Of a stretch of 64,000 nucleotides of DNA, positions 1-64,000 are shown piece by piece. The stretch comes from Anaerolineae bacterium (lineage in GTDB: Bacteria; Chloroflexota; Anaerolineae; Aggregatilineales; J027). The position numbers and the translations under genes are program-made. Each line of letters opens with the position of its first letter. Within the stretch, counting starts at the first letter, position 1. The notes beneath the pieces are model-generated. The model had not been told where the DNA came from and made no database searches. It saw only the letters and a list, made by a program, of their open reading frames with translations. The stretch spans positions 1,017-65,016 of the forward strand of contig DAOTTU010000001.1 in NCBI GenBank assembly GCA_034437655.1. Reading direction: 5' to 3'.

Positions 1-17
1 AAAACGTTGAGCTAAGT

Positions 18-54
18 GGTAGCGTGCCTCTCACCACTGAGCGGCCACGCTACC
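18..54 (-). terminator. Stem-loop about 20 nt downstream of the last gene of the photosynthesis operon (possible terminator, no clear U-tract)
   Basis: ggtagcgtg (18-26) is the exact reverse complement of cacgctacc (46-54). An inner ctca/tgag pair lies in the loop. There is no adjacent T-run on the minus strand. Confidence 0.3.
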
Positions 55-73
55 CACGAACATCACAAACAGG

Positions 74-649
74 CTAACTATTGTTGATCTCGTCCTGGTA
101 GGCACGGAGCCCGTCCATGTCACCGTTTTGCAATAATTCAGCCTGACGCGGCCAGGTGCTGGCGGTGTTGCCCACCACGCGGCCACCTTGCGCCCGGACA
201 GCTTCTTCAAGTTGTTCACCAGTCATGGCAGCAACTTGTTCGAAGGTGGTGATGCCAGCGGCACGTAGCGCTTCAATTGTCTTCGGCCCCATGCCAAGGA
301 TCAGGCTGAGGTCATCTTCGACACCAGCCGGTTCAACAACTTCCATATCTTCATCGTCATCAACCACCTCAGCTTCCACAACGGGCGTATCCGTCTGTGG
401 TAGTTCAGGTGGCGCTTTGACTTCTTCAATAGCGGTTGGTTGTACACCTGCGGGGCGAATAAGCACTTTGGCCCCAGAGGGGGTTTCGGCGTTAAAGGCC
501 ATCGTGACTGGTTCGGTGACCAGTGAACGACGCAGATAAGAGCGGCGGGCATTGACGTCTGTCAAAACGGCGAAGAAGATAAACCCGAGGACGACCACCG
601 CGAGCGGACCGTAACAGATCAGGATTGCATTAAAAGGAATATCTAGCAT
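74..649 (-). CDS. Membrane-anchored protein with a C-terminal helix-hairpin-helix (H3TH / COG3743-like) domain
   Basis: 191-aa ORF. It has an N-terminal hydrophobic helix (ILICYGPLAVVVLGFIFFAVL) and an acidic linker (VVDDDEDMEVVEPAGVEDD). The C-terminus carries the HhH motif LILGMGPKTIEALRAAGITTFEQVA. It lies 13 nt downstream of the DUF169 gene on the same strand. Confidence 0.6.
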   Translation of the reverse strand: MLDIPFNAILICYGPLAVVVLGFIFFAVLTDVNARRSYLRRSLVTEPVTMAFNAETPSGAKVLIRPAGVQPTAIEEVKAPPELPQTDTPVVEAEVVDDDEDMEVVEPAGVEDDLSLILGMGPKTIEALRAAGITTFEQVAAMTGEQLEEAVRAQGGRVVGNTASTWPRQAELLQNGDMDGLRAYQDEINNS

Positions 650-662
650 TTCGTTCTCCGAT

Positions 663-1394
663 TCATTCAGCAGATTCTTGTTGAGCGTAAGACGGCATAA
701 TCACCTCGCGCATCTTCTGCGGGTCAATGCGGAAGTTTTCAACCAATTCAACAACGTATTTAAAGTGGTCATGCGGGAGTGAAACGAACAGGTCGCCCCC
801 CGTCAATTTATTAAATGCACGGCCGCCACCATCCCCCAGCGCATACACGCTATTTTGCAAATGGTACGGCGCGGCAAAGATTGATGAACAGGCAGAAGCA
901 CCCAATTCACCATGCGGAAATGTACCTTCGCGCACAGAAACAGCCCCGGCAATTTGCATGGCTTGCTGTGCATTACAGACACACACCATCAAGTCTACCT
1001 CGACGCCTTCAGGAACATCGTTGAGGGGGGCTGCTGCCAGCGCCGTAATCGCACTATCGGGTAGCGAGTAGCTTTGCTGTTTATTGCAGCGGGCCCCCTC
1101 TTCCGTAAAGAAACCCTGGGCCATCGTCAAGTATTCACCATCAGTGATAAAATCATCCGCGTCCGGGTTGAGGCCAAGGTGGTACTGCCCCACCCAGCAG
1201 TCATGGTGTTGGGCGTTCACGTACACGCGGCGGCCGTCTTCGGCCAGTTTCACCAGCATACAGGCTGGAACGTTCACGGGCTCGTACCCTTCCGGCACTT
1301 CCCCTCGAATGAAAGAAACGGCCACAGGTTGGCGCTTGACACGCATACGCCCGGTCAAAATATCGTTTAAGTAGGTCAGGTCAACAGCGGTCAT
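663..1394 (-). CDS. DUF169-family protein, function unknown
   Basis: The track ORF 663..1520 was trimmed to the ATG at 1394 (MTAVDLTYLN...), which follows AAGGAGA and lies 13 nt after the bchX stop. The family call rests on recalled resemblance (PVAVSFI...ACMLVKLAEDG...HHDCWVGQYHLGL). Confidence 0.6.
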   Translation of the reverse strand: MTAVDLTYLNDILTGRMRVKRQPVAVSFIRGEVPEGYEPVNVPACMLVKLAEDGRRVYVNAQHHDCWVGQYHLGLNPDADDFITDGEYLTMAQGFFTEEGARCNKQQSYSLPDSAITALAAAPLNDVPEGVEVDLMVCVCNAQQAMQIAGAVSVREGTFPHGELGASACSSIFAAPYHLQNSVYALGDGGGRAFNKLTGGDLFVSLPHDHFKYVVELVENFRIDPQKMREVIMPSYAQQESAE

Positions 1395-1407
1395 GAATGT
1401 CGTCTCC

Positions 1408-2586
1408 TTAGTGGAACGAGGGTGCGTTGACTTGACGCACGTCAATTTGCGAGAAGGTCTGGCCACTGCGGAACAGCGCCGCGAGAAACGCTGATTTTTC
1501 GTGCAGCTCGATTGCCTCACCGATCAAAATCTCGGTGGCGCCTGAGGTTACAGTGATCCCGTCGTCGTCATCGCGGTCTAGCCCGGTGACATGCACACCA
1601 ATCGCCTCCATCATTTCCTGCACTTTGGCCTGTGTCGGGTCAGTGGTTAGCACCTGGCGCACTGGCATCAGCGGAATTTCCTGCATGATGGTTGGCGTAG
1701 ACGGAATGTCTGCAAACAGGTCTGCATCGGACGCTGAATCAGGTACACCGGGCGGTTTCTGCGCATCAAACACGGCCAGGAACTCGTCGTATTCCAGCGG
1801 CGCATAGTCGGTGCAGGGCGGAATTTCGTCCTGAGCAATGCGCCCGGCCAGATCACCAAAAAGCTGGTCAAATTCTGGCACTTCAAATGAGAGCTTGCAC
1901 GCATCGGCTAGCACACGCACACGCTGATTGAGCGGGACGCGCATCAAAATCGGAATGCCAGACGCCGCCGCGTAACGATCCGCAGTGTCGGTGCCATCGT
2001 CGCGATTGACGATCATGCCGAGGATTTGCGTGGTGCCGCCCATCGACTGGAAGTATTTCGCAGCTTTGGCGATGTTATTAGCCGCATAGAGCGATTGGCG
2101 GTCATGCCCGACGACAATGATGATTTGCTCGGCCAGGGAGCGTGCCAGCGGCGTTGCAAAGCCACCACACACCACATCGCCAAGAAAGTCCATCACGATA
2201 AAGTCCAGGTTCCAGCGCGAGAGGCCAAGGCGTTCCAGCACTTTAAAGCCGTGGGAAATTCCCTGCCCGCCGCAACCACGTCCCACATCTGGCCCGCCGA
2301 TTTCACAGCCAAACATCGGAACGCCATCACCAACTTCCGTGCGAAAAATCACGTTACCAACGTTCATGCTGTCTTCAGTGTCAGCGTCTTTGTGCGCTCG
2401 CCAGACATCACCAAGTGTCGGCAATGAGTGCCCACCGAAAATGGTATTGCAAGAGTCGTGCTTGGGGTCGCAGCCAAGCTGTAAGACCCGGAAACCGTCT
2501 AATGCAAGGCGTGCTGTCAGGTTAGAGGTTGTAAAGCTCTTGCCAATGCCGCCTTTGCCGTAAATTGCTAACATACGTGCTGTCAT
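1408..2586 (-). CDS. bchX: Chlorophyllide a reductase iron protein subunit X (NifH/BchL/BchX family) with a long C-terminal extension
   Basis: P-loop YGKGGIGKS, CDPKHDS, GGPDVGRGCGGQGI and LGDVVCGGF cluster-ligand motifs. AAGGAGAG RBS. About 110 extra C-terminal residues lie beyond the conserved core. Confidence 0.85.
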   Translation of the reverse strand: MTARMLAIYGKGGIGKSFTTSNLTARLALDGFRVLQLGCDPKHDSCNTIFGGHSLPTLGDVWRAHKDADTEDSMNVGNVIFRTEVGDGVPMFGCEIGGPDVGRGCGGQGISHGFKVLERLGLSRWNLDFIVMDFLGDVVCGGFATPLARSLAEQIIIVVGHDRQSLYAANNIAKAAKYFQSMGGTTQILGMIVNRDDGTDTADRYAAASGIPILMRVPLNQRVRVLADACKLSFEVPEFDQLFGDLAGRIAQDEIPPCTDYAPLEYDEFLAVFDAQKPPGVPDSASDADLFADIPSTPTIMQEIPLMPVRQVLTTDPTQAKVQEMMEAIGVHVTGLDRDDDDGITVTSGATEILIGEAIELHEKSAFLAALFRSGQTFSQIDVRQVNAPSFH

Positions 2587-2610
2587 TGTGTTCTCTCCTT
2601 GGCTATGCTT

Positions 2611-3582
2611 CTACTGTGTACCTTCAGCGTCCCACTCGAGGACGATCTTCAGGCAGTCGCGGTCGTTCATGGCGATGTCATATGCCTCAGCAACCGCTGT
2701 GATGGGTCTGGTGTGTGTGAGTAGCGGCCCGACTGACAGCGTGCCAGCGGCGATCATATCGCGACAGCGGTCGAGGTCGCCGGGTGCCCATTCTTTGGCC
2801 GTTAATAGCCGTGCTTCTTTGAGAAACAGCGGCATATAGGGCACGGAAAGGATCTGGTAGTAGCCAAGTAGCAGGATGGTTCCGCCCTTGTCGAGCAATG
2901 GCAGCGCCTCCGCAAGCGCCTGCATCGAACCACTGGCTTCTATGATGTATTGAACAGGTTCTTCAAGGGTGTCTTGTAGCGACGTTTCATCAACATTAAT
3001 GATGGCGTCGCCTTCGGAAAAACTGAGGCGAGTCGGGTTTGGGTCACTGACCGCCACCCATGCACCAGCCTCACGGGCAATCCGCGCAGCAAGTTGCCCC
3101 ACAACGCCCTGCCCAATAACCAGCACCCGTTCGCCGGGTTGGAGTTCAAGCAGATCAATACCATGTAGCGACGTTGCAGTCAGTGCCATCATCACGCCAT
3201 GCCGTGGTTCAGTGAAACCATCCAGCGGCACAACACGTGCAGCATCGGTGAACAGCGTTGCTGCCTGCCCACCCCATGCCGCGTTAATGCCGTCGTAGCA
3301 AAATGATCCACCCACATACACCCAGCGCCCCACAAGGTCTTGCGGTGCATCAACGCCAGCTTCGACCACCCGCCCGACTGTTTCATAGCCGGGGATGACC
3401 GGGAGCTGTTGCATGGGGTGTTGCATCTGCCCGGCCAGCAACATGCGCTCGGTACCTGCACTGATTGATGTGAAGGCCGTGCGAATGATGACATCGGCGG
3501 GCCCCGGTTCACGGAGCTTGACTTGTTGTAGGCCCACGTGACCGGGTTTGGAGATCACAACTGCTTGCGTGTTCACGTTCAT
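2611..3582 (-). CDS. bchC: 3-hydroxyethyl bacteriochlorophyllide a dehydrogenase (MDR / zinc-ADH fold)
   Basis: 323 aa with an MDR-type fold (GHVGLQQVKL...ISAGTE; Rossmann VIGQGVVGQL). It sits between bchF and bchX, the typical bchFCX context. Confidence 0.8.
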   Translation of the reverse strand: MNVNTQAVVISKPGHVGLQQVKLREPGPADVIIRTAFTSISAGTERMLLAGQMQHPMQQLPVIPGYETVGRVVEAGVDAPQDLVGRWVYVGGSFCYDGINAAWGGQAATLFTDAARVVPLDGFTEPRHGVMMALTATSLHGIDLLELQPGERVLVIGQGVVGQLAARIAREAGAWVAVSDPNPTRLSFSEGDAIINVDETSLQDTLEEPVQYIIEASGSMQALAEALPLLDKGGTILLLGYYQILSVPYMPLFLKEARLLTAKEWAPGDLDRCRDMIAAGTLSVGPLLTHTRPITAVAEAYDIAMNDRDCLKIVLEWDAEGTQ

Positions 3583-3591
3583 ACTCCGAAC

Positions 3592-4071
3592 TCAGACAGC
3601 CGCTTCTTGTTGGAAAGCAACACGTTCTTTGTGGCCGCGCCAGCCACGATAGGCAAACTGGGCGAAGTTGATAATGTAAGTGACATAAGCCACCAGCATC
3701 AGCGTCATTATTGAGTCATGCGACCAGCCGAGGAACAACGCCACGAAATACAGGTTATGGGTAAACATCGCCACAGCATTAAAAGCGTCTTCCCAGAAAA
3801 ATTCAGGGGCAAGGAACCATTTACCGTACATTTCCTTTTCCCAGAACATGCCCGTCACGGTAATCAGCCACATCAGCAAAATTTTCAGCAGTACGCTAGC
3901 ATTGGCGATGGTGTAACCGTCCCCTGTGGTCAGGTAGTTCACGATCAGGGCGAAGCTGATGAAAAAGGTCAAAAGCTGCAACGGTGCCAGCACCATTTGT
4001 ACTTTCGTCCAGATGCTGTTGTTGCGCTTGTCCATCAATTCACGTGAATAGTGTTTTTTTTGTATGTCCAT
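3592..4071 (-). CDS. bchF: Chlorophyllide a 3(1)-hydratase (2-vinyl bacteriochlorophyllide hydratase)
   Basis: 159-aa polytopic membrane protein. Its N-terminus (RNNSIWTKVQMVLAPLQLLTFFISFAL) resembles BchF. It lies 9 nt upstream of bchC. Confidence 0.8.
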   Translation of the reverse strand: MDIQKKHYSRELMDKRNNSIWTKVQMVLAPLQLLTFFISFALIVNYLTTGDGYTIANASVLLKILLMWLITVTGMFWEKEMYGKWFLAPEFFWEDAFNAVAMFTHNLYFVALFLGWSHDSIMTLMLVAYVTYIINFAQFAYRGWRGHKERVAFQQEAAV

Positions 4072-4142
4072 AATGAAATCCGTCCTATCCTTTAACCCTC
4101 ACCGTACCGTATGACGGTGCTGCTCATAACTGCAAAAAGTCA

Positions 4143-4997
4143 TTATAAAATGGTTAGATACTCCTCTGGTTTTTCGATCATGGGCATATGACCACAGTCT
4201 TCGATCCAAATCACCTCAGAGTCGGGAATGATTTCGGCGGTACGGGCAACGTTCCCCGGCGGCATCATCTGGTCATACCGACCGATCACCAGCAGCGTTG
4301 GCACTTGAATGCGAGCGCCTGCGTCGGGGATGGCATCGCTGGGTGCATCATTTGCACACGCAACGGCCGTACCCGCATCAAGTTCTAAGTAGTCAAGCAA
4401 GCCTTGCTTCAACAGTGCGTTGTCGTCTGGCAAACGATGGAAGTAACGCATTCCCATCATTTGGGGTAAGCCGGGCATGTTCGCCAACCAGCTTGGCCGC
4501 AGCGGCATCGTCAATTTAAAGACCTGCATCACACCGTGATAAACTTGCTTTTCCCATGTTTTCAGGAAGAAGCTCAACGACGTCAACACCAGGCGCTCCA
4601 CACGTTGAGGTTGTGAGTCTGCCAGAAGAAGTGCCATCGCGCTTCCCATGGAATGACCCACAACCTGCACGCTGTCCAAAGCCATAACTTCAAGGAGGTC
4701 AACCAGGGTTTGCACCTGGTCAAACATGTCTTGAGGGGTACTAACGGGTTGAGAACGCCCCGTCCCCGGCAAATCGGGCACAATGACAGTAGTTGTTTCG
4801 GAAAGAGCAGCGGCCGTGCTTGCCCAATAGCCACCCGTACCGCCCCACCCATGAATCAGGAGGATGGGCGAAGCATCACCGGGTTGGCGTGCAGACCACA
4901 CATCCACAACCAACACACCTGTGTCGATTGTGAAGCGATGCGTTGCTTTGTTCGTGGACAATTCATCTAAACGCTGTGTCTTGTAGGTAGTCGTCAT
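4143..4997 (-). CDS. Alpha/beta-fold hydrolase (possibly BchO-like), function unknown
   Basis: HGWGG oxyanion-hole motif, nucleophile elbow GHSMGS, and a C-terminal catalytic His (DCGHMP). Its start overlaps the puhE stop as TAATG at 4995-4999. Confidence 0.7.
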   Translation of the reverse strand: MTTTYKTQRLDELSTNKATHRFTIDTGVLVVDVWSARQPGDASPILLIHGWGGTGGYWASTAAALSETTTVIVPDLPGTGRSQPVSTPQDMFDQVQTLVDLLEVMALDSVQVVGHSMGSAMALLLADSQPQRVERLVLTSLSFFLKTWEKQVYHGVMQVFKLTMPLRPSWLANMPGLPQMMGMRYFHRLPDDNALLKQGLLDYLELDAGTAVACANDAPSDAIPDAGARIQVPTLLVIGRYDQMMPPGNVARTAEIIPDSEVIWIEDCGHMPMIEKPEEYLTIL

Positions 4998-5866
4998 TAG
5001 ACAGGCTCTTTCAATGCCTCTGCTGAAGCCGTTTCGACTGGCTTCGTTTCAAAATGGGCAGATGGTGGTCTGGATTCATCATCAAGGGCATTATTGTGGT
5101 GCAGCACAATTTCCCATAAGCGGTCAGGAAGCGGCAACATCAGCACCCAGTGTTCAAGCAACCCAAGCCCGATCATGGTCGCCACCAGGAAGTAGCCGGC
5201 AGCTTCAGCGGTATCGGTGATGCGCAACGACGCCTCAAAAAACAGAATGACCACCGCTATCGTTGACCATGCCACTGACATTGGGAACAGCACATTGTTT
5301 GACTGCTTGCCGAGCAACTTGCCAATGTACTGCATTTTGGCGGGCAGCAGCTCAATACGAAAGTTACGGACCCCCATAAACACATTCAGTTTGGCACTGC
5401 TATGCATGACTAACAGCGCTAAATACATCCACAGCGCCCATTGGTTGGGGGAGTCCCATGTCAACGCCGCCAGCACCACCGCACCGACCACCACCAGCAC
5501 CTCGTGATAAATACTGAAGCGCAAGGCTGCATTAAAGCGGGTGAGCAAGTCTTGGCCGGCAGCATGTGCGGTGCGCCCCGCGAGGTTATCGTCGGGCCCG
5601 GTGACAAAGCCGAGATAGTACCCGGCTACCTGCCAGCCCCACAGCGTCACGCCACATGTCACCGCGAGGTATACATCAATCGGTTGCATACTGTCGCGGG
5701 TTAGCACCACCCCCCCTATTGCCAGGGGGAGCAGCAATGTACCGAACAGAAATCCACGCCGCATGACCTGCACAGAACGCCCATATAGCGCCATAACAAT
5801 CCCTGTCGAAAACCACCACAGGAACACGGCATAGGTGATCGGCAGCAGCGCGTTAAGCACAGACAT
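4997..5866 (-). CDS. puhE: Photosynthetic complex assembly protein PuhE (DUF3623 family)
   Basis: 289-aa polytopic membrane protein with a WWFSTG motif near the N-terminus. It sits in a bch/puf context. PuhE homologues are known from purple bacteria and Chloroflexus. Confidence 0.7.
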   Translation of the reverse strand: MSVLNALLPITYAVFLWWFSTGIVMALYGRSVQVMRRGFLFGTLLLPLAIGGVVLTRDSMQPIDVYLAVTCGVTLWGWQVAGYYLGFVTGPDDNLAGRTAHAAGQDLLTRFNAALRFSIYHEVLVVVGAVVLAALTWDSPNQWALWMYLALLVMHSSAKLNVFMGVRNFRIELLPAKMQYIGKLLGKQSNNVLFPMSVAWSTIAVVILFFEASLRITDTAEAAGYFLVATMIGLGLLEHWVLMLPLPDRLWEIVLHHNNALDDESRPPSAHFETKPVETASAEALKEPV

Positions 5867-5870
5867 CGGT

Positions 5871-7073
5871 TTAGCGGGCTCCCGGCATGTAGTGCCGCAC
5901 TTGCGACACGATAATGTCTCCGGTCATCCGCATTTGTGCCAGCCAGGGCACGGTCGCCATTTCTTTGAACATGTACGACTCAAACGTGAGTTGCTGCACA
6001 TCCTGGTTCAGGCACATGTCTGTGAAAACTTCCATCTGGCGCGGGTTGCCGTAACCCCAAACCTGTAGCCAGCGTAGGAAACGGTACATAAAACCGTATT
6101 CTTTCCACCAGCGCTTTTCGTAGCGGCGGAACGCTTGCTCAGAAAAGTCCGGCGTCGTTTCAAGGATCGTCTCGGCGGCGCGTTGGGCACTTTTCATCGC
6201 CCAGTAAATGCCTTCGCCAGATGTCCCCGCCACCAGCCCGGCTGCATCCCCCACAAGCATCACCCGTTCAAAGGCCATGTGCTTGCGTGGATGAATCGGT
6301 AGAGCGTGGGCTTCGCGCATGAAGATGTCGCCACCTTCGATGTCAGCCGACACACGGGCTTTCAAATTCTCAAGCAGTTGCTTCATTTCTTTGGTCTTGC
6401 CGGGGCCAGCACCACAACCAACAGCAACGTGATCTGCCTTGGGGAACACCCAGGCGTAGAGGTCCGGGCTAACTTCTTTGCCGAGGTACAGGTGCGCGGT
6501 GTCGCCCCATGCGCCGTTCATCTGCTCGTCAGAGAGACGAATGCGTTCTTGAATGGCGACACAGTGCGGCACACGCTCTAAACCAAGCAGCTTGGCCGTA
6601 GTAGAGTATGCGCCATCTGCACCGATAACGGCATCAACGCGGGTGGTGACTTCCTGATTGGTAGCCTTTAGCTTGTACGTGGCATCCACGCCGTCAGCAT
6701 CGACGCGCAGCGCTGTCAATTTGGCTTCAACAAGTTCGGCCCCGGCATCAACGGCGCGTTGCCGCAGCCAGGGGTCAAGGTCTTCACGGCGAACCATTGC
6801 AACATAGTCGTTGTCGCGAGGGTGAATGCCCGTCACAGGGAAGCGGGCGGTGCGTTCAGTCGGCGAATGGATTTGCGCGTGGTTGACCTTGCGCGAAATC
6901 AATGAGGTCGGAATGTCGAACTCGTCAAAAGCCACGGGCGGCATGGCACCCCCACAGGGCTTGACAAAAGACAGGTCACGTTCGAGCAAAATAACGGGTA
7001 CACCAGCCTGGGCTAAGGTGTGTGCGGCGGTGGAACCCCCAACAGATGCACCAACAACTAAAATAGGATTCAT
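5871..7073 (-). CDS. bchP: Geranylgeranyl-bacteriochlorophyll / geranylgeranyl diphosphate reductase
   Basis: FAD fingerprint VVGASVGGSTAA...LLER followed by KPCGGAMP. 400 aa. Adjacent to bchG. Confidence 0.85.
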   Translation of the reverse strand: MNPILVVGASVGGSTAAHTLAQAGVPVILLERDLSFVKPCGGAMPPVAFDEFDIPTSLISRKVNHAQIHSPTERTARFPVTGIHPRDNDYVAMVRREDLDPWLRQRAVDAGAELVEAKLTALRVDADGVDATYKLKATNQEVTTRVDAVIGADGAYSTTAKLLGLERVPHCVAIQERIRLSDEQMNGAWGDTAHLYLGKEVSPDLYAWVFPKADHVAVGCGAGPGKTKEMKQLLENLKARVSADIEGGDIFMREAHALPIHPRKHMAFERVMLVGDAAGLVAGTSGEGIYWAMKSAQRAAETILETTPDFSEQAFRRYEKRWWKEYGFMYRFLRWLQVWGYGNPRQMEVFTDMCLNQDVQQLTFESYMFKEMATVPWLAQMRMTGDIIVSQVRHYMPGAR

Positions 7074-7114
7074 GTCTAAAGACTACCTTTCACAAACAGT
7101 TTCAGTGTAGACAG

Positions 7115-8035
7115 CTACAGCCCACGAATACCCACAGCCGTAAAGATCATGCCCCATACAAAGAAGGTGACACCGATCGCGCTGAATTTGAGGTAATTTT
7201 CCATGGGTTGCTGTACAAAACGACGTTGAAGGGGCAATTGCACCAGCATGACGCCAACGATGACAATTGCAAATAATAGTTCACCCCACAGCAAGAAAGC
7301 GGCAATAACGCCAATTTGGGACAGGTTCATCGTAAGGACAATGAGCCAGGCGGCGCGCTGCGGGCCTAACAAAACCGGGATCGTGCGGATACCACCGCGC
7401 TTATCCCCGTCGATACTCTTATAATCATTAATACTCATAATCCCATGCGTGCCGAAGGAATACAGCAACGCCATGAGAACAGTTGCTTCAGTAAGTTGAC
7501 CGAAGGCAAGGTGTCCAGCAATCCAGGCCAGACCTTCGTAAGAAACAGCAACAAGGCTATTACCCACCCACCCGTTGCGCTTGGCACGGAATGGTGGTGC
7601 GCTGTAGGCGTATGCCAGGAACATGCCCAGCGTGACGGCCGTCAGCACTTCAAGTCCAAGGTACAGCGCCATGCTGACACCGAGGAAAGTAAGTACGGCA
7701 ATCGTCAACATCACCTGTGAAATAGAAACCAGACCGGCTGGAATAAGTCGATTGGGTTCGTTGACAGCATCAATCTCACGATCGAAGTAGTCATTCATTA
7801 CCTGGGAAAGCCCACATAGTATCGGGCCGGCCATGATGACCCCTAGCAGCAATCGTCCGGCATTTGAAACATCCCAGAGCGTCGCACCACTAGCGATTGC
7901 GCCACAAAGAAACGCCCACATAGGTGCAAACCATGTGATTGGCTTCATCAACACGATCGAACGTGCCAGCAGCGCCGGGCGCTCTGGAGGGATCGAAACG
8001 TTTTTCATTGATTGCAGCGGTATGTTCATGTACAC
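7115..8035 (-). CDS. bchG: Bacteriochlorophyll a synthase (UbiA prenyltransferase family)
   Basis: UbiA motif NDYFDREIDAVNEPNRLIPAG and a polytopic membrane profile. The track start at 8035 is GTG; an in-frame ATG at 8029 is an alternative. Confidence 0.85.
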   Translation of the reverse strand: MYMNIPLQSMKNVSIPPERPALLARSIVLMKPITWFAPMWAFLCGAIASGATLWDVSNAGRLLLGVIMAGPILCGLSQVMNDYFDREIDAVNEPNRLIPAGLVSISQVMLTIAVLTFLGVSMALYLGLEVLTAVTLGMFLAYAYSAPPFRAKRNGWVGNSLVAVSYEGLAWIAGHLAFGQLTEATVLMALLYSFGTHGIMSINDYKSIDGDKRGGIRTIPVLLGPQRAAWLIVLTMNLSQIGVIAAFLLWGELLFAIVIVGVMLVQLPLQRRFVQQPMENYLKFSAIGVTFFVWGMIFTAVGIRGL

Positions 8036-8139
8036 GTTAGATCCAATCGTTGATACGGGTTATGAACCGTAAAACTCTCGTGCAAAAATAAGCGAGCAAG
8101 CCAGAAACAAAGACCCTGGCCTGCCCAAGACGCAAGCGA

Positions 8140-9288
8140 CTATCCGAGAATGTCTTCGGTCTCGGCTTCTGCTTCTTCCATATCGTCTGCCGATGCGTCC
8201 GCATCCATGTCAGCATCTGCATCCATGGCGTCGTCGTTCATCTCAGTTTCGGCAGCCGGGGCGTCGGCGTCTTCCATAGGTGCTGCATTGTCCTCAAGGT
8301 TGAAGCCCGGCAAGTTGGGACCAGCTTCATAGTCAGAGCGAAGTGCTTCTGGCATGATGTCCGCGTTGCGTACGGCCCCACCCGGAATCGGCGCACCGTT
8401 GTGGCACATATTACACGAGGGTTGCTGCCCCCCGAGGATGTCTGCGTAGTTGTTCCAGATATACTGCGTCATTTGCAGCATATTGATGGTGTAGTTCTTG
8501 GCCGGAACGCCTTGATAGTCTGGGAAGTAGCGGGAATTGTGGCAGTGCGTGCAGCCAACACCCAGGCTGGTGTTCATGTGATACATCACGGCCTGGTTGT
8601 ATTGCACTGCATCCAGCGAAATGTCGTTCCGTGCATTGACGTTAAGGATGCCCTGTTCGTCGACGCTATAGACAACTTCGGGGTCCAGCGCGAGCCGCAG
8701 GTCTTCGTTTTCTGGCCAGGTTTGGGGAACCGCTTGCCCATAGTGGCAGGTTGCACAGCTAATTTGTGCGCCATAGGGCTGCTTGGTGTCCACCAGGTCG
8801 GGTAGTTGCGTCAGCCAGTTCTGGTTCAGGTCAGCAACCATGCGCAGATACTCGCGGGCCAGCATCTTGTTAGCCATTGCTTCTTCAGCGCCGGGGCCTT
8901 CCCAAACATCAGCCGCAAAGTTGTCTAACGAGTGACAATAGGTACAGTTGACGCCCATTGCCGCCGTCATGTGGTTGAGCATATAGCCGATGACGCCGGT
9001 TGTACTCAAGCCTTCCAGCACGATGACGTTCTGCGGTTCTGGAAATTCGCCCGCATACTGCCCCATCGCAAGGTATGAATCACCACTGACATATTGGTCA
9101 GCGTTGTTATAGTAGTCCACGTAGATGGCGGAAAGCGCTTCATCTACCTCGATATCAGCCTGTTCTTCATCAGCTTCGACCGTCGTATTGTAGACAAAGG
9201 TGATGACTCCGAACGTTATCAGAACCAGAGCACCTGTCACCAGGACGAAGACGATAAGAAAGGCGATGTAGTTTCTTGATTGATCCAT
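8140..9288 (-). CDS. pufC: Reaction-centre tetrahaem cytochrome c subunit
   Basis: Four CxxCH motifs (CTYCH, CATCH, CTHCH, CNMCH). N-terminal TM anchor (IAFLIVFVLVTGALVLITFGVITFV). GGAGGA RBS. Lies directly downstream of pufLM. Highly acidic C-terminal tail. Confidence 0.85.
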   Translation of the reverse strand: MDQSRNYIAFLIVFVLVTGALVLITFGVITFVYNTTVEADEEQADIEVDEALSAIYVDYYNNADQYVSGDSYLAMGQYAGEFPEPQNVIVLEGLSTTGVIGYMLNHMTAAMGVNCTYCHSLDNFAADVWEGPGAEEAMANKMLAREYLRMVADLNQNWLTQLPDLVDTKQPYGAQISCATCHYGQAVPQTWPENEDLRLALDPEVVYSVDEQGILNVNARNDISLDAVQYNQAVMYHMNTSLGVGCTHCHNSRYFPDYQGVPAKNYTINMLQMTQYIWNNYADILGGQQPSCNMCHNGAPIPGGAVRNADIMPEALRSDYEAGPNLPGFNLEDNAAPMEDADAPAAETEMNDDAMDADADMDADASADDMEEAEAETEDILG

Positions 9289-9344
9289 GTAATTCTCGTC
9301 CTCCGTTACATCGGATTTATTACGATACCGTTACGCGGGAACAG

Positions 9345-11222
9345 CTACGGTAACGGTGCAACAAAACCAGCGTCGACAGCCCAGGCATACCAGTCATTAA
9401 TGACGGTGCCCGTTAGCAACAGGCCGATGCCACCTGTAATCCCGGTGAGTGCGGCAAACCACCATAACCAGTCATGGATCGTCTTCGAGGTCGCCTGGAA
9501 GCCCATGCACCAGCGCCAGTAGAGTTGAGCGCGGTGGGTACCGGGGCCTTCAGCCATCATCTCATCCATTTCTTTGTGAGAACCCCAGCGCGATGTGGCG
9601 ACGATGGTTGCACCATGCATTGCCAGCAGCAGCGTAGAGCCCAACAAGAAGAAAATCGACAGCATGTGGAATGGGTTGTAATAGAAGTTGCCGTATTGAA
9701 CGCTTACATTATTCGTCCACTCAAGAATAGCCCGGAAGCCATGGCCAGAAGCCTGCGCCCAGTTACCAATGAGGATTGGACGAATCAGATAAATAACTAG
9801 ATACAAGAAGATTGCAGCACCAAAGCCCCACGCCAGTTGTGGGCCCATGCCAGCCGAGTTCGCACGACGATAGACGCGCACCAACCATGCCAGCACAGCA
9901 ACATGCAGGAAGCCAGTTGCAAAGATCCATGCACCACCTTCACGCCACGGGGCCAGCTCCAGCCCATATTCGTACCCGGGTGGGTCGAGGGTCAGGTTCC
10001 AGAACTCACGTGCGAAGAGGATCGGGTTGTAGTCCACCGTCCACAGGTAATGCTCAATAATAATGAATGAGGTCAATGCGCCAGCGGCGACTGAGACGAC
10101 ACCTGCAATACCCAGGTAAACCGGCCCAACCTGACCTTCATCAAACAAACGGCGCATCAGCGGTACTTCAATAGGCTGCTTGATCGCTGTGTTTTCCAGG
10201 CCACGACCACCGTATTCATATTCGTCAGGGTCCACTGGCTTACCAAACGCGCGGCTACGCCAGATTACGACACCGATGAGGAACAGGGATGCGGCTGATG
10301 TTGTCTGCCAGAAGGGGAAGTCGTCCCAGAAGTTCCAGAAGCCAACCCAGTCGTCCACGAGGGTACCGGACAGGAAAATACACAGGTTCGAGAACAGCAC
10401 GGAAAGTACACCAACCCAAAATGCAAGGCGGTGAATGCCGATTTCGCCAATACTGTAGCCCAACAAGTTACGCCAGAAGCCGTCTTCGTTGCCTTCTCTC
10501 ATATACGGGCGGTTACGCACACTCAGGATCACTGAGCCGTGCATTGCCAGAATCAAGGTAGAGGCAAACAGCAGCGTAATGCCAATGGCGTGGAACGGAT
10601 TATAGAAGAAATTGTAATATTGGTAGCCAATGTTGGATACCCAGTCGAGGTGGTGCGTAATGCCGAGCGCAAACCCATTGCCCCATGCCCCCATTGCAAC
10701 TGGGCGCAAGAATTGCAGCGTAATCCATGAGGACAATACTGCACCAAAGGCAATCGGTACTTCATAGCTCATGTCGAGCTTACGAGCAATGTCAACTTGC
10801 CGTATCAGCCAACCGACAAAAGCCAGCGTGGCAAAAAACACCGTGAGTTGCCAGAAAAAACCTGGTTCGTTGGGGCCAACTAGGCTAAGCCCAGCGCTAA
10901 TCGGTGGCGGGTCAAGCCGTGCCTGTAGAATGTTGTACTTTCCTTCAATAATCCATGCCTGATACATGTAAAAGATTACGCCAAAGAAAGTACCTAACAG
11001 AGACAAGACACCGAAGGTTCCCAGATAGAAACGACCAATCCAAAAGTCGAAAGGGTCTGCCCCAAAGAGCGCGTGCATCAGGGTTCCGCCAGGTTTTTTA
11101 TAATACTGCTCCATCTCCAGCATGGAGAGGTTTCTGCCTTCTTTTACTTTCTCAAGGACAAGTCGGTGACGCTTTTCTTCCATCGGCTCGTCAGGAATTG
11201 CCCCTGTTAAAATCTTGGCCAT
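9345..11222 (-). CDS. pufLM: Fused reaction-centre L and M subunits (type II RC)
   Basis: A single 625-aa ORF. The L-like half contains THHLDWVSNIGYQYYNFFYNPFH...AMHGS. The M-like half contains AILEWTNNVSVQYGNFYYNPFH...AMHGATI. A fused pufLM gene is known from Roseiflexus. Confidence 0.9.
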   Translation of the reverse strand: MAKILTGAIPDEPMEEKRHRLVLEKVKEGRNLSMLEMEQYYKKPGGTLMHALFGADPFDFWIGRFYLGTFGVLSLLGTFFGVIFYMYQAWIIEGKYNILQARLDPPPISAGLSLVGPNEPGFFWQLTVFFATLAFVGWLIRQVDIARKLDMSYEVPIAFGAVLSSWITLQFLRPVAMGAWGNGFALGITHHLDWVSNIGYQYYNFFYNPFHAIGITLLFASTLILAMHGSVILSVRNRPYMREGNEDGFWRNLLGYSIGEIGIHRLAFWVGVLSVLFSNLCIFLSGTLVDDWVGFWNFWDDFPFWQTTSAASLFLIGVVIWRSRAFGKPVDPDEYEYGGRGLENTAIKQPIEVPLMRRLFDEGQVGPVYLGIAGVVSVAAGALTSFIIIEHYLWTVDYNPILFAREFWNLTLDPPGYEYGLELAPWREGGAWIFATGFLHVAVLAWLVRVYRRANSAGMGPQLAWGFGAAIFLYLVIYLIRPILIGNWAQASGHGFRAILEWTNNVSVQYGNFYYNPFHMLSIFFLLGSTLLLAMHGATIVATSRWGSHKEMDEMMAEGPGTHRAQLYWRWCMGFQATSKTIHDWLWWFAALTGITGGIGLLLTGTVINDWYAWAVDAGFVAPLP

Positions 11223-11258
11223 AGGTCGCCTTACTTTCTATCTGTTTGAGATATGCAA

Positions 11259-11305
11259 GTGTCGGGCGAAACTACGCTTCGACACATCGACAGGTAATTT
11301 CGCCC
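11259..11305 (-). promoter_or_regulatory. Structured intercistronic RNA between pufA and pufLM
   Basis: gggcgaaa (11264-11271) is complementary to tttcgccc (11298-11305). gtgtcg (11259-11264) is complementary to cgacac (11280-11285). The two helices interleave. Confidence 0.4.
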
Positions 11306-11339
11306 TAAAACACCTAACAGTGTCATTCACGACAGACTT

Positions 11340-11504
11340 TTACAGCCAGTTATAGGTTTCGCTGCTCAAGAGGATGAAGTGAATGGTGAGTGCAACCCCG
11401 ATACCCAGCAGGATATAGAGGATCATAACCGTCGTAAATTCAATTGGACGATTCTTCTTGCTCGGAACAATATACTTTTCTTCAATATTCGGTTGGTCGG
11501 CCAT
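11340..11504 (-). CDS. pufA: Light-harvesting complex alpha polypeptide (54 aa; not in the supplied ORF track)
   Basis: Hand translation: MADQPNIEEKYIVPSKKNRPIEFTTVMILYILLGIGVALTIHFILLSSETYNWL. It has one TM helix with the BChl-ligand His in the context ALTIHFILLSS..YNWL, as in the Chloroflexus B806-866 alpha chain. The ATG lies 4 nt after the pufB stop. Confidence 0.8.
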   Translation of the reverse strand: MADQPNIEEKYIVPSKKNRPIEFTTVMILYILLGIGVALTIHFILLSSETYNWL

Positions 11505-11507
11505 CTT

Positions 11508-11726
11508 TTATGCGTCTCCTAACCAGGGTTCCCAAATGTAAACGAGCGTATGTGCGACAATAGCGATGACCATAAAGCCGTAGGTAGCTTTAACGACGAT
11601 GTCGTGCATCAGCCATTCTTCATTGTTGAACAGACCCCTCCAACGATCTGGGACCAGGTCGTTGTCAGCTTGTACCATTTCTTGATACTCTTCTGTCCGG
11701 ATGATTACGTCTCTGCTTTCTGACAT
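11508..11726 (-). CDS. pufB: Light-harvesting complex beta polypeptide
   Basis: The [47 protein letters not shown] segment closely resembles Chloroflexus/Roseiflexus LH beta. GGAGG lies upstream of the ATG at 11726. An internal ATG at 11678 is an alternative start. Confidence 0.85.
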
Positions 11727-11772
11727 GATTGTTGCTTTGCCTCCATATTATGGCAGTTGGACGAACATTAAC

Positions 11773-11802
11773 CTAAAAGGGTGGGGTTGCGGGTCTCCCC
11801 AC
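11773..11802 (-). terminator. Putative intrinsic terminator between the ACIII operon and pufBA
   Basis: On the minus-strand RNA: GTGGGG-AGACCCGCAA-CCCCAC followed by CCUUUUAGG. This is a 6-bp GC-rich stem with a 10-nt loop and a short U-tract. Confidence 0.45.
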
Positions 11803-11845
11803 AACCAGCGCTATCCCTGAGGTTACAAAAGTTAAACCAGCGCTA
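11803..11845. repeat. 11-nt direct repeat aaccagcgcta x2, 32 bp apart, upstream of pufB
   Basis: Exact copies at 11803-11813 and 11835-11845. Each contains the palindrome AGCGCT. Confidence 0.6.
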
Positions 11846-11856
11846 ATTTCAGTCTA

Positions 11857-11889
11857 ACATTTGTGCTATTTACTGAAAGTGACAAATGT
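11857..11889. repeat. 8-bp perfect inverted repeat ACATTTGT-N17-ACAAATGT just after the stop of the 87-aa gene
   Basis: acatttgt at 11857-11864 and acaaatgt at 11882-11889. Confidence 0.6.
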
Positions 11890-11891
11890 CA

Positions 11892-12155
11892 TCATCTCTT
11901 GTTACGGATACTTTTGACAATCTTGTCAACCGCTGGTGCAAAACCGCCTTTGCGCAAACCACTCAAGAAACTGAGCGTATTGGCTGCGGCGTCTTCAAAT
12001 TTGAGTGACACACCATTGAACTGGCAGTCTACGAAAGATGGCAATTCGCCACCGGCATAGACAAGCGCTGAATTTTCGAAGGTGCAGCCCTTGAACTCTA
12101 TGCCGTCTACCGTGACTGCCTTGTTGCTGAAAGTCTGTTTTTCAACCGTGTTCAT
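11892..12155 (-). CDS. Hypothetical 87-aa soluble protein, paralogous to the N-terminal domain of the upstream 220-aa protein
   Basis: Collinear similarity by eye: FSNKAVTVDGIEFKGCTFENSALVYAGGELPSFVDCQFNGVSLKFEDAA..LSFLSGLRKGGF versus FTNTAVEVDGNRFEACVFTNCRLLYRGGELPNFVRCEFEGVNIQLEDGA..LDYLTALYKGGF. Its start overlaps the upstream stop as ATGA. Confidence 0.65.
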   Translation of the reverse strand: MNTVEKQTFSNKAVTVDGIEFKGCTFENSALVYAGGELPSFVDCQFNGVSLKFEDAAANTLSFLSGLRKGGFAPAVDKIVKSIRNKR

Positions 12156-12814
12156 TCCGGGTCTTCTCCTTCAGCTTCGGCAGGTACTGCTTCTAGTGAA
12201 TCGTCGGCGGCGATAATTGACATCGCGTCTTCGATTGTGATACTTCCGATACCATTTGCTTCATCGATCCATTCATAGCTTGCCAGGTTCGCACGTTGTC
12301 CGGCGTCCAGGTCGTCATAAATGACAGCCAGGTCATCTGGTAAAGCTGGCATAAGATCGAGCGGAATTTCTTGTCGAAGTGGGCGGCCTTCTGCGAGAAT
12401 TTCTTCGTCAGGGTAAATAATAAAGCCATACCACAAGCCCGCAATCAGCCCTACAGTCAGCACAATCAGCGTCAAATTGAGTACTGCAAGCTGGCCATAG
12501 TTAGTGCCTGTTGCTTCGGCATTGACGTTGCGGTCATACGCTGGCATTGGTTTCTCGCCGCGTTCAACAACAGTCAATGTCTCTTCAACTTGTTTGGTAA
12601 ACCCACCCTTATAGAGTGCCGTCAGGTAGTCGAGGGTCCGGTAGGCACCGTCCTCAAGCTGGATATTCACGCCTTCAAATTCACACCGCACAAAGTTGGG
12701 CAACTCACCACCCCGATAGAGCAGGCGGCAGTTCGTGAAGACACATGCTTCAAAGCGGTTGCCATCAACTTCAACGGCGGTGTTAGTGAAGGACTGGTTC
12801 TGAAATGTTGCCAT
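12152..12814 (-). CDS. Hypothetical single-pass membrane protein encoded at the 3' end of the ACIII operon
   Basis: 220 aa. It has an ~85-aa N-terminal domain shared with the 87-aa protein and one TM helix (LAVLNLTLIVLTVGLIAGLWYGFIIY). An acidic C-terminal domain follows. A GGGAGG RBS lies in the 13-nt gap after the actE stop. Confidence 0.7.
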   Translation of the reverse strand: MATFQNQSFTNTAVEVDGNRFEACVFTNCRLLYRGGELPNFVRCEFEGVNIQLEDGAYRTLDYLTALYKGGFTKQVEETLTVVERGEKPMPAYDRNVNAEATGTNYGQLAVLNLTLIVLTVGLIAGLWYGFIIYPDEEILAEGRPLRQEIPLDLMPALPDDLAVIYDDLDAGQRANLASYEWIDEANGIGSITIEDAMSIIAADDSLEAVPAEAEGEDPE

Positions 12815-12827
12815 CGTATATGCCTCC

Positions 12828-13571
12828 CTATTCGCCTTCGTTGCCCATCATGTCGCCGTCCATTGCCTCGCCACCGTCGGCAGCATCAGCATCCGGCGCA
12901 CCGAAATTGGTCATTTCGGCCGTATCGGCGTCAGTCATGGTTTCACCAGCGGTCACAGCAGACATAAAGCTGCTCTGGACATCGCTCGGTAGGGCTTCGA
13001 TTTCGGCGTATTCGGCCAGTTGCAAAGCACGGATGTAGGCGATCACGGCCCAACGTTCTTCTGGGTCAAGGGTATACGCCTGGTTGTACATTGCCCCGCG
13101 CCCCTGCGTGATAATCAGGTAGAAAACACCAACCGGCGCATTCCGCGAGGATTCGGTGTGCAACGAGGGTGCAACCAACCCTTCCTGGGCAAGAACACCC
13201 TGGCCATAGCCAGCTTCACCATGACACGCTGCGCAAACGCCGTTGTAAAGGCGCTGGCCTTCGTGCAAGACATCTTCTGTGATTTCGATGGGGAAGGTTG
13301 TGGCAAAGGTGCCATCAACGCGCCCTTCGTACAGATGGGTGTCTTCACGTAAGAAGCCAACCGGGACAGCATTTGGGTCCAGCTCGGGGGCACCAACTTC
13401 AAAGTTCGTACTTGGGCCGAAAGGATCTCTGATCTTGGGTTGATCTTTCATGTTGCCAATTTCAGTACAGCCCGTCACCATCAGCAATACGGCTAACATG
13501 ACCAGAACCCAGAACTTCGGCGTTGCCGGAGAGCTACGGGTCACAAACTGTGGAAAGTATTTCTTGTTCAA
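12828..13571 (-). CDS. actE: Alternative Complex III monohaem cytochrome c lipoprotein subunit
   Basis: A single CAACH haem motif and a lipobox-like LLMVTGC after a hydrophobic signal. The TTG start overlaps the actD stop (TTGA). Acidic, Met-rich C-terminal tail. Confidence 0.75.
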   Translation of the reverse strand: MNKKYFPQFVTRSSPATPKFWVLVMLAVLLMVTGCTEIGNMKDQPKIRDPFGPSTNFEVGAPELDPNAVPVGFLREDTHLYEGRVDGTFATTFPIEITEDVLHEGQRLYNGVCAACHGEAGYGQGVLAQEGLVAPSLHTESSRNAPVGVFYLIITQGRGAMYNQAYTLDPEERWAVIAYIRALQLAEYAEIEALPSDVQSSFMSAVTAGETMTDADTAEMTNFGAPDADAADGGEAMDGDMMGNEGE

Positions 13572-14113
13572 CTTTGAACCTCACTCACATTAATCGGTTC
13601 TAGACCCTCCAGGAACGCTTTCGTCGATTGCGGGTCAAATTGCCGATCGGTCGCTTCAATGACGAGGAAAAAGTGGCTGTGTGAGGCCGTGTCGATGTTC
13701 TCGGCATTAAAGATTGGGTGATAGGGTAGCGGCAGGCCGTTTTGGGCGAACATAAACCCGACAGCAACCAACCCGGCGGTCAAAATTCCAAGTTCAAAAA
13801 TCACAGGGATAAACGCAGGGATACTCAATTCAGGGCGGCCACCGACGTTTAGTGCATACACTTCGGTCGAGGTCCATGCCTGGATGATGTAGCCTACGAA
13901 GAATCCAAAGAAGATCGCCGCTGGAACCAGATACGGCAGGAAATTGATACGGTCTTCTAGCACGTCGGCCAGACCTTCGACATGGAAGGGCGTATGTGCC
14001 CGTAGTTTTTGGTAGCCAGCCGCACGTGCTTCAACGGCGGCGTCCATCAAACTTTCCGGATTGTCAAATTCAGCGGTCAAGCCATAGAGTGTGCCATTAC
14101 CATTAGTGCTCAT
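13568..14113 (-). CDS. actD: Alternative Complex III membrane subunit ActD (DUF3341-like)
   Basis: The N-terminus LYGLTAEFDNPESLMDAAVEARAAGY is followed by two TM helices. I prefer the ATG at 14113 (MSTNGNG...), which overlaps the actC end by 11 nt. The track ORF extends to 14155. Confidence 0.75.
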   Translation of the reverse strand: MSTNGNGTLYGLTAEFDNPESLMDAAVEARAAGYQKLRAHTPFHVEGLADVLEDRINFLPYLVPAAIFFGFFVGYIIQAWTSTEVYALNVGGRPELSIPAFIPVIFELGILTAGLVAVGFMFAQNGLPLPYHPIFNAENIDTASHSHFFLVIEATDRQFDPQSTKAFLEGLEPINVSEVQS

Positions 14114-15503
14114 GTCCGTGGGCCTCCTCGGTAGCTTGTGCTTGTGTCTCAGCAATCGGGATCACTGGCACAAAGCGAATGAACAGGAACAGCGGTGTCA
14201 GGAATAGACCAAACGGTGAAATCAGTGTCAGCCAATCCCAGATCCCGAAGGTGAACGGATCCCACATGGTTTCCATGAAGGGGTACGCCAAGCTAACCGG
14301 GACGATCACGAAGCGTTCAAGCCACATGCCCACCAAGACAAAGACCGACACCACCACAATCGTGAGATGATTGGTGCGGAAGCGCCGGAACCAGAATAGC
14401 TGGATCACCGCCGCATTGAAGATAATCATGCCCCAGAAGGCCGGTGCATACGTCCCCAGTGCGCGTTCAACGGTCAGCGCCCACTCATTAACATCGCCAC
14501 TGAACCAGGCGCCGAAGGTTTCAACGAAGTAACCATAGGTCACCAGCAAACCCGTGATGAGCATGAGAATGCCCGCCTTGTTCAAGTGGTCTTCAGTGAT
14601 GAGATTGTGCATCTTAAAGCCTGCACGCAGGATGACCGCGAAGATCATCACCATCGCCATACCAGAGAACACTGCACCTGCGACAAAGAAGGGGGGGAAG
14701 ATCGTATGGTGCCAGCCCGGAAGCTGCGAAATCGCAAAGTCTAGACCGACGATACTGTGAACGGAAACAACCAGCGGGGTTGCCAGCACTGCCAGGAAGA
14801 AAGCCGTCTTGTGCAGACCTTCCCAGTGTTGGGCATCGCCACGCCAGCCCATCGCCGGAATTGCAAACGCCAGCCGTACCCACCTGGACCGCGCACGGTC
14901 CCGCATCGTCGCGAGGTCGGGTACAAGGTCAATGTACCAGAACAGCGCCGAGATGATGCCGTAAGTGCTAATGGCGAACATGTCCCATACGAGCGGGCTG
15001 CGCCACTGTGGGAACAGATACAGCGTGTTGGGATATGGCAAAATGTAGTAGGCAAATTCGATACGCCCGAGGTGGATCAGCGGGAACAAGCCCGCCACTG
15101 CCAGCGCAAAGAGCGTCATTGCTTCAGCAAAACGGCTAAAGGCAACACGCCAGCTTTGCCGCATCAAAAGCAAGAATGCGGAAATGAACGTCCCCGCGTG
15201 ACCGATACCGATCCAGAAGATCAGGTTAACAATTGCCATACCCCAGACAACGGGAATATCAATATTCCAGAGCCCGGTGCCACGAATCGTGACCGATGCA
15301 ATTGTGAAAAAGAAAACCAGCATCAAAATTGAGGAAATCCCGAAGCCAATGAACCACCACAGCGGTGTGCGGCCAAAGATATTCCGTGCAATTTTGTCAG
15401 CAATACTGCCGGGTTCTTCCCAGGTCGGCGGGTCTGGCACGGGGATAATCGCCCGTCGTGTCCGGTTGCTACCTTGCTGTGGTACTGTGTCAAGTGTTGT
15501 CAT
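14103..15503 (-). CDS. actC: Alternative Complex III quinol-interacting membrane subunit (NrfD/PsrC family)
   Basis: 466-aa polytopic membrane protein positioned after the Fe-S/molybdopterin-like subunit, the typical actABC order. Confidence 0.8.
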   Translation of the reverse strand: MTTLDTVPQQGSNRTRRAIIPVPDPPTWEEPGSIADKIARNIFGRTPLWWFIGFGISSILMLVFFFTIASVTIRGTGLWNIDIPVVWGMAIVNLIFWIGIGHAGTFISAFLLLMRQSWRVAFSRFAEAMTLFALAVAGLFPLIHLGRIEFAYYILPYPNTLYLFPQWRSPLVWDMFAISTYGIISALFWYIDLVPDLATMRDRARSRWVRLAFAIPAMGWRGDAQHWEGLHKTAFFLAVLATPLVVSVHSIVGLDFAISQLPGWHHTIFPPFFVAGAVFSGMAMVMIFAVILRAGFKMHNLITEDHLNKAGILMLITGLLVTYGYFVETFGAWFSGDVNEWALTVERALGTYAPAFWGMIIFNAAVIQLFWFRRFRTNHLTIVVVSVFVLVGMWLERFVIVPVSLAYPFMETMWDPFTFGIWDWLTLISPFGLFLTPLFLFIRFVPVIPIAETQAQATEEAHGHEH

Positions 15504-15512
15504 CGCAGTCCC

Positions 15513-18500
15513 CTATTCTCCTTCGCCCTGACCGTGCAGCGCCTCGTTCGGGTTCGACAGGCGTGCCAGGTAGGTCGTACGCGGGCGGGTGCCCAGTTCA
15601 CCAAGCAGCTCGTAGTTGAGTGGTTCTGCACGATGCTGGTTTACCTGAGAGTTTTCGGTATTCAAGTCCCCGAAGGAAATGACCTGTGTCGGGCAAGCCA
15701 CAGCACACGCTGGCTGAATTTCGCCATCAAACACGCGGCGATCTTCGTTCTTAGCGTGGATGCGGGCTGCACTGATGCGTTGAATGCAGTAGGTGCATTT
15801 TTCCATCACACCTTCAGACCGTACGGTGACGTCTGGGTTGCGTTGTTCCTCAAGGATGGTTTCGTCGTCGTCAATCCATTTCAGGAAGTTGAAACGGCGT
15901 ACGTTGTAGGGGCAGTTTGCAGAACAATACCGCGTGCCGATACAACGGTTGTATACCATTGTGTTGAGGCCTTCGGAGTCGTGGACAGTTGCTTCGACCG
16001 GGCAAACGATTTCGCAGGGTGCAGTTTCGCAGTGCATACACGGCACCGGCAAGAACGCCACGTGGGTTTCATCACCTTCAGTCAGGAAGTGACGGTCAAC
16101 ACGAAGCCAGTGCATTTCACGAGCTTTGAGAACCTGTTCCTTACCGACAGTAGGGATTGTGTTTTCTGATTGGCAAGCAATGATACAAGCGTTGCAGCCC
16201 ATGCAGGCTGTCAGATCAAGCGTCATTGCCCAGGCATAGCCTTCTTCGTATTCACGCAAGTCAAACGCAGTCGCCATCGGGACGCTGGTTTCGCCTTCAT
16301 GCGCAAAATTGGGGTTCTGGCGATACTCATTAAGCGTGCCGGTCCGCACGAGCGGTTCCAGGTACCCTTCAAGGTCGTCCAGATCAATTTCGCCACGAAT
16401 GGCTGCCAGTTTATAGCTTTCGTCCAGCGCGTTCAGCGATGCGCCAGCGGCTGTCCACATAGCGGCTGTGGTGCGAATGTCATAGGCGTTGAAGTTACGG
16501 TCATCGTCCACATCAGCGCCACCGCTAGTGCCATACCCTAAGAAGATAGAGACGGTGTTGTCCGCGTGCCCGGGCACTACCCAGACGGGGACTTCCATCG
16601 TGTTGTCGTTAAGTTGAACTTCAACGAGGTCTTCAAAACTGACATCTAGCCGTTCAGCAGTTGCCGGGCTGAGCAATGCCGCTGTGTCCCATGACAATTG
16701 GGTGATGGGTTTGGGCAGTTCTTGCAGCCAGCTATTGTGTGAGAAGCGACCGTCATAGATGTTCGGGTCAGTGCGGAAGACCAGTTCCAGATCATTGGAG
16801 CTAGCAGTAGGTTCGTTGTTCACCTGCGCACCGAAGTCAGCGCGAAGGGCAACCTCTAGTGCTGCATAGGCGCTGTCTGGTGCAAGACCGTCGTGCAAGG
16901 TCCGTCGCCAGTAGGCTTCAAAATCGTCGCCTTCATACAAGTCTTCCCAGAGGGCACGAACAACATCGTAGTCAGAATCATCGTCTTCGAGCAACAAGCC
17001 AAGCATCTGGTTTGCAGAACGCACGGTGTCGTACAGCGGGCCGATTGGTGGTTGAACCACACTCAAAGACCCGTCATAGGCGCGGCCATCGCTCCACTCT
17101 TCAATGAAGTGTGTTTGCGGAATGTGCCATTCGCACTGGCGTGAGGTTTCGTCGTTATACAGTGACAAATGCACCGTGAACGGCACCTCGGCAAGCAAGT
17201 CTGCAAACGGTACGTCAGCAGGTGCGTTATAGACCGGGTTACCACCGAGGATAAAGACAGCTTCAACCTGGCGGGCCGTAATGTCATCGACCAATGCGGT
17301 GATTTGTTCAGTATAAGAAACCGGGTTTGCTTCAACAGGCGCGGTGTAGTAAACCGTATTGCCAACGTTCCCCAGAGCAGCGTTAATGGCATGAACAAGC
17401 GCGTGTACGACTGGTGGTTGTTCGTCACCAGCGACAACGATGCTCGCGCCTTCGTTTTGCTCTAAGTCTTCAAGCAATGCATTGAACCAGGCTGCATCCC
17501 ATGCGTCAGAGGTCACACGGCCACTGACATCAACACCCAGTTCGGACGCAATGGCCCGGGCGAGTGCTTCAACGTCACTGGGGCTGAGTGCCAGACGGTG
17601 GTCTGCCATTGTCCCGGTTACTGAGGGCGTGCTTTCAGCCACATACAGGCGGTTCATTTCGGCCGTATCGGGGTCAGCACCAAGCACCTTACGCCGTGCA
17701 GCGAAATCACGCGCATAGCGCAGGCTACCGGGCATTGCGTACATAAAATTCGCGTCTAATGAGACGACGACATTGGCCTGATCAAAGCGATAGACAGTAT
17801 TGACGACCTGGTCAAACGCAAGCTGTGCGCCAGCGATAACGTTATCGCGTGTCACAGGCTCGTACTGATACCACCGCGCACCGGGGTACGCTTCCAGGAC
17901 AGCGTTCAAGCGGCTTGCGATTGTTGGGGAAGAAACGCCTTCAGTCAAAATCGCAATGCGTGAACTTTGCGCGTCAGAAAGCACACTTTCCAGGTCTTGC
18001 AAGAAGTTATCAAATGTATCTGGTTGACGATTGCGCAGTACCCGTGTTTCACGATCAGGGTTATATAGCTCAAGAATCGAGCCCTGCATGTAAGTATTGC
18101 TGCCACCGAGTGCGGCGGGGTGTTCGGGGTTACCGTCTACCCGTGTTGGACGCCCCTGGTGGGTTTCAATGGTGACGCCTGTCGCAAAACCACCGATAGT
18201 CATGGTGGAATTGAAATAAAGCGGAATGCCGGGGACCAGAACCTCTGGCGCGATCACATAAGGAATGATCTCTTCACCGGGTGGTTCGGCAGTACAGGCT
18301 GCACCGAAACCGACAATGGCAAGTGAGCCACCCATCAGCTTCATAAAGGTTCGCCGATCCATGCCATATTGTCGGCGCACGGCAGCTTCACGCGGGCGTT
18401 CGCGCTGAAGCAAGTCGTCAAATTCCTGATCTGACAGGTGTTCTACTGACAGATGCTGGTTTTCAACGCCACGGCCGACAGCATTAGGATCGTAGTGCCG

Positions 18501-18518
18501 ATTACTCTCGTTTGTCAT
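15513..18518 (-). CDS. actB: Alternative Complex III large subunit ActB (molybdopterin-oxidoreductase-like B1 fused to a 4Fe-4S ferredoxin-like B2 domain)
   Basis: Tat-type signal (DRRTFMKLMGGSLAIVGFGAA). C-terminal Cys clusters CMGCNACIIAC, CMHCETAPCEIVCP, CIGTRYCSANCP and CTYC...CAVACP. I prefer the ATG at 18518, preceded by AAAGGA. The track ORF begins at a TTG at 18545. Confidence 0.85.
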   Translation of the reverse strand: MTNESNRHYDPNAVGRGVENQHLSVEHLSDQEFDDLLQRERPREAAVRRQYGMDRRTFMKLMGGSLAIVGFGAACTAEPPGEEIIPYVIAPEVLVPGIPLYFNSTMTIGGFATGVTIETHQGRPTRVDGNPEHPAALGGSNTYMQGSILELYNPDRETRVLRNRQPDTFDNFLQDLESVLSDAQSSRIAILTEGVSSPTIASRLNAVLEAYPGARWYQYEPVTRDNVIAGAQLAFDQVVNTVYRFDQANVVVSLDANFMYAMPGSLRYARDFAARRKVLGADPDTAEMNRLYVAESTPSVTGTMADHRLALSPSDVEALARAIASELGVDVSGRVTSDAWDAAWFNALLEDLEQNEGASIVVAGDEQPPVVHALVHAINAALGNVGNTVYYTAPVEANPVSYTEQITALVDDITARQVEAVFILGGNPVYNAPADVPFADLLAEVPFTVHLSLYNDETSRQCEWHIPQTHFIEEWSDGRAYDGSLSVVQPPIGPLYDTVRSANQMLGLLLEDDDSDYDVVRALWEDLYEGDDFEAYWRRTLHDGLAPDSAYAALEVALRADFGAQVNNEPTASSNDLELVFRTDPNIYDGRFSHNSWLQELPKPITQLSWDTAALLSPATAERLDVSFEDLVEVQLNDNTMEVPVWVVPGHADNTVSIFLGYGTSGGADVDDDRNFNAYDIRTTAAMWTAAGASLNALDESYKLAAIRGEIDLDDLEGYLEPLVRTGTLNEYRQNPNFAHEGETSVPMATAFDLREYEEGYAWAMTLDLTACMGCNACIIACQSENTIPTVGKEQVLKAREMHWLRVDRHFLTEGDETHVAFLPVPCMHCETAPCEIVCPVEATVHDSEGLNTMVYNRCIGTRYCSANCPYNVRRFNFLKWIDDDETILEEQRNPDVTVRSEGVMEKCTYCIQRISAARIHAKNEDRRVFDGEIQPACAVACPTQVISFGDLNTENSQVNQHRAEPLNYELLGELGTRPRTTYLARLSNPNEALHGQGEGE

Positions 18519-18532
18519 AACTTGATCCTTTT

Positions 18533-19222
18533 CTAACGGTGACAAATCCAGCAGCCATCAAGACGATCAACGTTAATGTTCTGTTCTTCGACGAGTTGCA
18601 AGCCAAATTCTTCCTGGTTTGCGGGCGGTTCGTAATCGAAGTTGTAAACCTCCGACACGGGACGAATAAACTGCTCCGGTGCCCAGTGGCAGTCCAAGCA
18701 CCACGACATGGTCATATTTTCTGCCTGCCACACCAACGGCATTTCGTTCACCGGGCCATGACAAGTTTCGCAAGCGAAGCCCACATTTACATGTGCGCTA
18801 TGGTTGAAATACACGTGGCCTGCAAGGTCATGCACTCGGTTCCATTCCAACCGTTCGCCCGTTTCCAAGTAGCTTGTACGCACGGGTTCCAGCAGTTCGC
18901 TGTAGGTTGCAATCTGCGAATGGCAGGTCATGCAAGTGTGTGTATGTGGAATACCACCATACGGTCCTTGTTCGGCCGATTTGTGGCAATAGATACATTC
19001 GATGTTCAGAACGTCGCTATGCAACTCATGGCTAAAACGAACCGGTTGTTCGATCGCGATACCAACGGGTGCTCTGGTATATGGTGAGCGGTTTTGCACC
19101 AGTAGTAGTGCAACGCCGACCACAACCACCAGCAGCCCCCCCAGCAAACTCAGTCGAGCGATGGTGTTGGCAGAGGGATTGAATAGTTGTGACATGTCAC
19201 CCCAATCTAGCTCAGTAGACAA
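18533..19222 (-). CDS. actA: Alternative Complex III pentahaem cytochrome c subunit
   Basis: Five CxxCH motifs (CIYCH, CMTCH, CETCH, CLDCH, CWICH) and an N-terminal TM anchor. It is the first gene of the operon. Confidence 0.85.
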   Translation of the reverse strand: MSTELDWGDMSQLFNPSANTIARLSLLGGLLVVVVGVALLLVQNRSPYTRAPVGIAIEQPVRFSHELHSDVLNIECIYCHKSAEQGPYGGIPHTHTCMTCHSQIATYSELLEPVRTSYLETGERLEWNRVHDLAGHVYFNHSAHVNVGFACETCHGPVNEMPLVWQAENMTMSWCLDCHWAPEQFIRPVSEVYNFDYEPPANQEEFGLQLVEEQNINVDRLDGCWICHR

Positions 19223-19493
19223 AAATCGACTATTGGGAGTCTTTCTCCCAGCTCTCTATTGCTATGCTATTGCGTTGACGATGATGTAGTGGTGACAGTG
19301 ATGTGATGTCGGTCGTTGATGTGTGATGGTCAATAAATAACGTAGTAATTTTCACCGTCTTAGGTGTTGATTAAAATGATACGGCACGGGGCACAGACAT
19401 ACCAATGACTATTGTCACGTACACGCATGGCAGAATGTAATCTCCAACGTATTTCAAACAGCCAGAAACGCCTGAATTTTCGTACTATTACAT

Positions 19494-19644
19494 CAATACC
19501 TTCGCCAAAAATCAGCATGGTAGAAAAAATGACCATTTTGGCGGAAATTTGATACGTCATGAGCTTTTGTGAACCCAATTTTCGCGCCATTCATTACGTT
19601 TTCCAGCGAGTTCTACCCAAATTTCAAAATTGGCGAAGGTATTG
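19494..19644. repeat. 15-bp perfect inverted repeat flanking ~120 bp in the AT-rich divergent intergenic region
   Basis: caataccttcgccaa (19494-19508) is the exact reverse complement of ttggcgaaggtattg (19630-19644). A related ttggcgga lies at 19537-19544. Confidence 0.6.
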
Positions 19645-19978
19645 TTACATAAGAGGCGTGATTGCTAATTTTTTGAATGAGCGGGCTATATGTGTAACGT
19701 TAACATTTGTGACGGCCGAGAGAAATGCCCCATGCAAGCGCTCCTTTATCCATCAGGTCTGCACGCTCGCATAAGTGCTTGGTACGGTGCTGTTTTGCAG
19801 CCTTACGTCAATAGCTATAAAACCCAGAAGCGGCATCATATGTCATGTTGCAGAAATATCAACTGGCTGGCATGGTGTTGAATATGACATTTGTCATCAT
19901 CTTTTCCTTTTCAGGTCGCGGACTACAAAGCGCCCTACCCTTACACCTCACCCCAAATTGGGCAAAGACTTTTATAAT

Positions 19979-21797
<1,819 letters not shown>

Positions 21798-21836
21798 AAT
21801 CCATTTCCAAAAAACAAATACCACCCCGCTTTGCAG

Positions 21837-21861
21837 AGGAGGCCACGTGCCTCCTTATTAT
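21837..21861 (+). terminator. Putative terminator of sat-cysC
   Basis: aggaggc (21837-21843) pairs with gcctcct (21849-21855) around a 5-nt loop. The stem is followed by ttattatct. Confidence 0.45.
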
Positions 21862-22027
21862 CTGTCACCGGTTTATCCCAAATACAGCTCCCCCAAAGAT
21901 ATGCGGTATAGATACAATAGGAAATTGATGCCAACTCGCGATCAGTGCATATTCATGCTATTATGAGGCTGTAGGTTTATTGCGAACTGCTTCGCCATTT
22001 GTAGGTCATTTAACGAGATGAAACGCC

Positions 22028-23182
22028 GTGAAACTTGATATTGCCAGTTTAGAAGCCAATCCCCTCGTAAAATGGAGTATCATTACCCTATCTGTTGCCT
22101 TTGGTGCCGGGCTGTTTGTGTGGTTCTTCACCCAGCTAGACACAGAAGGTAACAACCTCGGCATTGACCTTATCTTCTATGCCTTTCGCGGATGGGATAT
22201 TCATTACCACGTAGTCAATGGGCTACGCAACCCACCCTGGAGTGTGTTGGTACTGATCCCGTTCGGCGCATTACTTCCCGACACCGCATCCTGGGGGTTA
22301 CTGGCATACGCGACCCTCATTGGCTTAATTCTTAGTGTGCCCGGCAATCAACCAAAGTGGAAATTTAACCTCTCCATCATCCTGCTTGTTACTGCGTTTC
22401 CGACACTGCGCGTTATCGCTGACGCGCAACTTGAAATACTGGTGATTGGCGGTATTCTCGCCACTGTCTATGGTCTAGCACACCAGAACCCTTACGCGCT
22501 GGCATTGGGGAGCTTGTTTGCGACTACTAAACCTCAAGCCGTTTTCGTGCTGATGCCGATTGTGGGCATTTACATGTTGCTGAACTGGCCACGCAAGACC
22601 TTTTTCCAAGCGGTTGCGCTGGTCGGTGCTGTGGTCATTCCAACGATGTTGTGGCGCGGCGAAGAGTGGCTTGCAGCAGTAGAAGGCACCTATCAACGTG
22701 GTGGCTTGATTGACATCAGCATGTCGGCGGCGCTCCACAGGATGGAATTCGTTCCGATACCGATCATCTATATCATTTTGGCAACATTCTTTCTTGCGAC
22801 GATGTGGATGGTCTGGATAAGCGACCGTAGCATTAGCCGCGAAAAAGCTGCGTTTCTCAGTGCTGCGTCGATGTTGCTTGCGCCATATACGGCCGGCAAC
22901 AGTGTTTTGATTGTGCTGGCTGTCGGGATTGTTTCTCTCTTACGGCGGCGATTGTTGATTGCTTTGCTCATATTTGCAGTCACCAACTCGTTCTACTACT
23001 TCAATCAGCCAGAGAATGCCACATGGTTTGCCTACTTCTGGACAACATATCTGCTTGCTAATTGGCTCATCCTTGCCTGGGACATTTATCAGGTCGAAGT
23101 GCGCAAAAGTCAGGAAACAGCGGTCGATTCCACTGGCCCAACGCCTGTACCAAACCATCAGCATGTACCACACAGCAGTTAA
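22028..23182 (+). CDS. Polytopic integral membrane protein, function unknown (possibly a GT-C-like glycosyltransferase)
   Basis: 384-aa ORF with a GTG start and at least 9 hydrophobic segments. I recognise no diagnostic motif. Confidence 0.5.
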   Translation: MKLDIASLEANPLVKWSIITLSVAFGAGLFVWFFTQLDTEGNNLGIDLIFYAFRGWDIHYHVVNGLRNPPWSVLVLIPFGALLPDTASWGLLAYATLIGLILSVPGNQPKWKFNLSIILLVTAFPTLRVIADAQLEILVIGGILATVYGLAHQNPYALALGSLFATTKPQAVFVLMPIVGIYMLLNWPRKTFFQAVALVGAVVIPTMLWRGEEWLAAVEGTYQRGGLIDISMSAALHRMEFVPIPIIYIILATFFLATMWMVWISDRSISREKAAFLSAASMLLAPYTAGNSVLIVLAVGIVSLLRRRLLIALLIFAVTNSFYYFNQPENATWFAYFWTTYLLANWLILAWDIYQVEVRKSQETAVDSTGPTPVPNHQHVPHSS

Positions 23183-23229
23183 TGCTCCTCGAGAATTGTA
23201 TTGGTTAACGAAACTTTAGGATCAATTTG

Positions 23230-23258
23230 TTGACGCTTTTCTTAACCCGTGCTATCCT
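23230..23258 (+). promoter_or_regulatory. Sigma-70-type promoter of the aromatic amino-acid operon
   Basis: TTGACG (23230-23235), a 17-nt spacer, then TATCCT (23253-23258). Confidence 0.5.
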
Positions 23259-23279
23259 CACTATCACTTGACCAATTGA

Positions 23280-23435
23280 ATGAGGTTTTTTGTGCGTACT
23301 CTAGCTGCTACCAAAACTGTGAAATTTGATAATTTTACACCTGCGACCACTGTCGACAGCAGCTGGCAGTTTTTTGGTTTCTTTTATTTTTACTACTTTA
23401 GCAGCCCCACCAAGCGGAGACCCCTGCGCACCTAA
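23280..23435 (+). CDS. Aromatic-rich leader peptide (51 aa; not in the supplied ORF track)
   Basis: Hand translation: MRFFVRTLAATKTVKFDNFTPATTVDSSWQFFGFFYFYYFSSPTKRRPLRT, ending at a TAA. Codons 29-40 (23364-23399) are W Q F F G F F Y F Y Y F. No obvious SD precedes the ATG. Confidence 0.7.
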   Translation: MRFFVRTLAATKTVKFDNFTPATTVDSSWQFFGFFYFYYFSSPTKRRPLRT

Positions 23436-23465
23436 ACGGTCAAGTTTAGCAGATAAGACAGCAAC

Positions 23466-23504
23466 AGCACGGCGTCTCCCATCAGGCGCGGTGCTTTTTT
23501 GTTG
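23466..23504 (+). terminator. Attenuator terminator in the aro leader
   Basis: agcac-g-gcgtc (23466-23476) pairs with ggcgc-g-gtgct (23485-23495) around the 8-nt loop tcccatca. One G.G mismatch and one G.U pair are present. TTTTTTGTTG follows. It lies 24 nt upstream of the aroH ATG. Confidence 0.65.
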
Positions 23505-23527
23505 TCTGGAACCAGAAAGAGGGCATT

Positions 23528-23977
23528 ATGGAGAATGTTACACCATCGGAAGAACAGTTGATTTGTCGGGGGATTCGCGGGGCAACCACCTGCGCGGAAA
23601 ATACCCGCGAATCAATCCTTGACGCCACCCGCGAACTGCTGATGGCCATTATTAAACTAAACGGCATCCGGCCAGAGGACGTCGGCAGTGCATTCCTCAC
23701 CACCACCACCGATTTAAATGCCGACTATCCTGCGGTTGGTGCCCGCCAAATTGGTTGGCATGACGTTCCGCTGCTTTGTGCCCACGAAATGAATGTTCCG
23801 CACGGCTTACCACGTTGCATCCGTGTGATGGTGATGTGGAATACTGCCAAACCGCAGGATGAAATTGTACATGTCTATCTGCGTGAAGCAGGTAACCTGC
23901 GCCCCGACCGCTCGCTGGAAATGCCTGAACTCATCGCTGAAATTCAAAAAGAACTACAAACTTTACCTATTGATTAA
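23528..23977 (+). CDS. aroH: Chorismate mutase, AroH class
   Basis: The motifs [22 protein letters not shown] and LRPD are collinear with B. subtilis AroH. Confidence 0.85.
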
Positions 23978-24006
23978 TTAACACCTGTCTTGAGGAGATT
24001 CTAACC

Positions 24007-25044
24007 ATGATCGTCATTATGCATTCAACCGCCAGCGCCCGTCAGATTTCCGAAGTTATCGCCCGTATCCGTGCGATGGGCTACGATGTCCATCTTTCTG
24101 AAGGTGAAGACCGCACCATCATTGGCGTTATTGGTCAGGGACGCGCCCTCGACCGTGAACAGCTCAGCACCATGGCTGGTGTCGAAGATGTCCTGCGCGT
24201 CACCCATCCCTACAAAATCGCCAGCCGCCACTACCACCCCGACAACACCGTTTTCCCGCTGGGCAATACTCAGGTTGGCAGCAACGACTTAACCATCATT
24301 GCGGGGCCGTGTTCAGTTGAAGGGCGCAGCGAATTATTAGAAGTCGCGCACATGGTCAAAGAAGCCGGTGCAACCGCGCTGCGTGGCGGGGCCTTCAAAC
24401 CACGAACCAGCCCATACAGCTTCCAGGGGCTCGGAGAAGAGGGGTTGAAATATCTTGCTGAAGCGCGTGAACAGACCGGCCTGCCCGTGGTTACTGAAGT
24501 CATGGACCCCAGCCTGGTGCCGCTTGTGACTCAATACGCCGACGTGCTGCAAATCGGAGCGCGCAACATGCAGAACTACACGTTGCTGCACGCGGCCGGC
24601 GAAAGTATGCACCCGGTACTGCTCAAACGCGGCATGAGTAGCACGCTGGACGAATTGTTGCAAGCCGCCGAATACATCCTCAGCCACGGCAACATGCGTG
24701 TGATGGTCTGTGAACGTGGCATCCGCACCTTCGGCAAAGAAACCCGCAACACCTTCGACCTCAATGCCATTGTTGCCCTCAAGCAACTCACCCACCTCCC
24801 TGTCATTGCCGACCCCAGCCACGCCACCGGAAAATGGGAATATGTTGAAGGCGTCGCGCTGGGAGCAATTGCCGCAGGTGCCGATGGCGTCATCGTAGAA
24901 GTCCATCAACAACCAGATGTCGCGCTCTCAGACGGTCGCCAATCATTGAAGCCGGCCAAATACACGGCCATGCTCGACAAAATTCGGGGGCTGGCAACGG
25001 TACTCGGGCGCAATGTCCCTGAAGCACAGCCGGTACTGACGTAA
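24007..25044 (+). CDS. 3-deoxy-7-phosphoheptulonate (DAHP) synthase, type I-beta, with an N-terminal ferredoxin/ACT-like regulatory domain
   Basis: IAGPCSVE...[19 protein letters not shown]...KRG...DPSH motifs. An ~80-aa N-terminal extension is present, as in Thermotoga-type DAHPS. Confidence 0.85.
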
Positions 25045-25922
25045 TGAGCGACCACAGCGACGTTGACATCGGTGACTTTCATGTCCACATCATCGGTCTG
25101 GGGTTGATGGGGGCGTCGTTGGCAATGGTATGGCGGGATAAGCTGCGCCGTATCACTGCCGATGACTTATCTCCAGATGTGTTGTCTCATGCGTTGAACA
25201 CTAATTTGATTGACGCAGCGGGCGCAACATGTTTGCCCCGCGCCGATGTTGTGGTGATCGCCGTGCCATCCGACCATATTATAGATGTTCTTGCGGGGCT
25301 CCCACTCCGCGACGGTCAGCTTGTGATCGACATCGGCAGCACAAAGGCCAACATCTGCGCTGCACTGGACACTCTGCCAGCGGGGGTAATGTCTGTGGGG
25401 GGGCACCCGATGTGTGGTCTGGCAGAAAACGGATACTATAATGCCGTTTCCGACCTATACAACGGGGCACGGTTTGTATTGTGCAAAACAAACGGCACCA
25501 CACCTTATGCGCAGGCCGTCGCTGAACAGTTGGCTTGCGCGGCGGGGTCAAATCCGCTGTGGATGGATCGTGAACAGCACGACTACCTGACCGCCCTGAC
25601 CAGTCACCTACCGCATCTGCTCAGTTTTGCGTTGATGCGGTTGGCGGTCGATGTTTCGTCTGAAGATGACGCCCTCTACAAGCTGGCGGCGGGTGGCTTC
25701 GACGGTGCAACACGCCTGGCCCGTACCAACGAAAGCATGATTCGTGGGATGTTGACCACCAATATTGCTAATATTCGCAGCTTAACCGCCCGACTGCGTG
25801 AACACCTCGACCGTCTCGACACCATGCTAGAAGACCCGGCTGCTTTGGTCGAAGAACTGGCGCTTATTGTCGAAGCACGGCGACATTATTCAAGCGATTA
25901 TGGTGAAAGGCCGATTGCATGA
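25044..25922 (+). CDS. tyrA: Prephenate/arogenate dehydrogenase
   Basis: Rossmann fold IIGLGLMGASLA and a conserved GGHPMCG motif. Its start overlaps the DAHPS stop (TAATG). Confidence 0.8.
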   Translation: MSDHSDVDIGDFHVHIIGLGLMGASLAMVWRDKLRRITADDLSPDVLSHALNTNLIDAAGATCLPRADVVVIAVPSDHIIDVLAGLPLRDGQLVIDIGSTKANICAALDTLPAGVMSVGGHPMCGLAENGYYNAVSDLYNGARFVLCKTNGTTPYAQAVAEQLACAAGSNPLWMDREQHDYLTALTSHLPHLLSFALMRLAVDVSSEDDALYKLAAGGFDGATRLARTNESMIRGMLTTNIANIRSLTARLREHLDRLDTMLEDPAALVEELALIVEARRHYSSDYGERPIA

Positions 25923-27244
25923 CCAACTCTGCTACCACAACCAGAACCCGGGTTCGTGTACGGCCGGGACGCGAATTGTCTGGAACGGTGCGTGTCCCGG
26001 GTGACAAGTCTATTTCGCACCGCGCGCTGATTCTGGGAGCGCTGGCAACCGGCGTCACCGAGGTGCGGGGCTGGTTGCCGGCCGGCGATACCCTCGCGAC
26101 ATTGAACTGTATGCGGGCACTCGGCGTCAACATCGAGCAGCACGACGATACAACGCTCACTGTGCATGGCGTGGGGCTGGATGGGCTTGAACAACCAACA
26201 GAGACACTAAATTGTGTCAACGCAGGTACGCTCATGCGCTTGCTGGTAGGTGTGCTGGCGGGTCAACAATTCACCAGTGTGCTAGATGGCAGCGACCAAC
26301 TCCGTAAGCGCCCGATGGGACGTGTCACCAATCCATTACGTTTGATGCACGCCAATATTGAAGAAGACGACGGCCGGGCACCGCTGTATATGAGCCCTTC
26401 CTTTTTGCAGGGCATCACCTACAAAATGCCTGTGGCCAGTGCGCAGGTAAAAAGCTGCCTGTTGCTGGCGGGGCTTTATGCAGCGGGAGATGTCACCGTT
26501 ATAGAACCCGGGCCAGCACGTGACCACACCGAGCGCATGTTGACAGCAATGGGAGCAAACCTGAGCATTAACGGCAATACCATCACCCTGCACGACACCT
26601 CGCAATTGCACCCGCTAAATTTAACCGTCCCCGGTGATATTTCTTCGGCGGCCTTTGTGCTGGTAGCCGGGGCCTTGCTCGGACGGGATACAATACGGAT
26701 TGAAGGCGTCGGCGTGAACCCCACGCGCACCGGGATTCTGGACGTATTGACACAGATGGGGCTTGACGTACAGCAAGACAATCCACGCAATGAAGGTGGT
26801 GAACCCGTAGCCGACCTGGTGCTGAGTGGGCAAGCCTTGCAGGGCACATCTATCGGCGGCGCGGTTGTGGTGCGGATGATTGACGAATTCCCGGCGCTGA
26901 TGGTCGCAGCCACGCAGGCCAGAGGGCGCACTGAGGTCACTGACGCCCGTGAGTTGCGCGTCAAAGAAACAGACCGTATCGCCGTGATGGCGTCCGAACT
27001 ACGCAAGATGGGTGCAACTATTGACGAACGTGAGGACGGCTTTATGCTCAGCGGGCCGCAGATGCTCAAGGGCGCAACAGTCGATGGCCATGACGATCAC
27101 CGCGTGGCGATGAGTTTGGTGCTGGCCGGTTTGCTGGCCAATGGTGAGACGGTTGTTGAAGACGCGAGGTGCATTAATGACTCATTTCCGGGCTTTGTGG
27201 AAGTACTGCAAACGCTCGGTGCAGATGTCGAATGGGCGGAATAG
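25919..27244 (+). CDS. aroA: 3-phosphoshikimate 1-carboxyvinyltransferase (EPSP synthase)
   Basis: PGDKSISHRALILGALA and RVKETDR motifs. ATGA overlap with tyrA. Confidence 0.9.
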   Translation: MTNSATTTRTRVRVRPGRELSGTVRVPGDKSISHRALILGALATGVTEVRGWLPAGDTLATLNCMRALGVNIEQHDDTTLTVHGVGLDGLEQPTETLNCVNAGTLMRLLVGVLAGQQFTSVLDGSDQLRKRPMGRVTNPLRLMHANIEEDDGRAPLYMSPSFLQGITYKMPVASAQVKSCLLLAGLYAAGDVTVIEPGPARDHTERMLTAMGANLSINGNTITLHDTSQLHPLNLTVPGDISSAAFVLVAGALLGRDTIRIEGVGVNPTRTGILDVLTQMGLDVQQDNPRNEGGEPVADLVLSGQALQGTSIGGAVVVRMIDEFPALMVAATQARGRTEVTDARELRVKETDRIAVMASELRKMGATIDEREDGFMLSGPQMLKGATVDGHDDHRVAMSLVLAGLLANGETVVEDARCINDSFPGFVEVLQTLGADVEWAE

Positions 27245-27375
27245 GGCGGGACACCCATTTTAAACACAGCGTAGATAGTTTTAGGTCGCATACCCAACAC
27301 AGGTGAACTGATCTACAATCATCCTTGCAACACGCGATCACTTTTGATCATCAACAGAAAAAGGGATTCATAATC

Positions 27376-28254
27376 ATGCATATCGGACTTCAAGTTTTTC
27401 GCTACAATTGGGATGGTAGCCCGGATAACATTGGCGTCAAGTTTGCAGAAATTGCGCGTCGCGCCGAAAGTAATGGCTTCTATAGCCTGTGGGTAATGGA
27501 CCATTATTTTCAGATGGAATTTCTCGGTAATGCAGATGAACCGATGCTCGAAGCCTACACCACGCTTGGATTCGCAGCGGGGATCACAGAAAAGCTAAAG
27601 CTCGGCGCACTGGTAACAGGCGTTAACTATCGTCATCCCGGTTTTCTGGTGAAAACGGTCACCGCGCTGGATGTCCTGTCAGGTGGACGCGCCTACCTTG
27701 GCATCGGGGCTGGTTGGTACGAACGCGAGGCGCAGGGCCTGGGCTTCCCATTCCCGCCGCTGGCTGAACGCTTCGAGCGCTTAGAGGAAACCCTACAAAT
27801 TGCGCACCAGATGTGGTCCCGGGAACCTGTCACGGCTTATGCAGGGCAACATTATCACCTCGCCGAACCCCTCAATAATCCCCCGGCCCAGACAACACCA
27901 CACCCCCCAATCATGGTTGGCGGTGGTGGCGAGAAAAAGACCTTACGGCTGGTGGCTCAATATGCTGACGCCTGTAACCTGTTCTTGCAGCTTGGCATGG
28001 ATGGCATTCAACACAAACTGAACGTCCTTAAGGATCACTGCGAAACGGTTGGGCGTGACTATGACGAGATCGAGAAGACCACGCTTGGCACTGCCAGCCT
28101 GCAAGCAGATGGCGCAGACGGTATTATCGAGACGTGTCGTCAACTTGCGGCGCTAGGAGTGAGCCACGCCATCTTTAACATGATGGACTATACCGACCTC
28201 CAGCAACTTGATGTGTTCGGGCAGGAAATCATCCCGGCGGTGGCAGAACTTTAA
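27376..28254 (+). CDS. Luciferase-like monooxygenase (LLM) family flavin/F420-dependent oxidoreductase
   Basis: FYSLWVMDH...LGIGAGW...ERFERLEE pattern typical of the LLM family. I prefer the ATG at 27376 after AAGGGA; the track ORF starts at 27325. Confidence 0.7.
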   Translation: MHIGLQVFRYNWDGSPDNIGVKFAEIARRAESNGFYSLWVMDHYFQMEFLGNADEPMLEAYTTLGFAAGITEKLKLGALVTGVNYRHPGFLVKTVTALDVLSGGRAYLGIGAGWYEREAQGLGFPFPPLAERFERLEETLQIAHQMWSREPVTAYAGQHYHLAEPLNNPPAQTTPHPPIMVGGGGEKKTLRLVAQYADACNLFLQLGMDGIQHKLNVLKDHCETVGRDYDEIEKTTLGTASLQADGADGIIETCRQLAALGVSHAIFNMMDYTDLQQLDVFGQEIIPAVAEL

Positions 28255-28287
28255 TATGCTGCAAACGCATAGCTCGCATGTTAACGG

Positions 28288-28317
28288 ATGACACAAATGG
28301 ATTGCACGCGGTATAAT
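28288..28317 (+). promoter_or_regulatory. Internal promoter upstream of the GNAT-aroE-aroC-aroKB-aroQ block
   Basis: ATGACA (28288-28293), an 18-nt spacer, then TATAAT (28312-28317). Confidence 0.5.
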
Positions 28318-28360
28318 TAAACTTATTCTTCAATTTATTAACATAAAAGGCGTGTAATTC

Positions 28361-29374
28361 ATGAGTATTTCAAATTTTACTTCAATTCCTGAAGGCTACC
28401 GACCCGAGACGCTACAACCAGACCATATTCCGCAAATGGTAGAACTTATCAACCATGTCACTGCCGACTATGATCCGGATAGTCAGCGGAGCATGACCGT
28501 TGAGGAGCTTGAACATCAGTTTCAAACGCCGGGGATTGACCTTGAGAGTGGGACGTTCAACGTGTTCTCGGGCCAGCATCTGGTGCTGTCAGCCGTCGCG
28601 TTTTCAATGCCGCCCTATGTTGAGGCGAACTTGCGGTTTTTCGTTCATCCAGCGCATCGCCAGCCAGAACTGACCGAGGCCGTCTACAGCCGTTGTGAAA
28701 AGCACGTTCGATCCTTCGTTGCACTGGCCGATCCTGAGCAGCGTGTTATCTGGAGTACCGGGACGGATGGCAAAGAAACCTGGCTGCGTGAGTTCCTGAA
28801 GTCGCATGGGTTTGGGATTGCGCGTGCCTTCTGGCGGATGCGAATTGATATGGATGAACAGCCCCCGGCTCCGAACTTTGACGGCCTGCAACTACGCCCC
28901 TTCGATCCTGACCAACACATGCGCCCGGTCTATGACGCAATCGGTGATGCGTTTAAGGATCACCATGGGTATCGGGAATCTGAAGACGAAGACGCCGACT
29001 TCGAACGCTGGCGGCATAACATGACCAGTAGTGAACGTTTTGACCCATCACTATGGTTTGTGCTGGTTGATGGCGCGGAAATCGCAGGGGCAGCGTTGGG
29101 CCGCCCCGAAGCAACAAGTCATCCAGAAGCAGGCTATATTGATATACTCGGCGTGCGGCCGCAGTGGCGGCGACGAGGATTGGGTAAGGCACTATTGTTG
29201 CACAGTTTCAACGAATTCTGGAAACGGGGCAAGCGGAGTGTTACTCTAGGTGTTGATGCCGACAGCCTGACCGGAGCCACACGGCTGTATGAAAAGGCCG
29301 GCATGTATCGCGATTCAGAATGGTTCATCTATGAAAAGGAACTGCGCCCCGGCACAGACCCCATTCGCCGCTAG
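28361..29374 (+). CDS. GNAT-family N-acetyltransferase (two tandem GNAT-like halves)
   Basis: The C-terminal acetyl-CoA motif is ILGVRPQWRRRGLGKALL. A second, degenerate GNAT-like half occupies the N-terminus. Confidence 0.7.
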   Translation: MSISNFTSIPEGYRPETLQPDHIPQMVELINHVTADYDPDSQRSMTVEELEHQFQTPGIDLESGTFNVFSGQHLVLSAVAFSMPPYVEANLRFFVHPAHRQPELTEAVYSRCEKHVRSFVALADPEQRVIWSTGTDGKETWLREFLKSHGFGIARAFWRMRIDMDEQPPAPNFDGLQLRPFDPDQHMRPVYDAIGDAFKDHHGYRESEDEDADFERWRHNMTSSERFDPSLWFVLVDGAEIAGAALGRPEATSHPEAGYIDILGVRPQWRRRGLGKALLLHSFNEFWKRGKRSVTLGVDADSLTGATRLYEKAGMYRDSEWFIYEKELRPGTDPIRR

Positions 29375-29409
29375 TTTTGTACCCACACGGAGAGAAGTCA
29401 GCAACACCT

Positions 29410-30261
29410 ATGAATAAAGTTGGATTGATCGGCTACCCGGTTGAACACAGCGTCTCCCCCGCCATGCATAACGCCGCCTTCGCGCATCTCGGCATGGACG
29501 ACTGGCACTATGAATTGCTCCCTACCCCACCAGCGGAATTGCCGCAGCGCATTGCAGCATTGAAAGCCGAGGGCTACGTGGGGGCGAACGTGACCGTGCC
29601 ACACAAGCAAGCGGTTATCCCTCTGCTGGACAGGGTTGGAATGGCGGCGCGGGGCGTCAACGCCGTGAATACCATTCTGCGTAACGAGGCCGGGCAGCTT
29701 GAAGGCCATAATACCGACACCCCCGGCTTTATCCTTGACCTCGAAGCTCATAACGTTGAGGTGGCAGGCAAGCACGCGCTGGTCTTGGGGGCAGGCGGTT
29801 CGGCGCACGCGGTCGTGTTAGGATTAGCCAATCGCGGTGCGACAGTGACAATCATCAACCGCACCGAGCATAACGCCTGGCAATTGCGTGAGGATGTGCG
29901 CAAGGGGGTGTCTCGACAGTTCAGGGTTAACGTGCAGCCGCAAAAGTCACTGCAAACGGTGCTGAATGATGCTGACCTTATTGTAAATTGCACACCGTTG
30001 GGGATGTGGCCAGAGGTGAATGCTTCGCCACTTCCTGATGACGTACAGCTTAAAGCCGATAGTATCATATATGATCTGGTCTATCGTCCGGCTAAAACCC
30101 GTTTACTGGAACAAGCTGAACAAGCCGGCGCACAGGCCATTGGTGGTATTGGAATGTTAATTTATCAGGGTGCGGCCGCGTTTGAACTGTGGACAGGGCA
30201 AACGGCCCCGGTTGAAGTCATGCGCAAAGCGGCCCTGCAAGCACTGGAGCAACACGAATGA
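29410..30261 (+). CDS. aroE: Shikimate 5-dehydrogenase
   Basis: GLIGYPVEHSVSPAMHNAAF, NVTVPHK and NTD motifs. I prefer the ATG at 29410 after GGAGAG; the track ORF starts at 29377. Confidence 0.85.
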   Translation: MNKVGLIGYPVEHSVSPAMHNAAFAHLGMDDWHYELLPTPPAELPQRIAALKAEGYVGANVTVPHKQAVIPLLDRVGMAARGVNAVNTILRNEAGQLEGHNTDTPGFILDLEAHNVEVAGKHALVLGAGGSAHAVVLGLANRGATVTIINRTEHNAWQLREDVRKGVSRQFRVNVQPQKSLQTVLNDADLIVNCTPLGMWPEVNASPLPDDVQLKADSIIYDLVYRPAKTRLLEQAEQAGAQAIGGIGMLIYQGAAAFELWTGQTAPVEVMRKAALQALEQHE

Positions 30262-31448
30262 ACAACACACGCATTCGCTTCTTAACCGCAGGCGAAAGCC
30301 ACGGCCCATTATTGACAACGATTCTTGAAGGTATCCCGGCCGGGCTGGAACTCTTGCCAGACGACATTGCCCTACAACTGGCACGTCGTCAAAAGGGCTA
30401 CGGCAGTGGCGGCCGCATGCACATTGAACGCGACCGCGCCCGCTTAACCGGGGGCTGGATGGCCGGCAAAACCACAGGCGGTCCCATCAGCATGATTGTC
30501 GAAAACCGGGACTGGAAAAACTGGGCCGAGCGCGACATCACCCCGATGACGACGCCGCGCCCCGGCCATGCTGACCTGACAGGCACCATCAAATACGGTT
30601 ACGACGATCTGCGCCTGTCATTGGAACGGGCCAGCGCGCGCGAAACGACGATGCGTGTCGCCGTTGGTGCGGTGTGTCAGCAATTGTTAGCAGAGTTTGG
30701 CATCATTGTCGGCGGTTATGTGACCGAAATCGGGGGGGAATGCGCCCACTTTGATGACGACCCACCCGACTACGAAGCTCGGTTCGCAGCGGCCGAAGAA
30801 TCCGAAGTGCGTTGCCCCGACCCTGACGCCTCTGAACGTATCCGGGCTGCCATTCGCCAGGTAAAAATCGACAAAGACACCCTCGGCGGTGTTATAGAGG
30901 TCGCAGTGTTGAACCTGCCACCGGGCCTGGGTTCACATGTACATTACGACCGTCGCTTAACCGGGCGTCTGGTCGGGGCGGTGTGTAGCATTCAAAGTAT
31001 CAAGGGCGCTGAAGTGGGCACAGCCTTTGACAACACCCGCAAGCGCGGCACACAGGTGCATGACGAAATTGAACAGGACGCCGATGGCAACCTCCACCGC
31101 CGGACGAATCGTGCCGGGGGGCTGGAAGGTGGCATTACAACCGGAGAGCCGCTGGTCGTCCGCGCCGCAATGAAACCCATCAGCACCACCCTTACGCCAC
31201 TCGACTCAGTAGACCTCTTTACAGGCGAAAATGGGCAGACGGTCTATGAACGCAGCGACTTCTGCGCCACCCCTCGTGCTGTACCCGTCATTGAGGCGAT
31301 GGTGTCGATCATATTGGCGGACGCGCTGCTGGAAAAACTCGGCGGCGATTCGATGGACGAAATGCGCCCACGTTTCGAGCAGTTAAAGCGCGGCAATATC
31401 AAAGACTTTCAACTCCACAATAAAGAATGGCGGTTCGGCTATGAATAA
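30258..31448 (+). CDS. aroC: Chorismate synthase
   Basis: FLTAGESHG, RPGHAD and SARETTMRV motifs. ATGA overlap with aroE. Confidence 0.9.
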   Translation: MNNTRIRFLTAGESHGPLLTTILEGIPAGLELLPDDIALQLARRQKGYGSGGRMHIERDRARLTGGWMAGKTTGGPISMIVENRDWKNWAERDITPMTTPRPGHADLTGTIKYGYDDLRLSLERASARETTMRVAVGAVCQQLLAEFGIIVGGYVTEIGGECAHFDDDPPDYEARFAAAEESEVRCPDPDASERIRAAIRQVKIDKDTLGGVIEVAVLNLPPGLGSHVHYDRRLTGRLVGAVCSIQSIKGAEVGTAFDNTRKRGTQVHDEIEQDADGNLHRRTNRAGGLEGGITTGEPLVVRAAMKPISTTLTPLDSVDLFTGENGQTVYERSDFCATPRAVPVIEAMVSIILADALLEKLGGDSMDEMRPRFEQLKRGNIKDFQLHNKEWRFGYE

Positions 31449-33003
31449 ACTCGTGATTACTGGCTTCATGGGCACTGGCAAAAGTACACTCGGGCACAAA
31501 ATCGCTGAAGCAATGGAACTGCCCTTCATTGACACCGACGACCTCATCGCAGAACGGCTGGGCATGAGCGTGCCAGAAATTTTCGCGCAACAGGGCGAGG
31601 CAGCCTTCCGCGCCTGGGAAGCAACCATCGCGGCTGAACTGAGCCAGGACGAGGAAACCGCCATCATCAGCACCGGGGGCGGGATGATGTTACGGCAAGA
31701 CAACCGCCAGACCTTCGCAGCGGATACCGTAATATGTCTCAATGCCTCGCCAGAGGTTATCGTCCAGCGCTTAGAGGGTGACGGCGACGAGCGGCCGTTG
31801 CTGCGCGGGGATGATCCGCTGGCGAAAGTCGAAGAACTGTTGCGCCACCGTCAGCCGCAATATCGCCAATTCCGCTGGCAAATAGACACCTCTGAGCGTA
31901 CCCCGGACGACCTAGCCGAGGAGATTATCGACCTGTGGCGACGTGAACGGGCTGTACGTATTCATGAAATGCGCGTGCGTTCGCCGGAAGGGTTCTACCC
32001 AATTCTAGAAATGCATGGCGCACTCAGACGCCTGCCAGAAATTCTTGACATCTACGGGTTGAACGCCAAACACGTCGTTATTGGTACAGATGATCAGGTG
32101 AATGCGCTGGTTGGTGAATATGTGCTGGACATGTTGCCGCATGCACACATGGTGACAATCCCGGTCGGTGAACGAGCCAAGAATCTGGAAACGGTGCATC
32201 ATATATATAATGAATTCGCCGGGCGTGATGTCAGCCGTAGTTCAGTTGTGATTGCGCTTGGTGGTGGCGTTGTGGGTGACACCTTTGGTTATGCGGCGGC
32301 CACCTATCTGCGTGGTCTGCGTGTTGTGCAAATTCCGACGACGTTGCTGGCCATGGTGGACTCGTCTGTTGGCGGTAAAGTCGGGGTCGATGTACCGATG
32401 GGCAAGAACCTCGTCGGTGCATTTAAGCAACCTGACCTCGTTGTGATTGATCCGGCCGTACTCGAAACGCTCCCCACAGAAGAAATGCGGGCCGGTATGG
32501 CAGAAGTCATTAAACATGGCCTGCTGTCAGATAAGCTCGATACGCTCAGCGACCTGAACACCGTCCACCACCATATTCGCGACGCGGTAAAGGTCAAAAT
32601 TGACGTGGTAGAACGTGACCCGTTTGAGCAGGGAGAACGCGCTTTCCTCAACCTGGGACACACCTTTGCCCATGCCATTGAGCGGGTGAGCATGTATCAG
32701 TGGCGGCACGGCGATGCAGTGGCCGTGGGACTGGTTGCAGCCGGCCGTCTTTCCCATGAACTGGGTCTCATTGACGCGGAAACCAGCCTTCAGGTTGAGG
32801 AAATCGTCGCTGCTGCCGGCCTGCCTATCCGTATCCGTAACATGAACCCCGGCGCTATCTGGGAAGCGATGCACACCGACAAAAAGTGGCGCGATGGGCG
32901 GTCACATTTCATTGTGCTGCGGGGTATCGGACAGCCCGACATTGTGCGCGATGTACCCCGTGAGACAGTGGTGGGCGTTTTGCAAGGTCTTTGCGATGAC
33001 TGA
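31441..33003 (+). CDS. aroK/aroB: Bifunctional shikimate kinase / 3-dehydroquinate synthase (fusion)
   Basis: The N-terminal AroK P-loop is GFMGTGKST...DTD. The C-terminal AroB region has [19 protein letters not shown]...[16 protein letters not shown] and HGDAVAVG. Confidence 0.85.
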
Positions 33004-33439
33004 GCCCATCCTCGTGCTGCATGGGCCAAACCTGAACCTGCTGGGCACCCGTGAGCCTGAAATTTATGGCACACTCACGCTTGATGACATTAACGAACAG
33101 CTCTTGAAACGGGCTGAGGAATTGCAGGTCAGCCTGCGCAGCGTGCAGTCTAACCATGAGGGCGAACTGATAGACCATATCCAATCTGCTCGCGGCGAAT
33201 GCAGCGGCATGATCATTAACCCCGGTGGCTATACCCACACCTCTGTTGCCATCCGTGATGCCATTGCGGCCGTCGGACTCCCCACAGTTGAATGTCACCT
33301 CAGCAACATCCATCGTCGCGAGGCTTTCCGCCAGCATTCTTACATTGCCCCGGTCTGCATCGGGCAAATTAGCGGCTTTGGCGCACAGAGCTATTTGCTG
33401 GCACTCACCGCACTGGTCAATCATCTACGTCAGGGCTAA
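32996..33439 (+). CDS. aroQ: Type II 3-dehydroquinate dehydratase
   Basis: [29 protein letters not shown] and [12 protein letters not shown] motifs. The ATG at 32996 overlaps the aroKB end by 8 nt; the track ORF starts at 32894. Confidence 0.9.
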
Positions 33440-33536
33440 GGCTGCGCCTGTGATGCCGACGGTGGTGAAGCGTAGTTGACAGTCTACGCACACGGGTGCT
33501 AGCATTTAGCACAATGTTTATGAGTTTTATTCCTGC

Positions 33537-33565
33537 GGGACGTGATGCACATCGCGCCCTTTTTA
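33537..33565 (+). terminator. Intrinsic terminator about 100 nt downstream of aroQ
   Basis: ggg-a-cgtgat (33537-33546) pairs with atcgcg-ccc (33551-33559) around the loop gcac. TTTTTA follows. Confidence 0.55.
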
Positions 33566-33605
33566 TCGTTTCAGGGTAACACGCTTTAGAGGAGATTAAA
33601 CGCGC

Positions 33606-34892
33606 ATGGGCATGAAAATCCGTCGCGACAATTCAGCGCTGACATTTGGACGCCGCCGCCGTGGCCAGGGGCGCATGGCGTTTTTCCTGTTCTGGTTGAT
33701 TGCGATGGGCGTTGTCTTCGGCGTTATCTGGCAGTTTGACCGGGTGCAGCCACAGGTCATGGGTATGGTAATGGGACCGGCCACTGCCACCCCAAACGCA
33801 ATCAGCATGGCCCAACTCGCGCAAGATGCCTACTGGCAGGGCGATCTTGAATCTGCCATTTACTATTATGGTCAGGCCGCTGAAATGGAGCCTACCAATA
33901 CCCTGATTCAATATGAATATGTACGTGTGCTGGTCTATGGGAGCTATCGCGGACGCGGCTCACGCTTTTTGGCCCGTGACGCGCTGACGGTGGCCGACCG
34001 CACAGTGCGCCTACTGCCCAACGATGCCTATGCGCAGGCCGCCTATGCGCTGGCACTGATTGAAAATGATCGCAGTGATGAAGCAGCCGCCGCCGCCCTC
34101 AACGCTGTAGAAACCTCGCCAGGGTGGGCCGAAGCACGCGCCTATCTCGCGCTGGCGTATTATGGACAGGGGCGTTATCGCTCTGCACAGGAACAGGCCC
34201 AGCAGGCTGTGTCGCTTAACCCCAACAGCATCGACTCGCGGCGTGCGCTGGCATTGTCGCTAGCCTTTACTGGCAATTACGACATCTCGATTCAACAGTA
34301 TCAGGCCGCCATTGAAATCCACCCCCGGCTAGATGCGCTGTATTTTGAGCTTGCACCCTATTACATCATCCTCGACAACTTCGACGCCGCGATTCAATCC
34401 TACGACCGTGTGTTGATCAATGACCCGGCGAACGTCAAAGCCTGGACGCGCAAATGCGAAACCTTCTTCCGCCAGCGTGATGACGTGTCTGCGCAGGACT
34501 CATGCGAACGCGCAATCGAGCTTGACCCCAGTTTCCCCGAAGCCCATGCCCAGCTTGGCATGGTGCGCTATACTCGACGTAACTACGAAGGCTCAATCGA
34601 GTCCTTTGAAACGTGTATCGGATTAATGGATTCGCAGGGCTGGGAGATGTCTGAACGCTTGCAAGAGTGCTATTACCTGCATGGGCTGGCATACTATCGC
34701 CTTGACCGCTGTGAACTGGCGATGCCGCTGTTCCGTGAAGCCCTGACCGTAGACATTGACCAGCGTCCACGCGAACTAACCATGATCGGGATGCAGGACT
34801 GCGCCGCTGTGGACGACGACATTACCATTGCCGATATTCCGACACCTGTGCCACCAACGCCAACCCCACCGCCACCCATCGGCATTTATTAG
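33606..34892 (+). CDS. Membrane-anchored TPR-repeat protein with a Pro/Thr-rich C-terminal tail
   Basis: N-terminal TM helix (MAFFLFWLIAMGVVFGVIW). Repeated A..Y...G....A...Y..A......P motifs. The tail is PTPVPPTPTPPPPIGIY. GGAGA RBS. Confidence 0.7.
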   Translation: MGMKIRRDNSALTFGRRRRGQGRMAFFLFWLIAMGVVFGVIWQFDRVQPQVMGMVMGPATATPNAISMAQLAQDAYWQGDLESAIYYYGQAAEMEPTNTLIQYEYVRVLVYGSYRGRGSRFLARDALTVADRTVRLLPNDAYAQAAYALALIENDRSDEAAAAALNAVETSPGWAEARAYLALAYYGQGRYRSAQEQAQQAVSLNPNSIDSRRALALSLAFTGNYDISIQQYQAAIEIHPRLDALYFELAPYYIILDNFDAAIQSYDRVLINDPANVKAWTRKCETFFRQRDDVSAQDSCERAIELDPSFPEAHAQLGMVRYTRRNYEGSIESFETCIGLMDSQGWEMSERLQECYYLHGLAYYRLDRCELAMPLFREALTVDIDQRPRELTMIGMQDCAAVDDDITIADIPTPVPPTPTPPPPIGIY

Positions 34893-34913
34893 GGCAAAGG
34901 AGCGTTTTTTCTA

Positions 34914-36209
34914 ATGCAGTTACGAGTTCCAAAACGCTACCAGTCGAAAGCACGACGTCGGCGGGGGTTTCTCAAGCGGCGTAGCACATGGTTATTTCTG
35001 TTTGCGGTGCTGGCCAGCGTTGCTGCGTACTTTATCTTGCGCAATCCGGTGCCGTTCCGCGCCGGGGCGACCAACTTTGCTAACAATGTCGGCAACGAAA
35101 TCAGTCAGACCCGTTCCGAGATGTTCCCCGACGCGCCTACAGCCACCCCCGACGTGCGTCAGGATATTGTCGAGTGCGAAAACGCTTACATGCTTGGGGA
35201 TTTGAATACGGTCATGGAGGCCTGTCAGCGGGCATTGGTCGGCCGGCCAAATGACGTAGAATTGCATCACCGCGAAGCCTATACGCTCGTGATTACCTCT
35301 AGCCTCGGCCAGAATACTGATCGCATTAATGAGGCCATAGAGATTGCTGACCTCACCATCCTCGCCAATCCATTGGCACCCGAAGGATATGCCGTCAAAG
35401 CGATGGCGCTGGACTGGGGGCGGCGGCATGCCGAGGCATTGCCTTATGCGTTGCGTGCGTTGGAAATTGACCCCAATCATACCATGGCCAAAGCCCATCT
35501 CGGGAATATCTACCGCAACCTTGGCCGCCCTGAACTGGCGCGGCCGCTATTGCAAGAAGCGCTTGAAGATGTACAGAACGGGAGTGTTACGCCCGAAACC
35601 CGCGCTCAGGCCTACCGCAACTACGGGCGTTTCCTGGCCAGTAGTGCAGACGCTGACTTTGATGCTGCGCTCGAAGCAATGCAGGTGGCCCGGCAAGCTA
35701 TGCCCAGCCATACTTATATCGCCATTGAAATGTCCGATATTTATCTTGCGCAGGGACAACCCAACCAACAGCTTGAAATTCTCGAAAACGCACTACAGGC
35801 AAACCCGCTTGATATTTCGCTACTCTCACGGCTGGGAGATGTTTACTACAATCAAGGGCTGACCACACCCGCCACAGATATGTATACGCGGTGTCTGGAT
35901 CGTGACCCGAACTTTGTCAACTGTCTGTCGCCGTTGGGGCGCATTCAGTACCTCACCAATCGCAATTATGAAATTGCACTCGGGCACTTCGAAAATGCCA
36001 TCGAAAACGGCTCCACCAATCCGTATGATTGGTATTTGTTGGGACGTTCGCATTACAATTTGCAACAGTGCCAGTTTGCAGGCGACCCCTTGCGGCGGGG
36101 TTATGAATTGCTGCAAGAAGACATCGCAGCAGATAGCCCGAGCCCCTTCGTCGGCATTGAGGACTTCGTGCGGGCTTTCCGTGAATGTGGGTTGCCTGCG
36201 CCAAATTAG
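34914..36209 (+). CDS. Membrane-anchored TPR-repeat protein
   Basis: N-terminal TM helix (WLFLFAVLASVAAYFIL) followed by multiple TPR-like repeats. Confidence 0.7.
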   Translation: MQLRVPKRYQSKARRRRGFLKRRSTWLFLFAVLASVAAYFILRNPVPFRAGATNFANNVGNEISQTRSEMFPDAPTATPDVRQDIVECENAYMLGDLNTVMEACQRALVGRPNDVELHHREAYTLVITSSLGQNTDRINEAIEIADLTILANPLAPEGYAVKAMALDWGRRHAEALPYALRALEIDPNHTMAKAHLGNIYRNLGRPELARPLLQEALEDVQNGSVTPETRAQAYRNYGRFLASSADADFDAALEAMQVARQAMPSHTYIAIEMSDIYLAQGQPNQQLEILENALQANPLDISLLSRLGDVYYNQGLTTPATDMYTRCLDRDPNFVNCLSPLGRIQYLTNRNYEIALGHFENAIENGSTNPYDWYLLGRSHYNLQQCQFAGDPLRRGYELLQEDIAADSPSPFVGIEDFVRAFRECGLPAPN

Positions 36210-36214
36210 CGCGA

Positions 36215-39064
36215 TTAACCACTTTCCTCCATATCGAACCAGTTTTTGCCGACTGACGTCTCGACCTTGAGTGGCACGGATAACTCATAAGCAGACTCCA
36301 TCGTCTTCACCACCAGTTCGCGGGTAGCACTGACATCTGCCTCGGCCACTTCAAGCACCAACTCGTCATGCACCTGTAGAATCAAGTGTGCATCTAGCCC
36401 AGATTCGCGCAGGTTAGCGTGCAGATTCAGCAGAGCCAATTTCAAAATATCGGCGCTGGTGCCCTGAATCGGCATGTTAATCGCTTCACGCTCGGCGCGT
36501 TGGCGAACGTTATTGTTCACCCCAAAGTGTTGCAGCACACTGAAGTTACGTCGCCGCCCCAGTAACGTTGTGACATAGCCATGTTCACTGGCAAAGGCTT
36601 TGCTTTCGTCCAGATACTTTTTCACACCCGGGAAGCGCTCAAAGTAGGCTTCAATAAATTCACGTGCTTCACCCAATGTCAGGTCTGAGCTTTGTGCAAG
36701 GCGATAGGCCCCCATGCCATACATCAACCCAAAGTTCACTGTCTTGGCAAAGCTGCGTTGCTCATAGCTGACGTCCTCAATGGCGATATGATGCACCGCA
36801 GCGGCCGTACTGGCATGGATGTCACGCCCCTGCTGGAAGGCGTCAATCAAGGCTGCATCTCCCGAAAAGTGTGCCAGAATCCGCAATTCGATCTGCGAAT
36901 AGTCTGCGCCCAACAGGACATACCCTTCTGGCGCGATGAATGCCTTACGAATCCGGCGGCCTTCTTCGGTGCGGATGGGGATGTTTTGCAGGTTGGGGTC
37001 GCTGGAGGAGAAGCGGCCGGTCGTCGTGCCCGTCTGGTTATAGGAGGTATGAATGCGCCCTGTCACGGGATGAACCAGCGCGGGCAGAGCATCAACATAG
37101 GTGCTTTTGAGCTTTTGCACCTGCCGATATTCAAGTACCTTGGGGATGATGGGGTGTTCGTCACGCATGTTTTCGAGCGTGTCGGCTGTCAGTGAATAAT
37201 TGCCACTTTTGGTCTTTTTAACGCCACGTGTGGAGAGTTGCAGCTTGCCAAAGAGAACATCTGCGAGTTGCTGCGTGCTGTTGATGTTAAACTCGCCATA
37301 GCTGCTTTCAAGGAAGATGTCTTGCTCAAGCTGGTGCAACTGCTGGCTGAGTTCTGCGCTGACCCCGTGCATAAAGTCTACGTCCAGCAATACACCCTGC
37401 ATTTCTATGTCCGCGATGATCGGCACCAGTGGCATTTCCATCTCATCTAGCAAGGCTTGCAGACGATCATGGTGGCTGAGTTCAGCTTCCAGCTTAACCC
37501 GTAGCGCAAACAACAAGGCCGCATCAGCCGCTGCATATTTCGCCGCTTCGGCAATCGGTACCCGCGCCATCGTGATCGCTTTTTTGCCTTTGCCGATGAG
37601 TTCGGTGATTTCCGTCATCTGAATGCTGAGGTAGTCCAGCACCATATCTTTCAAACCAAGCCGCGCCGCCGGGTCCAGCAACCAGCGTGCAATCATCGTG
37701 TCGTAACCAACAGGCTGCACATCCAACCCATAGCGCCGCAAGACCATCAGGTCATATTTGGCATTCTGGGCAATTTTGGAAATGTCAGGGTTCGTGAGGG
37801 CTGGCCGTATGGCTTCGATCACGTGTTCGAGCTTGAGTTGGGGCGGCGGGGGTGCGTCTAATAAAGAACCCTGGCTTAGTTCACCACTGGCAGCGGCCGC
37901 ACTGTGTTCAGGCAACAACCCTTCCCGGGCCCCATCTTCGGCGTTGGGGTCAATGTGCCCGAGGGGGATGTAATAGCCATGCGCGGCGGTGGTCGCCAGT
38001 GAAATCCCGACCAGGTACGCTTGCATCTGGTCAACACTGGTGGTTTCGGTGTCAAAGGCGATCATCGCAGCAGCGTTGAGTTCTTCAACGAGGGCGTTGA
38101 GCTTTTCCGGCGTATCAACAATGGTATAGGACACATCCGCTTCAGTCGCGGCTTCTTCAGCGGTGGCCGGCGTATCAGCAATAGATTCGTCGGCGTGTAG
38201 TTCTCGCAGGCGGCGGCGAAAACTGCGAAATTCGAGTTCTTCGAAGAGCGCGTCCACTGTAAAGGGGTCGTAATCGGTCGCGATACACTGATCCAGCACA
38301 ATATCAATCGGGAGATCACGTTGAATGGTCGCCAATTCTTTGCTGAGATAGGCCAGTTCGCGCCCGGCATCCAGTTTTTTATGCTGTGAACCTCTGATCT
38401 CGTCAAGGTGTTCGTAAATCCCCTCTACGCTGTCATACTGCCCCAACAGCTTGAGCCCGGTCTTTTCACCGATGCCTTTTACCCCCGGGATATTGTCAGA
38501 ACTGTCGCCCATTAAGCCTTTCAAGTCGGGGAGTTGTGCCGGGGTCAGGCCCGGGTATTTTTCCGCATAACCGTTCAGATCATACACCACATCATCATCA
38601 CCACGTTTCGGAAGCTGCACATGGATATGCGCGGTAACAAGCTGCAACAGGTCACGGTCGCCAGTGATGATGCGAATACGGCACCCTTCGTTTTCGGCCT
38701 GCGTCGCGACGGTACCAATCACATCGTCGGCTTCGTAACCGTCAACTTCCAGCACAGGGATATTGAAGCTGTCAACAAGCTGCTTAATCCGCTGAATTTG
38801 TATAGCCAATTCTTCGGGCATATCGTCGCGATTGGCTTTGTAGTCGCTGTAGATTTCCTCGCGCCCACTCAAGCCCGCGTCAAAGCATACCGCAACATAG
38901 TCGGGGTTTTCATCGAGTACATCCAGAATCACCCGTGTGAATCCATAAACGGCAGTGGTCGGTTCCCCGGCACTGGTTGAAAACGCGGCAGATTTCAGGG
39001 CGTGGTGTTGTCGGTAGGCAACGGCGTGGGCATCAATAAGCACAAGCAAGGGACGGTCTGACAT
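36215..39064 (-). CDS. polA: DNA polymerase I
   Basis: 949 aa. It has a 5'-nuclease domain (LIDAHAVAYR), a 3'-5' exonuclease region (FDTETTS), and polymerase motifs DYSQIELR, RRxAKxxNFGxxYG and QVHDE. Confidence 0.95.
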   Translation of the reverse strand: MSDRPLLVLIDAHAVAYRQHHALKSAAFSTSAGEPTTAVYGFTRVILDVLDENPDYVAVCFDAGLSGREEIYSDYKANRDDMPEELAIQIQRIKQLVDSFNIPVLEVDGYEADDVIGTVATQAENEGCRIRIITGDRDLLQLVTAHIHVQLPKRGDDDVVYDLNGYAEKYPGLTPAQLPDLKGLMGDSSDNIPGVKGIGEKTGLKLLGQYDSVEGIYEHLDEIRGSQHKKLDAGRELAYLSKELATIQRDLPIDIVLDQCIATDYDPFTVDALFEELEFRSFRRRLRELHADESIADTPATAEEAATEADVSYTIVDTPEKLNALVEELNAAAMIAFDTETTSVDQMQAYLVGISLATTAAHGYYIPLGHIDPNAEDGAREGLLPEHSAAAASGELSQGSLLDAPPPPQLKLEHVIEAIRPALTNPDISKIAQNAKYDLMVLRRYGLDVQPVGYDTMIARWLLDPAARLGLKDMVLDYLSIQMTEITELIGKGKKAITMARVPIAEAAKYAAADAALLFALRVKLEAELSHHDRLQALLDEMEMPLVPIIADIEMQGVLLDVDFMHGVSAELSQQLHQLEQDIFLESSYGEFNINSTQQLADVLFGKLQLSTRGVKKTKSGNYSLTADTLENMRDEHPIIPKVLEYRQVQKLKSTYVDALPALVHPVTGRIHTSYNQTGTTTGRFSSSDPNLQNIPIRTEEGRRIRKAFIAPEGYVLLGADYSQIELRILAHFSGDAALIDAFQQGRDIHASTAAAVHHIAIEDVSYEQRSFAKTVNFGLMYGMGAYRLAQSSDLTLGEAREFIEAYFERFPGVKKYLDESKAFASEHGYVTTLLGRRRNFSVLQHFGVNNNVRQRAEREAINMPIQGTSADILKLALLNLHANLRESGLDAHLILQVHDELVLEVAEADVSATRELVVKTMESAYELSVPLKVETSVGKNWFDMEESG

Positions 39065-39185
39065 TATGATTCCTCAATCAAATTGGTCGTCATCATAGAT
39101 GCGATCAACGAACACTTGTGCGGATTATAGCATATCCACTATCATTCAGCGGAACCTAAATCCAACGGGAGAAAGCACACACAGC

Positions 39186-39527
39186 ATGAACACCGACACC
39201 CTGCACGCACTCATCCAATCCACCGTTGACCTGTATGCCCGCTTTGACCGTCCATTCAACCGGGACCGTCAATTGCCCATTTTTGAAGAAGAAGTCCGTG
39301 AATTGATTGAAGCAGCCCGTGACGGCACCAACACTGCCCACGTCGCTGAAGAAGCGGGCGATGTTTTCGTGACGGCGATTGGCCTGGCATTGGCGGCCGG
39401 CGCAACACCCGAACAGCTTATGCAACAGGCGCAGGCCGTTATCGACAAAAACAACGCCAAAACACATGCCACCCACCACGTAAACGCGCATGGAAAGATC
39501 GCCCGCCGCAAACCAGAGACCGAGTAA
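39186..39527 (+). CDS. MazG-like nucleoside triphosphate pyrophosphohydrolase domain protein
   Basis: EEEVRELIEA...EEAGDV (an ExxE...ExxD-type motif). I prefer the ATG at 39186 after GGGAGAAAG; the track ORF starts at 39099. Confidence 0.55.
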   Translation: MNTDTLHALIQSTVDLYARFDRPFNRDRQLPIFEEEVRELIEAARDGTNTAHVAEEAGDVFVTAIGLALAAGATPEQLMQQAQAVIDKNNAKTHATHHVNAHGKIARRKPETE

Positions 39528-39635
39528 CTTAGCAATCTCGCACAAATTGTGACGTTTGTTGAGTTTTCTATCATCCTTTTATCATGCGTATCTGTTAGAC
39601 TATTCAGGTTCAATTAGTTGCTGAAATGAGGATTC

Positions 39636-41486
39636 ATGCAGAAACGGGACGATATTCGTAATATCGCGATTATTGCGCACGTTGACCACGGCAAAACCAC
39701 GCTGGTCGACGGGATGCTGAAGCAGGCCAACGTCTTTCGAGAGGGCCAATCCATTGAAGACCGCGTGCTGGACAACAACGACCTCGAACGCGAACGCGGC
39801 ATTACTATCCTGGCGAAAAATACTGCCATCACCTGGAACGATGTCAAACTCAATATCGTAGACACCCCCGGCCACGCGGATTTTGGCGGCGAGGTTGAGC
39901 GTGTGTTAAACATGGTCGATGGTGCGCTGCTGCTCATTGACGCTGTGGAAGGGCCCATGCCGCAAACCCGTTTCGTGTTGCGCAAGGCACTTGAGCTTGG
40001 ATTGCGTGTGATCGTCGTCATCAATAAGATTGACCGTCCCTTCCAGCGGGCTGACGACGTACTTAACGAAACTTTTGACCTATTCATTGAACTCGGTGCA
40101 ACGGACGAACAGGCCGACTTCCCGGTTGTGTATGCCATCGGGCTGCATGGCAAGGCAGGGCATACAGCAGACAGCCTTGAAGACACGCTCGAACCGCTTT
40201 TTGAAACCATCTTAGAGGAAATACCGCCCCCCCAGATTGACACCGAACAACCAGCACGCCTCCTCGTTACAACACTGGAATATGACACCTACAAAGGGCA
40301 ACTTGGTATCGGGCGGTTACAGTCTGGTATCCTCAAGCGCGGTATGTCGGTGGTCCGCATTACGCCAGATGGCAAGCGCATTCCCGGCAAAATCGAGTAT
40401 CTTTTTACCCATCATAACCTGACCCGCGAAGAAATTGATCAGGCTGAAGCCGGCGATATTGTGGCGTTCGGTGGGCTGGATGTCGTTCAAATCAGTGATA
40501 CTATCGCCCATACCGACGTGAAAGAGGGGTTGCCACCCATTTCGGTTGAAGAACCAACCGTGCGCATGATGTTCGGTGTCAACACATCCCCTTTCGCCGG
40601 GCGTGAAGGCAAAACCGGCTATGGCACGTCACGACGTTTGCGGCAACGCTTCATGGAAGAAACCCGCAGTAATGTGGCGCTCCGGGTTGCAGACGGTGAA
40701 AGCCCCGAAAAATTCATCATCAGCGGGCGTGGGGAACTGCATCTGGGTATTTTGATTGAAACCATGCGTCGCGAGGGGTATGAGTTCGAGGTCAGTGCGC
40801 CCGAAGTTATCTACAAAGAAGACCCTGAAACAGGTGCTGTGCTGGAACCGATTGAAGAAGTTGAGATTGAAGTTGCCGATGAAATGGCCGGCACCGTGAT
40901 GGAAATGCTCGGCTCACGTAAGGCAACGATGGCGAATATGCACAGCCAGAACGGGACCACATTTATACGCTATTTTGTCCCCACACGGTTGTTGATTGGC
41001 TTTCAGTCCCAGTTTATGCGGGCGACCAGTGGCATGGGGCAAATTCACAGCATCTTCCACGGTTACGAACCACTCGCGGGCGGCGAAATTCCACAGCGGC
41101 GCTTTGGGAGCCTGGTCGCATGGGAGCGCGGTACGTCAACGAGCTATGCACTGGTCAACGCGCAGCAACGCGGCACGTTCTTCATTGGCCCGGGTGTCGA
41201 AGTCTATGAGGGCATGATCGTCGGCGAAAATATCCGCCCTGAAGACCTTGCTGTTAACGTCGCCAAGGCCAAGCATGTCACCAATCACCGCGCCAAGCCC
41301 AGCGAAACTGTAGACGGGCTGACCCCACCGCGCCAGTTGAGCCTGGACGACTGCATTGAATTCCTTGCCGAAGACGAATTGCTAGAAGTTACGCCAAACA
41401 GTTTGCGCCTGCGGAAGCGCATTCTCAACAACGACGAGCGCCAGAAAGAAGTCAAACGTCGCAAAGCGCTGCTTGAAAGCAGTTAG
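39636..41486 (+). CDS. typA: Translational GTPase TypA/BipA
   Basis: [25 protein letters not shown] and NKID G-motifs. 616 aa with BipA-like C-terminal domains. Confidence 0.9.
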
Positions 41487-42223
41487 TCGCTGCTGCATCC
41501 ACAAAATTTCGCAAACCGCTCCTCGTCACCATTGCGCCAGAAACCCTGGGCTTTGCGTTTGGCGAGGAGTTTTTTCACCTGTTCCGGCGGCAGGTCGGGC
41601 CCACCGCCTAGCTGTTGCACCTGAAAGATAATCTTCGCAGTATATTCCAGATATTCTAAACGTTCATACGCCGACCATACATCTGTCGCGGCTGTCAGTG
41701 ACCCGTGATAGGCCAGCACAATCGCGTCGTGTTCTTTGATCAAGTCGCGGATGGCATCGCTATTTTCGGTGCTAGAGGGCGTCGAATAAGGCGCAGTCGG
41801 CACCAACCCCAGTTCCACAACCGCTTCTGGCACCAAACAACGTTGCAAACTAATCCCCGCGACACTCAACGCCACCGTGACGGGTGGGTGCGCGTGAACC
41901 ACCGCATGTAGATCATCGCGCTGGCGATAGACTTCAAGGTGCATGGCCAGTTCCGAGGTGGGTTGCAGGTCAGCATTTTCGGGCGTTGTGGGCCCAATCT
42001 TTTCGCCCTGCATATTCACAATGATAAGCTGCCCGGGCGACATGAAGCCCTTTGCCAGTCCGGAAGGTGTTGCTAAAATGCGGTTTGCGTCCAGGCGTAC
42101 AGAAACATTGCCCGCCGCGCCATCAATCATGCGGAACTGATGCAATAAGCGCCCTATTTTGCAAATCATCTCGCGGAGTTGTTGCTCATGCGTGGAAGGT
42201 TTATGCTCAGTCACGTGCATCAC
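41483..42223 (-). CDS. Class II aldolase/adducin-family protein
   Basis: [14 protein letters not shown] and VLAYHG motifs. It is convergent with typA and overlaps it by 4 nt. Confidence 0.7.
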
Positions 42224-42240
42224 AGGTATTCATCCTCATC

Positions 42241-42816
42241 ATGTTGACCTATCTAGAAGCCGGCCCCGGCCTCGCTATTGTGATGTGGATTCAGTCGCGC
42301 CGCAACCCGTGGTCCGACCGAATAGCGCGTGCCTTGAATGTTTTGGGTCACCCCGCCGTCAGCGCAACGCTAATTTCTGCCTATGCCCGCCAGCAGGGAA
42401 ATTTACCACTGGTGACCAGAGTGCGACGGGTCACCGTCTGGCAACTGGTCATTATCTACGGTCTGAAGCTGATCTTGCGCCGGCCGCGCCCGCACCTTGC
42501 CCGTCCAGAGCAGGTCACAGGCCTGGTCTGGCAACCCGGCTACGGCATCCTCAGCGGGCACGTGATGGGGGCGCTGGTGTATGGACTAATTATCGCCCAA
42601 ACATCCGAGCAACGCGCACTGATAACAGCAACAGGTGCTTACACTGTTTTGGTCGCCTGGGCCCGGATGTACCTGGGCGTGCATTATCCTCAAGATGTGG
42701 TCATTGGCGCAGCGTTGGGGTTGCTCATCATTTTACATTATGAGCGTACCAGCCACCCGCCACGCCCCGACCAGATAGTGACGCACCTTAGACTTCCCAG
42801 ATGGTGTCGCCGTTGA
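42241..42816 (+). CDS. PAP2-family phosphatase
   Basis: KLILRRPRP, SGH and ARMYLGVHYPQD match the K(x6)RP / SGH / SR(x5)H(x3)D signature. I prefer the ATG at 42241; the track ORF starts at 42052. Confidence 0.7.
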   Translation: MLTYLEAGPGLAIVMWIQSRRNPWSDRIARALNVLGHPAVSATLISAYARQQGNLPLVTRVRRVTVWQLVIIYGLKLILRRPRPHLARPEQVTGLVWQPGYGILSGHVMGALVYGLIIAQTSEQRALITATGAYTVLVAWARMYLGVHYPQDVVIGAALGLLIILHYERTSHPPRPDQIVTHLRLPRWCRR

Positions 42817-43174
42817 GGATTTGTTCAAGGTTACGCTGAAACTGCTGCGCGTTGAGTGGCTTACCAAGAAAGCCATCAAAGCCAGCTTGCCGCGCCCGGT
42901 CAATTTCGCTGATATGGACGCTGTAGGCAACAATGGGCGTGTTATTCAGCAACGGGTTGTCACGCAACACGGCGAAGATGTCAAAGCCATCATAGTTCGG
43001 AAATTCGAGGTCCAGGAAGATCACCGACGGTACCCCTACCGCGTCGATGGTCTCCTCAACAGCCTGAGGTGATTCGATAGCAACAGTTTTTACACCATGT
43101 TGCTCCAGTAGTGTTAACAACACGTCATTGTTCAACGGGTTGTCGTCGATAACGAGTGCAGAGTAGCCTGTCAT
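42788..43174 (-). CDS. Stand-alone response-regulator receiver (CheY-like)
   Basis: VIDDN, IFLDLEFPNYDG and KP motifs. I prefer the ATG at 43174 (MTGYSALVIDD); the track ORF extends to 43231. Confidence 0.75.
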   Translation of the reverse strand: MTGYSALVIDDNPLNNDVLLTLLEQHGVKTVAIESPQAVEETIDAVGVPSVIFLDLEFPNYDGFDIFAVLRDNPLLNNTPIVAYSVHISEIDRARQAGFDGFLGKPLNAQQFQRNLEQILNGDTIWEV

Positions 43175-43199
43175 AATTATACCCCTTGTCCAAAAAAGG

Positions 43200-43607
43200 T
43201 TAGTTCGCAAACCAGACGACTTCACCCTCAATAAGCGCCTTAATTTGCTGTGGAAAATCGATCAAGCTAATCGGTTTGCTGATAAAACCCGAAAAGCCAT
43301 AGGCGCGTGCCTTAGACATTTCTATCGAGGGATCAGCAGCAGAAAGTGCAACAATCGGGACTGCATTAAAATGTTCGTCCTCTCGAATTGCATTAAAAAT
43401 GTCGTAGCCAGAAACGTTGTCGGGCAGCATCAAGTCCAGCAAGATGAGGTCTACCGGAGCGAAGTCATGCAACCGTCGCAGGGCGTCGTCAGTTCCCCAA
43501 CGTTCAAAACGCATTGAGGCCCCATGTTGTTCCAGCACGAGCTGTACCAACGAACGATTGGTAAGGTCGTCTTCTACGTAAAATATACGTTTGCCTTTAA
43601 GTAACAC
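43200..43607 (-). CDS. Stand-alone response-regulator receiver (CheY-like)
   Basis: YVEDD, ILLDLMLPDNVSG, ALSA and KP motifs. Confidence 0.8.
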   Translation of the reverse strand: MLLKGKRIFYVEDDLTNRSLVQLVLEQHGASMRFERWGTDDALRRLHDFAPVDLILLDLMLPDNVSGYDIFNAIREDEHFNAVPIVALSAADPSIEMSKARAYGFSGFISKPISLIDFPQQIKALIEGEVVWFAN

Positions 43608-43654
43608 CAGTTGATTTCTCCTTTACTGGTTGAGTTTGACTGTATGTAGTGAGC

Positions 43655-44233
43655 CTATTGCAACGTCAGCATCATGACTGCTTCACGAGCAGCCGTCCGG
43701 ACATGCGGGTTCATATGCTGGGTAAACGGCTGGATAAAGACCACAGCACGATTATCACCGAGGGCCGCGAGTGCGTCCATGACTTGCGTTTGTACTGAAA
43801 TTGAGTGTGTATAGCGCAATACTGCAATCAGCGTGTGCAGTGCTTCTTGTCGTTGTTGTTGACGAATGTAGCCAATGATACGCATCTGAACAGTAGGAAT
43901 GGCATAAGGCAATGCTTTCAGGAGTGTTTGCGTAGTTGTATTGCAACGATTTCTTTCAAGGTATTCGAAGACCAGATGCCCGATCATCGGGTGCGATGAA
44001 GTCAACATGTCATGCAGCAATCGGTCGTCAATACAGTCCATATGTTCAAGAAAAAGCTGGGCGGATTCGTAGCTCTGATAGCCGCGATGTTGCTGAATTG
44101 ACGCAATCAGGCGTCCTTGGATACTGTCCAGGCTATATGCAGCCAACCGTTGCCGGGCTGCTTCTCGCACAGAAAATTCGGGGCTGTCAAGATACGTAAA
44201 CAGCTCATCCAGTTGTTTTTCTTGATCGGTCAT
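43655..44233 (-). CDS. HEAT-repeat protein
   Basis: HEAT/PBS-lyase-like repeats (SVREAARQRLA; ALAALGDNRAV...HMNPHVRTAAREAV). The start is uncertain: the ATG at 44233 avoids overlap with the upstream REC gene, while the track ORF extends to 44269. Confidence 0.55.
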   Translation of the reverse strand: MTDQEKQLDELFTYLDSPEFSVREAARQRLAAYSLDSIQGRLIASIQQHRGYQSYESAQLFLEHMDCIDDRLLHDMLTSSHPMIGHLVFEYLERNRCNTTTQTLLKALPYAIPTVQMRIIGYIRQQQRQEALHTLIAVLRYTHSISVQTQVMDALAALGDNRAVVFIQPFTQHMNPHVRTAAREAVMMLTLQ

Positions 44234-44240
44234 TGTTCTC

Positions 44241-44651
44241 TCAATCACCAATGTGCCAAACATGTTCACCTCTCACAATGCGCTCAATCAAGGACGGGAA
44301 CTCCTGTACGCTCAGCGGCTTGGCAATTGCACCATCAAAGCCACTTTCACGCAGTTGCTCAACCTCTTCGTTCATCACACTAGCAGTGAGCGCCACAATC
44401 TTCGAGTTTTGTAACGTTTCCAACGCACGGAGCTGGCGTAGCATTTCAAAGCCATCAATCGGCTTGACGTGAATATCCAACAAAATGATTGTTGGGGATG
44501 GTTGCAATGCCTGTACCCGCTGAACAAAGTCCGCGCTGTCTGCAAGCATCACCAGCGAGTCGGCCTCAATGATGTTATCGACAAGCATCTGCATCACATC
44601 ACGGCTCAGTGGGTCGTCTTCCACATAGAGAATATGCTCATGAATGGGCAT
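44241..44651 (-). CDS. Stand-alone response-regulator receiver (CheY-like)
   Basis: YVEDD, ILLDIHVKPIDG, ALTA and KP motifs. Its start overlaps the 3' end of the kinase gene by 14 nt. Confidence 0.8.
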   Translation of the reverse strand: MPIHEHILYVEDDPLSRDVMQMLVDNIIEADSLVMLADSADFVQRVQALQPSPTIILLDIHVKPIDGFEMLRQLRALETLQNSKIVALTASVMNEEVEQLRESGFDGAIAKPLSVQEFPSLIERIVRGEHVWHIGD

Positions 44652-46557
44652 GGGTTGTCACCTTCACATTCACACTATCAATCATTTGCAGCAATTCTTC
44701 AGAATGGGCCGGCAAATCAACATAGAATGTCGTGCCCGCGCCAATTTCACTTTCAACCCATAATTTGCCACCATGCGCTTCAACCAGCCGCTTGGTAATC
44801 GGGAGCCCCAGGCCGGTGCCCCCGGCATGACGAATTCCGGTTTCGGTTTGCTGGAAGGGTTCGAAAACGATGGGCATATCTTCAGCAGCAATACCGGGGC
44901 CGGAATCTTCGACAATGAAGCGCACACGATCATCGTGCCGGAACACGCGCAACTTTACCCCACCTTGCTCGGTGAATTTGATGGCGTTTGAAAGCAGATT
45001 TAGCAACACCTGACGAATACGTCGTTTGTCCCCAACAATGGTCGGCAGGTCGTCTTCAATCTCCTGTGTGAACGCAATATCTTTGTTCCGTACGAGGCTG
45101 TTTGCCGACGCCACAACTGTTGAAAGTTCCTGTTTGAGGTCAACGTCGTCTTCAATGAACAAGCGCATCATCCCGGCTTCAATCTTCGTAATGTCCAGAA
45201 TGTCATTGATCAATGACAGCAGGTGGCGTCCGCTGGAAAGGGCTTTTGCCAATGCATCTTTCTGCTTATCGGTGACGGGGCCGAGCATTCCCATATGCAG
45301 AAACTCGGTGAAGTTGAGGATGGCGTTTAGTGGGGTGCGCAGCTCATGGCTCATGCTGGCGAGGAATTGGCTTTTCATCGTGTCCAGCGTGCGGAGTTCT
45401 TCAGCAATTTCGACCTGTTCGGCATAGAGACGGCTACGTTCAGTAGCAGCGGCGGCGAGATCACCAACCGCCTGAATCAGCTCACGTTCAAATTCTGTAA
45501 AGCGGCGTTGGGTGCGGCTGGCGAAAGTCAACGCGCCGATTGTGCGGTCACCGAGGTCAAAGTCATAGCTCAGTACTGCTTGTAGGTCAAGGTGTTTGAA
45601 ATTCTGCAAAACGTCCGGCTGGTCAGCAAGCTGCGTATTGACATCTTCAATAACCAGCAGGCCCGTATGATCAGGAGAAGCACCCGTTAACGGGATGCGC
45701 AGTGAGGTTACTTCGGCTTTGGTCTGGTGCGGCTGCAACATCGCGACCGCTTCGAGGTAAGTTGCCTCTTTGGCGTCATGGTTCTCAAAAATATTCAGCG
45801 CAATCAAGTAGTCAACCGTACCGATTTCCTGAACGATTGCTTCAAGAATTTCGGTGTAGGTTGTGGCGGCGTTGGTCGTCCGTCCAATGTTCGAGAGCGT
45901 TTCCGCGAAATTGCGGTTTTCCTCTAACTCACGGGTACGGTCAGCAACACGGGTTTCAAGCTGCTGATTGAGGTTTTCAAGGGCAACGGCGCTGTGCTGG
46001 GCATGGATGAGGCTTTGTTGCAGGGTATCAATGATGAGGCGCAAGATGACAATAGCGCCAATCAGGTAGGCGGTGATGTAGGTGATGCTGCTAAATTCTT
46101 TTGATTCACTGAGTACCATCGAATGGCTTGCAATGCCTGTACTGGCTGCAATGTAGAGCCACCACACGCAAAAAATCGACAGAGTGCCGTATAGTAGTAC
46201 CCCGCGTTGCCCAATCAGCAAGCCCGCCATCAACATCACGATGGTAAAGCCAAAAATACCCGGGTCTACGATGCCCCTGCCATTATACGCAAAGATGGTC
46301 AGGGCTATCATCAGTGACACAGGGATCAGATGTACTGCGACCTGCAACTGTTCGCGATGCGTCATCAACAGGGTTAAGAACCCGACGCCAATCAAAGCAA
46401 CGGCGGCAAGACGATTGTACGGATTTTGAACCTGTACCATGACCACGCTCAATGCAAAAAACGTGAACACAATGTTGCGCAAATAGTGCTTAAGGCGTTC
46501 GTTATCCTGTAAAACAGTTTGTTGATTGGTCGGGAATGCAGTTGTAGCGGTCGTCAT
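44638..46557 (-). CDS. Membrane sensor histidine kinase (multi-TM N-terminus, GAF-like domain, HisKA, HATPase_c)
   Basis: About 6 N-terminal TM helices. H-box FLASMSHELRTPLNAI. N-box LLNLLSNAIKF. G-boxes DSGPGI and GTGLGL. Confidence 0.85.
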   Translation of the reverse strand: MTTATTAFPTNQQTVLQDNERLKHYLRNIVFTFFALSVVMVQVQNPYNRLAAVALIGVGFLTLLMTHREQLQVAVHLIPVSLMIALTIFAYNGRGIVDPGIFGFTIVMLMAGLLIGQRGVLLYGTLSIFCVWWLYIAASTGIASHSMVLSESKEFSSITYITAYLIGAIVILRLIIDTLQQSLIHAQHSAVALENLNQQLETRVADRTRELEENRNFAETLSNIGRTTNAATTYTEILEAIVQEIGTVDYLIALNIFENHDAKEATYLEAVAMLQPHQTKAEVTSLRIPLTGASPDHTGLLVIEDVNTQLADQPDVLQNFKHLDLQAVLSYDFDLGDRTIGALTFASRTQRRFTEFERELIQAVGDLAAAATERSRLYAEQVEIAEELRTLDTMKSQFLASMSHELRTPLNAILNFTEFLHMGMLGPVTDKQKDALAKALSSGRHLLSLINDILDITKIEAGMMRLFIEDDVDLKQELSTVVASANSLVRNKDIAFTQEIEDDLPTIVGDKRRIRQVLLNLLSNAIKFTEQGGVKLRVFRHDDRVRFIVEDSGPGIAAEDMPIVFEPFQQTETGIRHAGGTGLGLPITKRLVEAHGGKLWVESEIGAGTTFYVDLPAHSEELLQMIDSVNVKVTTHAHS

Positions 46558-46679
46558 TGGAAAGGCCTATCTGTCTTTACTCATTTGCCAGCGTTGTTAT
46601 CAGTATAACGCGCCGCAAGGGGCTATAACGCTGTACAAAGAGAGGGTTTTGCTACTGGCCAATCGGACAGGTAAGCCAG

Positions 46680-47327
46680 CTAGACCAATCCTGTTTTCGC
46701 CGCGATGACGATGGCCTCGGCACGGGTTTCGACTTGCATCTTGCGTAGAATGTTGCTGAGGTGGAATTTGACCGTGGACGGGCTGATGAAAAGTTCGCTT
46801 GCAATCTGTGGGTTCGTCATGCCGGACGCAACCAACCGTAGCACCTCAAGTTCACGCTCAGTCAACTCAAATTCGGGTACGAGTGTGGTTTCGGGGGTAC
46901 GCACAAAGAGGTCACGTGTACTGGCCGGAAGTACGGTGTTGCCATCCACCACAGATCGGATTGCACTAACGAGGCTACGCGCGATGGTGTCTTTGGGAAT
47001 ATAGCTGACAGCGCCTTTACGCAGCATCTCACGGATACTTTGATCGTCGTCATAGCTAGACAGTGCCAGAATCATAATGTCGGGGAACTGCTGATGGATC
47101 AGATGTGTGGCCTCAATGCCGTTCATACCCGCCATCACAACATCCATCAACACGATTTGTGGTTGCAGGGTTTCACAAAGCAAAAGCGCTTCATCACCGC
47201 TGCTGCCGTGCCCGACAATTTCAAAGCTACTGTCAACAGAGAGGGCCAACTCAACAGCCTCGTGAATGTGGCGATGATCATCTACAATTAGAATACGAAT
47301 AGGCGATTGTGTACTCATCTTTAGCAC
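46680..47327 (-). CDS. NarL/LuxR-family response regulator (REC plus LuxR HTH)
   Basis: ILIVDDH and VLMDVVMAGMNG receiver motifs. The C-terminal HTH is LTERELEVLRLVASGMTNPQIASELFISPSTVKFHLSNI. Confidence 0.85.
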   Translation of the reverse strand: MLKMSTQSPIRILIVDDHRHIHEAVELALSVDSSFEIVGHGSSGDEALLLCETLQPQIVLMDVVMAGMNGIEATHLIHQQFPDIMILALSSYDDDQSIREMLRKGAVSYIPKDTIARSLVSAIRSVVDGNTVLPASTRDLFVRTPETTLVPEFELTERELEVLRLVASGMTNPQIASELFISPSTVKFHLSNILRKMQVETRAEAIVIAAKTGLV

Positions 47328-47415
47328 TATTATGTCGTATCAATTATCTATAGTATCAGCGGAAACGATGACAATTGCAAACCTGTTCTTCAAGTTCGTC
47401 AGGTGACCAAAGCCC

Positions 47416-48513
47416 ATGCGTCTAACTGTTTTCTTAGAACTCAAGGGGTCGCTACAACGATGGGCAGCGTATGGACTTTTATCTCGAGAATTAGCACTCT
47501 ACACCGAATTGTACACGCAATTTGGTGTTCACACGACATTCGTTTCGTATGGAACTACCGGTGATCAAGCCATCATTGCACCATACGCAGGGCTAGCAGT
47601 ACGTTGTAATGCCCGGGGGTTGCCAGCACGGATGTATCAACGTTTTATCCACCTGATTCACGCGCCAACGCTGCGCCGCACTGACCTCATCAAAACAAAT
47701 CAACATTACGGCAGCAACGTGGCATTACGGGCAGCCCGCTTCTGGCGTAAACCGTTGATTGTGCGTGGCGGCTATGTGTGGTCGCAGTTTATGGTCAAGC
47801 AGTATGGTGTAGATTCACCTGAGGCGCAACATGCTCGTCGTATTGAGACAAGCATCTTTCACCATGCCGACGCCATCGTCCTCACTGCCGAACACATGCG
47901 CGACTACGTGCAGCAACACTACTCGCCCTCCACCGAGTCAATCATTATCCCTAACTATGTGGACACGACACGCCATCGGCCACTGGATGTGACAAAAGAG
48001 TTTGATGTGGGCTTTGTTGGGCGTCTGGAGTCACAAAAAAACCCTGAACTGCTGTTGCAAGCCATTGCGACTACTGGCTCCTCATTGCTTGTCGTCGGTG
48101 ATGGCACGCTACGAGAGCAGCTACAACGCGACTATGCACACCTGGGGACACAAATTACGTGGCAAGGTACTGTTCCCCATGCAGCGCTACCCGCGTTGTT
48201 GAACCGTTGCCGGGTGTATGTTCTGCCCTCACAGTACGAAGGACACCCTAAAACACTGCTCGAGGCGATGGCCTGTAGTTTACCTGTCATCGGCACCAAC
48301 GTCGTCGGGATTCGTGAGGCCATTGAACACGGCGTCACAGGTTGGCTGTGCGAACCAACGCTTGAATCAATTGTATGGGCGTTGCAAACCGCTCTGCATT
48401 CCCCGCAGCGTGCCGAAGTTGGGCACAATGCGCGTCGATATATTCAGGAGCGCATGGCATTAGACATTGTAGCCGCTCAGGAATATGCCCTTTATCAACA
48501 GCTATTGAGTTGA
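47416..48513 (+). CDS. Glycosyltransferase, GT4 (GT-B) family
   Basis: C-terminal EGHPKTLLEAMACSLPVIGTNVVGIREAIEHGVTGWL (E-x7-E motif). Confidence 0.75.
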   Translation: MRLTVFLELKGSLQRWAAYGLLSRELALYTELYTQFGVHTTFVSYGTTGDQAIIAPYAGLAVRCNARGLPARMYQRFIHLIHAPTLRRTDLIKTNQHYGSNVALRAARFWRKPLIVRGGYVWSQFMVKQYGVDSPEAQHARRIETSIFHHADAIVLTAEHMRDYVQQHYSPSTESIIIPNYVDTTRHRPLDVTKEFDVGFVGRLESQKNPELLLQAIATTGSSLLVVGDGTLREQLQRDYAHLGTQITWQGTVPHAALPALLNRCRVYVLPSQYEGHPKTLLEAMACSLPVIGTNVVGIREAIEHGVTGWLCEPTLESIVWALQTALHSPQRAEVGHNARRYIQERMALDIVAAQEYALYQQLLS

Positions 48514-48591
48514 ACGTTGCGCCGCACTCCATTCCTCGGCATACTTACTGGCCAATAGTGTTTTATGTCCTGGCACAGAAGGAAATTTATT

Positions 48592-50289
48592 ATGACTGAG
48601 CAGCCCACCAAAACCCCGCCCAACACCAACAGCCGTACCCTGGTTGATGGCCCCGAACGCGCCGCCACCCGTGCGATGTTCAAAGCCATCGGCCTGACCG
48701 ATGAGGACCTCAAGAAACCACTGGTCGCGATTGCAAATACATGGACCGAAGTCGGCCCCTGTAATTTTCATTTGCGGCGTTTGGCTGCCAGGGTCAAAGA
48801 GGGGATTAAACGCGCTGGCGGGACACCCTTCGAGTTCAACACTGTCAGTATCAGCGATGGCATTACGATGGGTACCGAGGGCATGAAAGCCTCGCTCATC
48901 AGCCGCGAAGTGATTGCCGACAGCATCGAGTTGGTCACGCGGGCGAACTACTTTGACGGGGTGATTGCGCTCAGTTCTTGCGACAAGACCATTCCGGGCA
49001 CCATTATGGCGCTCATCCGCCTCAATATCCCCTCTTTGATGCTCTATGGTGGCACTATCATGCCCGGCAACTACAACGGCCAGAAGATGGACATCGTTTC
49101 CGTATTTGAAGCCATCGGCAAGTATCAGACAGGCGAAATTGACGAAGACGAACTCCACGCAATCGAGAACGTTTCGTGTCCGGGACCGGGGGCGTGTGGC
49201 GGACAGTTCACGGCGAACACGATGGCCACCGTCAGCCAGGTGATAGGCATCAGCCCGGTCGGAATGAATGACGTCCCCGCCGAAGATAAGGAAAAGGAAG
49301 ACGTTGCGATGCAGGCCGGCGCCATGATGTTGGACCTCATTGAACGCGACATCCGCCCACGTGACATTATTGACCGCAAAGCGTTGGAAAACGCGGTTGC
49401 CATCGCCACGGGGACGGCCGGCAGCACCAATGCGGTTCTCCATCTGCTCGCCTTTGCGCGTGAGGCGGGTGTTGAGTTGACGCTGGATGACATCGAAGCC
49501 ATCAGTCAACGCACCCCCGTGATTACCGATATGCGCCCTACCGGGAAATTCGTCGCCGTTGACCTCTACCGAGCCGGCGGTGTCAAGTTCCTGGCCAAAC
49601 GGATGCTGGACGGTGGCTTGTTACATGGCGATGTGAAGACAGTCACCGGGCAAACGCTGGCCGAAGAACTCGCCGACGCCACCGAAACCCCCGGCCAGGA
49701 GATTGTCACGACATTGGACGCCCCCAAGAAACCTACCGGCGGTCTGGTGATCCTCAAGGGGAATCTCGCCCCGAATGGTGCGGTGGTTAAACTCAAAGGC
49801 GATGAACCGCAGTACCACAAAGGCCCGGCACGCATCTTTGAATGCGAAGAAGACGCTTTCGCCGCTGTGCAAGCCCAGAAGATCAAAGCCGGGGATGTCG
49901 TCGTTGTGCGTTATGAGGGGCCGGTCGGTGGGCCGGGGATGCGCGAAATGCTACAAGTTACCGCTGCCATTGTTGGTCAAGGACTCGGCCGCGATGTGAT
50001 GCTCCTTACCGATGGGCGGTTCAGTGGCGGCACGCGGGGCTTGATGATCGGGCATATTGCGCCAGAAGCGATGGTCGGTGGCCCGATTGGTTTGCTGCAA
50101 GAAGGTGATATGGTCGAGGTTGATGTCGCGGCCCGCTCACTGAATGTCTTGCTGGACGAGGACGAACTCGAAGCCCGTCGCGCACAGTGGCAAGCCCCCG
50201 AACCGCATTACGCCTCGGGTGTACTGGCCAAGTATGCTCGCCTGGCCAAGCAAGCCGACGACGGTGCTGTTAGCAACGTCTGGCTGTAG
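48592..50289 (+). CDS. ilvD: Dihydroxy-acid dehydratase
   Basis: [18 protein letters not shown] and TDGRFSGG motifs. I prefer the ATG at 48592 after AGAAGGAAA; the track ORF starts at 48565. Confidence 0.9.
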
Positions 50290-50319
50290 ACTGCCAGATC
50301 AGATTGGAGCCAAAACGCT

Positions 50320-51060
50320 ATGCCCCATCCCATCTCCGCTGCAAGCCTTTTTGACCTGAACGCGACCGCACTGGCCAGCCTGTTCGACGGGACAACCTAC
50401 GCATGGGAGGTTATTCCGCGCATTGGTGAGCTAATTGCCGCTCAATTTGCACAGGGGTTGCCCATTTTTTCCGCCGAAAAACGAACAGCCTATCATCCCT
50501 CCACCCACTTTGGCGACAAACCGATCTACATCGGGGAAAATGTCACGATTGAACCCGGCGTTTACATTGAAGGGCCGGCGATCATTCATAACGGTGCAAT
50601 GTTGCGTCATGGGGCCTATGTGCGGGCCAATGTCATCCTTGCGCCGGGCGCGATGGTCGGGCACGCGACGGAAATTAAGAACACCATCATGCTGGAAGAT
50701 GCCCACGCCCCCCACTTCGCCTATCTGGGTGATAGTATTCTAGGGCAGCGGGTCAATCTGGGGGCAGGCACAAAGCTCTCTAACCTGGCCGTGTCTTCCG
50801 CTACAGACCCTGCCACTGGCAAGCGGCCGACCATCCAGATTCCGTTTCAGGGTGAACGGCTGGACACAGGCTTGACCAAATTTGGCGCAGTGTTGGGCGA
50901 TGACGTGCAAATCGGCTGCAATGCGGTGACCAACCCCGGCACAGTGATCGGGGCGCGGACATGGGTCTATGCGGTGGCGTCCCTGGCCAAAGGGTATTAT
51001 CCGTCGGATAGCGTCATCAAGCTACGGCAAAACGTCGAAATCATAGAAAAGCGCCGCTAA
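50320..51060 (+). CDS. Left-handed beta-helix (hexapeptide-repeat) acyl/acetyltransferase, GlmU C-terminal-domain-like
   Basis: Repeated [LIV]G hexapeptide periodicity (IGENVTIEPGVYIEGPAIIHNGAMLRHGAYVR...). Confidence 0.65.
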   Translation: MPHPISAASLFDLNATALASLFDGTTYAWEVIPRIGELIAAQFAQGLPIFSAEKRTAYHPSTHFGDKPIYIGENVTIEPGVYIEGPAIIHNGAMLRHGAYVRANVILAPGAMVGHATEIKNTIMLEDAHAPHFAYLGDSILGQRVNLGAGTKLSNLAVSSATDPATGKRPTIQIPFQGERLDTGLTKFGAVLGDDVQIGCNAVTNPGTVIGARTWVYAVASLAKGYYPSDSVIKLRQNVEIIEKRR

Positions 51061-51066
51061 TATTAG

Positions 51067-52506
51067 ATGGTGCAGTATACAGTATACAAAGGACACCCAT
51101 TGACTGAACTTTCTCAGAAGATTTTCCGTGCTTACGATGTTCGCGGCACTGTTGCTGGCCCCAACATCAATCTCACGGCGGGCATCATGACCGACATCGG
51201 CCGCGCCTATGGCAGCCACCTGCATACTGAAAAGCTCGGCACCACAGTGGTCGTCGGGCAAGACACGCGCCCTTCATCCGCAAGCCTGGCCGCCGCGTTC
51301 ATTGAGGGCTTGCTGGCGACAGGCTGTGATGTGATTGACCTTGGCCCATGTCCGACGCCCGTTAGTTACTGGTACGCCACCCGACAGGGCAACCTGCCAC
51401 GTGCCATGATTACGGGTAGCCACCTTGAAGCGTCGAAAAACGGCGTTAAATTCAGTATCGGCAACCGTCCGTTGTATGGTGATACGATTCAGGCATTCTA
51501 TCAGCGTATTCAGAATCAAGATTTTGTGCAGGCCAGCACGCCCGGCACGCGAACGACACATGACGCCAAAGCAGACTATATCGCGGACATTCAGCAGGAC
51601 ATAACCCTCGAACATCCACCCCGCGTCGTACTCGAATGCTACAGGGGCGCAACAGCCCTCATTGCCAGAGAACTTTTCACAGCACTAGGCTGCGAGATCG
51701 TCGAATGCCTGAATTGTTCGGTTAGCGACGGCACATTTTCCACCCACCAACCCAACCCATCCGAAGCCGAAAATCTACGCGAGTTAATCGCGGCTGTGCA
51801 GCACCACAACGCTGAACTGGGCATCGCCTTTGACGGGGATGGTGATCGCGTCGGAATAGTGGACAACAACGGCACGATTATTGACGCTGACCGCTTGCTG
51901 GCACTGCTCGCCCGTGATCTGTTAAGCCGCCAGCCGGGGGCAGTCGTCGTGGTCGATGTTTCCGGCAGTAGCGTGGTGACAAATGAGGTGCGGCGGTTGG
52001 GTGGCACCCCGATCATGTGTCGCAACGGTCATCCGTTCATTAAAGTCGCGATGGATAAGCACGCGGCCGCACTGGGCGGTGAGGTCAGCGGGCATATTTT
52101 CATTGACGATAACTACTATGGTTTCGATGATGGGTTATACGCGGCCGTGCGTCTTGTAGAAGCTATTGCCAATGCCGGCAAACCCCTCAGCGAGATTGAC
52201 GCCAGTATCCCCCGCCTCTACAGCACACCCGTTTATCGGCCCCACTGCCCACCCGAGCAAATGCCAGACGCCATCGCTGCGGTGAAAGCTGAACTCAGCG
52301 CACAGGCGCAAACTGTAACCGAAATTGACGGCCTACGCCTCGACTTTGACAACGGCTGGGGACTCATCCGCGCCAGCAACACTGAGCCCGTGTTGAGTAT
52401 GCGTTTTGAAGGCAACACTGAAACCGACGCCACACAACACCGCGACGCCTTTTTTGCCGTGCTGGCAACATTTCCAGACATCGACCTGTCGAAATATCGC
52501 GACTAG
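51067..52506 (+). CDS. Alpha-D-phosphohexomutase (phosphoglucosamine / phosphomanno / phosphoglucomutase family)
   Basis: The metal loop FDGDGDR, sugar loop GGEVSGH and phosphate loop RASNTEP are present. The catalytic loop reads TGSHLEASKNG rather than the usual SHNP. Confidence 0.8.
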   Translation: MVQYTVYKGHPLTELSQKIFRAYDVRGTVAGPNINLTAGIMTDIGRAYGSHLHTEKLGTTVVVGQDTRPSSASLAAAFIEGLLATGCDVIDLGPCPTPVSYWYATRQGNLPRAMITGSHLEASKNGVKFSIGNRPLYGDTIQAFYQRIQNQDFVQASTPGTRTTHDAKADYIADIQQDITLEHPPRVVLECYRGATALIARELFTALGCEIVECLNCSVSDGTFSTHQPNPSEAENLRELIAAVQHHNAELGIAFDGDGDRVGIVDNNGTIIDADRLLALLARDLLSRQPGAVVVVDVSGSSVVTNEVRRLGGTPIMCRNGHPFIKVAMDKHAAALGGEVSGHIFIDDNYYGFDDGLYAAVRLVEAIANAGKPLSEIDASIPRLYSTPVYRPHCPPEQMPDAIAAVKAELSAQAQTVTEIDGLRLDFDNGWGLIRASNTEPVLSMRFEGNTETDATQHRDAFFAVLATFPDIDLSKYRD

Positions 52507-52520
52507 AGGATAAACCTATA

Positions 52521-53234
52521 ATGGATGCAATCATTATGGCGGCGGGCAAAGGCACACGGATGCAGCCGCTCACCGAGACCACGCCCAAGCCGCTCCTTAT
52601 GCTGCAAGGTCAACCGATTTTGCACTGGTCGCTGCAAGGACTGCGCACCGTAGCCGACCGCGTACTGGTTGTCGTGAGCTATCTGGGTGAGCAGATTGAA
52701 GCCTACATGCAACAACAGGGCATCTTCAGCGACTATGCTATTGTACGTCAGACGCCAAAACCTCTCGGCACCGGGCATGCGCTGCAATGCTGCCAACCAC
52801 ACTTGCACAGCGATGCATTTATGGTCCTCAACGGCGACGACCTTTATAATGTCAGCGCCTTGCAACGGCTTGCAGCGACTTCGACCGGGCTGCTGGCAGT
52901 GTGGAAAGACGACCCGACCAAATACGCAGCCGTGATCCGTAATGACGATGACAGCTTGCAGCGTCTGCACGAAAAACCCCCCGAAGGCATGTATACACCG
53001 CCTGTGCTGGTCAACATTGGGGGGTATAAACTCGATCAATCAATTTTCGCGCATGAATTGGAACTGTCAGCACGCGGTGAGTATGAACTAACCGATTATG
53101 TCACCTATTTAGCTGGACAAAAGCCGATGGCAGTGATTGAAGCCGACTTCTGGCAGCCCATCGGCTATCCGCATGACCTTGACGCTGCCCAGAAACTTGA
53201 TCTGCAAGCGTTGGTATTCGACCATCAAACATAA
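52521..53234 (+). CDS. Sugar-phosphate nucleotidyltransferase (GlmU N-terminal / RmlA-like)
   Basis: IIMAAGKGTRMQPLTETTPKPLL signature. Confidence 0.8.
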   Translation: MDAIIMAAGKGTRMQPLTETTPKPLLMLQGQPILHWSLQGLRTVADRVLVVVSYLGEQIEAYMQQQGIFSDYAIVRQTPKPLGTGHALQCCQPHLHSDAFMVLNGDDLYNVSALQRLAATSTGLLAVWKDDPTKYAAVIRNDDDSLQRLHEKPPEGMYTPPVLVNIGGYKLDQSIFAHELELSARGEYELTDYVTYLAGQKPMAVIEADFWQPIGYPHDLDAAQKLDLQALVFDHQT

Positions 53235-53334
53235 ACACCAGATGTGCATTGGGGACGATTCTATTGGTTTGTAAATGTCTGTGCCTTAAAATGGATGGTA
53301 TAGCATAGCAAATACCATAGAGGAGCCACATTCT

Positions 53335-53754
53335 ATGTCTGACCAACCCAGAGTGCAACGCAGCGAAGAAGAATGGCGTCAACTCCTAACCCCTGAACAA
53401 TACGCCGTGCTGCGTCAACAAGGCACTGAACGCCCCTTCACTGGCAAATATGTCAATGAAAAGACGCCCGGTGTTTATCGTTGTGCGGCTTGTGGCAATG
53501 CCCTTTTTGACGCAGACACCAAGTTCGAATCTGGTTCAGGCTGGCCGAGCTTTTACGACGTCATTGAAGAAGGCAACGTTGAACTGCGCGAGGACTTGAG
53601 CCACGGTATGCGTCGGGTAGAGGTTGTCTGCGCTAATTGCGAGTCTCATCTGGGGCATGTCTTCGAAGACGGTCCGCGTGACAAAACGGGGCTGCGCTAC
53701 TGCATTAATTCGCTGGCGCTCGATCTCGACGCGCAGAATGATAACAACACCTGA
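53335..53754 (+). CDS. msrB: Peptide-methionine (R)-S-oxide reductase
   Basis: CAACGNALF and [12 protein letters not shown] zinc motifs plus the catalytic RYCIN. Confidence 0.9.
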
Positions 53755-53884
53755 TCCTGCAAGCCACCCCCCTACAACTTGCCCCCCTGTCGCTGGATGA
53801 TGTTGCTCCACATTGCATCGTCCGGCGATTTTCGCTATAAGTGAAAGATGATCATCGCAACCATGCAGGAACCCTGAAGGCGCT

Positions 53885-55636
53885 ATGCTCAAACCTTACC
53901 TGCCCTTCCTTGAATGGGGACGCGCTTATCAGTGGCGTTACCTCCCAGATGACATCACTGCCGGGTTAACCGTCGCGACGATGCTCGTGCCCCAAAGCCT
54001 CGCATATGCCACATTAGCCGGCTTGCCACCCATTATGGGGCTTTATACCAGCCTGCTGCCTGTTTTCCTCTATGGGTTGCTGGGCTCAACACCTGTGCTG
54101 ACACTCGGGCCGACTGCGATTACGTCGGTAATGATCTTCGCTACGCTGCAACCACTGGCAGAAACCGAGTCTGAGGAATACATTGCGCTGGCAATTACGA
54201 TGGCGCTGTTTTTGGGGCTGATCTATCTGGCGGCCGGGTTGTTGCGCCTCGGGTGGATCATTAACCTGCTCAGTCGGCCGGTGTTGCTTGGTTATGTGAA
54301 TGCCGCCGCGTTAATCATCGCCTTCAGCCAGGTACAACACCTGCTCGGTATTGAAACGCCCAATAGTTCTTATCCGCACGAACTCGTCCTGCATCCGTTA
54401 CTGCATCTGGATGAAGTGAACATCGCGACGTTGATACTTGCCCTGGCAGGCATTGGGGTGATTGTCTTTTTTCGCACCCGGGTCGAAAAGCTGTTGCGTG
54501 CCATCATTCCACGTGCAACCCTGCGGCTCTACATCGTGCGTAGCGCCCCATTGGTGATCATCTTCTTGAGTATCATCGTCGTTGCCGTGTTACGCCTGGA
54601 CACAAGCTACGACGTGGAAATTATCGGCGATATTCCCAGTGGCCTACCACAAGCCATTTCGCCCACAGACCTGACTTTCTCTCACAGTCCGCAGTTGATG
54701 ATCGGGGCGGCGGCCATTGCTTTTGTCGGGTTTATGGAAGGCATCTCCACCGCAAACGCTTTCGCAGCCCAACAACGTCGCCGTGTGGATACCAACCAGG
54801 AGCTAATCGCGATGGGGGTAGCAAATATCGCCTCAGCGTTAAGTGGCGGGCACGCAGGAACTACCTCGATCAGCCGTAGCGCTGTGAACTATGCAGCCGG
54901 CGCACGTTCGGGGATATCGTCAATGGTAGCGTCGTTCGTGATTCTGCTCACCGTGCTGGTATTGACACCGTTATTTTATTTTTTGCCACGAGTGACACTC
55001 TCGATCATCATTCTCACGGGCATCGTCAATTTGATTGACTTTTCGGTGGTCAGCAAAATCTGGCGTTATAGCCGCTCTGAGACTACTGCTTTTTTTGTAA
55101 CGTTCATCGGTGTGTTTGTGGCTGGCATTGAAGTCGGGATTTTCGGGGGGATTATTGCATCATATCTGTTGCATCTAGCCCGCACCTCGCGCCCACATAT
55201 TGCGATTCTGGGGCGAGTCGGTAACTCCCAGACCTATGTTGACATCAGGTCCAACCCCAGCGCCCGCCTGATGCAACGCACCCTCATCATTCGCATCGAC
55301 GAAAGCCTCTATTTTGGCAACATTCGCTATTTTGAGAGCTTTGTACGCAATGCAATTGCTGAATATCCGCAGACAGAATATATCGTGCTGGCTTGTGACT
55401 CAGTGAATCGCATTGACGGGACTGCACTCGAACACCTGCGCGACTTGATCACTGAACTGGATGCTGCCAGGTTGCGCGTCTTATTTGCCGGGCTCAAGCC
55501 ACAGGTATTTGTACGGTTACGGCCAATTCAGTTTGAACAAGAAATCGGCGAGGAACGCTTTTTCCCCGCCATTCATGACGCTATTCGTGAGACGGAGCCA
55601 CACCCCGACCTATTGCTAGAGGAATATCATATTTGA
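53885..55636 (+). CDS. SulP-family anion (sulfate) permease with a C-terminal STAS domain
   Basis: 583 aa with a polytopic N-terminus (GLTVATMLVPQSLAYATLAGLPP) and a STAS-like C-terminus (IIRIDESLYFGN). Confidence 0.85.
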   Translation: MLKPYLPFLEWGRAYQWRYLPDDITAGLTVATMLVPQSLAYATLAGLPPIMGLYTSLLPVFLYGLLGSTPVLTLGPTAITSVMIFATLQPLAETESEEYIALAITMALFLGLIYLAAGLLRLGWIINLLSRPVLLGYVNAAALIIAFSQVQHLLGIETPNSSYPHELVLHPLLHLDEVNIATLILALAGIGVIVFFRTRVEKLLRAIIPRATLRLYIVRSAPLVIIFLSIIVVAVLRLDTSYDVEIIGDIPSGLPQAISPTDLTFSHSPQLMIGAAAIAFVGFMEGISTANAFAAQQRRRVDTNQELIAMGVANIASALSGGHAGTTSISRSAVNYAAGARSGISSMVASFVILLTVLVLTPLFYFLPRVTLSIIILTGIVNLIDFSVVSKIWRYSRSETTAFFVTFIGVFVAGIEVGIFGGIIASYLLHLARTSRPHIAILGRVGNSQTYVDIRSNPSARLMQRTLIIRIDESLYFGNIRYFESFVRNAIAEYPQTEYIVLACDSVNRIDGTALEHLRDLITELDAARLRVLFAGLKPQVFVRLRPIQFEQEIGEERFFPAIHDAIRETEPHPDLLLEEYHI

Positions 55637-55642
55637 GGCGTG

Positions 55643-56596
55643 TTACTGTTGTCGATACCAGGCAACCGTGCGCTTCAGACCTTCGTCAAAGTCCACCACA
55701 GGCGCAAAGTCTAATAGTTCACGGGCTTTGTCGATCCCCGCTTGTGAATGCAGGATGTCACCAGCGCGTGGCGGATCATGTTGGGGCGCAAATTCTGTCC
55801 CCAGGATAGTGTTGAGTTTGTCCACCAGTGCCAGCAAGGAGACGTTTCCCCCCGTGGCCATATTCATAACCTCACCAATCGCATCCGGCGCACTCGCCGC
55901 CAGCAGATTGCCATACACCACATTGTCGATGTACGTAAAATCGCGTGATTGGTGCCCATCGCCATAAATGATGGGTGGTTGGTCGTTCAACATCCGGGTG
56001 ATGAATTTGGGGATTACCGCCGCATATTGTGAAGTTGGGTCCTGCCGGGGACCGAAGACGTTGAAATACCGTAACGCCACCGTTTCAAGCTGATAGGTGT
56101 GCCAGAACGTACGACAATATTGTTCGCCCATCAGTTTCGCCGCGCCATAGGGTGAAATCGGATCGTTGGGCAGCGTTTCAACTTTGATCTGCTCGGCGGC
56201 ATCGCCATAAGCCGACGACGAGGCCGCATAGACTACGCGCCGCACACCAGCATCACGCGCAGCCACAAGCACACTCAGCGTACCGGTAACGCAATGTTCA
56301 TGGGTTGCCAGCGGGTTCTTGACACTACGCGGAACAGAAGCCAGCGCCGCCTGATGAAAGACGATCTCTGCCCCCTGAAAGATTTGCGTGATGGCCTCAG
56401 TGTCAAGAATACTCTGCTCGTGATAGGTGAAATCCCCGTTGAGAGATTCAAGATGCTCAATGTTGGCACGTTTACCCGTCAACAGATTATCAATTACATG
56501 CACGGCATGTCCGTCTCGCAGCAGATGCTCGGCAATGTGAGAGCCGATAAAGCCAGCCCCCCCGGTCACGACATAAGTTGTTGCCACAGCTCGCAC
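55643..56596 (-). CDS. NAD-dependent nucleotide-sugar epimerase/dehydratase (SDR extended family)
   Basis: VTGGAGFIGSH and a catalytic S...YGAAK motif. The GTG start directly abuts the stop of the upstream dehydrogenase. Confidence 0.8.
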   Translation of the reverse strand: MRAVATTYVVTGGAGFIGSHIAEHLLRDGHAVHVIDNLLTGKRANIEHLESLNGDFTYHEQSILDTEAITQIFQGAEIVFHQAALASVPRSVKNPLATHEHCVTGTLSVLVAARDAGVRRVVYAASSSAYGDAAEQIKVETLPNDPISPYGAAKLMGEQYCRTFWHTYQLETVALRYFNVFGPRQDPTSQYAAVIPKFITRMLNDQPPIIYGDGHQSRDFTYIDNVVYGNLLAASAPDAIGEVMNMATGGNVSLLALVDKLNTILGTEFAPQHDPPRAGDILHSQAGIDKARELLDFAPVVDFDEGLKRTVAWYRQQ

Positions 56597-57919
56597 CTAG
56601 CTTTCCATAGAAAGGCCGATAACGACCTTTTCGGGCACGGTTTTCTTAATTGCGTTGCGTGTATCAATCACCAGACCACTGTGCGCAGCAATGAATTTCC
56701 AGTCAAATGCATCGTGGTCAGTCACCACCACAACACAATCTAATGATTCGAGCCATTCAGCGGTTAATTCATCACCAACTGACAGTCGATCGTTCGAAAG
56801 CATGACTTGCTCAACGTGCGGGTCTGTCCATGTGACATCTGCGCCACGTTGTTCAAGTAATTCAATGATGTCAAGCGCCGGGCTTTCGCGCACATCGTCC
56901 ACATTTTTCTTGTACGCAACCCCGAGGATACCCACCCGCGACCCGCGCACTGCTTTGGCGTGTTCGTTCAAGGCGTAAATCACTTTATCAATCACATACA
57001 ACGGCATCGAGGTGTTGATTTCGCTGGCTAGCTCGATGAAGCGGGCATTGTAATTCAACGTTTTCAGCTTCCAGCTCAAATAATGCGGGTCTAGCGGAAT
57101 GCAGTGACCACCGAGCCCCGGCCCGGGATAGTGTGGCATGAAGCCAAACGGTTTGGTTGCGGCTGCCTGAATCACTTCCCAGACATCAATTTGCAGTTTG
57201 TCACACATAATCGCGACTTCGTTGGCCAGAGCAATGTTAACAGCGCGGAAGGTGTTTTCTAGCAGCTTAACCATTTCGGCACTGGTCGTTGATGAGACAG
57301 GTACAACACTATCGATGACCTGTGAATAATACGTCTCACCGATTTCGCTACAGGCAGGCGTTATACCGCCAACAACACGTGGAATATTCTTGACATTATA
57401 CACCGGGTTGGCAGGATCAATGCGTTCTGGTGAGAAGACCACAAATACATCTTCACCGACAGTAAAGCCTTGTTCAACCACACGCGGAACAACAATTTCT
57501 TCAGTTGTACCGGGGTAGGTTGTACTTTCGAGGCTGATGAGCATTCCGGCATGAATGCTTTCTCGAAGGCTATCAGCGGCTTGAATCACATAGGTCAAGT
57601 CCGGGTCTTTTGTTTTGCGGAGCGGGGTTGGCACACAGAGACTGACAGCATCGGCTTCTTGCAAGGCTTGGTAGTCGGTCGTTGCCTTGAACTTGCCATT
57701 GTCGACAATTGTTTTCAGCCGCTCTGACGAAAGGTCTATAATGTAACTGGTTCCTGCATTGAGTTTAGCGACCTTGTCTTCGGCCACATCAACACCAATG
57801 ACACTAAATCCTGCTTCGGCAAAGGCAACTGCAAGCGGCAACCCTACATAACCCAGCCCTACAACGCCAATGACAGCGGTTTTATCGGCAAACTTATCCA
57901 GCAAAACTTGCTGTTCCAT
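56597..57919 (-). CDS. UDP-N-acetyl-hexosamine (nucleotide-sugar) 6-dehydrogenase
   Basis: VVGLGYVGLPLAVAFA Rossmann motif and a catalytic GGHCIP. I prefer the ATG at 57919 after GGGAG; the track ORF begins at a GTG at 57937. Confidence 0.8.
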   Translation of the reverse strand: MEQQVLLDKFADKTAVIGVVGLGYVGLPLAVAFAEAGFSVIGVDVAEDKVAKLNAGTSYIIDLSSERLKTIVDNGKFKATTDYQALQEADAVSLCVPTPLRKTKDPDLTYVIQAADSLRESIHAGMLISLESTTYPGTTEEIVVPRVVEQGFTVGEDVFVVFSPERIDPANPVYNVKNIPRVVGGITPACSEIGETYYSQVIDSVVPVSSTTSAEMVKLLENTFRAVNIALANEVAIMCDKLQIDVWEVIQAAATKPFGFMPHYPGPGLGGHCIPLDPHYLSWKLKTLNYNARFIELASEINTSMPLYVIDKVIYALNEHAKAVRGSRVGILGVAYKKNVDDVRESPALDIIELLEQRGADVTWTDPHVEQVMLSNDRLSVGDELTAEWLESLDCVVVVTDHDAFDWKFIAAHSGLVIDTRNAIKKTVPEKVVIGLSMES

Positions 57920-58085
57920 TTTTATACTCCCATGCACCAGGCAAAGTATGTCAAATTATGTGCTGTTCAGTCTAACACACGCACCCAACGGACGCGCTAT
58001 GCATTTCTGCCAGACAGATAAGATGATCATTGTCACCAGACAGGGTGTTGATAGACACGATATAAGGATTCTCATTCAATATTCA

Positions 58086-58114
58086 TTGACATTTTTTTCG
58101 ATTAGCCTAAAAAT
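58086..58114 (+). promoter_or_regulatory. Promoter of the metal-uptake operon with an embedded DtxR/IdeR-core-like palindrome
   Basis: TTGACA (58086-58091), a 16-17 nt spacer, then TAAAAA/AAAAAT. The spacer/-10 region contains TTAGCCTAA (58102-58110), which matches the central 9 nt of the IdeR/DtxR box. The flanks are poorly conserved. Confidence 0.4.
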
Positions 58115-58150
58115 ATATTTAGAACATTCTATAAAACAGCAGGAGAAATC

Positions 58151-59194
58151 ATGATGTTCCGCATACGTAATGTAGTCCTTGCTATCGCTCTGTTGATACT
58201 GGCTACGATGGCACCCGTTGCAAGCGCCCAGGACAACGAAAGCACCCTGAATATCGTTACCACTACCACGCAGGCAACCGACCTCGCCACCATTCTTGCC
58301 GAAGATGTTGAGGGTGTCTCCATCACCGCGTTGATGGGGGCTGGCGTGGACCCGCATCTGTACCAACCGACATCCTCTGACATCGAAGCAATGAATGATG
58401 CCGATGTGGTTATCTACAGCGGGCTGAACCTTGAAGGGCAATTCGACGCGGTTTTTGAAGCCCTTGGTGAACAGGGTGTGCTGGTTTATGCACTGTCGCA
58501 ACCTGTTAAAGACGCTGGTTTTATCATCGGGGCATTTGAAGAAGAAGCCGATGTCGCAGGCGCAGACGACCCGCACTTCTGGTTTGACCCCCGCAACTGG
58601 GAACTTACAGCGCTCGACCTTGCCGAAACGCTGGGTGAACTTGACACAGACAACGCCACAACCTACCTTGAAAATGCAGAGACCTATGGTGAGCAGCTAC
58701 GCCTCCTCTATGAATGGGCTGATGAAGGAATGCGGACAGTGCCGGGTAATCAGCGCTATCTGGTGACATCCCATGATGCGTTCCAGTATTTCGGGGCGGC
58801 TTTTGGCTGGCGTATGGCCGCCATTCAGGGCATCAGTACGGAGGATGAAGCTGGCGTCGGGGATGTTCAAGAAACCGTCGATTTCGTGATTGCTAATGAA
58901 ATTCCGGTACTGTTTGTCGAGAGTAGTATTCCGCCTGACAGTATTCAGGCCGTAGTTGAGGCCGTCGAAGACGAAGGCGGCACAGTTCGCGTCGGGCTAC
59001 GGGAACTGTATTCAGATGCAATGGGCGAACCAGATACATTCGGCGGCACCTATGTTGGCATGATCGCAGAAAATGTCTATACCATCCTGACATCGTATCA
59101 GTGCGCAGGGGTAGAAATTGACATTCCAGAATGGCCAGAAGAACTGGAACCAACACCGTCAGAGGAACTTCTCAACCCTGATTGTGACGTCTAA
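58151..59194 (+). CDS. Metal (Mn/Zn/Fe) ABC transporter substrate-binding protein, cluster A-I (TroA/ZnuA/MntC-like)
   Basis: Signal peptide (VVLAIALLILATMAPVASAQ). DPHLY, DPHFW and SHDAFQYF motifs. AGGAGA RBS. Confidence 0.8.
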   Translation: MMFRIRNVVLAIALLILATMAPVASAQDNESTLNIVTTTTQATDLATILAEDVEGVSITALMGAGVDPHLYQPTSSDIEAMNDADVVIYSGLNLEGQFDAVFEALGEQGVLVYALSQPVKDAGFIIGAFEEEADVAGADDPHFWFDPRNWELTALDLAETLGELDTDNATTYLENAETYGEQLRLLYEWADEGMRTVPGNQRYLVTSHDAFQYFGAAFGWRMAAIQGISTEDEAGVGDVQETVDFVIANEIPVLFVESSIPPDSIQAVVEAVEDEGGTVRVGLRELYSDAMGEPDTFGGTYVGMIAENVYTILTSYQCAGVEIDIPEWPEELEPTPSEELLNPDCDV

Positions 59195-59254
59195 CATGTC
59201 AGTAAACGGCTGCTGTGTGCCGTTATGATGAACTATAGAGATACACAGATCCCA

Positions 59255-59286
59255 GACATCAGGGGGCAGCCTTGCGTCCTGATGTC
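59255..59286 (+). other. Intercistronic 9-bp hairpin between the binding-protein and ATPase genes
   Basis: gacatcagg (59255-59263) is complementary to cctgatgtc (59278-59286). The loop is 14 nt. Confidence 0.4.
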
Positions 59287-59310
59287 CGCTTATCAACTAA
59301 CGGAGGTAGA

Positions 59311-60099
59311 ATGCAATTTAGTTCACAACAAACGCGCGCAAACCAGACTACCGCACTGGCGATTGACGACCTGACGGTGGCTTACGACAGCAAGCCCGCG
59401 CTCTGGGATGTTGATCTGGAGATTCCAGAAGGTGTTTTGCTGGGGATTGTCGGGCCCAACGGTGCAGGCAAAAGCACGCTGATAAAATCTGTACTGAACC
59501 TGATTCCACGTGCGGCCGGGACGGTTCGGTTCTATGGCAAGCCCTATGAGCAGGCGCGTTCGATTGTTGGGTATGTTCCCCAACGTGGCAGCGTCGATTG
59601 GGACTTCCCCACCTCAGTGATTGATGTCGTGACGATGGGCTTGTATGGAAAACTGGGCTGGTTCAAGCGTCCCGGTCGTGCCGAAAAAGACCTCGCGCTG
59701 CATGCTCTGGGTCAGGTTGGCATGGCAGATTTTGCCCAGCGGCAGATCAGTCAACTTTCAGGTGGCCAACAGCAACGCACCTTTCTGGCACGAGCGCTGG
59801 TGCAAGATGCCCAGATTTACTTTATGGATGAGCCTTTCACTGCGGTCGATGCGGTGACCGAACGAGCAATTATCAATATTTTGCGCGAACTGCGTGAACG
59901 GGGCAAAACGGTGCTTGTTGTTCACCATGACTTGCAAACCGTTGAAGATTATTTTGACTGGGTAACACTACTCAACGTCGAGATCATCGCCAGTGGCCCT
60001 ACCGCCGACACATTTACACCAGAAAACCTGCGCAAAACATATGGTGGGCGTGTCGCCTACCTGGAAGACAATCAACCCACCACGCCAGCAGGAGCGTAA
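59311..60099 (+). CDS. Metal ABC transporter ATP-binding protein
   Basis: Walker [10 protein letters not shown], signature LSGGQQQR and Walker B IYFMDEP. I prefer the ATG at 59311 after GGAGG; the track ORF starts at 59272. Confidence 0.85.
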
Positions 60100-60102
60100 G
60101 CC

Positions 60103-61431
60103 ATGTTGCAACTTTCAAAAGAGGATCAACGGGTCTGGCTATTGATAGGTGCTGTCGTCATGCTGGCACTGCTATTTATTCCATTCAGTCAAATAGCGCT
60201 GGATGTTCGGTATACCTATACACTTCGCACGGTGTCGCTTGGTGGTGCGTTTTTGGGTGTTGTTAGCGGGGTGTTGGGGTGTTTTGCCGTTCTTCGCCAT
60301 GAGAGCCTGATGGGTGATGCGCTTTCACATGCAGCGTTGCCGGGTGTCGGGGTTGGGTTCTTGCTTGCCGGGCGTGAACTGAGCGTGCTGCTAATAGGCG
60401 CAGGGGTCGCCAGTTGGGTTGGTGTGCAATTCATTCGTGCCGTGTTACATACAACGCGCCTTAAACAGGACGTTGCAATGGGGATTGTATTAGCCGGATG
60501 GTTTGCTATTGGGATTGCCATTCTCACCTACATTCAATCGCGTCCAGACGCCAGCCAGGCCGGCCTTGAAACATTTATCTTTGGACAGGCGGCCACCATT
60601 GTTGCCAGCGATGTGCAGCTCATTGGCGGGGTTGGGTTTATTGCCTTCGTCGTGCTGGGGTTGTTCTGGAAGGAATTCAAGCTGGTGACCTTTGATCCTG
60701 AGTTCGCTGGCGCAAACGGATTTCGGATCGGGGCAATTAACACACTACTCTCAACGCTAATTGTCGTGGCGATTGTGTTGGGTCTACAACTGGCCGGGGT
60801 GATCTTGATGGTGGGGATGTTGATTGCGCCGGGTATTGCGGCCCGCCAATGGACACAGAAACTTGACCAGATGGTTATTCTCGCCGGGATTTTTGGTGGA
60901 TTCGCAGGTAGCACAGGCGCAATTTTAAGTGCCATTGAGGCCAATATTCCAACCGGGCCTATGATTATCGTCGTCGCCTTTTCAATTGTGGTTGTCTCCA
61001 TCACGCTTGCACCCGGACGTGGGCTGGTGTGGACGTCCCTTCGGCAACGCGCAGACCGTCGTCGCTTTGCCGCCCAAACCACACTCCGCGACCTGTACCG
61101 CTATGCACAGTCTCATGGTAGCGACACCTACCCGGTTCCAGACGCCTTCATTCGTAGTGTCGGCAGCAACTTTGTGGGTCTGGGGCTGAAACAACTGGAA
61201 AAAGCAGGCCACATTCAACCGCAGGATAACGCCTGGATACTCACCCCTACTGGCATCCAGTCCGCCACCGCAGATGCACACAACCAGCAACTCTGGGAAA
61301 TCTACCGCGAATACGGCGATGAGCTACAGCTTCCACTGATTATGGAGGATCGTCAGCGCGACATTCATGAAGTGTTGCCAGAACCAGCTATCCATAAACT
61401 TGAGCAGAAATTGGAAGGAGCGTCGGTCTGA
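60103..61431 (+). CDS. ABC-3 family metal transporter permease fused to a C-terminal DtxR-like winged-helix / dimerisation segment
   Basis: Residues 1-305 form a polytopic ABC-3-like core. The ~130-aa C-terminal soluble region (LKQLEKAGHIQ...WILTPTGIQSA...LWEIY...DIHEVLPEPAIHKLEQKL) is collinear with DtxR/MntR N-terminal domains. Confidence 0.75.
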   Translation: MLQLSKEDQRVWLLIGAVVMLALLFIPFSQIALDVRYTYTLRTVSLGGAFLGVVSGVLGCFAVLRHESLMGDALSHAALPGVGVGFLLAGRELSVLLIGAGVASWVGVQFIRAVLHTTRLKQDVAMGIVLAGWFAIGIAILTYIQSRPDASQAGLETFIFGQAATIVASDVQLIGGVGFIAFVVLGLFWKEFKLVTFDPEFAGANGFRIGAINTLLSTLIVVAIVLGLQLAGVILMVGMLIAPGIAARQWTQKLDQMVILAGIFGGFAGSTGAILSAIEANIPTGPMIIVVAFSIVVVSITLAPGRGLVWTSLRQRADRRRFAAQTTLRDLYRYAQSHGSDTYPVPDAFIRSVGSNFVGLGLKQLEKAGHIQPQDNAWILTPTGIQSATADAHNQQLWEIYREYGDELQLPLIMEDRQRDIHEVLPEPAIHKLEQKLEGASV

Positions 61432-62864
61432 TGCTATTCGAACTCGAACGCCTCATTATTGACCTGCTGTTGAACGTATTCTCACGCGAAGAGATCAATC
61501 AGTTCTTGCGTGACCCGCAACATACAGCCGTTATTGTCGGGAGTTTGATTGCTGTTTCTGGAGCGCTGCTCGGTACATTTTTGCTGCTACGCGGGCTGGC
61601 CCTGACCAGTGATGCCATCAGCCATACCGTCTTACTGGGAATTGTGGTCGCCTTTCTCGTAATGACAGCGCTGCCAGAGGTCGAAGCAGAGTTGTCATCC
61701 CCATGGTTGATTATCGGGGCGGCACTTTCTGGTGTGGCAACAGTCGTTCTGACAGAGTTGATCTATCGTTCAGGGTTGGTGCGTCAGGACGCGGCGCTTG
61801 GGCTGGCGTTTCCATTACTTTTTGCGGTCTCCATCATTCTGATCTCGCGCTATGCGGACGACGTTCATCTTGATGAACATGCTGTGATGGTTGGTGAAAT
61901 TGGTGTCGCATGGGCAGACGCGAATCGCCATTGCTTTGAAAACTGTGAAACGGTTGACATAACGCCGGAAGATGAACGCGCCAACATTATTCGCGAATGT
62001 GTGAACTGTCGTGAACTCGCAATCAGTCCGCGTGATGCTGCGAATGATGACCGGGCGATTTTCCGTGAAACCTGCACCAATTGCGGTGAATACTCTCCCC
62101 GACAGGCCTTCAATGCAGGGTTTACAGAGGGTGAGCCTGTGCAGGTCTTCTGGCCGAAGTCGATTACCGTGAATGCGGTGCTGATGTTGCTGTCGGTTGG
62201 GTTCGTGACGGTATTCTACAAGGAATTGAAGCTGGCCGCCTTTGACGAAGCGCTGGCGAAGGCACTCGGTTTTCGGCCGGGTGTACTGCATTATGCCCTG
62301 ATGATACTCGTCAGCCTGGTAGCAGTCGGCGCGTTCGATGCGGTGGGGTCGATTCTCGTCATCGCGTTTTTCATCATTCCGCCGGCCGCCGCCTACCTGT
62401 TGACTGATCGCCTCGCAGTGATGCTGGTGTTGAGCGCAGTCATTGGTAGCGCGGGGGCATTTCTGGGTTATGAACTGGTCAATTATCTGGACACGTCGCC
62501 TTCAGCCGCGATGGTCCTCATGATGCTGGTACTGTTTGCGGTGACATGGATGTTGTCGCCTAAATATGGGCTGGTTTCAACAATTATTCGTCGCGCCAAT
62601 CAACGCCGCCGCTTTGATAATCAGGTCGTGATGGGGCATATTTACAACCATCAACACATCGAAAGCCAGCGCCACGAACTGACCGCCGACGAGTTGCACG
62701 AGCATTTCCGCTGGTCACAAAGCAGAATGGAGCGGGTCTTGTCGCGGTTGCGTAGCGCCCACCTGATCGACATACAGCAAAATCTCATCGGGTTGACACC
62801 AGATGGCGAAGGACGGGTGCAACAGTTCCGGCAGCAAGCGTTGTCACAAAACGCCGGACACTAG
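61431..62864 (+). CDS. ABC-3 family metal transporter permease with a Cys-rich loop insertion and a C-terminal DtxR-like winged-helix domain
   Basis: ABC-3-like TM core. An ~80-aa insertion (aa 161-240) carries C-x3-C, C-x2-C and C-x2-C. The C-terminus (LTADELHEHFRWSQSRMERVLSRLRSAHLI...LIGLTPDGEGRV) looks like a wHTH. Confidence 0.75.
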   Translation: MLFELERLIIDLLLNVFSREEINQFLRDPQHTAVIVGSLIAVSGALLGTFLLLRGLALTSDAISHTVLLGIVVAFLVMTALPEVEAELSSPWLIIGAALSGVATVVLTELIYRSGLVRQDAALGLAFPLLFAVSIILISRYADDVHLDEHAVMVGEIGVAWADANRHCFENCETVDITPEDERANIIRECVNCRELAISPRDAANDDRAIFRETCTNCGEYSPRQAFNAGFTEGEPVQVFWPKSITVNAVLMLLSVGFVTVFYKELKLAAFDEALAKALGFRPGVLHYALMILVSLVAVGAFDAVGSILVIAFFIIPPAAAYLLTDRLAVMLVLSAVIGSAGAFLGYELVNYLDTSPSAAMVLMMLVLFAVTWMLSPKYGLVSTIIRRANQRRRFDNQVVMGHIYNHQHIESQRHELTADELHEHFRWSQSRMERVLSRLRSAHLIDIQQNLIGLTPDGEGRVQQFRQQALSQNAGH

Positions 62865-63004
62865 CTGCGGGGTTGCCACCGTCAGTTGACCCATTCTGAC
62901 AGGGGCACATGAGCCAGGCCCAAATGCACTGGTGGCCAGATGCGGTCCGGGTTAGTTTTCGGTACGATTAAAGACTGACAACATTCGGAAAGGATACGCA
63001 ATCC

Positions 63005-63832
63005 ATGACTATGACATTTGCACTCGACAGCACCGTAACGCTTCACAACGGCGTTGAAATGCCACGCTTTGGACTCGGCACCTACAAAACCGACGCCGCC
63101 ACCGAAGCCGAACAAGCCGTTCACGCTGCACTGAATGCTGGCTATCGGGCTGTTGACACGGCCGCGCTGTATGGGAACGAGGCCGAGGTTGGCAAAGCAG
63201 TGCTAGAAAGCGATGTCCCGCGTGAGGACGTTTTTGTGACCAGCAAGGCGTGGGTAGACCACCTCAGCTATGATGGGGCCCACAAAGCCTTTAACGACAG
63301 TATGGAAAAGCTCGGTTTTGATACCCTCGATCTATACTTGATTCACTGGCCAGTCAATGACTGGCAGGGAGCCTGGCGTGCCTTTGAGGAGATTTATCAG
63401 TCGGGGCGGGTGCGGGCCATCGGTGTCAGCAATTTCCTGGAACATCATCTGGATGAGCTGCTGTCATTTGCCACAGTGCGCCCGATGGTGAATCAAGTCG
63501 AGTTACACCCACATCTCCAGCAACCCACCCTGCGCACCTTCTGCCACGATAACGACATTCAAGTAACGGCGTGGTCGCCCATTAAAAAGGGGGCAGTGCT
63601 CGATATGCCTGAAATCGTGGAAATCAGCGAACGGCACAACAAAAACGCCGTACAGGTCACGCTCCGTTGGATGTTGCAAATTGGACTATTGACGATACCA
63701 AAATCTGCGAAAACACACCGCATTAAAGGCAACGCCGACCTTTTCGACTTTGTGCTGACCGACGCCGAAATCGACACCATCAATGGGCTGGACCGTGACG
63801 AGCGTATCGGGCCACACCCTGATCATTTCTAG
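63005..63832 (+). CDS. Aldo/keto reductase (DkgA-like)
   Basis: GLGTYK, DTAALYGNE and LDLYLIHWP motifs. 275 aa. Confidence 0.85.
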   Translation: MTMTFALDSTVTLHNGVEMPRFGLGTYKTDAATEAEQAVHAALNAGYRAVDTAALYGNEAEVGKAVLESDVPREDVFVTSKAWVDHLSYDGAHKAFNDSMEKLGFDTLDLYLIHWPVNDWQGAWRAFEEIYQSGRVRAIGVSNFLEHHLDELLSFATVRPMVNQVELHPHLQQPTLRTFCHDNDIQVTAWSPIKKGAVLDMPEIVEISERHNKNAVQVTLRWMLQIGLLTIPKSAKTHRIKGNADLFDFVLTDAEIDTINGLDRDERIGPHPDHF

Positions 63833-64000
63833 CGCATATACTGCATACAAAATGCGCCGGGCGAGAGCACCTGCACGGGCAGTTGTTCTCGCACCGAGAG
63901 TAAATCATCATCATTGGTCACCAACACCCCACCAACCGCCACCGCCAGCGCCGCAAACTTGCGATCATCATCATCAGCCACCTGTGCATAGCGTTCTGGC
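63829..64000 (-). CDS. C-terminal part of a PIN-domain-like protein (truncated by the window edge)
   Basis: Minus-strand translation: ...ADDDDRKFAALAVAVGGVLVTNDDDLLSVREQLPVQVLSPGAFCMQYMR, then stop. The D..FLALA...LVT.D.DL pattern is typical of PIN-family toxin C-termini. It is convergent with the AKR gene and overlaps it by 4 nt. Confidence 0.4.
   Translation of the reverse strand, partial: PERYAQVADDDDRKFAALAVAVGGVLVTNDDDLLSVREQLPVQVLSPGAFCMQYMR

Follow-up and report, generated by a model that had tools for sequence, protein, structure and literature searches.

DtxR-derived C-terminal domains on both permeases of a probable metal importer operon in Chloroflexota

Both permeases of the importer operon described here end in a soluble extension beyond the last membrane helix. 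This raises the question of what these extensions descend from, and whether they act on transcription of the operon, on the transporter itself, or on neither. The locus lies within a 64-kb stretch of DNA (64,000 nucleotides; hereafter the window), to which all positions refer.

The importer operon and its tailed permeases

Pfam annotation identified a metal ABC importer of cluster A-I in a single operon, with a ZnuA/TroA-type substrate-binding protein, an ABC ATPase and two PF00950 permeases. The operon is kept in all 27 related loci, as far as each contig extends. The coding features are as follows.

58151-59194, plus strand: substrate-binding protein, cluster A-I, ZnuA/TroA type (Pfam ZnuA, E=6e-67)
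59272-60099, plus strand: ABC ATPase subunit (Pfam ABC_tran, E=1.8e-27)
60103-61014, plus strand: permease 1, ABC-3 transmembrane core, residues 1-304 (Pfam ABC-3 at residues 40-301, E=3.5e-66; hydropathy segments)
61015-61431, plus strand: permease 1 tail, residues 305-442, past the last membrane helix (profile homology, AlphaFold/Foldseek)
61431-61847, plus strand: permease 2, first half of the ABC-3 core, residues 1-139 (Pfam, NCBIfam, hydropathy)
61848-62159, plus strand: permease 2 insert, residues 140-243, predicted extracytoplasmic (ABC-3 match split at profile position ~127)
62160-62561, plus strand: permease 2, second half of the ABC-3 core, residues 244-377 (Pfam, hydropathy)
62562-62864, plus strand: permease 2 tail, residues 378-477, past the last membrane helix (fold, homology, conservation)

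The best NCBIfam match of the substrate-binding protein was AztC, below the AztC cutoff, and the ATPase matched Mn/Fe and Mn ABC ATPases, also below their cutoffs. Public gene calls start the ATPase later, giving 262 aa. The ORFs of permease 1 (60103-61431, 442 aa) and permease 2 (61431-62864, 477 aa) share base 61431, which belongs to the stop codon of one and the start codon of the other. The ABC-3 match of permease 2 (E=4.6e-36) comes in two parts, at residues 31-157 and 245-374. Hydropathy segments suggest that the insert is extracytoplasmic, and eight of its residues (C168, C172, C190, C193, C215, C218, H146, and H167) are each found in 120/120 orthologs.

The original prediction, made from the sequence of this locus, had described extensions of about 130 and 95 aa. 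We found 138 and 100 aa, with ORF coordinates exactly as given and the quoted peptide strings present. Both tails are predicted to be cytoplasmic, as had been expected.

Ancestry and conservation of the two tails

In tail 1, a basic juxtamembrane helix (RQRADRRRF) leads into a DtxR-like wHTH, and the dimerisation/metal domain of DtxR is present in remodelled form. Direct Pfam searches had been expected to return Fe_dep_repress and Fe_dep_repr_C, yet neither isolated tail matched either model at E<=10, and no DtxR-family match was observed for the whole permeases or the isolated tails in Pfam or NCBIfam scans. Single-sequence and clade-only profile searches of PDB sequences gave sub-threshold matches only (ScaR, E=1.1; MntR, E=0.48). 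A profile search with tail 1 matched only 244 clusters among 1.84 billion representatives, and in the full-length matches the aligned region was always C-terminal, in proteins of about 375-500 aa. Pfam found ABC-3 in 31 of 32 representatives of these matches and Fe_dep_repr_C (PF02742) in 22.

The tail-1 family was aligned by hhalign to the tails of canonical ABC-3 + Fe_dep_repr_C fusions (from metagenomes and genomes, the named examples being from Cytophagales, Cyclobacteriaceae, and Ekhidna) at 99.7% and E=3.4e-26 over 133 columns. The canonical tails in turn match solved PDB chains of DtxR, IdeR, ScaR, and MntR across both domains (E=1.6e-26 to 1e-9), and a local HMM built from them gave scores of 57.8 bits for permease 1 of the window and 29.4 bits for permease 2. 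AlphaFold modelled tail 1 with a pLDDT of 88, and the best Foldseek matches of this model were DtxR, IdeR, and DR2539 over ~120 columns, with a probability of ~0.99 and E=0.007-0.05 for DtxR and IdeR. Profile homology and predicted fold thus place tail 1 firmly in the DtxR/MntR family, through both the wHTH and the dimerisation/metal-binding domain, and the DtxR origin originally proposed for the tails holds. Domain 2 is remodelled, with tail residues 101-116 non-helical in the AlphaFold prediction.

In tail 2, a basic juxtamembrane helix (RRANQRRRF) is followed by a wHTH, a paralogue of the tail 1 wHTH, and by a single helix at the C-terminus. Its hhalign alignments cover only the linker and wHTH, both to tail 1 (94.9%, E=4.5e-8) and to the canonical tails (97.5%, E=8.4e-12, 86 columns), and they point to homology of this wHTH with the DtxR DNA-binding domain. 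Structurally it is a generic wHTH: the best Foldseek match was the MarR-family MepR, with MntR and IdeR lower, and Pfam gave weak generic wHTH matches only. The dimerisation/metal-binding domain is absent, as the chain stops one helix past the wing and the alignments end at column ~86.

The metal ligands of DtxR are largely missing from both tails. At DtxR positions 79/83/98/102/105/106 the canonical permease tails read H-E-H-E/D-E-H, whereas permease 1 has Q395, E399, M414, R419, H422, and E423. Across 120 permease 1 orthologs, the H79 position is Q in 88, the H98 position is variable, the C102 position is R, K, or Q, and only the E83 position stays acidic; a conserved EH pair (DtxR 105/106) was not found among them. 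The numbering follows what we take to be the DtxR sequence, and the ligand residues sat at the expected numbered positions; the same substitutions come out of the hhalign alignment to the canonical tails. As judged from these alignments, only one or two of the six canonical ligands remain in tail 1. All six positions are absent from tail 2, so that canonical DtxR metal sensing does not hold for this clade.

The DNA-reading residues differ between the tails. In DtxR, Gln43 occupies a base-reading position (DR2539 preprint, 10.1101/2024.02.12.579695). Its equivalent in tail 1 orthologs is Leu, Ile, or Val, residues 354-359 of the tail 1 recognition helix are Gly, Ala, or Ser, or variable, and the DtxR pattern (S37, P39, T40, Q43) is not seen there. 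In tail 2 the S37 position is Ser and the R47 and Gln43 positions are both Arg, all conserved across families, and the recognition helix is basic and conserved (K/R432 in 107/120 orthologs, R435 in 106/120, R439 in 113/120).

Strong purifying selection acts on both tails in Phototrophicaceae, Caldilineaceae, and Promineifilaceae. Conservation equals that of the permease core in the basic linker of both tails and, in tail 1, also in helix 1 and domain 2, and the E-x-x-Q within the EDRQ motif of tail 1 is fully conserved among orthologs. In tail 2, H403, H407, and W428 are invariant (120/120), with H425 in 117 and E416 in 118 orthologs. The orthologs do not conserve an internal start codon from which a free tail could be translated: M401 of permease 2 is Leu in 115/120 of them. 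The permease 2 match reaches query residue 466-476 in 23/23 related loci that hold the 3' end of the gene, so tail 2 is present there and both tails co-occur. We consider it very likely that the operon specifies a metal ABC importer of cluster A-I and that both of its permeases carry cytoplasmic C-terminal domains of DtxR/MntR descent.

The promoter, its predicted operator, and neighbouring regulators

Three features lie upstream of the first gene.

58086-58114, plus strand: sigma-70-like promoter, with -35 TTGACA at 58086-58091, a 17-nt spacer, and -10 AAAAAT at 58109-58114 (10/12 hexamer matches)
58094-58113, no strand assigned: predicted conserved DtxR-type single-dimer operator, TTTTTCGATTAGCCTAAAAA (phylogenetic footprint)
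58119-58132, no strand assigned: second, weaker operator-like site, TTAGAACATTCTAT, with 1 mismatch, 22 bp downstream of the first and just past the -10

The promoter is the only such site in 57900-58200, and the call rests on its position rather than on statistics, since shuffles give a mean of 1.1. The predicted operator occupies the promoter spacer and overlaps the -10. Its core reads TTCG-ATTAGC-CTAA at 58097-58110. The conserved operator is a symmetric palindrome with DtxR half-sites. We found TTAG-N6-CTAA in 10/25 orthologous upstream regions, where shuffling gave a mean of 0.18 and a maximum of 2, and half-site spacings other than N6 and N1 had zero occurrences in these 25 regions. With a leave-one-out PWM, 19/25 regions scored above the 99th percentile of the shuffles. 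At 21.1 bits, the operator is the sole PWM site of >=12 bits in the window. The published DtxR consensus TTAGGTTAGCCTAACCTAA (PMC7762939) holds two overlapping TTAG-N6-CTAA units. Two operator-like sites were also seen in some orthologous loci (L019, L026).

The original prediction had picked out TTAGCCTAA at 58102-58110 as the centre of an IdeR/DtxR box. It does belong to a DtxR-type operator, forming the right-hand portion of one TTAG-N6-CTAA site, but it is not the centre of an IdeR 19-mer: that reading matched 13/19 positions, with flanks that are not palindromic, and the conserved unit is TTAG-N6-CTAA. TTAGCCTAA occurs once in the window against 0.11 expected, which is weak on its own, and it takes its meaning only from the phylogenetic footprint of the orthologous upstream regions. 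Riboswitch control was rejected, as Rfam gave no match of any kind at E<=1 between 57800 and 58300. Among the loci, the operator half-sites and the tail recognition helices showed no detectable co-variation, because the tail 2 helix and the half-sites are both nearly constant.

A scan of all six-frame ORFs found no free-standing DtxR/MntR gene in the window, in keeping with the earlier reading of the locus, and Pfam annotation found none in the ~10 kb past permease 2. An adjacent free regulator of DtxR type is likewise lacking in 26/27 related loci. The exception, L005, has a complete DtxR-family gene (PF01325+PF02742+FeoA) directly upstream of its orthologous two-tailed transporter operon. 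Regulators of this kind are usually encoded away from their targets, so the absence of a free DtxR gene here says little. Clustering of flanking ORFs across the 27 loci gave no recurrent neighbouring regulator, with the DtxR gene in L005 only. A MerR-type gene flanks the operon only in three Leptofilum-type loci.

Possible roles of the tails and comparison with known systems

The reading that we tentatively favour is that the tails pair into a cytoplasmic metal sensor which regulates the transporter in place, and that a free DtxR-family homodimer represses transcription. Each transporter would hold one copy of each permease, and each tail would be an unbroken extension of the last membrane helix (in AlphaFold, the helix is continuous from residue 2 in each tail construct); we therefore propose that the tails pair beneath the membrane. 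They would form a pseudo-dimeric, DtxR-derived module beside the ATPase subunits. This module may detect metal in the cytoplasm at a new site, for which the His/Glu cluster of tail 2 is the candidate, and would feed back on the transporter in place. A conventional free DtxR-family homodimer, encoded elsewhere in the genome, would act through the TTAG-N6-CTAA site in the promoter spacer. The continuous helices would provide a rigid connection, and they speak for this reading along with the homology of the tails to the DtxR family, the loss of the DtxR sites from tail 1, the co-occurrence of both tails, the purifying selection on other tail surfaces, the conventional repressor gene in L005, and the palindromic operator with DtxR half-sites. 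Against it, we know of no ABC-3 importer gated by a permease-borne domain, and the sole experimental precedent of the architecture, Chlamydia YtgCR, is a released transcriptional repressor. The window and 26/27 related loci are also without an adjacent free regulator, and the Ser, Arg, and Arg of tail 2 at the S37, R47, and Gln43 positions, conserved along with the TTAG half-sites, fit a DNA reader and would be left unexplained by pure gating. A more specific version, in which a heterodimeric sensor that has given up both DNA binding and the ancestral metal sites uses a new His3-Glu site (H403, H407, H425, and E416) to shut the type II importer at high internal metal, is unlikely, if still worth considering.

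The architecture, of which the original prediction knew no functional description, has in fact been described in Chlamydia trachomatis, where YtgC-YtgR (CT069) joins an ABC-3 permease to a C-terminal DtxR-like repressor, and YtgR is cleaved off as a ~28-30 kDa fragment that dimerises and represses ytgABCD with Fe2+ (PMC5599777, PMC7755916). The tails here might likewise be the operon's own metal-dependent repressor, binding the TTAG-N6-CTAA operator when metal-loaded, which we regard as a real but somewhat doubtful possibility. In that case DNA would be read by tail 2, for which what remains of the tail 1 dimerisation domain may serve as a scaffold, and the repressor could act membrane-tethered or after proteolytic release as in Chlamydia. 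Homology to the YtgCR architecture, the operator in the promoter spacer conserved in 19/25 loci, the lack of a linked free regulator in the window and 26/27 loci, a tail 2 recognition helix that is basic and conserved and has Arg where DtxR reads bases, and a His/Glu cluster that could serve as a metal switch all argue for such a repressor. However, a symmetric palindrome requires two equivalent readers, and tail 2 has no dimerisation domain while the reading helix of tail 1 is unconserved. The canonical metal sites are lost, the tails of ~16 kDa (tail 1) and ~12 kDa (tail 2) run as an unbroken helix to the membrane where YtgR is a larger released product, and L005 has both tails plus a complete free-standing DtxR regulator.

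It is improbable, in our judgement, that the tails are remnants of an ancestral YtgCR-type fusion that lost its regulation, kept only to help the permease heterodimer assemble or stay stable and without any part in sensing. The loss of metal ligands and DNA-reading residues from tail 1, and the failure of Pfam models to recognise either tail any more, would fit such a history, but the purifying selection on both tails across three families, the invariant or nearly invariant residues of tail 2, and the fully conserved E-x-x-Q of tail 1 do not, and a surface His cluster with a basic recognition helix is not expected of a purely structural relic. Less probable still is that tail 1, through what is left of its dimerisation domain, recruits a free DtxR-family repressor to the membrane or sequesters it there, coupling transporter state to transcription by a logic analogous to MalK-MalT and PtsG-Mlc. 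The DtxR domain-2 surface of tail 1 is conserved though its DNA-reading and metal-binding residues are lost, and a free DtxR-family gene adjoins the operon in L005; yet this domain is remodelled in its predicted non-helical stretch, and to our knowledge no docking of this kind is known for DtxR proteins.

Permease-DtxR fusions have so far been studied only in Chlamydia and presented as an oddity of a reduced genome; the architecture is now seen to be common in free-living bacteria, such as Bacteroidota and Chloroflexota. The Chloroflexota clade offers a natural experiment on whether such domains always work as released repressors or whether some now regulate transport in place, and it supplies residues for mutation (H403, H407, H425, E416) and a defined operator (58094-58113). 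If true, the His3-Glu gate would make this the first metal importer with a trans-inhibition module on its permeases, and a transcription factor domain would have turned into a transporter gate. In practice the finding matters only modestly, since the outlines of feedback control over metal uptake are well understood.

ABC-3 permease-DtxR fusions are a widespread, little-noticed family whose only characterised member is Chlamydia YtgC-YtgR, and the Chloroflexota clade is a diverged, two-tailed branch of it. As in YtgCR, to which the Chloroflexota permeases are likened by architecture and family and not by direct alignment, an ABC-3 permease and a DtxR-family domain form one ORF in an importer operon, the fused permease is the first of two in the order SBP-ATPase-permease-permease, and a DtxR-type operator lies inside the operon's own promoter. 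YtgR retains the DtxR metal-coordinating residues, according to a review (PMC5599777), whereas they are substituted in Chloroflexota tail 1. The Chlamydia product is ~28-30 kDa, compared with tails of only 138 and 100 aa, and in the Chloroflexota clade the second permease is tailed too. The canonical fusions have in common with this clade the architecture and a juxtamembrane basic helix (RG-L-L...RRR). They keep H79, E83, H98, E/D102, E105, H106, and DPHG-x-PIP and are recognised by Pfam, while the Chloroflexota clade shows neither the motifs nor the recognition; no experimental study of them was found in the literature searched.

Free-standing DtxR, MntR, IdeR, ScaR, and TroR resemble tail 1 in their wHTH, long helix, and domain 2 fold and in the LTP-x-G wing turn, and the locus in TTAG/CTAA operator half-sites spaced for one dimer. 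They are soluble homodimers in which the metal sites and an S-x-P-x-V-S recognition helix are conserved, whereas the tails are membrane-fused, would be present in one copy of each type per transporter, and lack the DtxR metal sites, and tail 2 also lacks domain 2. The C2 domain of MetNI and the regulatory domain of ModBC are paired cytoplasmic domains that sense internal substrate and inhibit transport; they belong to the ATPase subunits, and their binding sites for the transported substrate are known. The logic proposed for the tail module is alike, as a functional analogy only: the fold is different, the DtxR-derived domains sit on the permeases, and the ligand site is a candidate.

An importer operon with two extended permeases

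The window carries a metal ABC importer operon, which was delineated with ORFs, Pfam, and NCBIfam and comprises the following features:

58151-62864, + strand: four-gene metal ABC importer operon
58151-59194, + strand: ZnuA/TroA-type substrate-binding protein (Pfam/NCBIfam)
59272-60099, + strand: ABC ATPase
60103-61431, + strand: permease 1, 442 aa
61431-62864, + strand: permease 2, 477 aa

Base 61431 is common to both permease genes. Pfam ABC-3 extends to residue 301 in permease 1 and residue 374 in permease 2, and the C-terminal extensions that the original prediction had described were recovered, with 138 and 100 residues past ABC-3 (tail 1 and tail 2, respectively). The nearest relatives are in Chloroflexota, class Anaerolineae (Phototrophicaceae, Caldilineaceae, and Promineifilaceae/Leptofilum), and the same protein lengths are kept in hundreds of orthologs. 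Both permeases are tailed: wherever a related locus includes the 3' end of the permease 2 gene, tail 2 is there. The window's contig was also found in microbial-mat metagenomes.

The substrate-binding protein (58151-59194) carries TSHDAF, which places a His at ligand position three. ZnuA, TroA, and AztC share this residue; in PsaA and MntC it is Glu. The protein's top NCBIfam match was the zinc protein AztC, under the cutoff. The importer may be a zinc or broad transporter rather than one for manganese. In permease 2, an insert of ~100 aa (61848-62159, residues 140-243) interrupts the ABC-3 domain and is predicted to lie on the outer side of the cell. It has no significant Pfam match, and its C168, C172, C190, C193, C215, and C218, together with H146 and H167, are invariant in 120/120 orthologs; the insert could serve as a cap, disulfide-stabilised or metal-binding, close to where the substrate-binding protein docks.

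Ancestry, topology, and residues of the tails

Both tails had been predicted to be DtxR-like, with Pfam matches to Fe_dep_repress and Fe_dep_repr_C expected. Neither domain was found by Pfam in the whole proteins or the isolated tails (E<=10), nor by NCBIfam, and precomputed annotation of the two was present in 0 of the 240 orthologs listed; tail 2 gave only weak, generic winged-helix matches. Searches of PDB sequences with single tails or clade-only profiles returned sub-threshold hints only, to ScaR (E=1.1, collinear across 110 residues) and E. coli MntR (E=0.48). The DtxR-like nature of the tails was instead borne out through intermediate sequences, with independent support from structure models. 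When 1.84 billion representative proteins were searched with a profile built from 48 tail-1 sequences, just 244 clusters were retrieved, and all full-length matches lay at the C-terminus of proteins of ~375-500 aa. In the 32 representatives examined, ABC-3 was found in 31 and Pfam Fe_dep_repr_C in 22 (best E 2.6e-27). An alignment of their tails, A4 (the canonical ABC-3 permease tails), displays the classic DtxR motifs HRLWELYL, DHVHxDAExxEH, and DPHGxPIP, and matches the solved MtsR, SloR, ScaR, DR2539, DtxR, IdeR, and MntR chains across winged helix and dimerisation domain alike (E 1.6e-26 to 1e-9). With hhalign, the window's tail-1 family matched A4 over 133 columns (99.7% probability, E=3.4e-26), the match of tail 2 to A4 was confined to its linker and winged helix (97.5%, E=8.4e-12), and the tails matched each other at 94.9%.

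AlphaFold modelled both tails with a pLDDT of 88. For tail 1, nearly all top Foldseek matches were DtxR, IdeR, and DR2539, at ~120 columns, 20-23% identity, and probability ~0.99, with modest E-values. The tail 2 model consists of a long helix, a winged helix, and one more helix; its best Foldseek matches were of the MarR family, with MntR and IdeR further down, and by structure alone it is therefore a generic winged helix. We are confident that the tails belong, by architecture, to the YtgCR family and are diverged domains of DtxR descent.

The tails come after the last hydrophobic segment of their permease, and each opens with a stretch whose net charge is +5 (RQRADRRRF in permease 1, RRANQRRRF in permease 2). 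If membrane segments are counted backwards from the conserved coupling-helix motif (KEFKLVTFD, KELKLAAFD), the C-terminus falls on the cytoplasmic side, and in the AlphaFold models a continuous helix leads from near the start of each tail into its winged helix. Because of the basic segment, the segment count, and the unbroken helix, we infer that both tails are cytoplasmic, as had been anticipated. As modelled, the rigid connection between tail and membrane looks more like allosteric coupling than a flexible tether.

Canonical tails have H, E, H, E/D, E, and H at DtxR positions 79, 83, 98, 102, 105, and 106, where the window's tail 1 has Q395, E399, M414, R419, H422, and E423. Only the acid at position 83 is kept across 120 orthologs; judged by sequence, the DtxR metal ligands are gone from tail 1. 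In tail 1, the positions equivalent to the DNA-reading helix of DtxR hold Gly, Ala, or Ser or vary, and Leu, Ile, or Val stands in place of Gln43, a base-reading residue of DtxR (DR2539 preprint 10.1101/2024.02.12.579695). Tail 2 (62562-62864) has no dimerisation domain, and its recognition helix is conserved and basic, with K/R432, R435 (at the Gln43 position), R439, and R441. It also holds H403 and H407 (each 120/120 orthologs), spaced one helical turn apart in helix 1, with E416 (118/120) and H425 (117/120) near in sequence. None of these four residues sits at a canonical DtxR ligand position, and the cluster may be a new metal site. Elsewhere, the tails match the permease core in conservation, notably in the juxtamembrane basic segment, in helix 1, and, for tail 1, in the NQQLW...EDRQ region.

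The promoter operator and its possible readers

The 9-mer TTAGCCTAA, originally noted as the centre of a DtxR box, is real and lies at 58102-58110 (1 copy in the window against 0.11 expected, which is weak taken alone), but it is only part of a larger TTAG-N6-CTAA unit. The operator footprint was derived from the upstream regions of 25 orthologous operons. TTAG-N6-CTAA was observed in 10/25 regions (shuffled mean 0.18, maximum 2) and TTAG-N1-CTAA in 5/25 (shuffled mean 0.10); no other TTAG/CTAA spacing from 0 to 12 occurred in the 25 regions. The consensus across orthologous operons is ATTTTAGATTAATCTAAAAT, and with a leave-one-out matrix 19 of the 25 regions exceed the 99th percentile of shuffles. 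The window's operator, at 58094-58113, scores 21.1 bits; no other site in the 64-kb window reaches 12 bits. It occupies the 17-nt spacer between the -35 and -10 elements, a position typical of a repressor.

58086-58091: -35 element, TTGACA
58109-58114: -10 element, AAAAAT
58119-58132: second, weaker operator-like site, TTAGAACATTCTAT, one mismatch to TTAG-N6-CTAA

The second site is 22 bp past the first, directly downstream of the -10 element, and two sites are also seen in some orthologous loci. The published DtxR consensus TTAGGTTAGCCTAACCTAA (PMC7762939) holds two overlapping TTAG-N6-CTAA units at a 5-bp offset, and the window's element is therefore a single-dimer DtxR-type site; its TTCGATTAGCCTAA agrees with positions 1-14 of TTAGGTTAGCCTAACCTAA at 12/14. 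A full DtxR/IdeR 19-mer reading of the promoter was rejected, with just 13/19 positions matching. No riboswitch was found with Rfam in 57800-58300 (E<=1).

The claim that the locus has no free-standing DtxR/MntR gene holds, and none is present in the window. One related locus, L005 from an Anaerolineae MAG, has a free-standing DtxR-family gene at 2301-2987 (Fe_dep_repress PF01325, Fe_dep_repr_C PF02742, and FeoA) immediately upstream of the transporter operon; in a by-eye alignment to DtxR, its product is also without several canonical ligands (H79 is Y, C102 S, E105 V, and H106 Q). In the Leptofilum/Promineifilaceae loci L015, L016, and L017, the region upstream of the substrate-binding protein gene holds, divergently adjacent to the operon, a MerR-family regulator and a heavy-metal P-type ATPase (examples at L015 2276-3046 and L016 600-1367 and 1512-2954). 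L016 also has a transposase-like ORF inserted between, and two operator copies (1453, 3009). Downstream of the operon, the sequence past the 3' end of the window (L028 11575-16168) encodes an aldo-keto reductase, a PIN-domain gene, a DUF2834 gene, an HTH_3/MLTR_LBD regulator, and a P-type ATPase, with no Fur- or DtxR-family gene in that interval.

We tentatively favour, short of even confidence, a reading in which the tails would act in place as a paired cytoplasmic sensor and a conventional free DtxR-family dimer would use the operator. Nearly as likely is that tail 2 forms the core of an autorepressor like YtgR. Three points speak for this: the precedent of YtgR itself, conservation of the reading helix in tail 2, and the absence of a linked free regulator in the window and 26/27 loci. 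However, a symmetric palindrome would require two equivalent reading units, whereas tail 2 is without a dimerisation domain and tail 1 without a conserved reading helix. DtxR/MntR regulators are, moreover, seldom linked to their targets, and L005 pairs a complete free DtxR-family protein with the same two-tailed transporter. The remaining probability is shared by two unlikely roles, one vestigial or structural and the other in docking a regulator.

Known permease-DtxR fusions

Although the original prediction knew of no functional description of this architecture, a precedent exists in Chlamydia. In C. trachomatis, the ABC-3 permease YtgC (CT069) ends in a DtxR-like domain, YtgR, which is cleaved off as a ~28-30 kDa product; the released YtgR dimerises, binds iron, and acts as a repressor of trpBA and of the ytgABCD promoter (PMC5599777, PMC7755916). 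Our literature search found no study of ABC-3 permease-DtxR fusions outside Chlamydia. Canonical fusions are frequent in metagenomes, and the named examples, from Cytophagales and Cyclobacteriaceae, are annotated merely as metal ABC transporter permeases. Among the representative proteins, P0298, P0306, P0360, P0364, and P0368 (~375-380 aa, other lineages) are ABC-3 permeases with short, winged-helix-only tails and an S-H-G...H motif. Their resemblance to a permease-2-type partner suggests that two-tailed transporters may occur beyond Chloroflexota. The Chlamydia oddity is widespread, and the branch to which the window belongs, which differs from Chlamydia YtgCR in that both permeases are tailed and the DtxR metal ligands are gone, allows a direct test.
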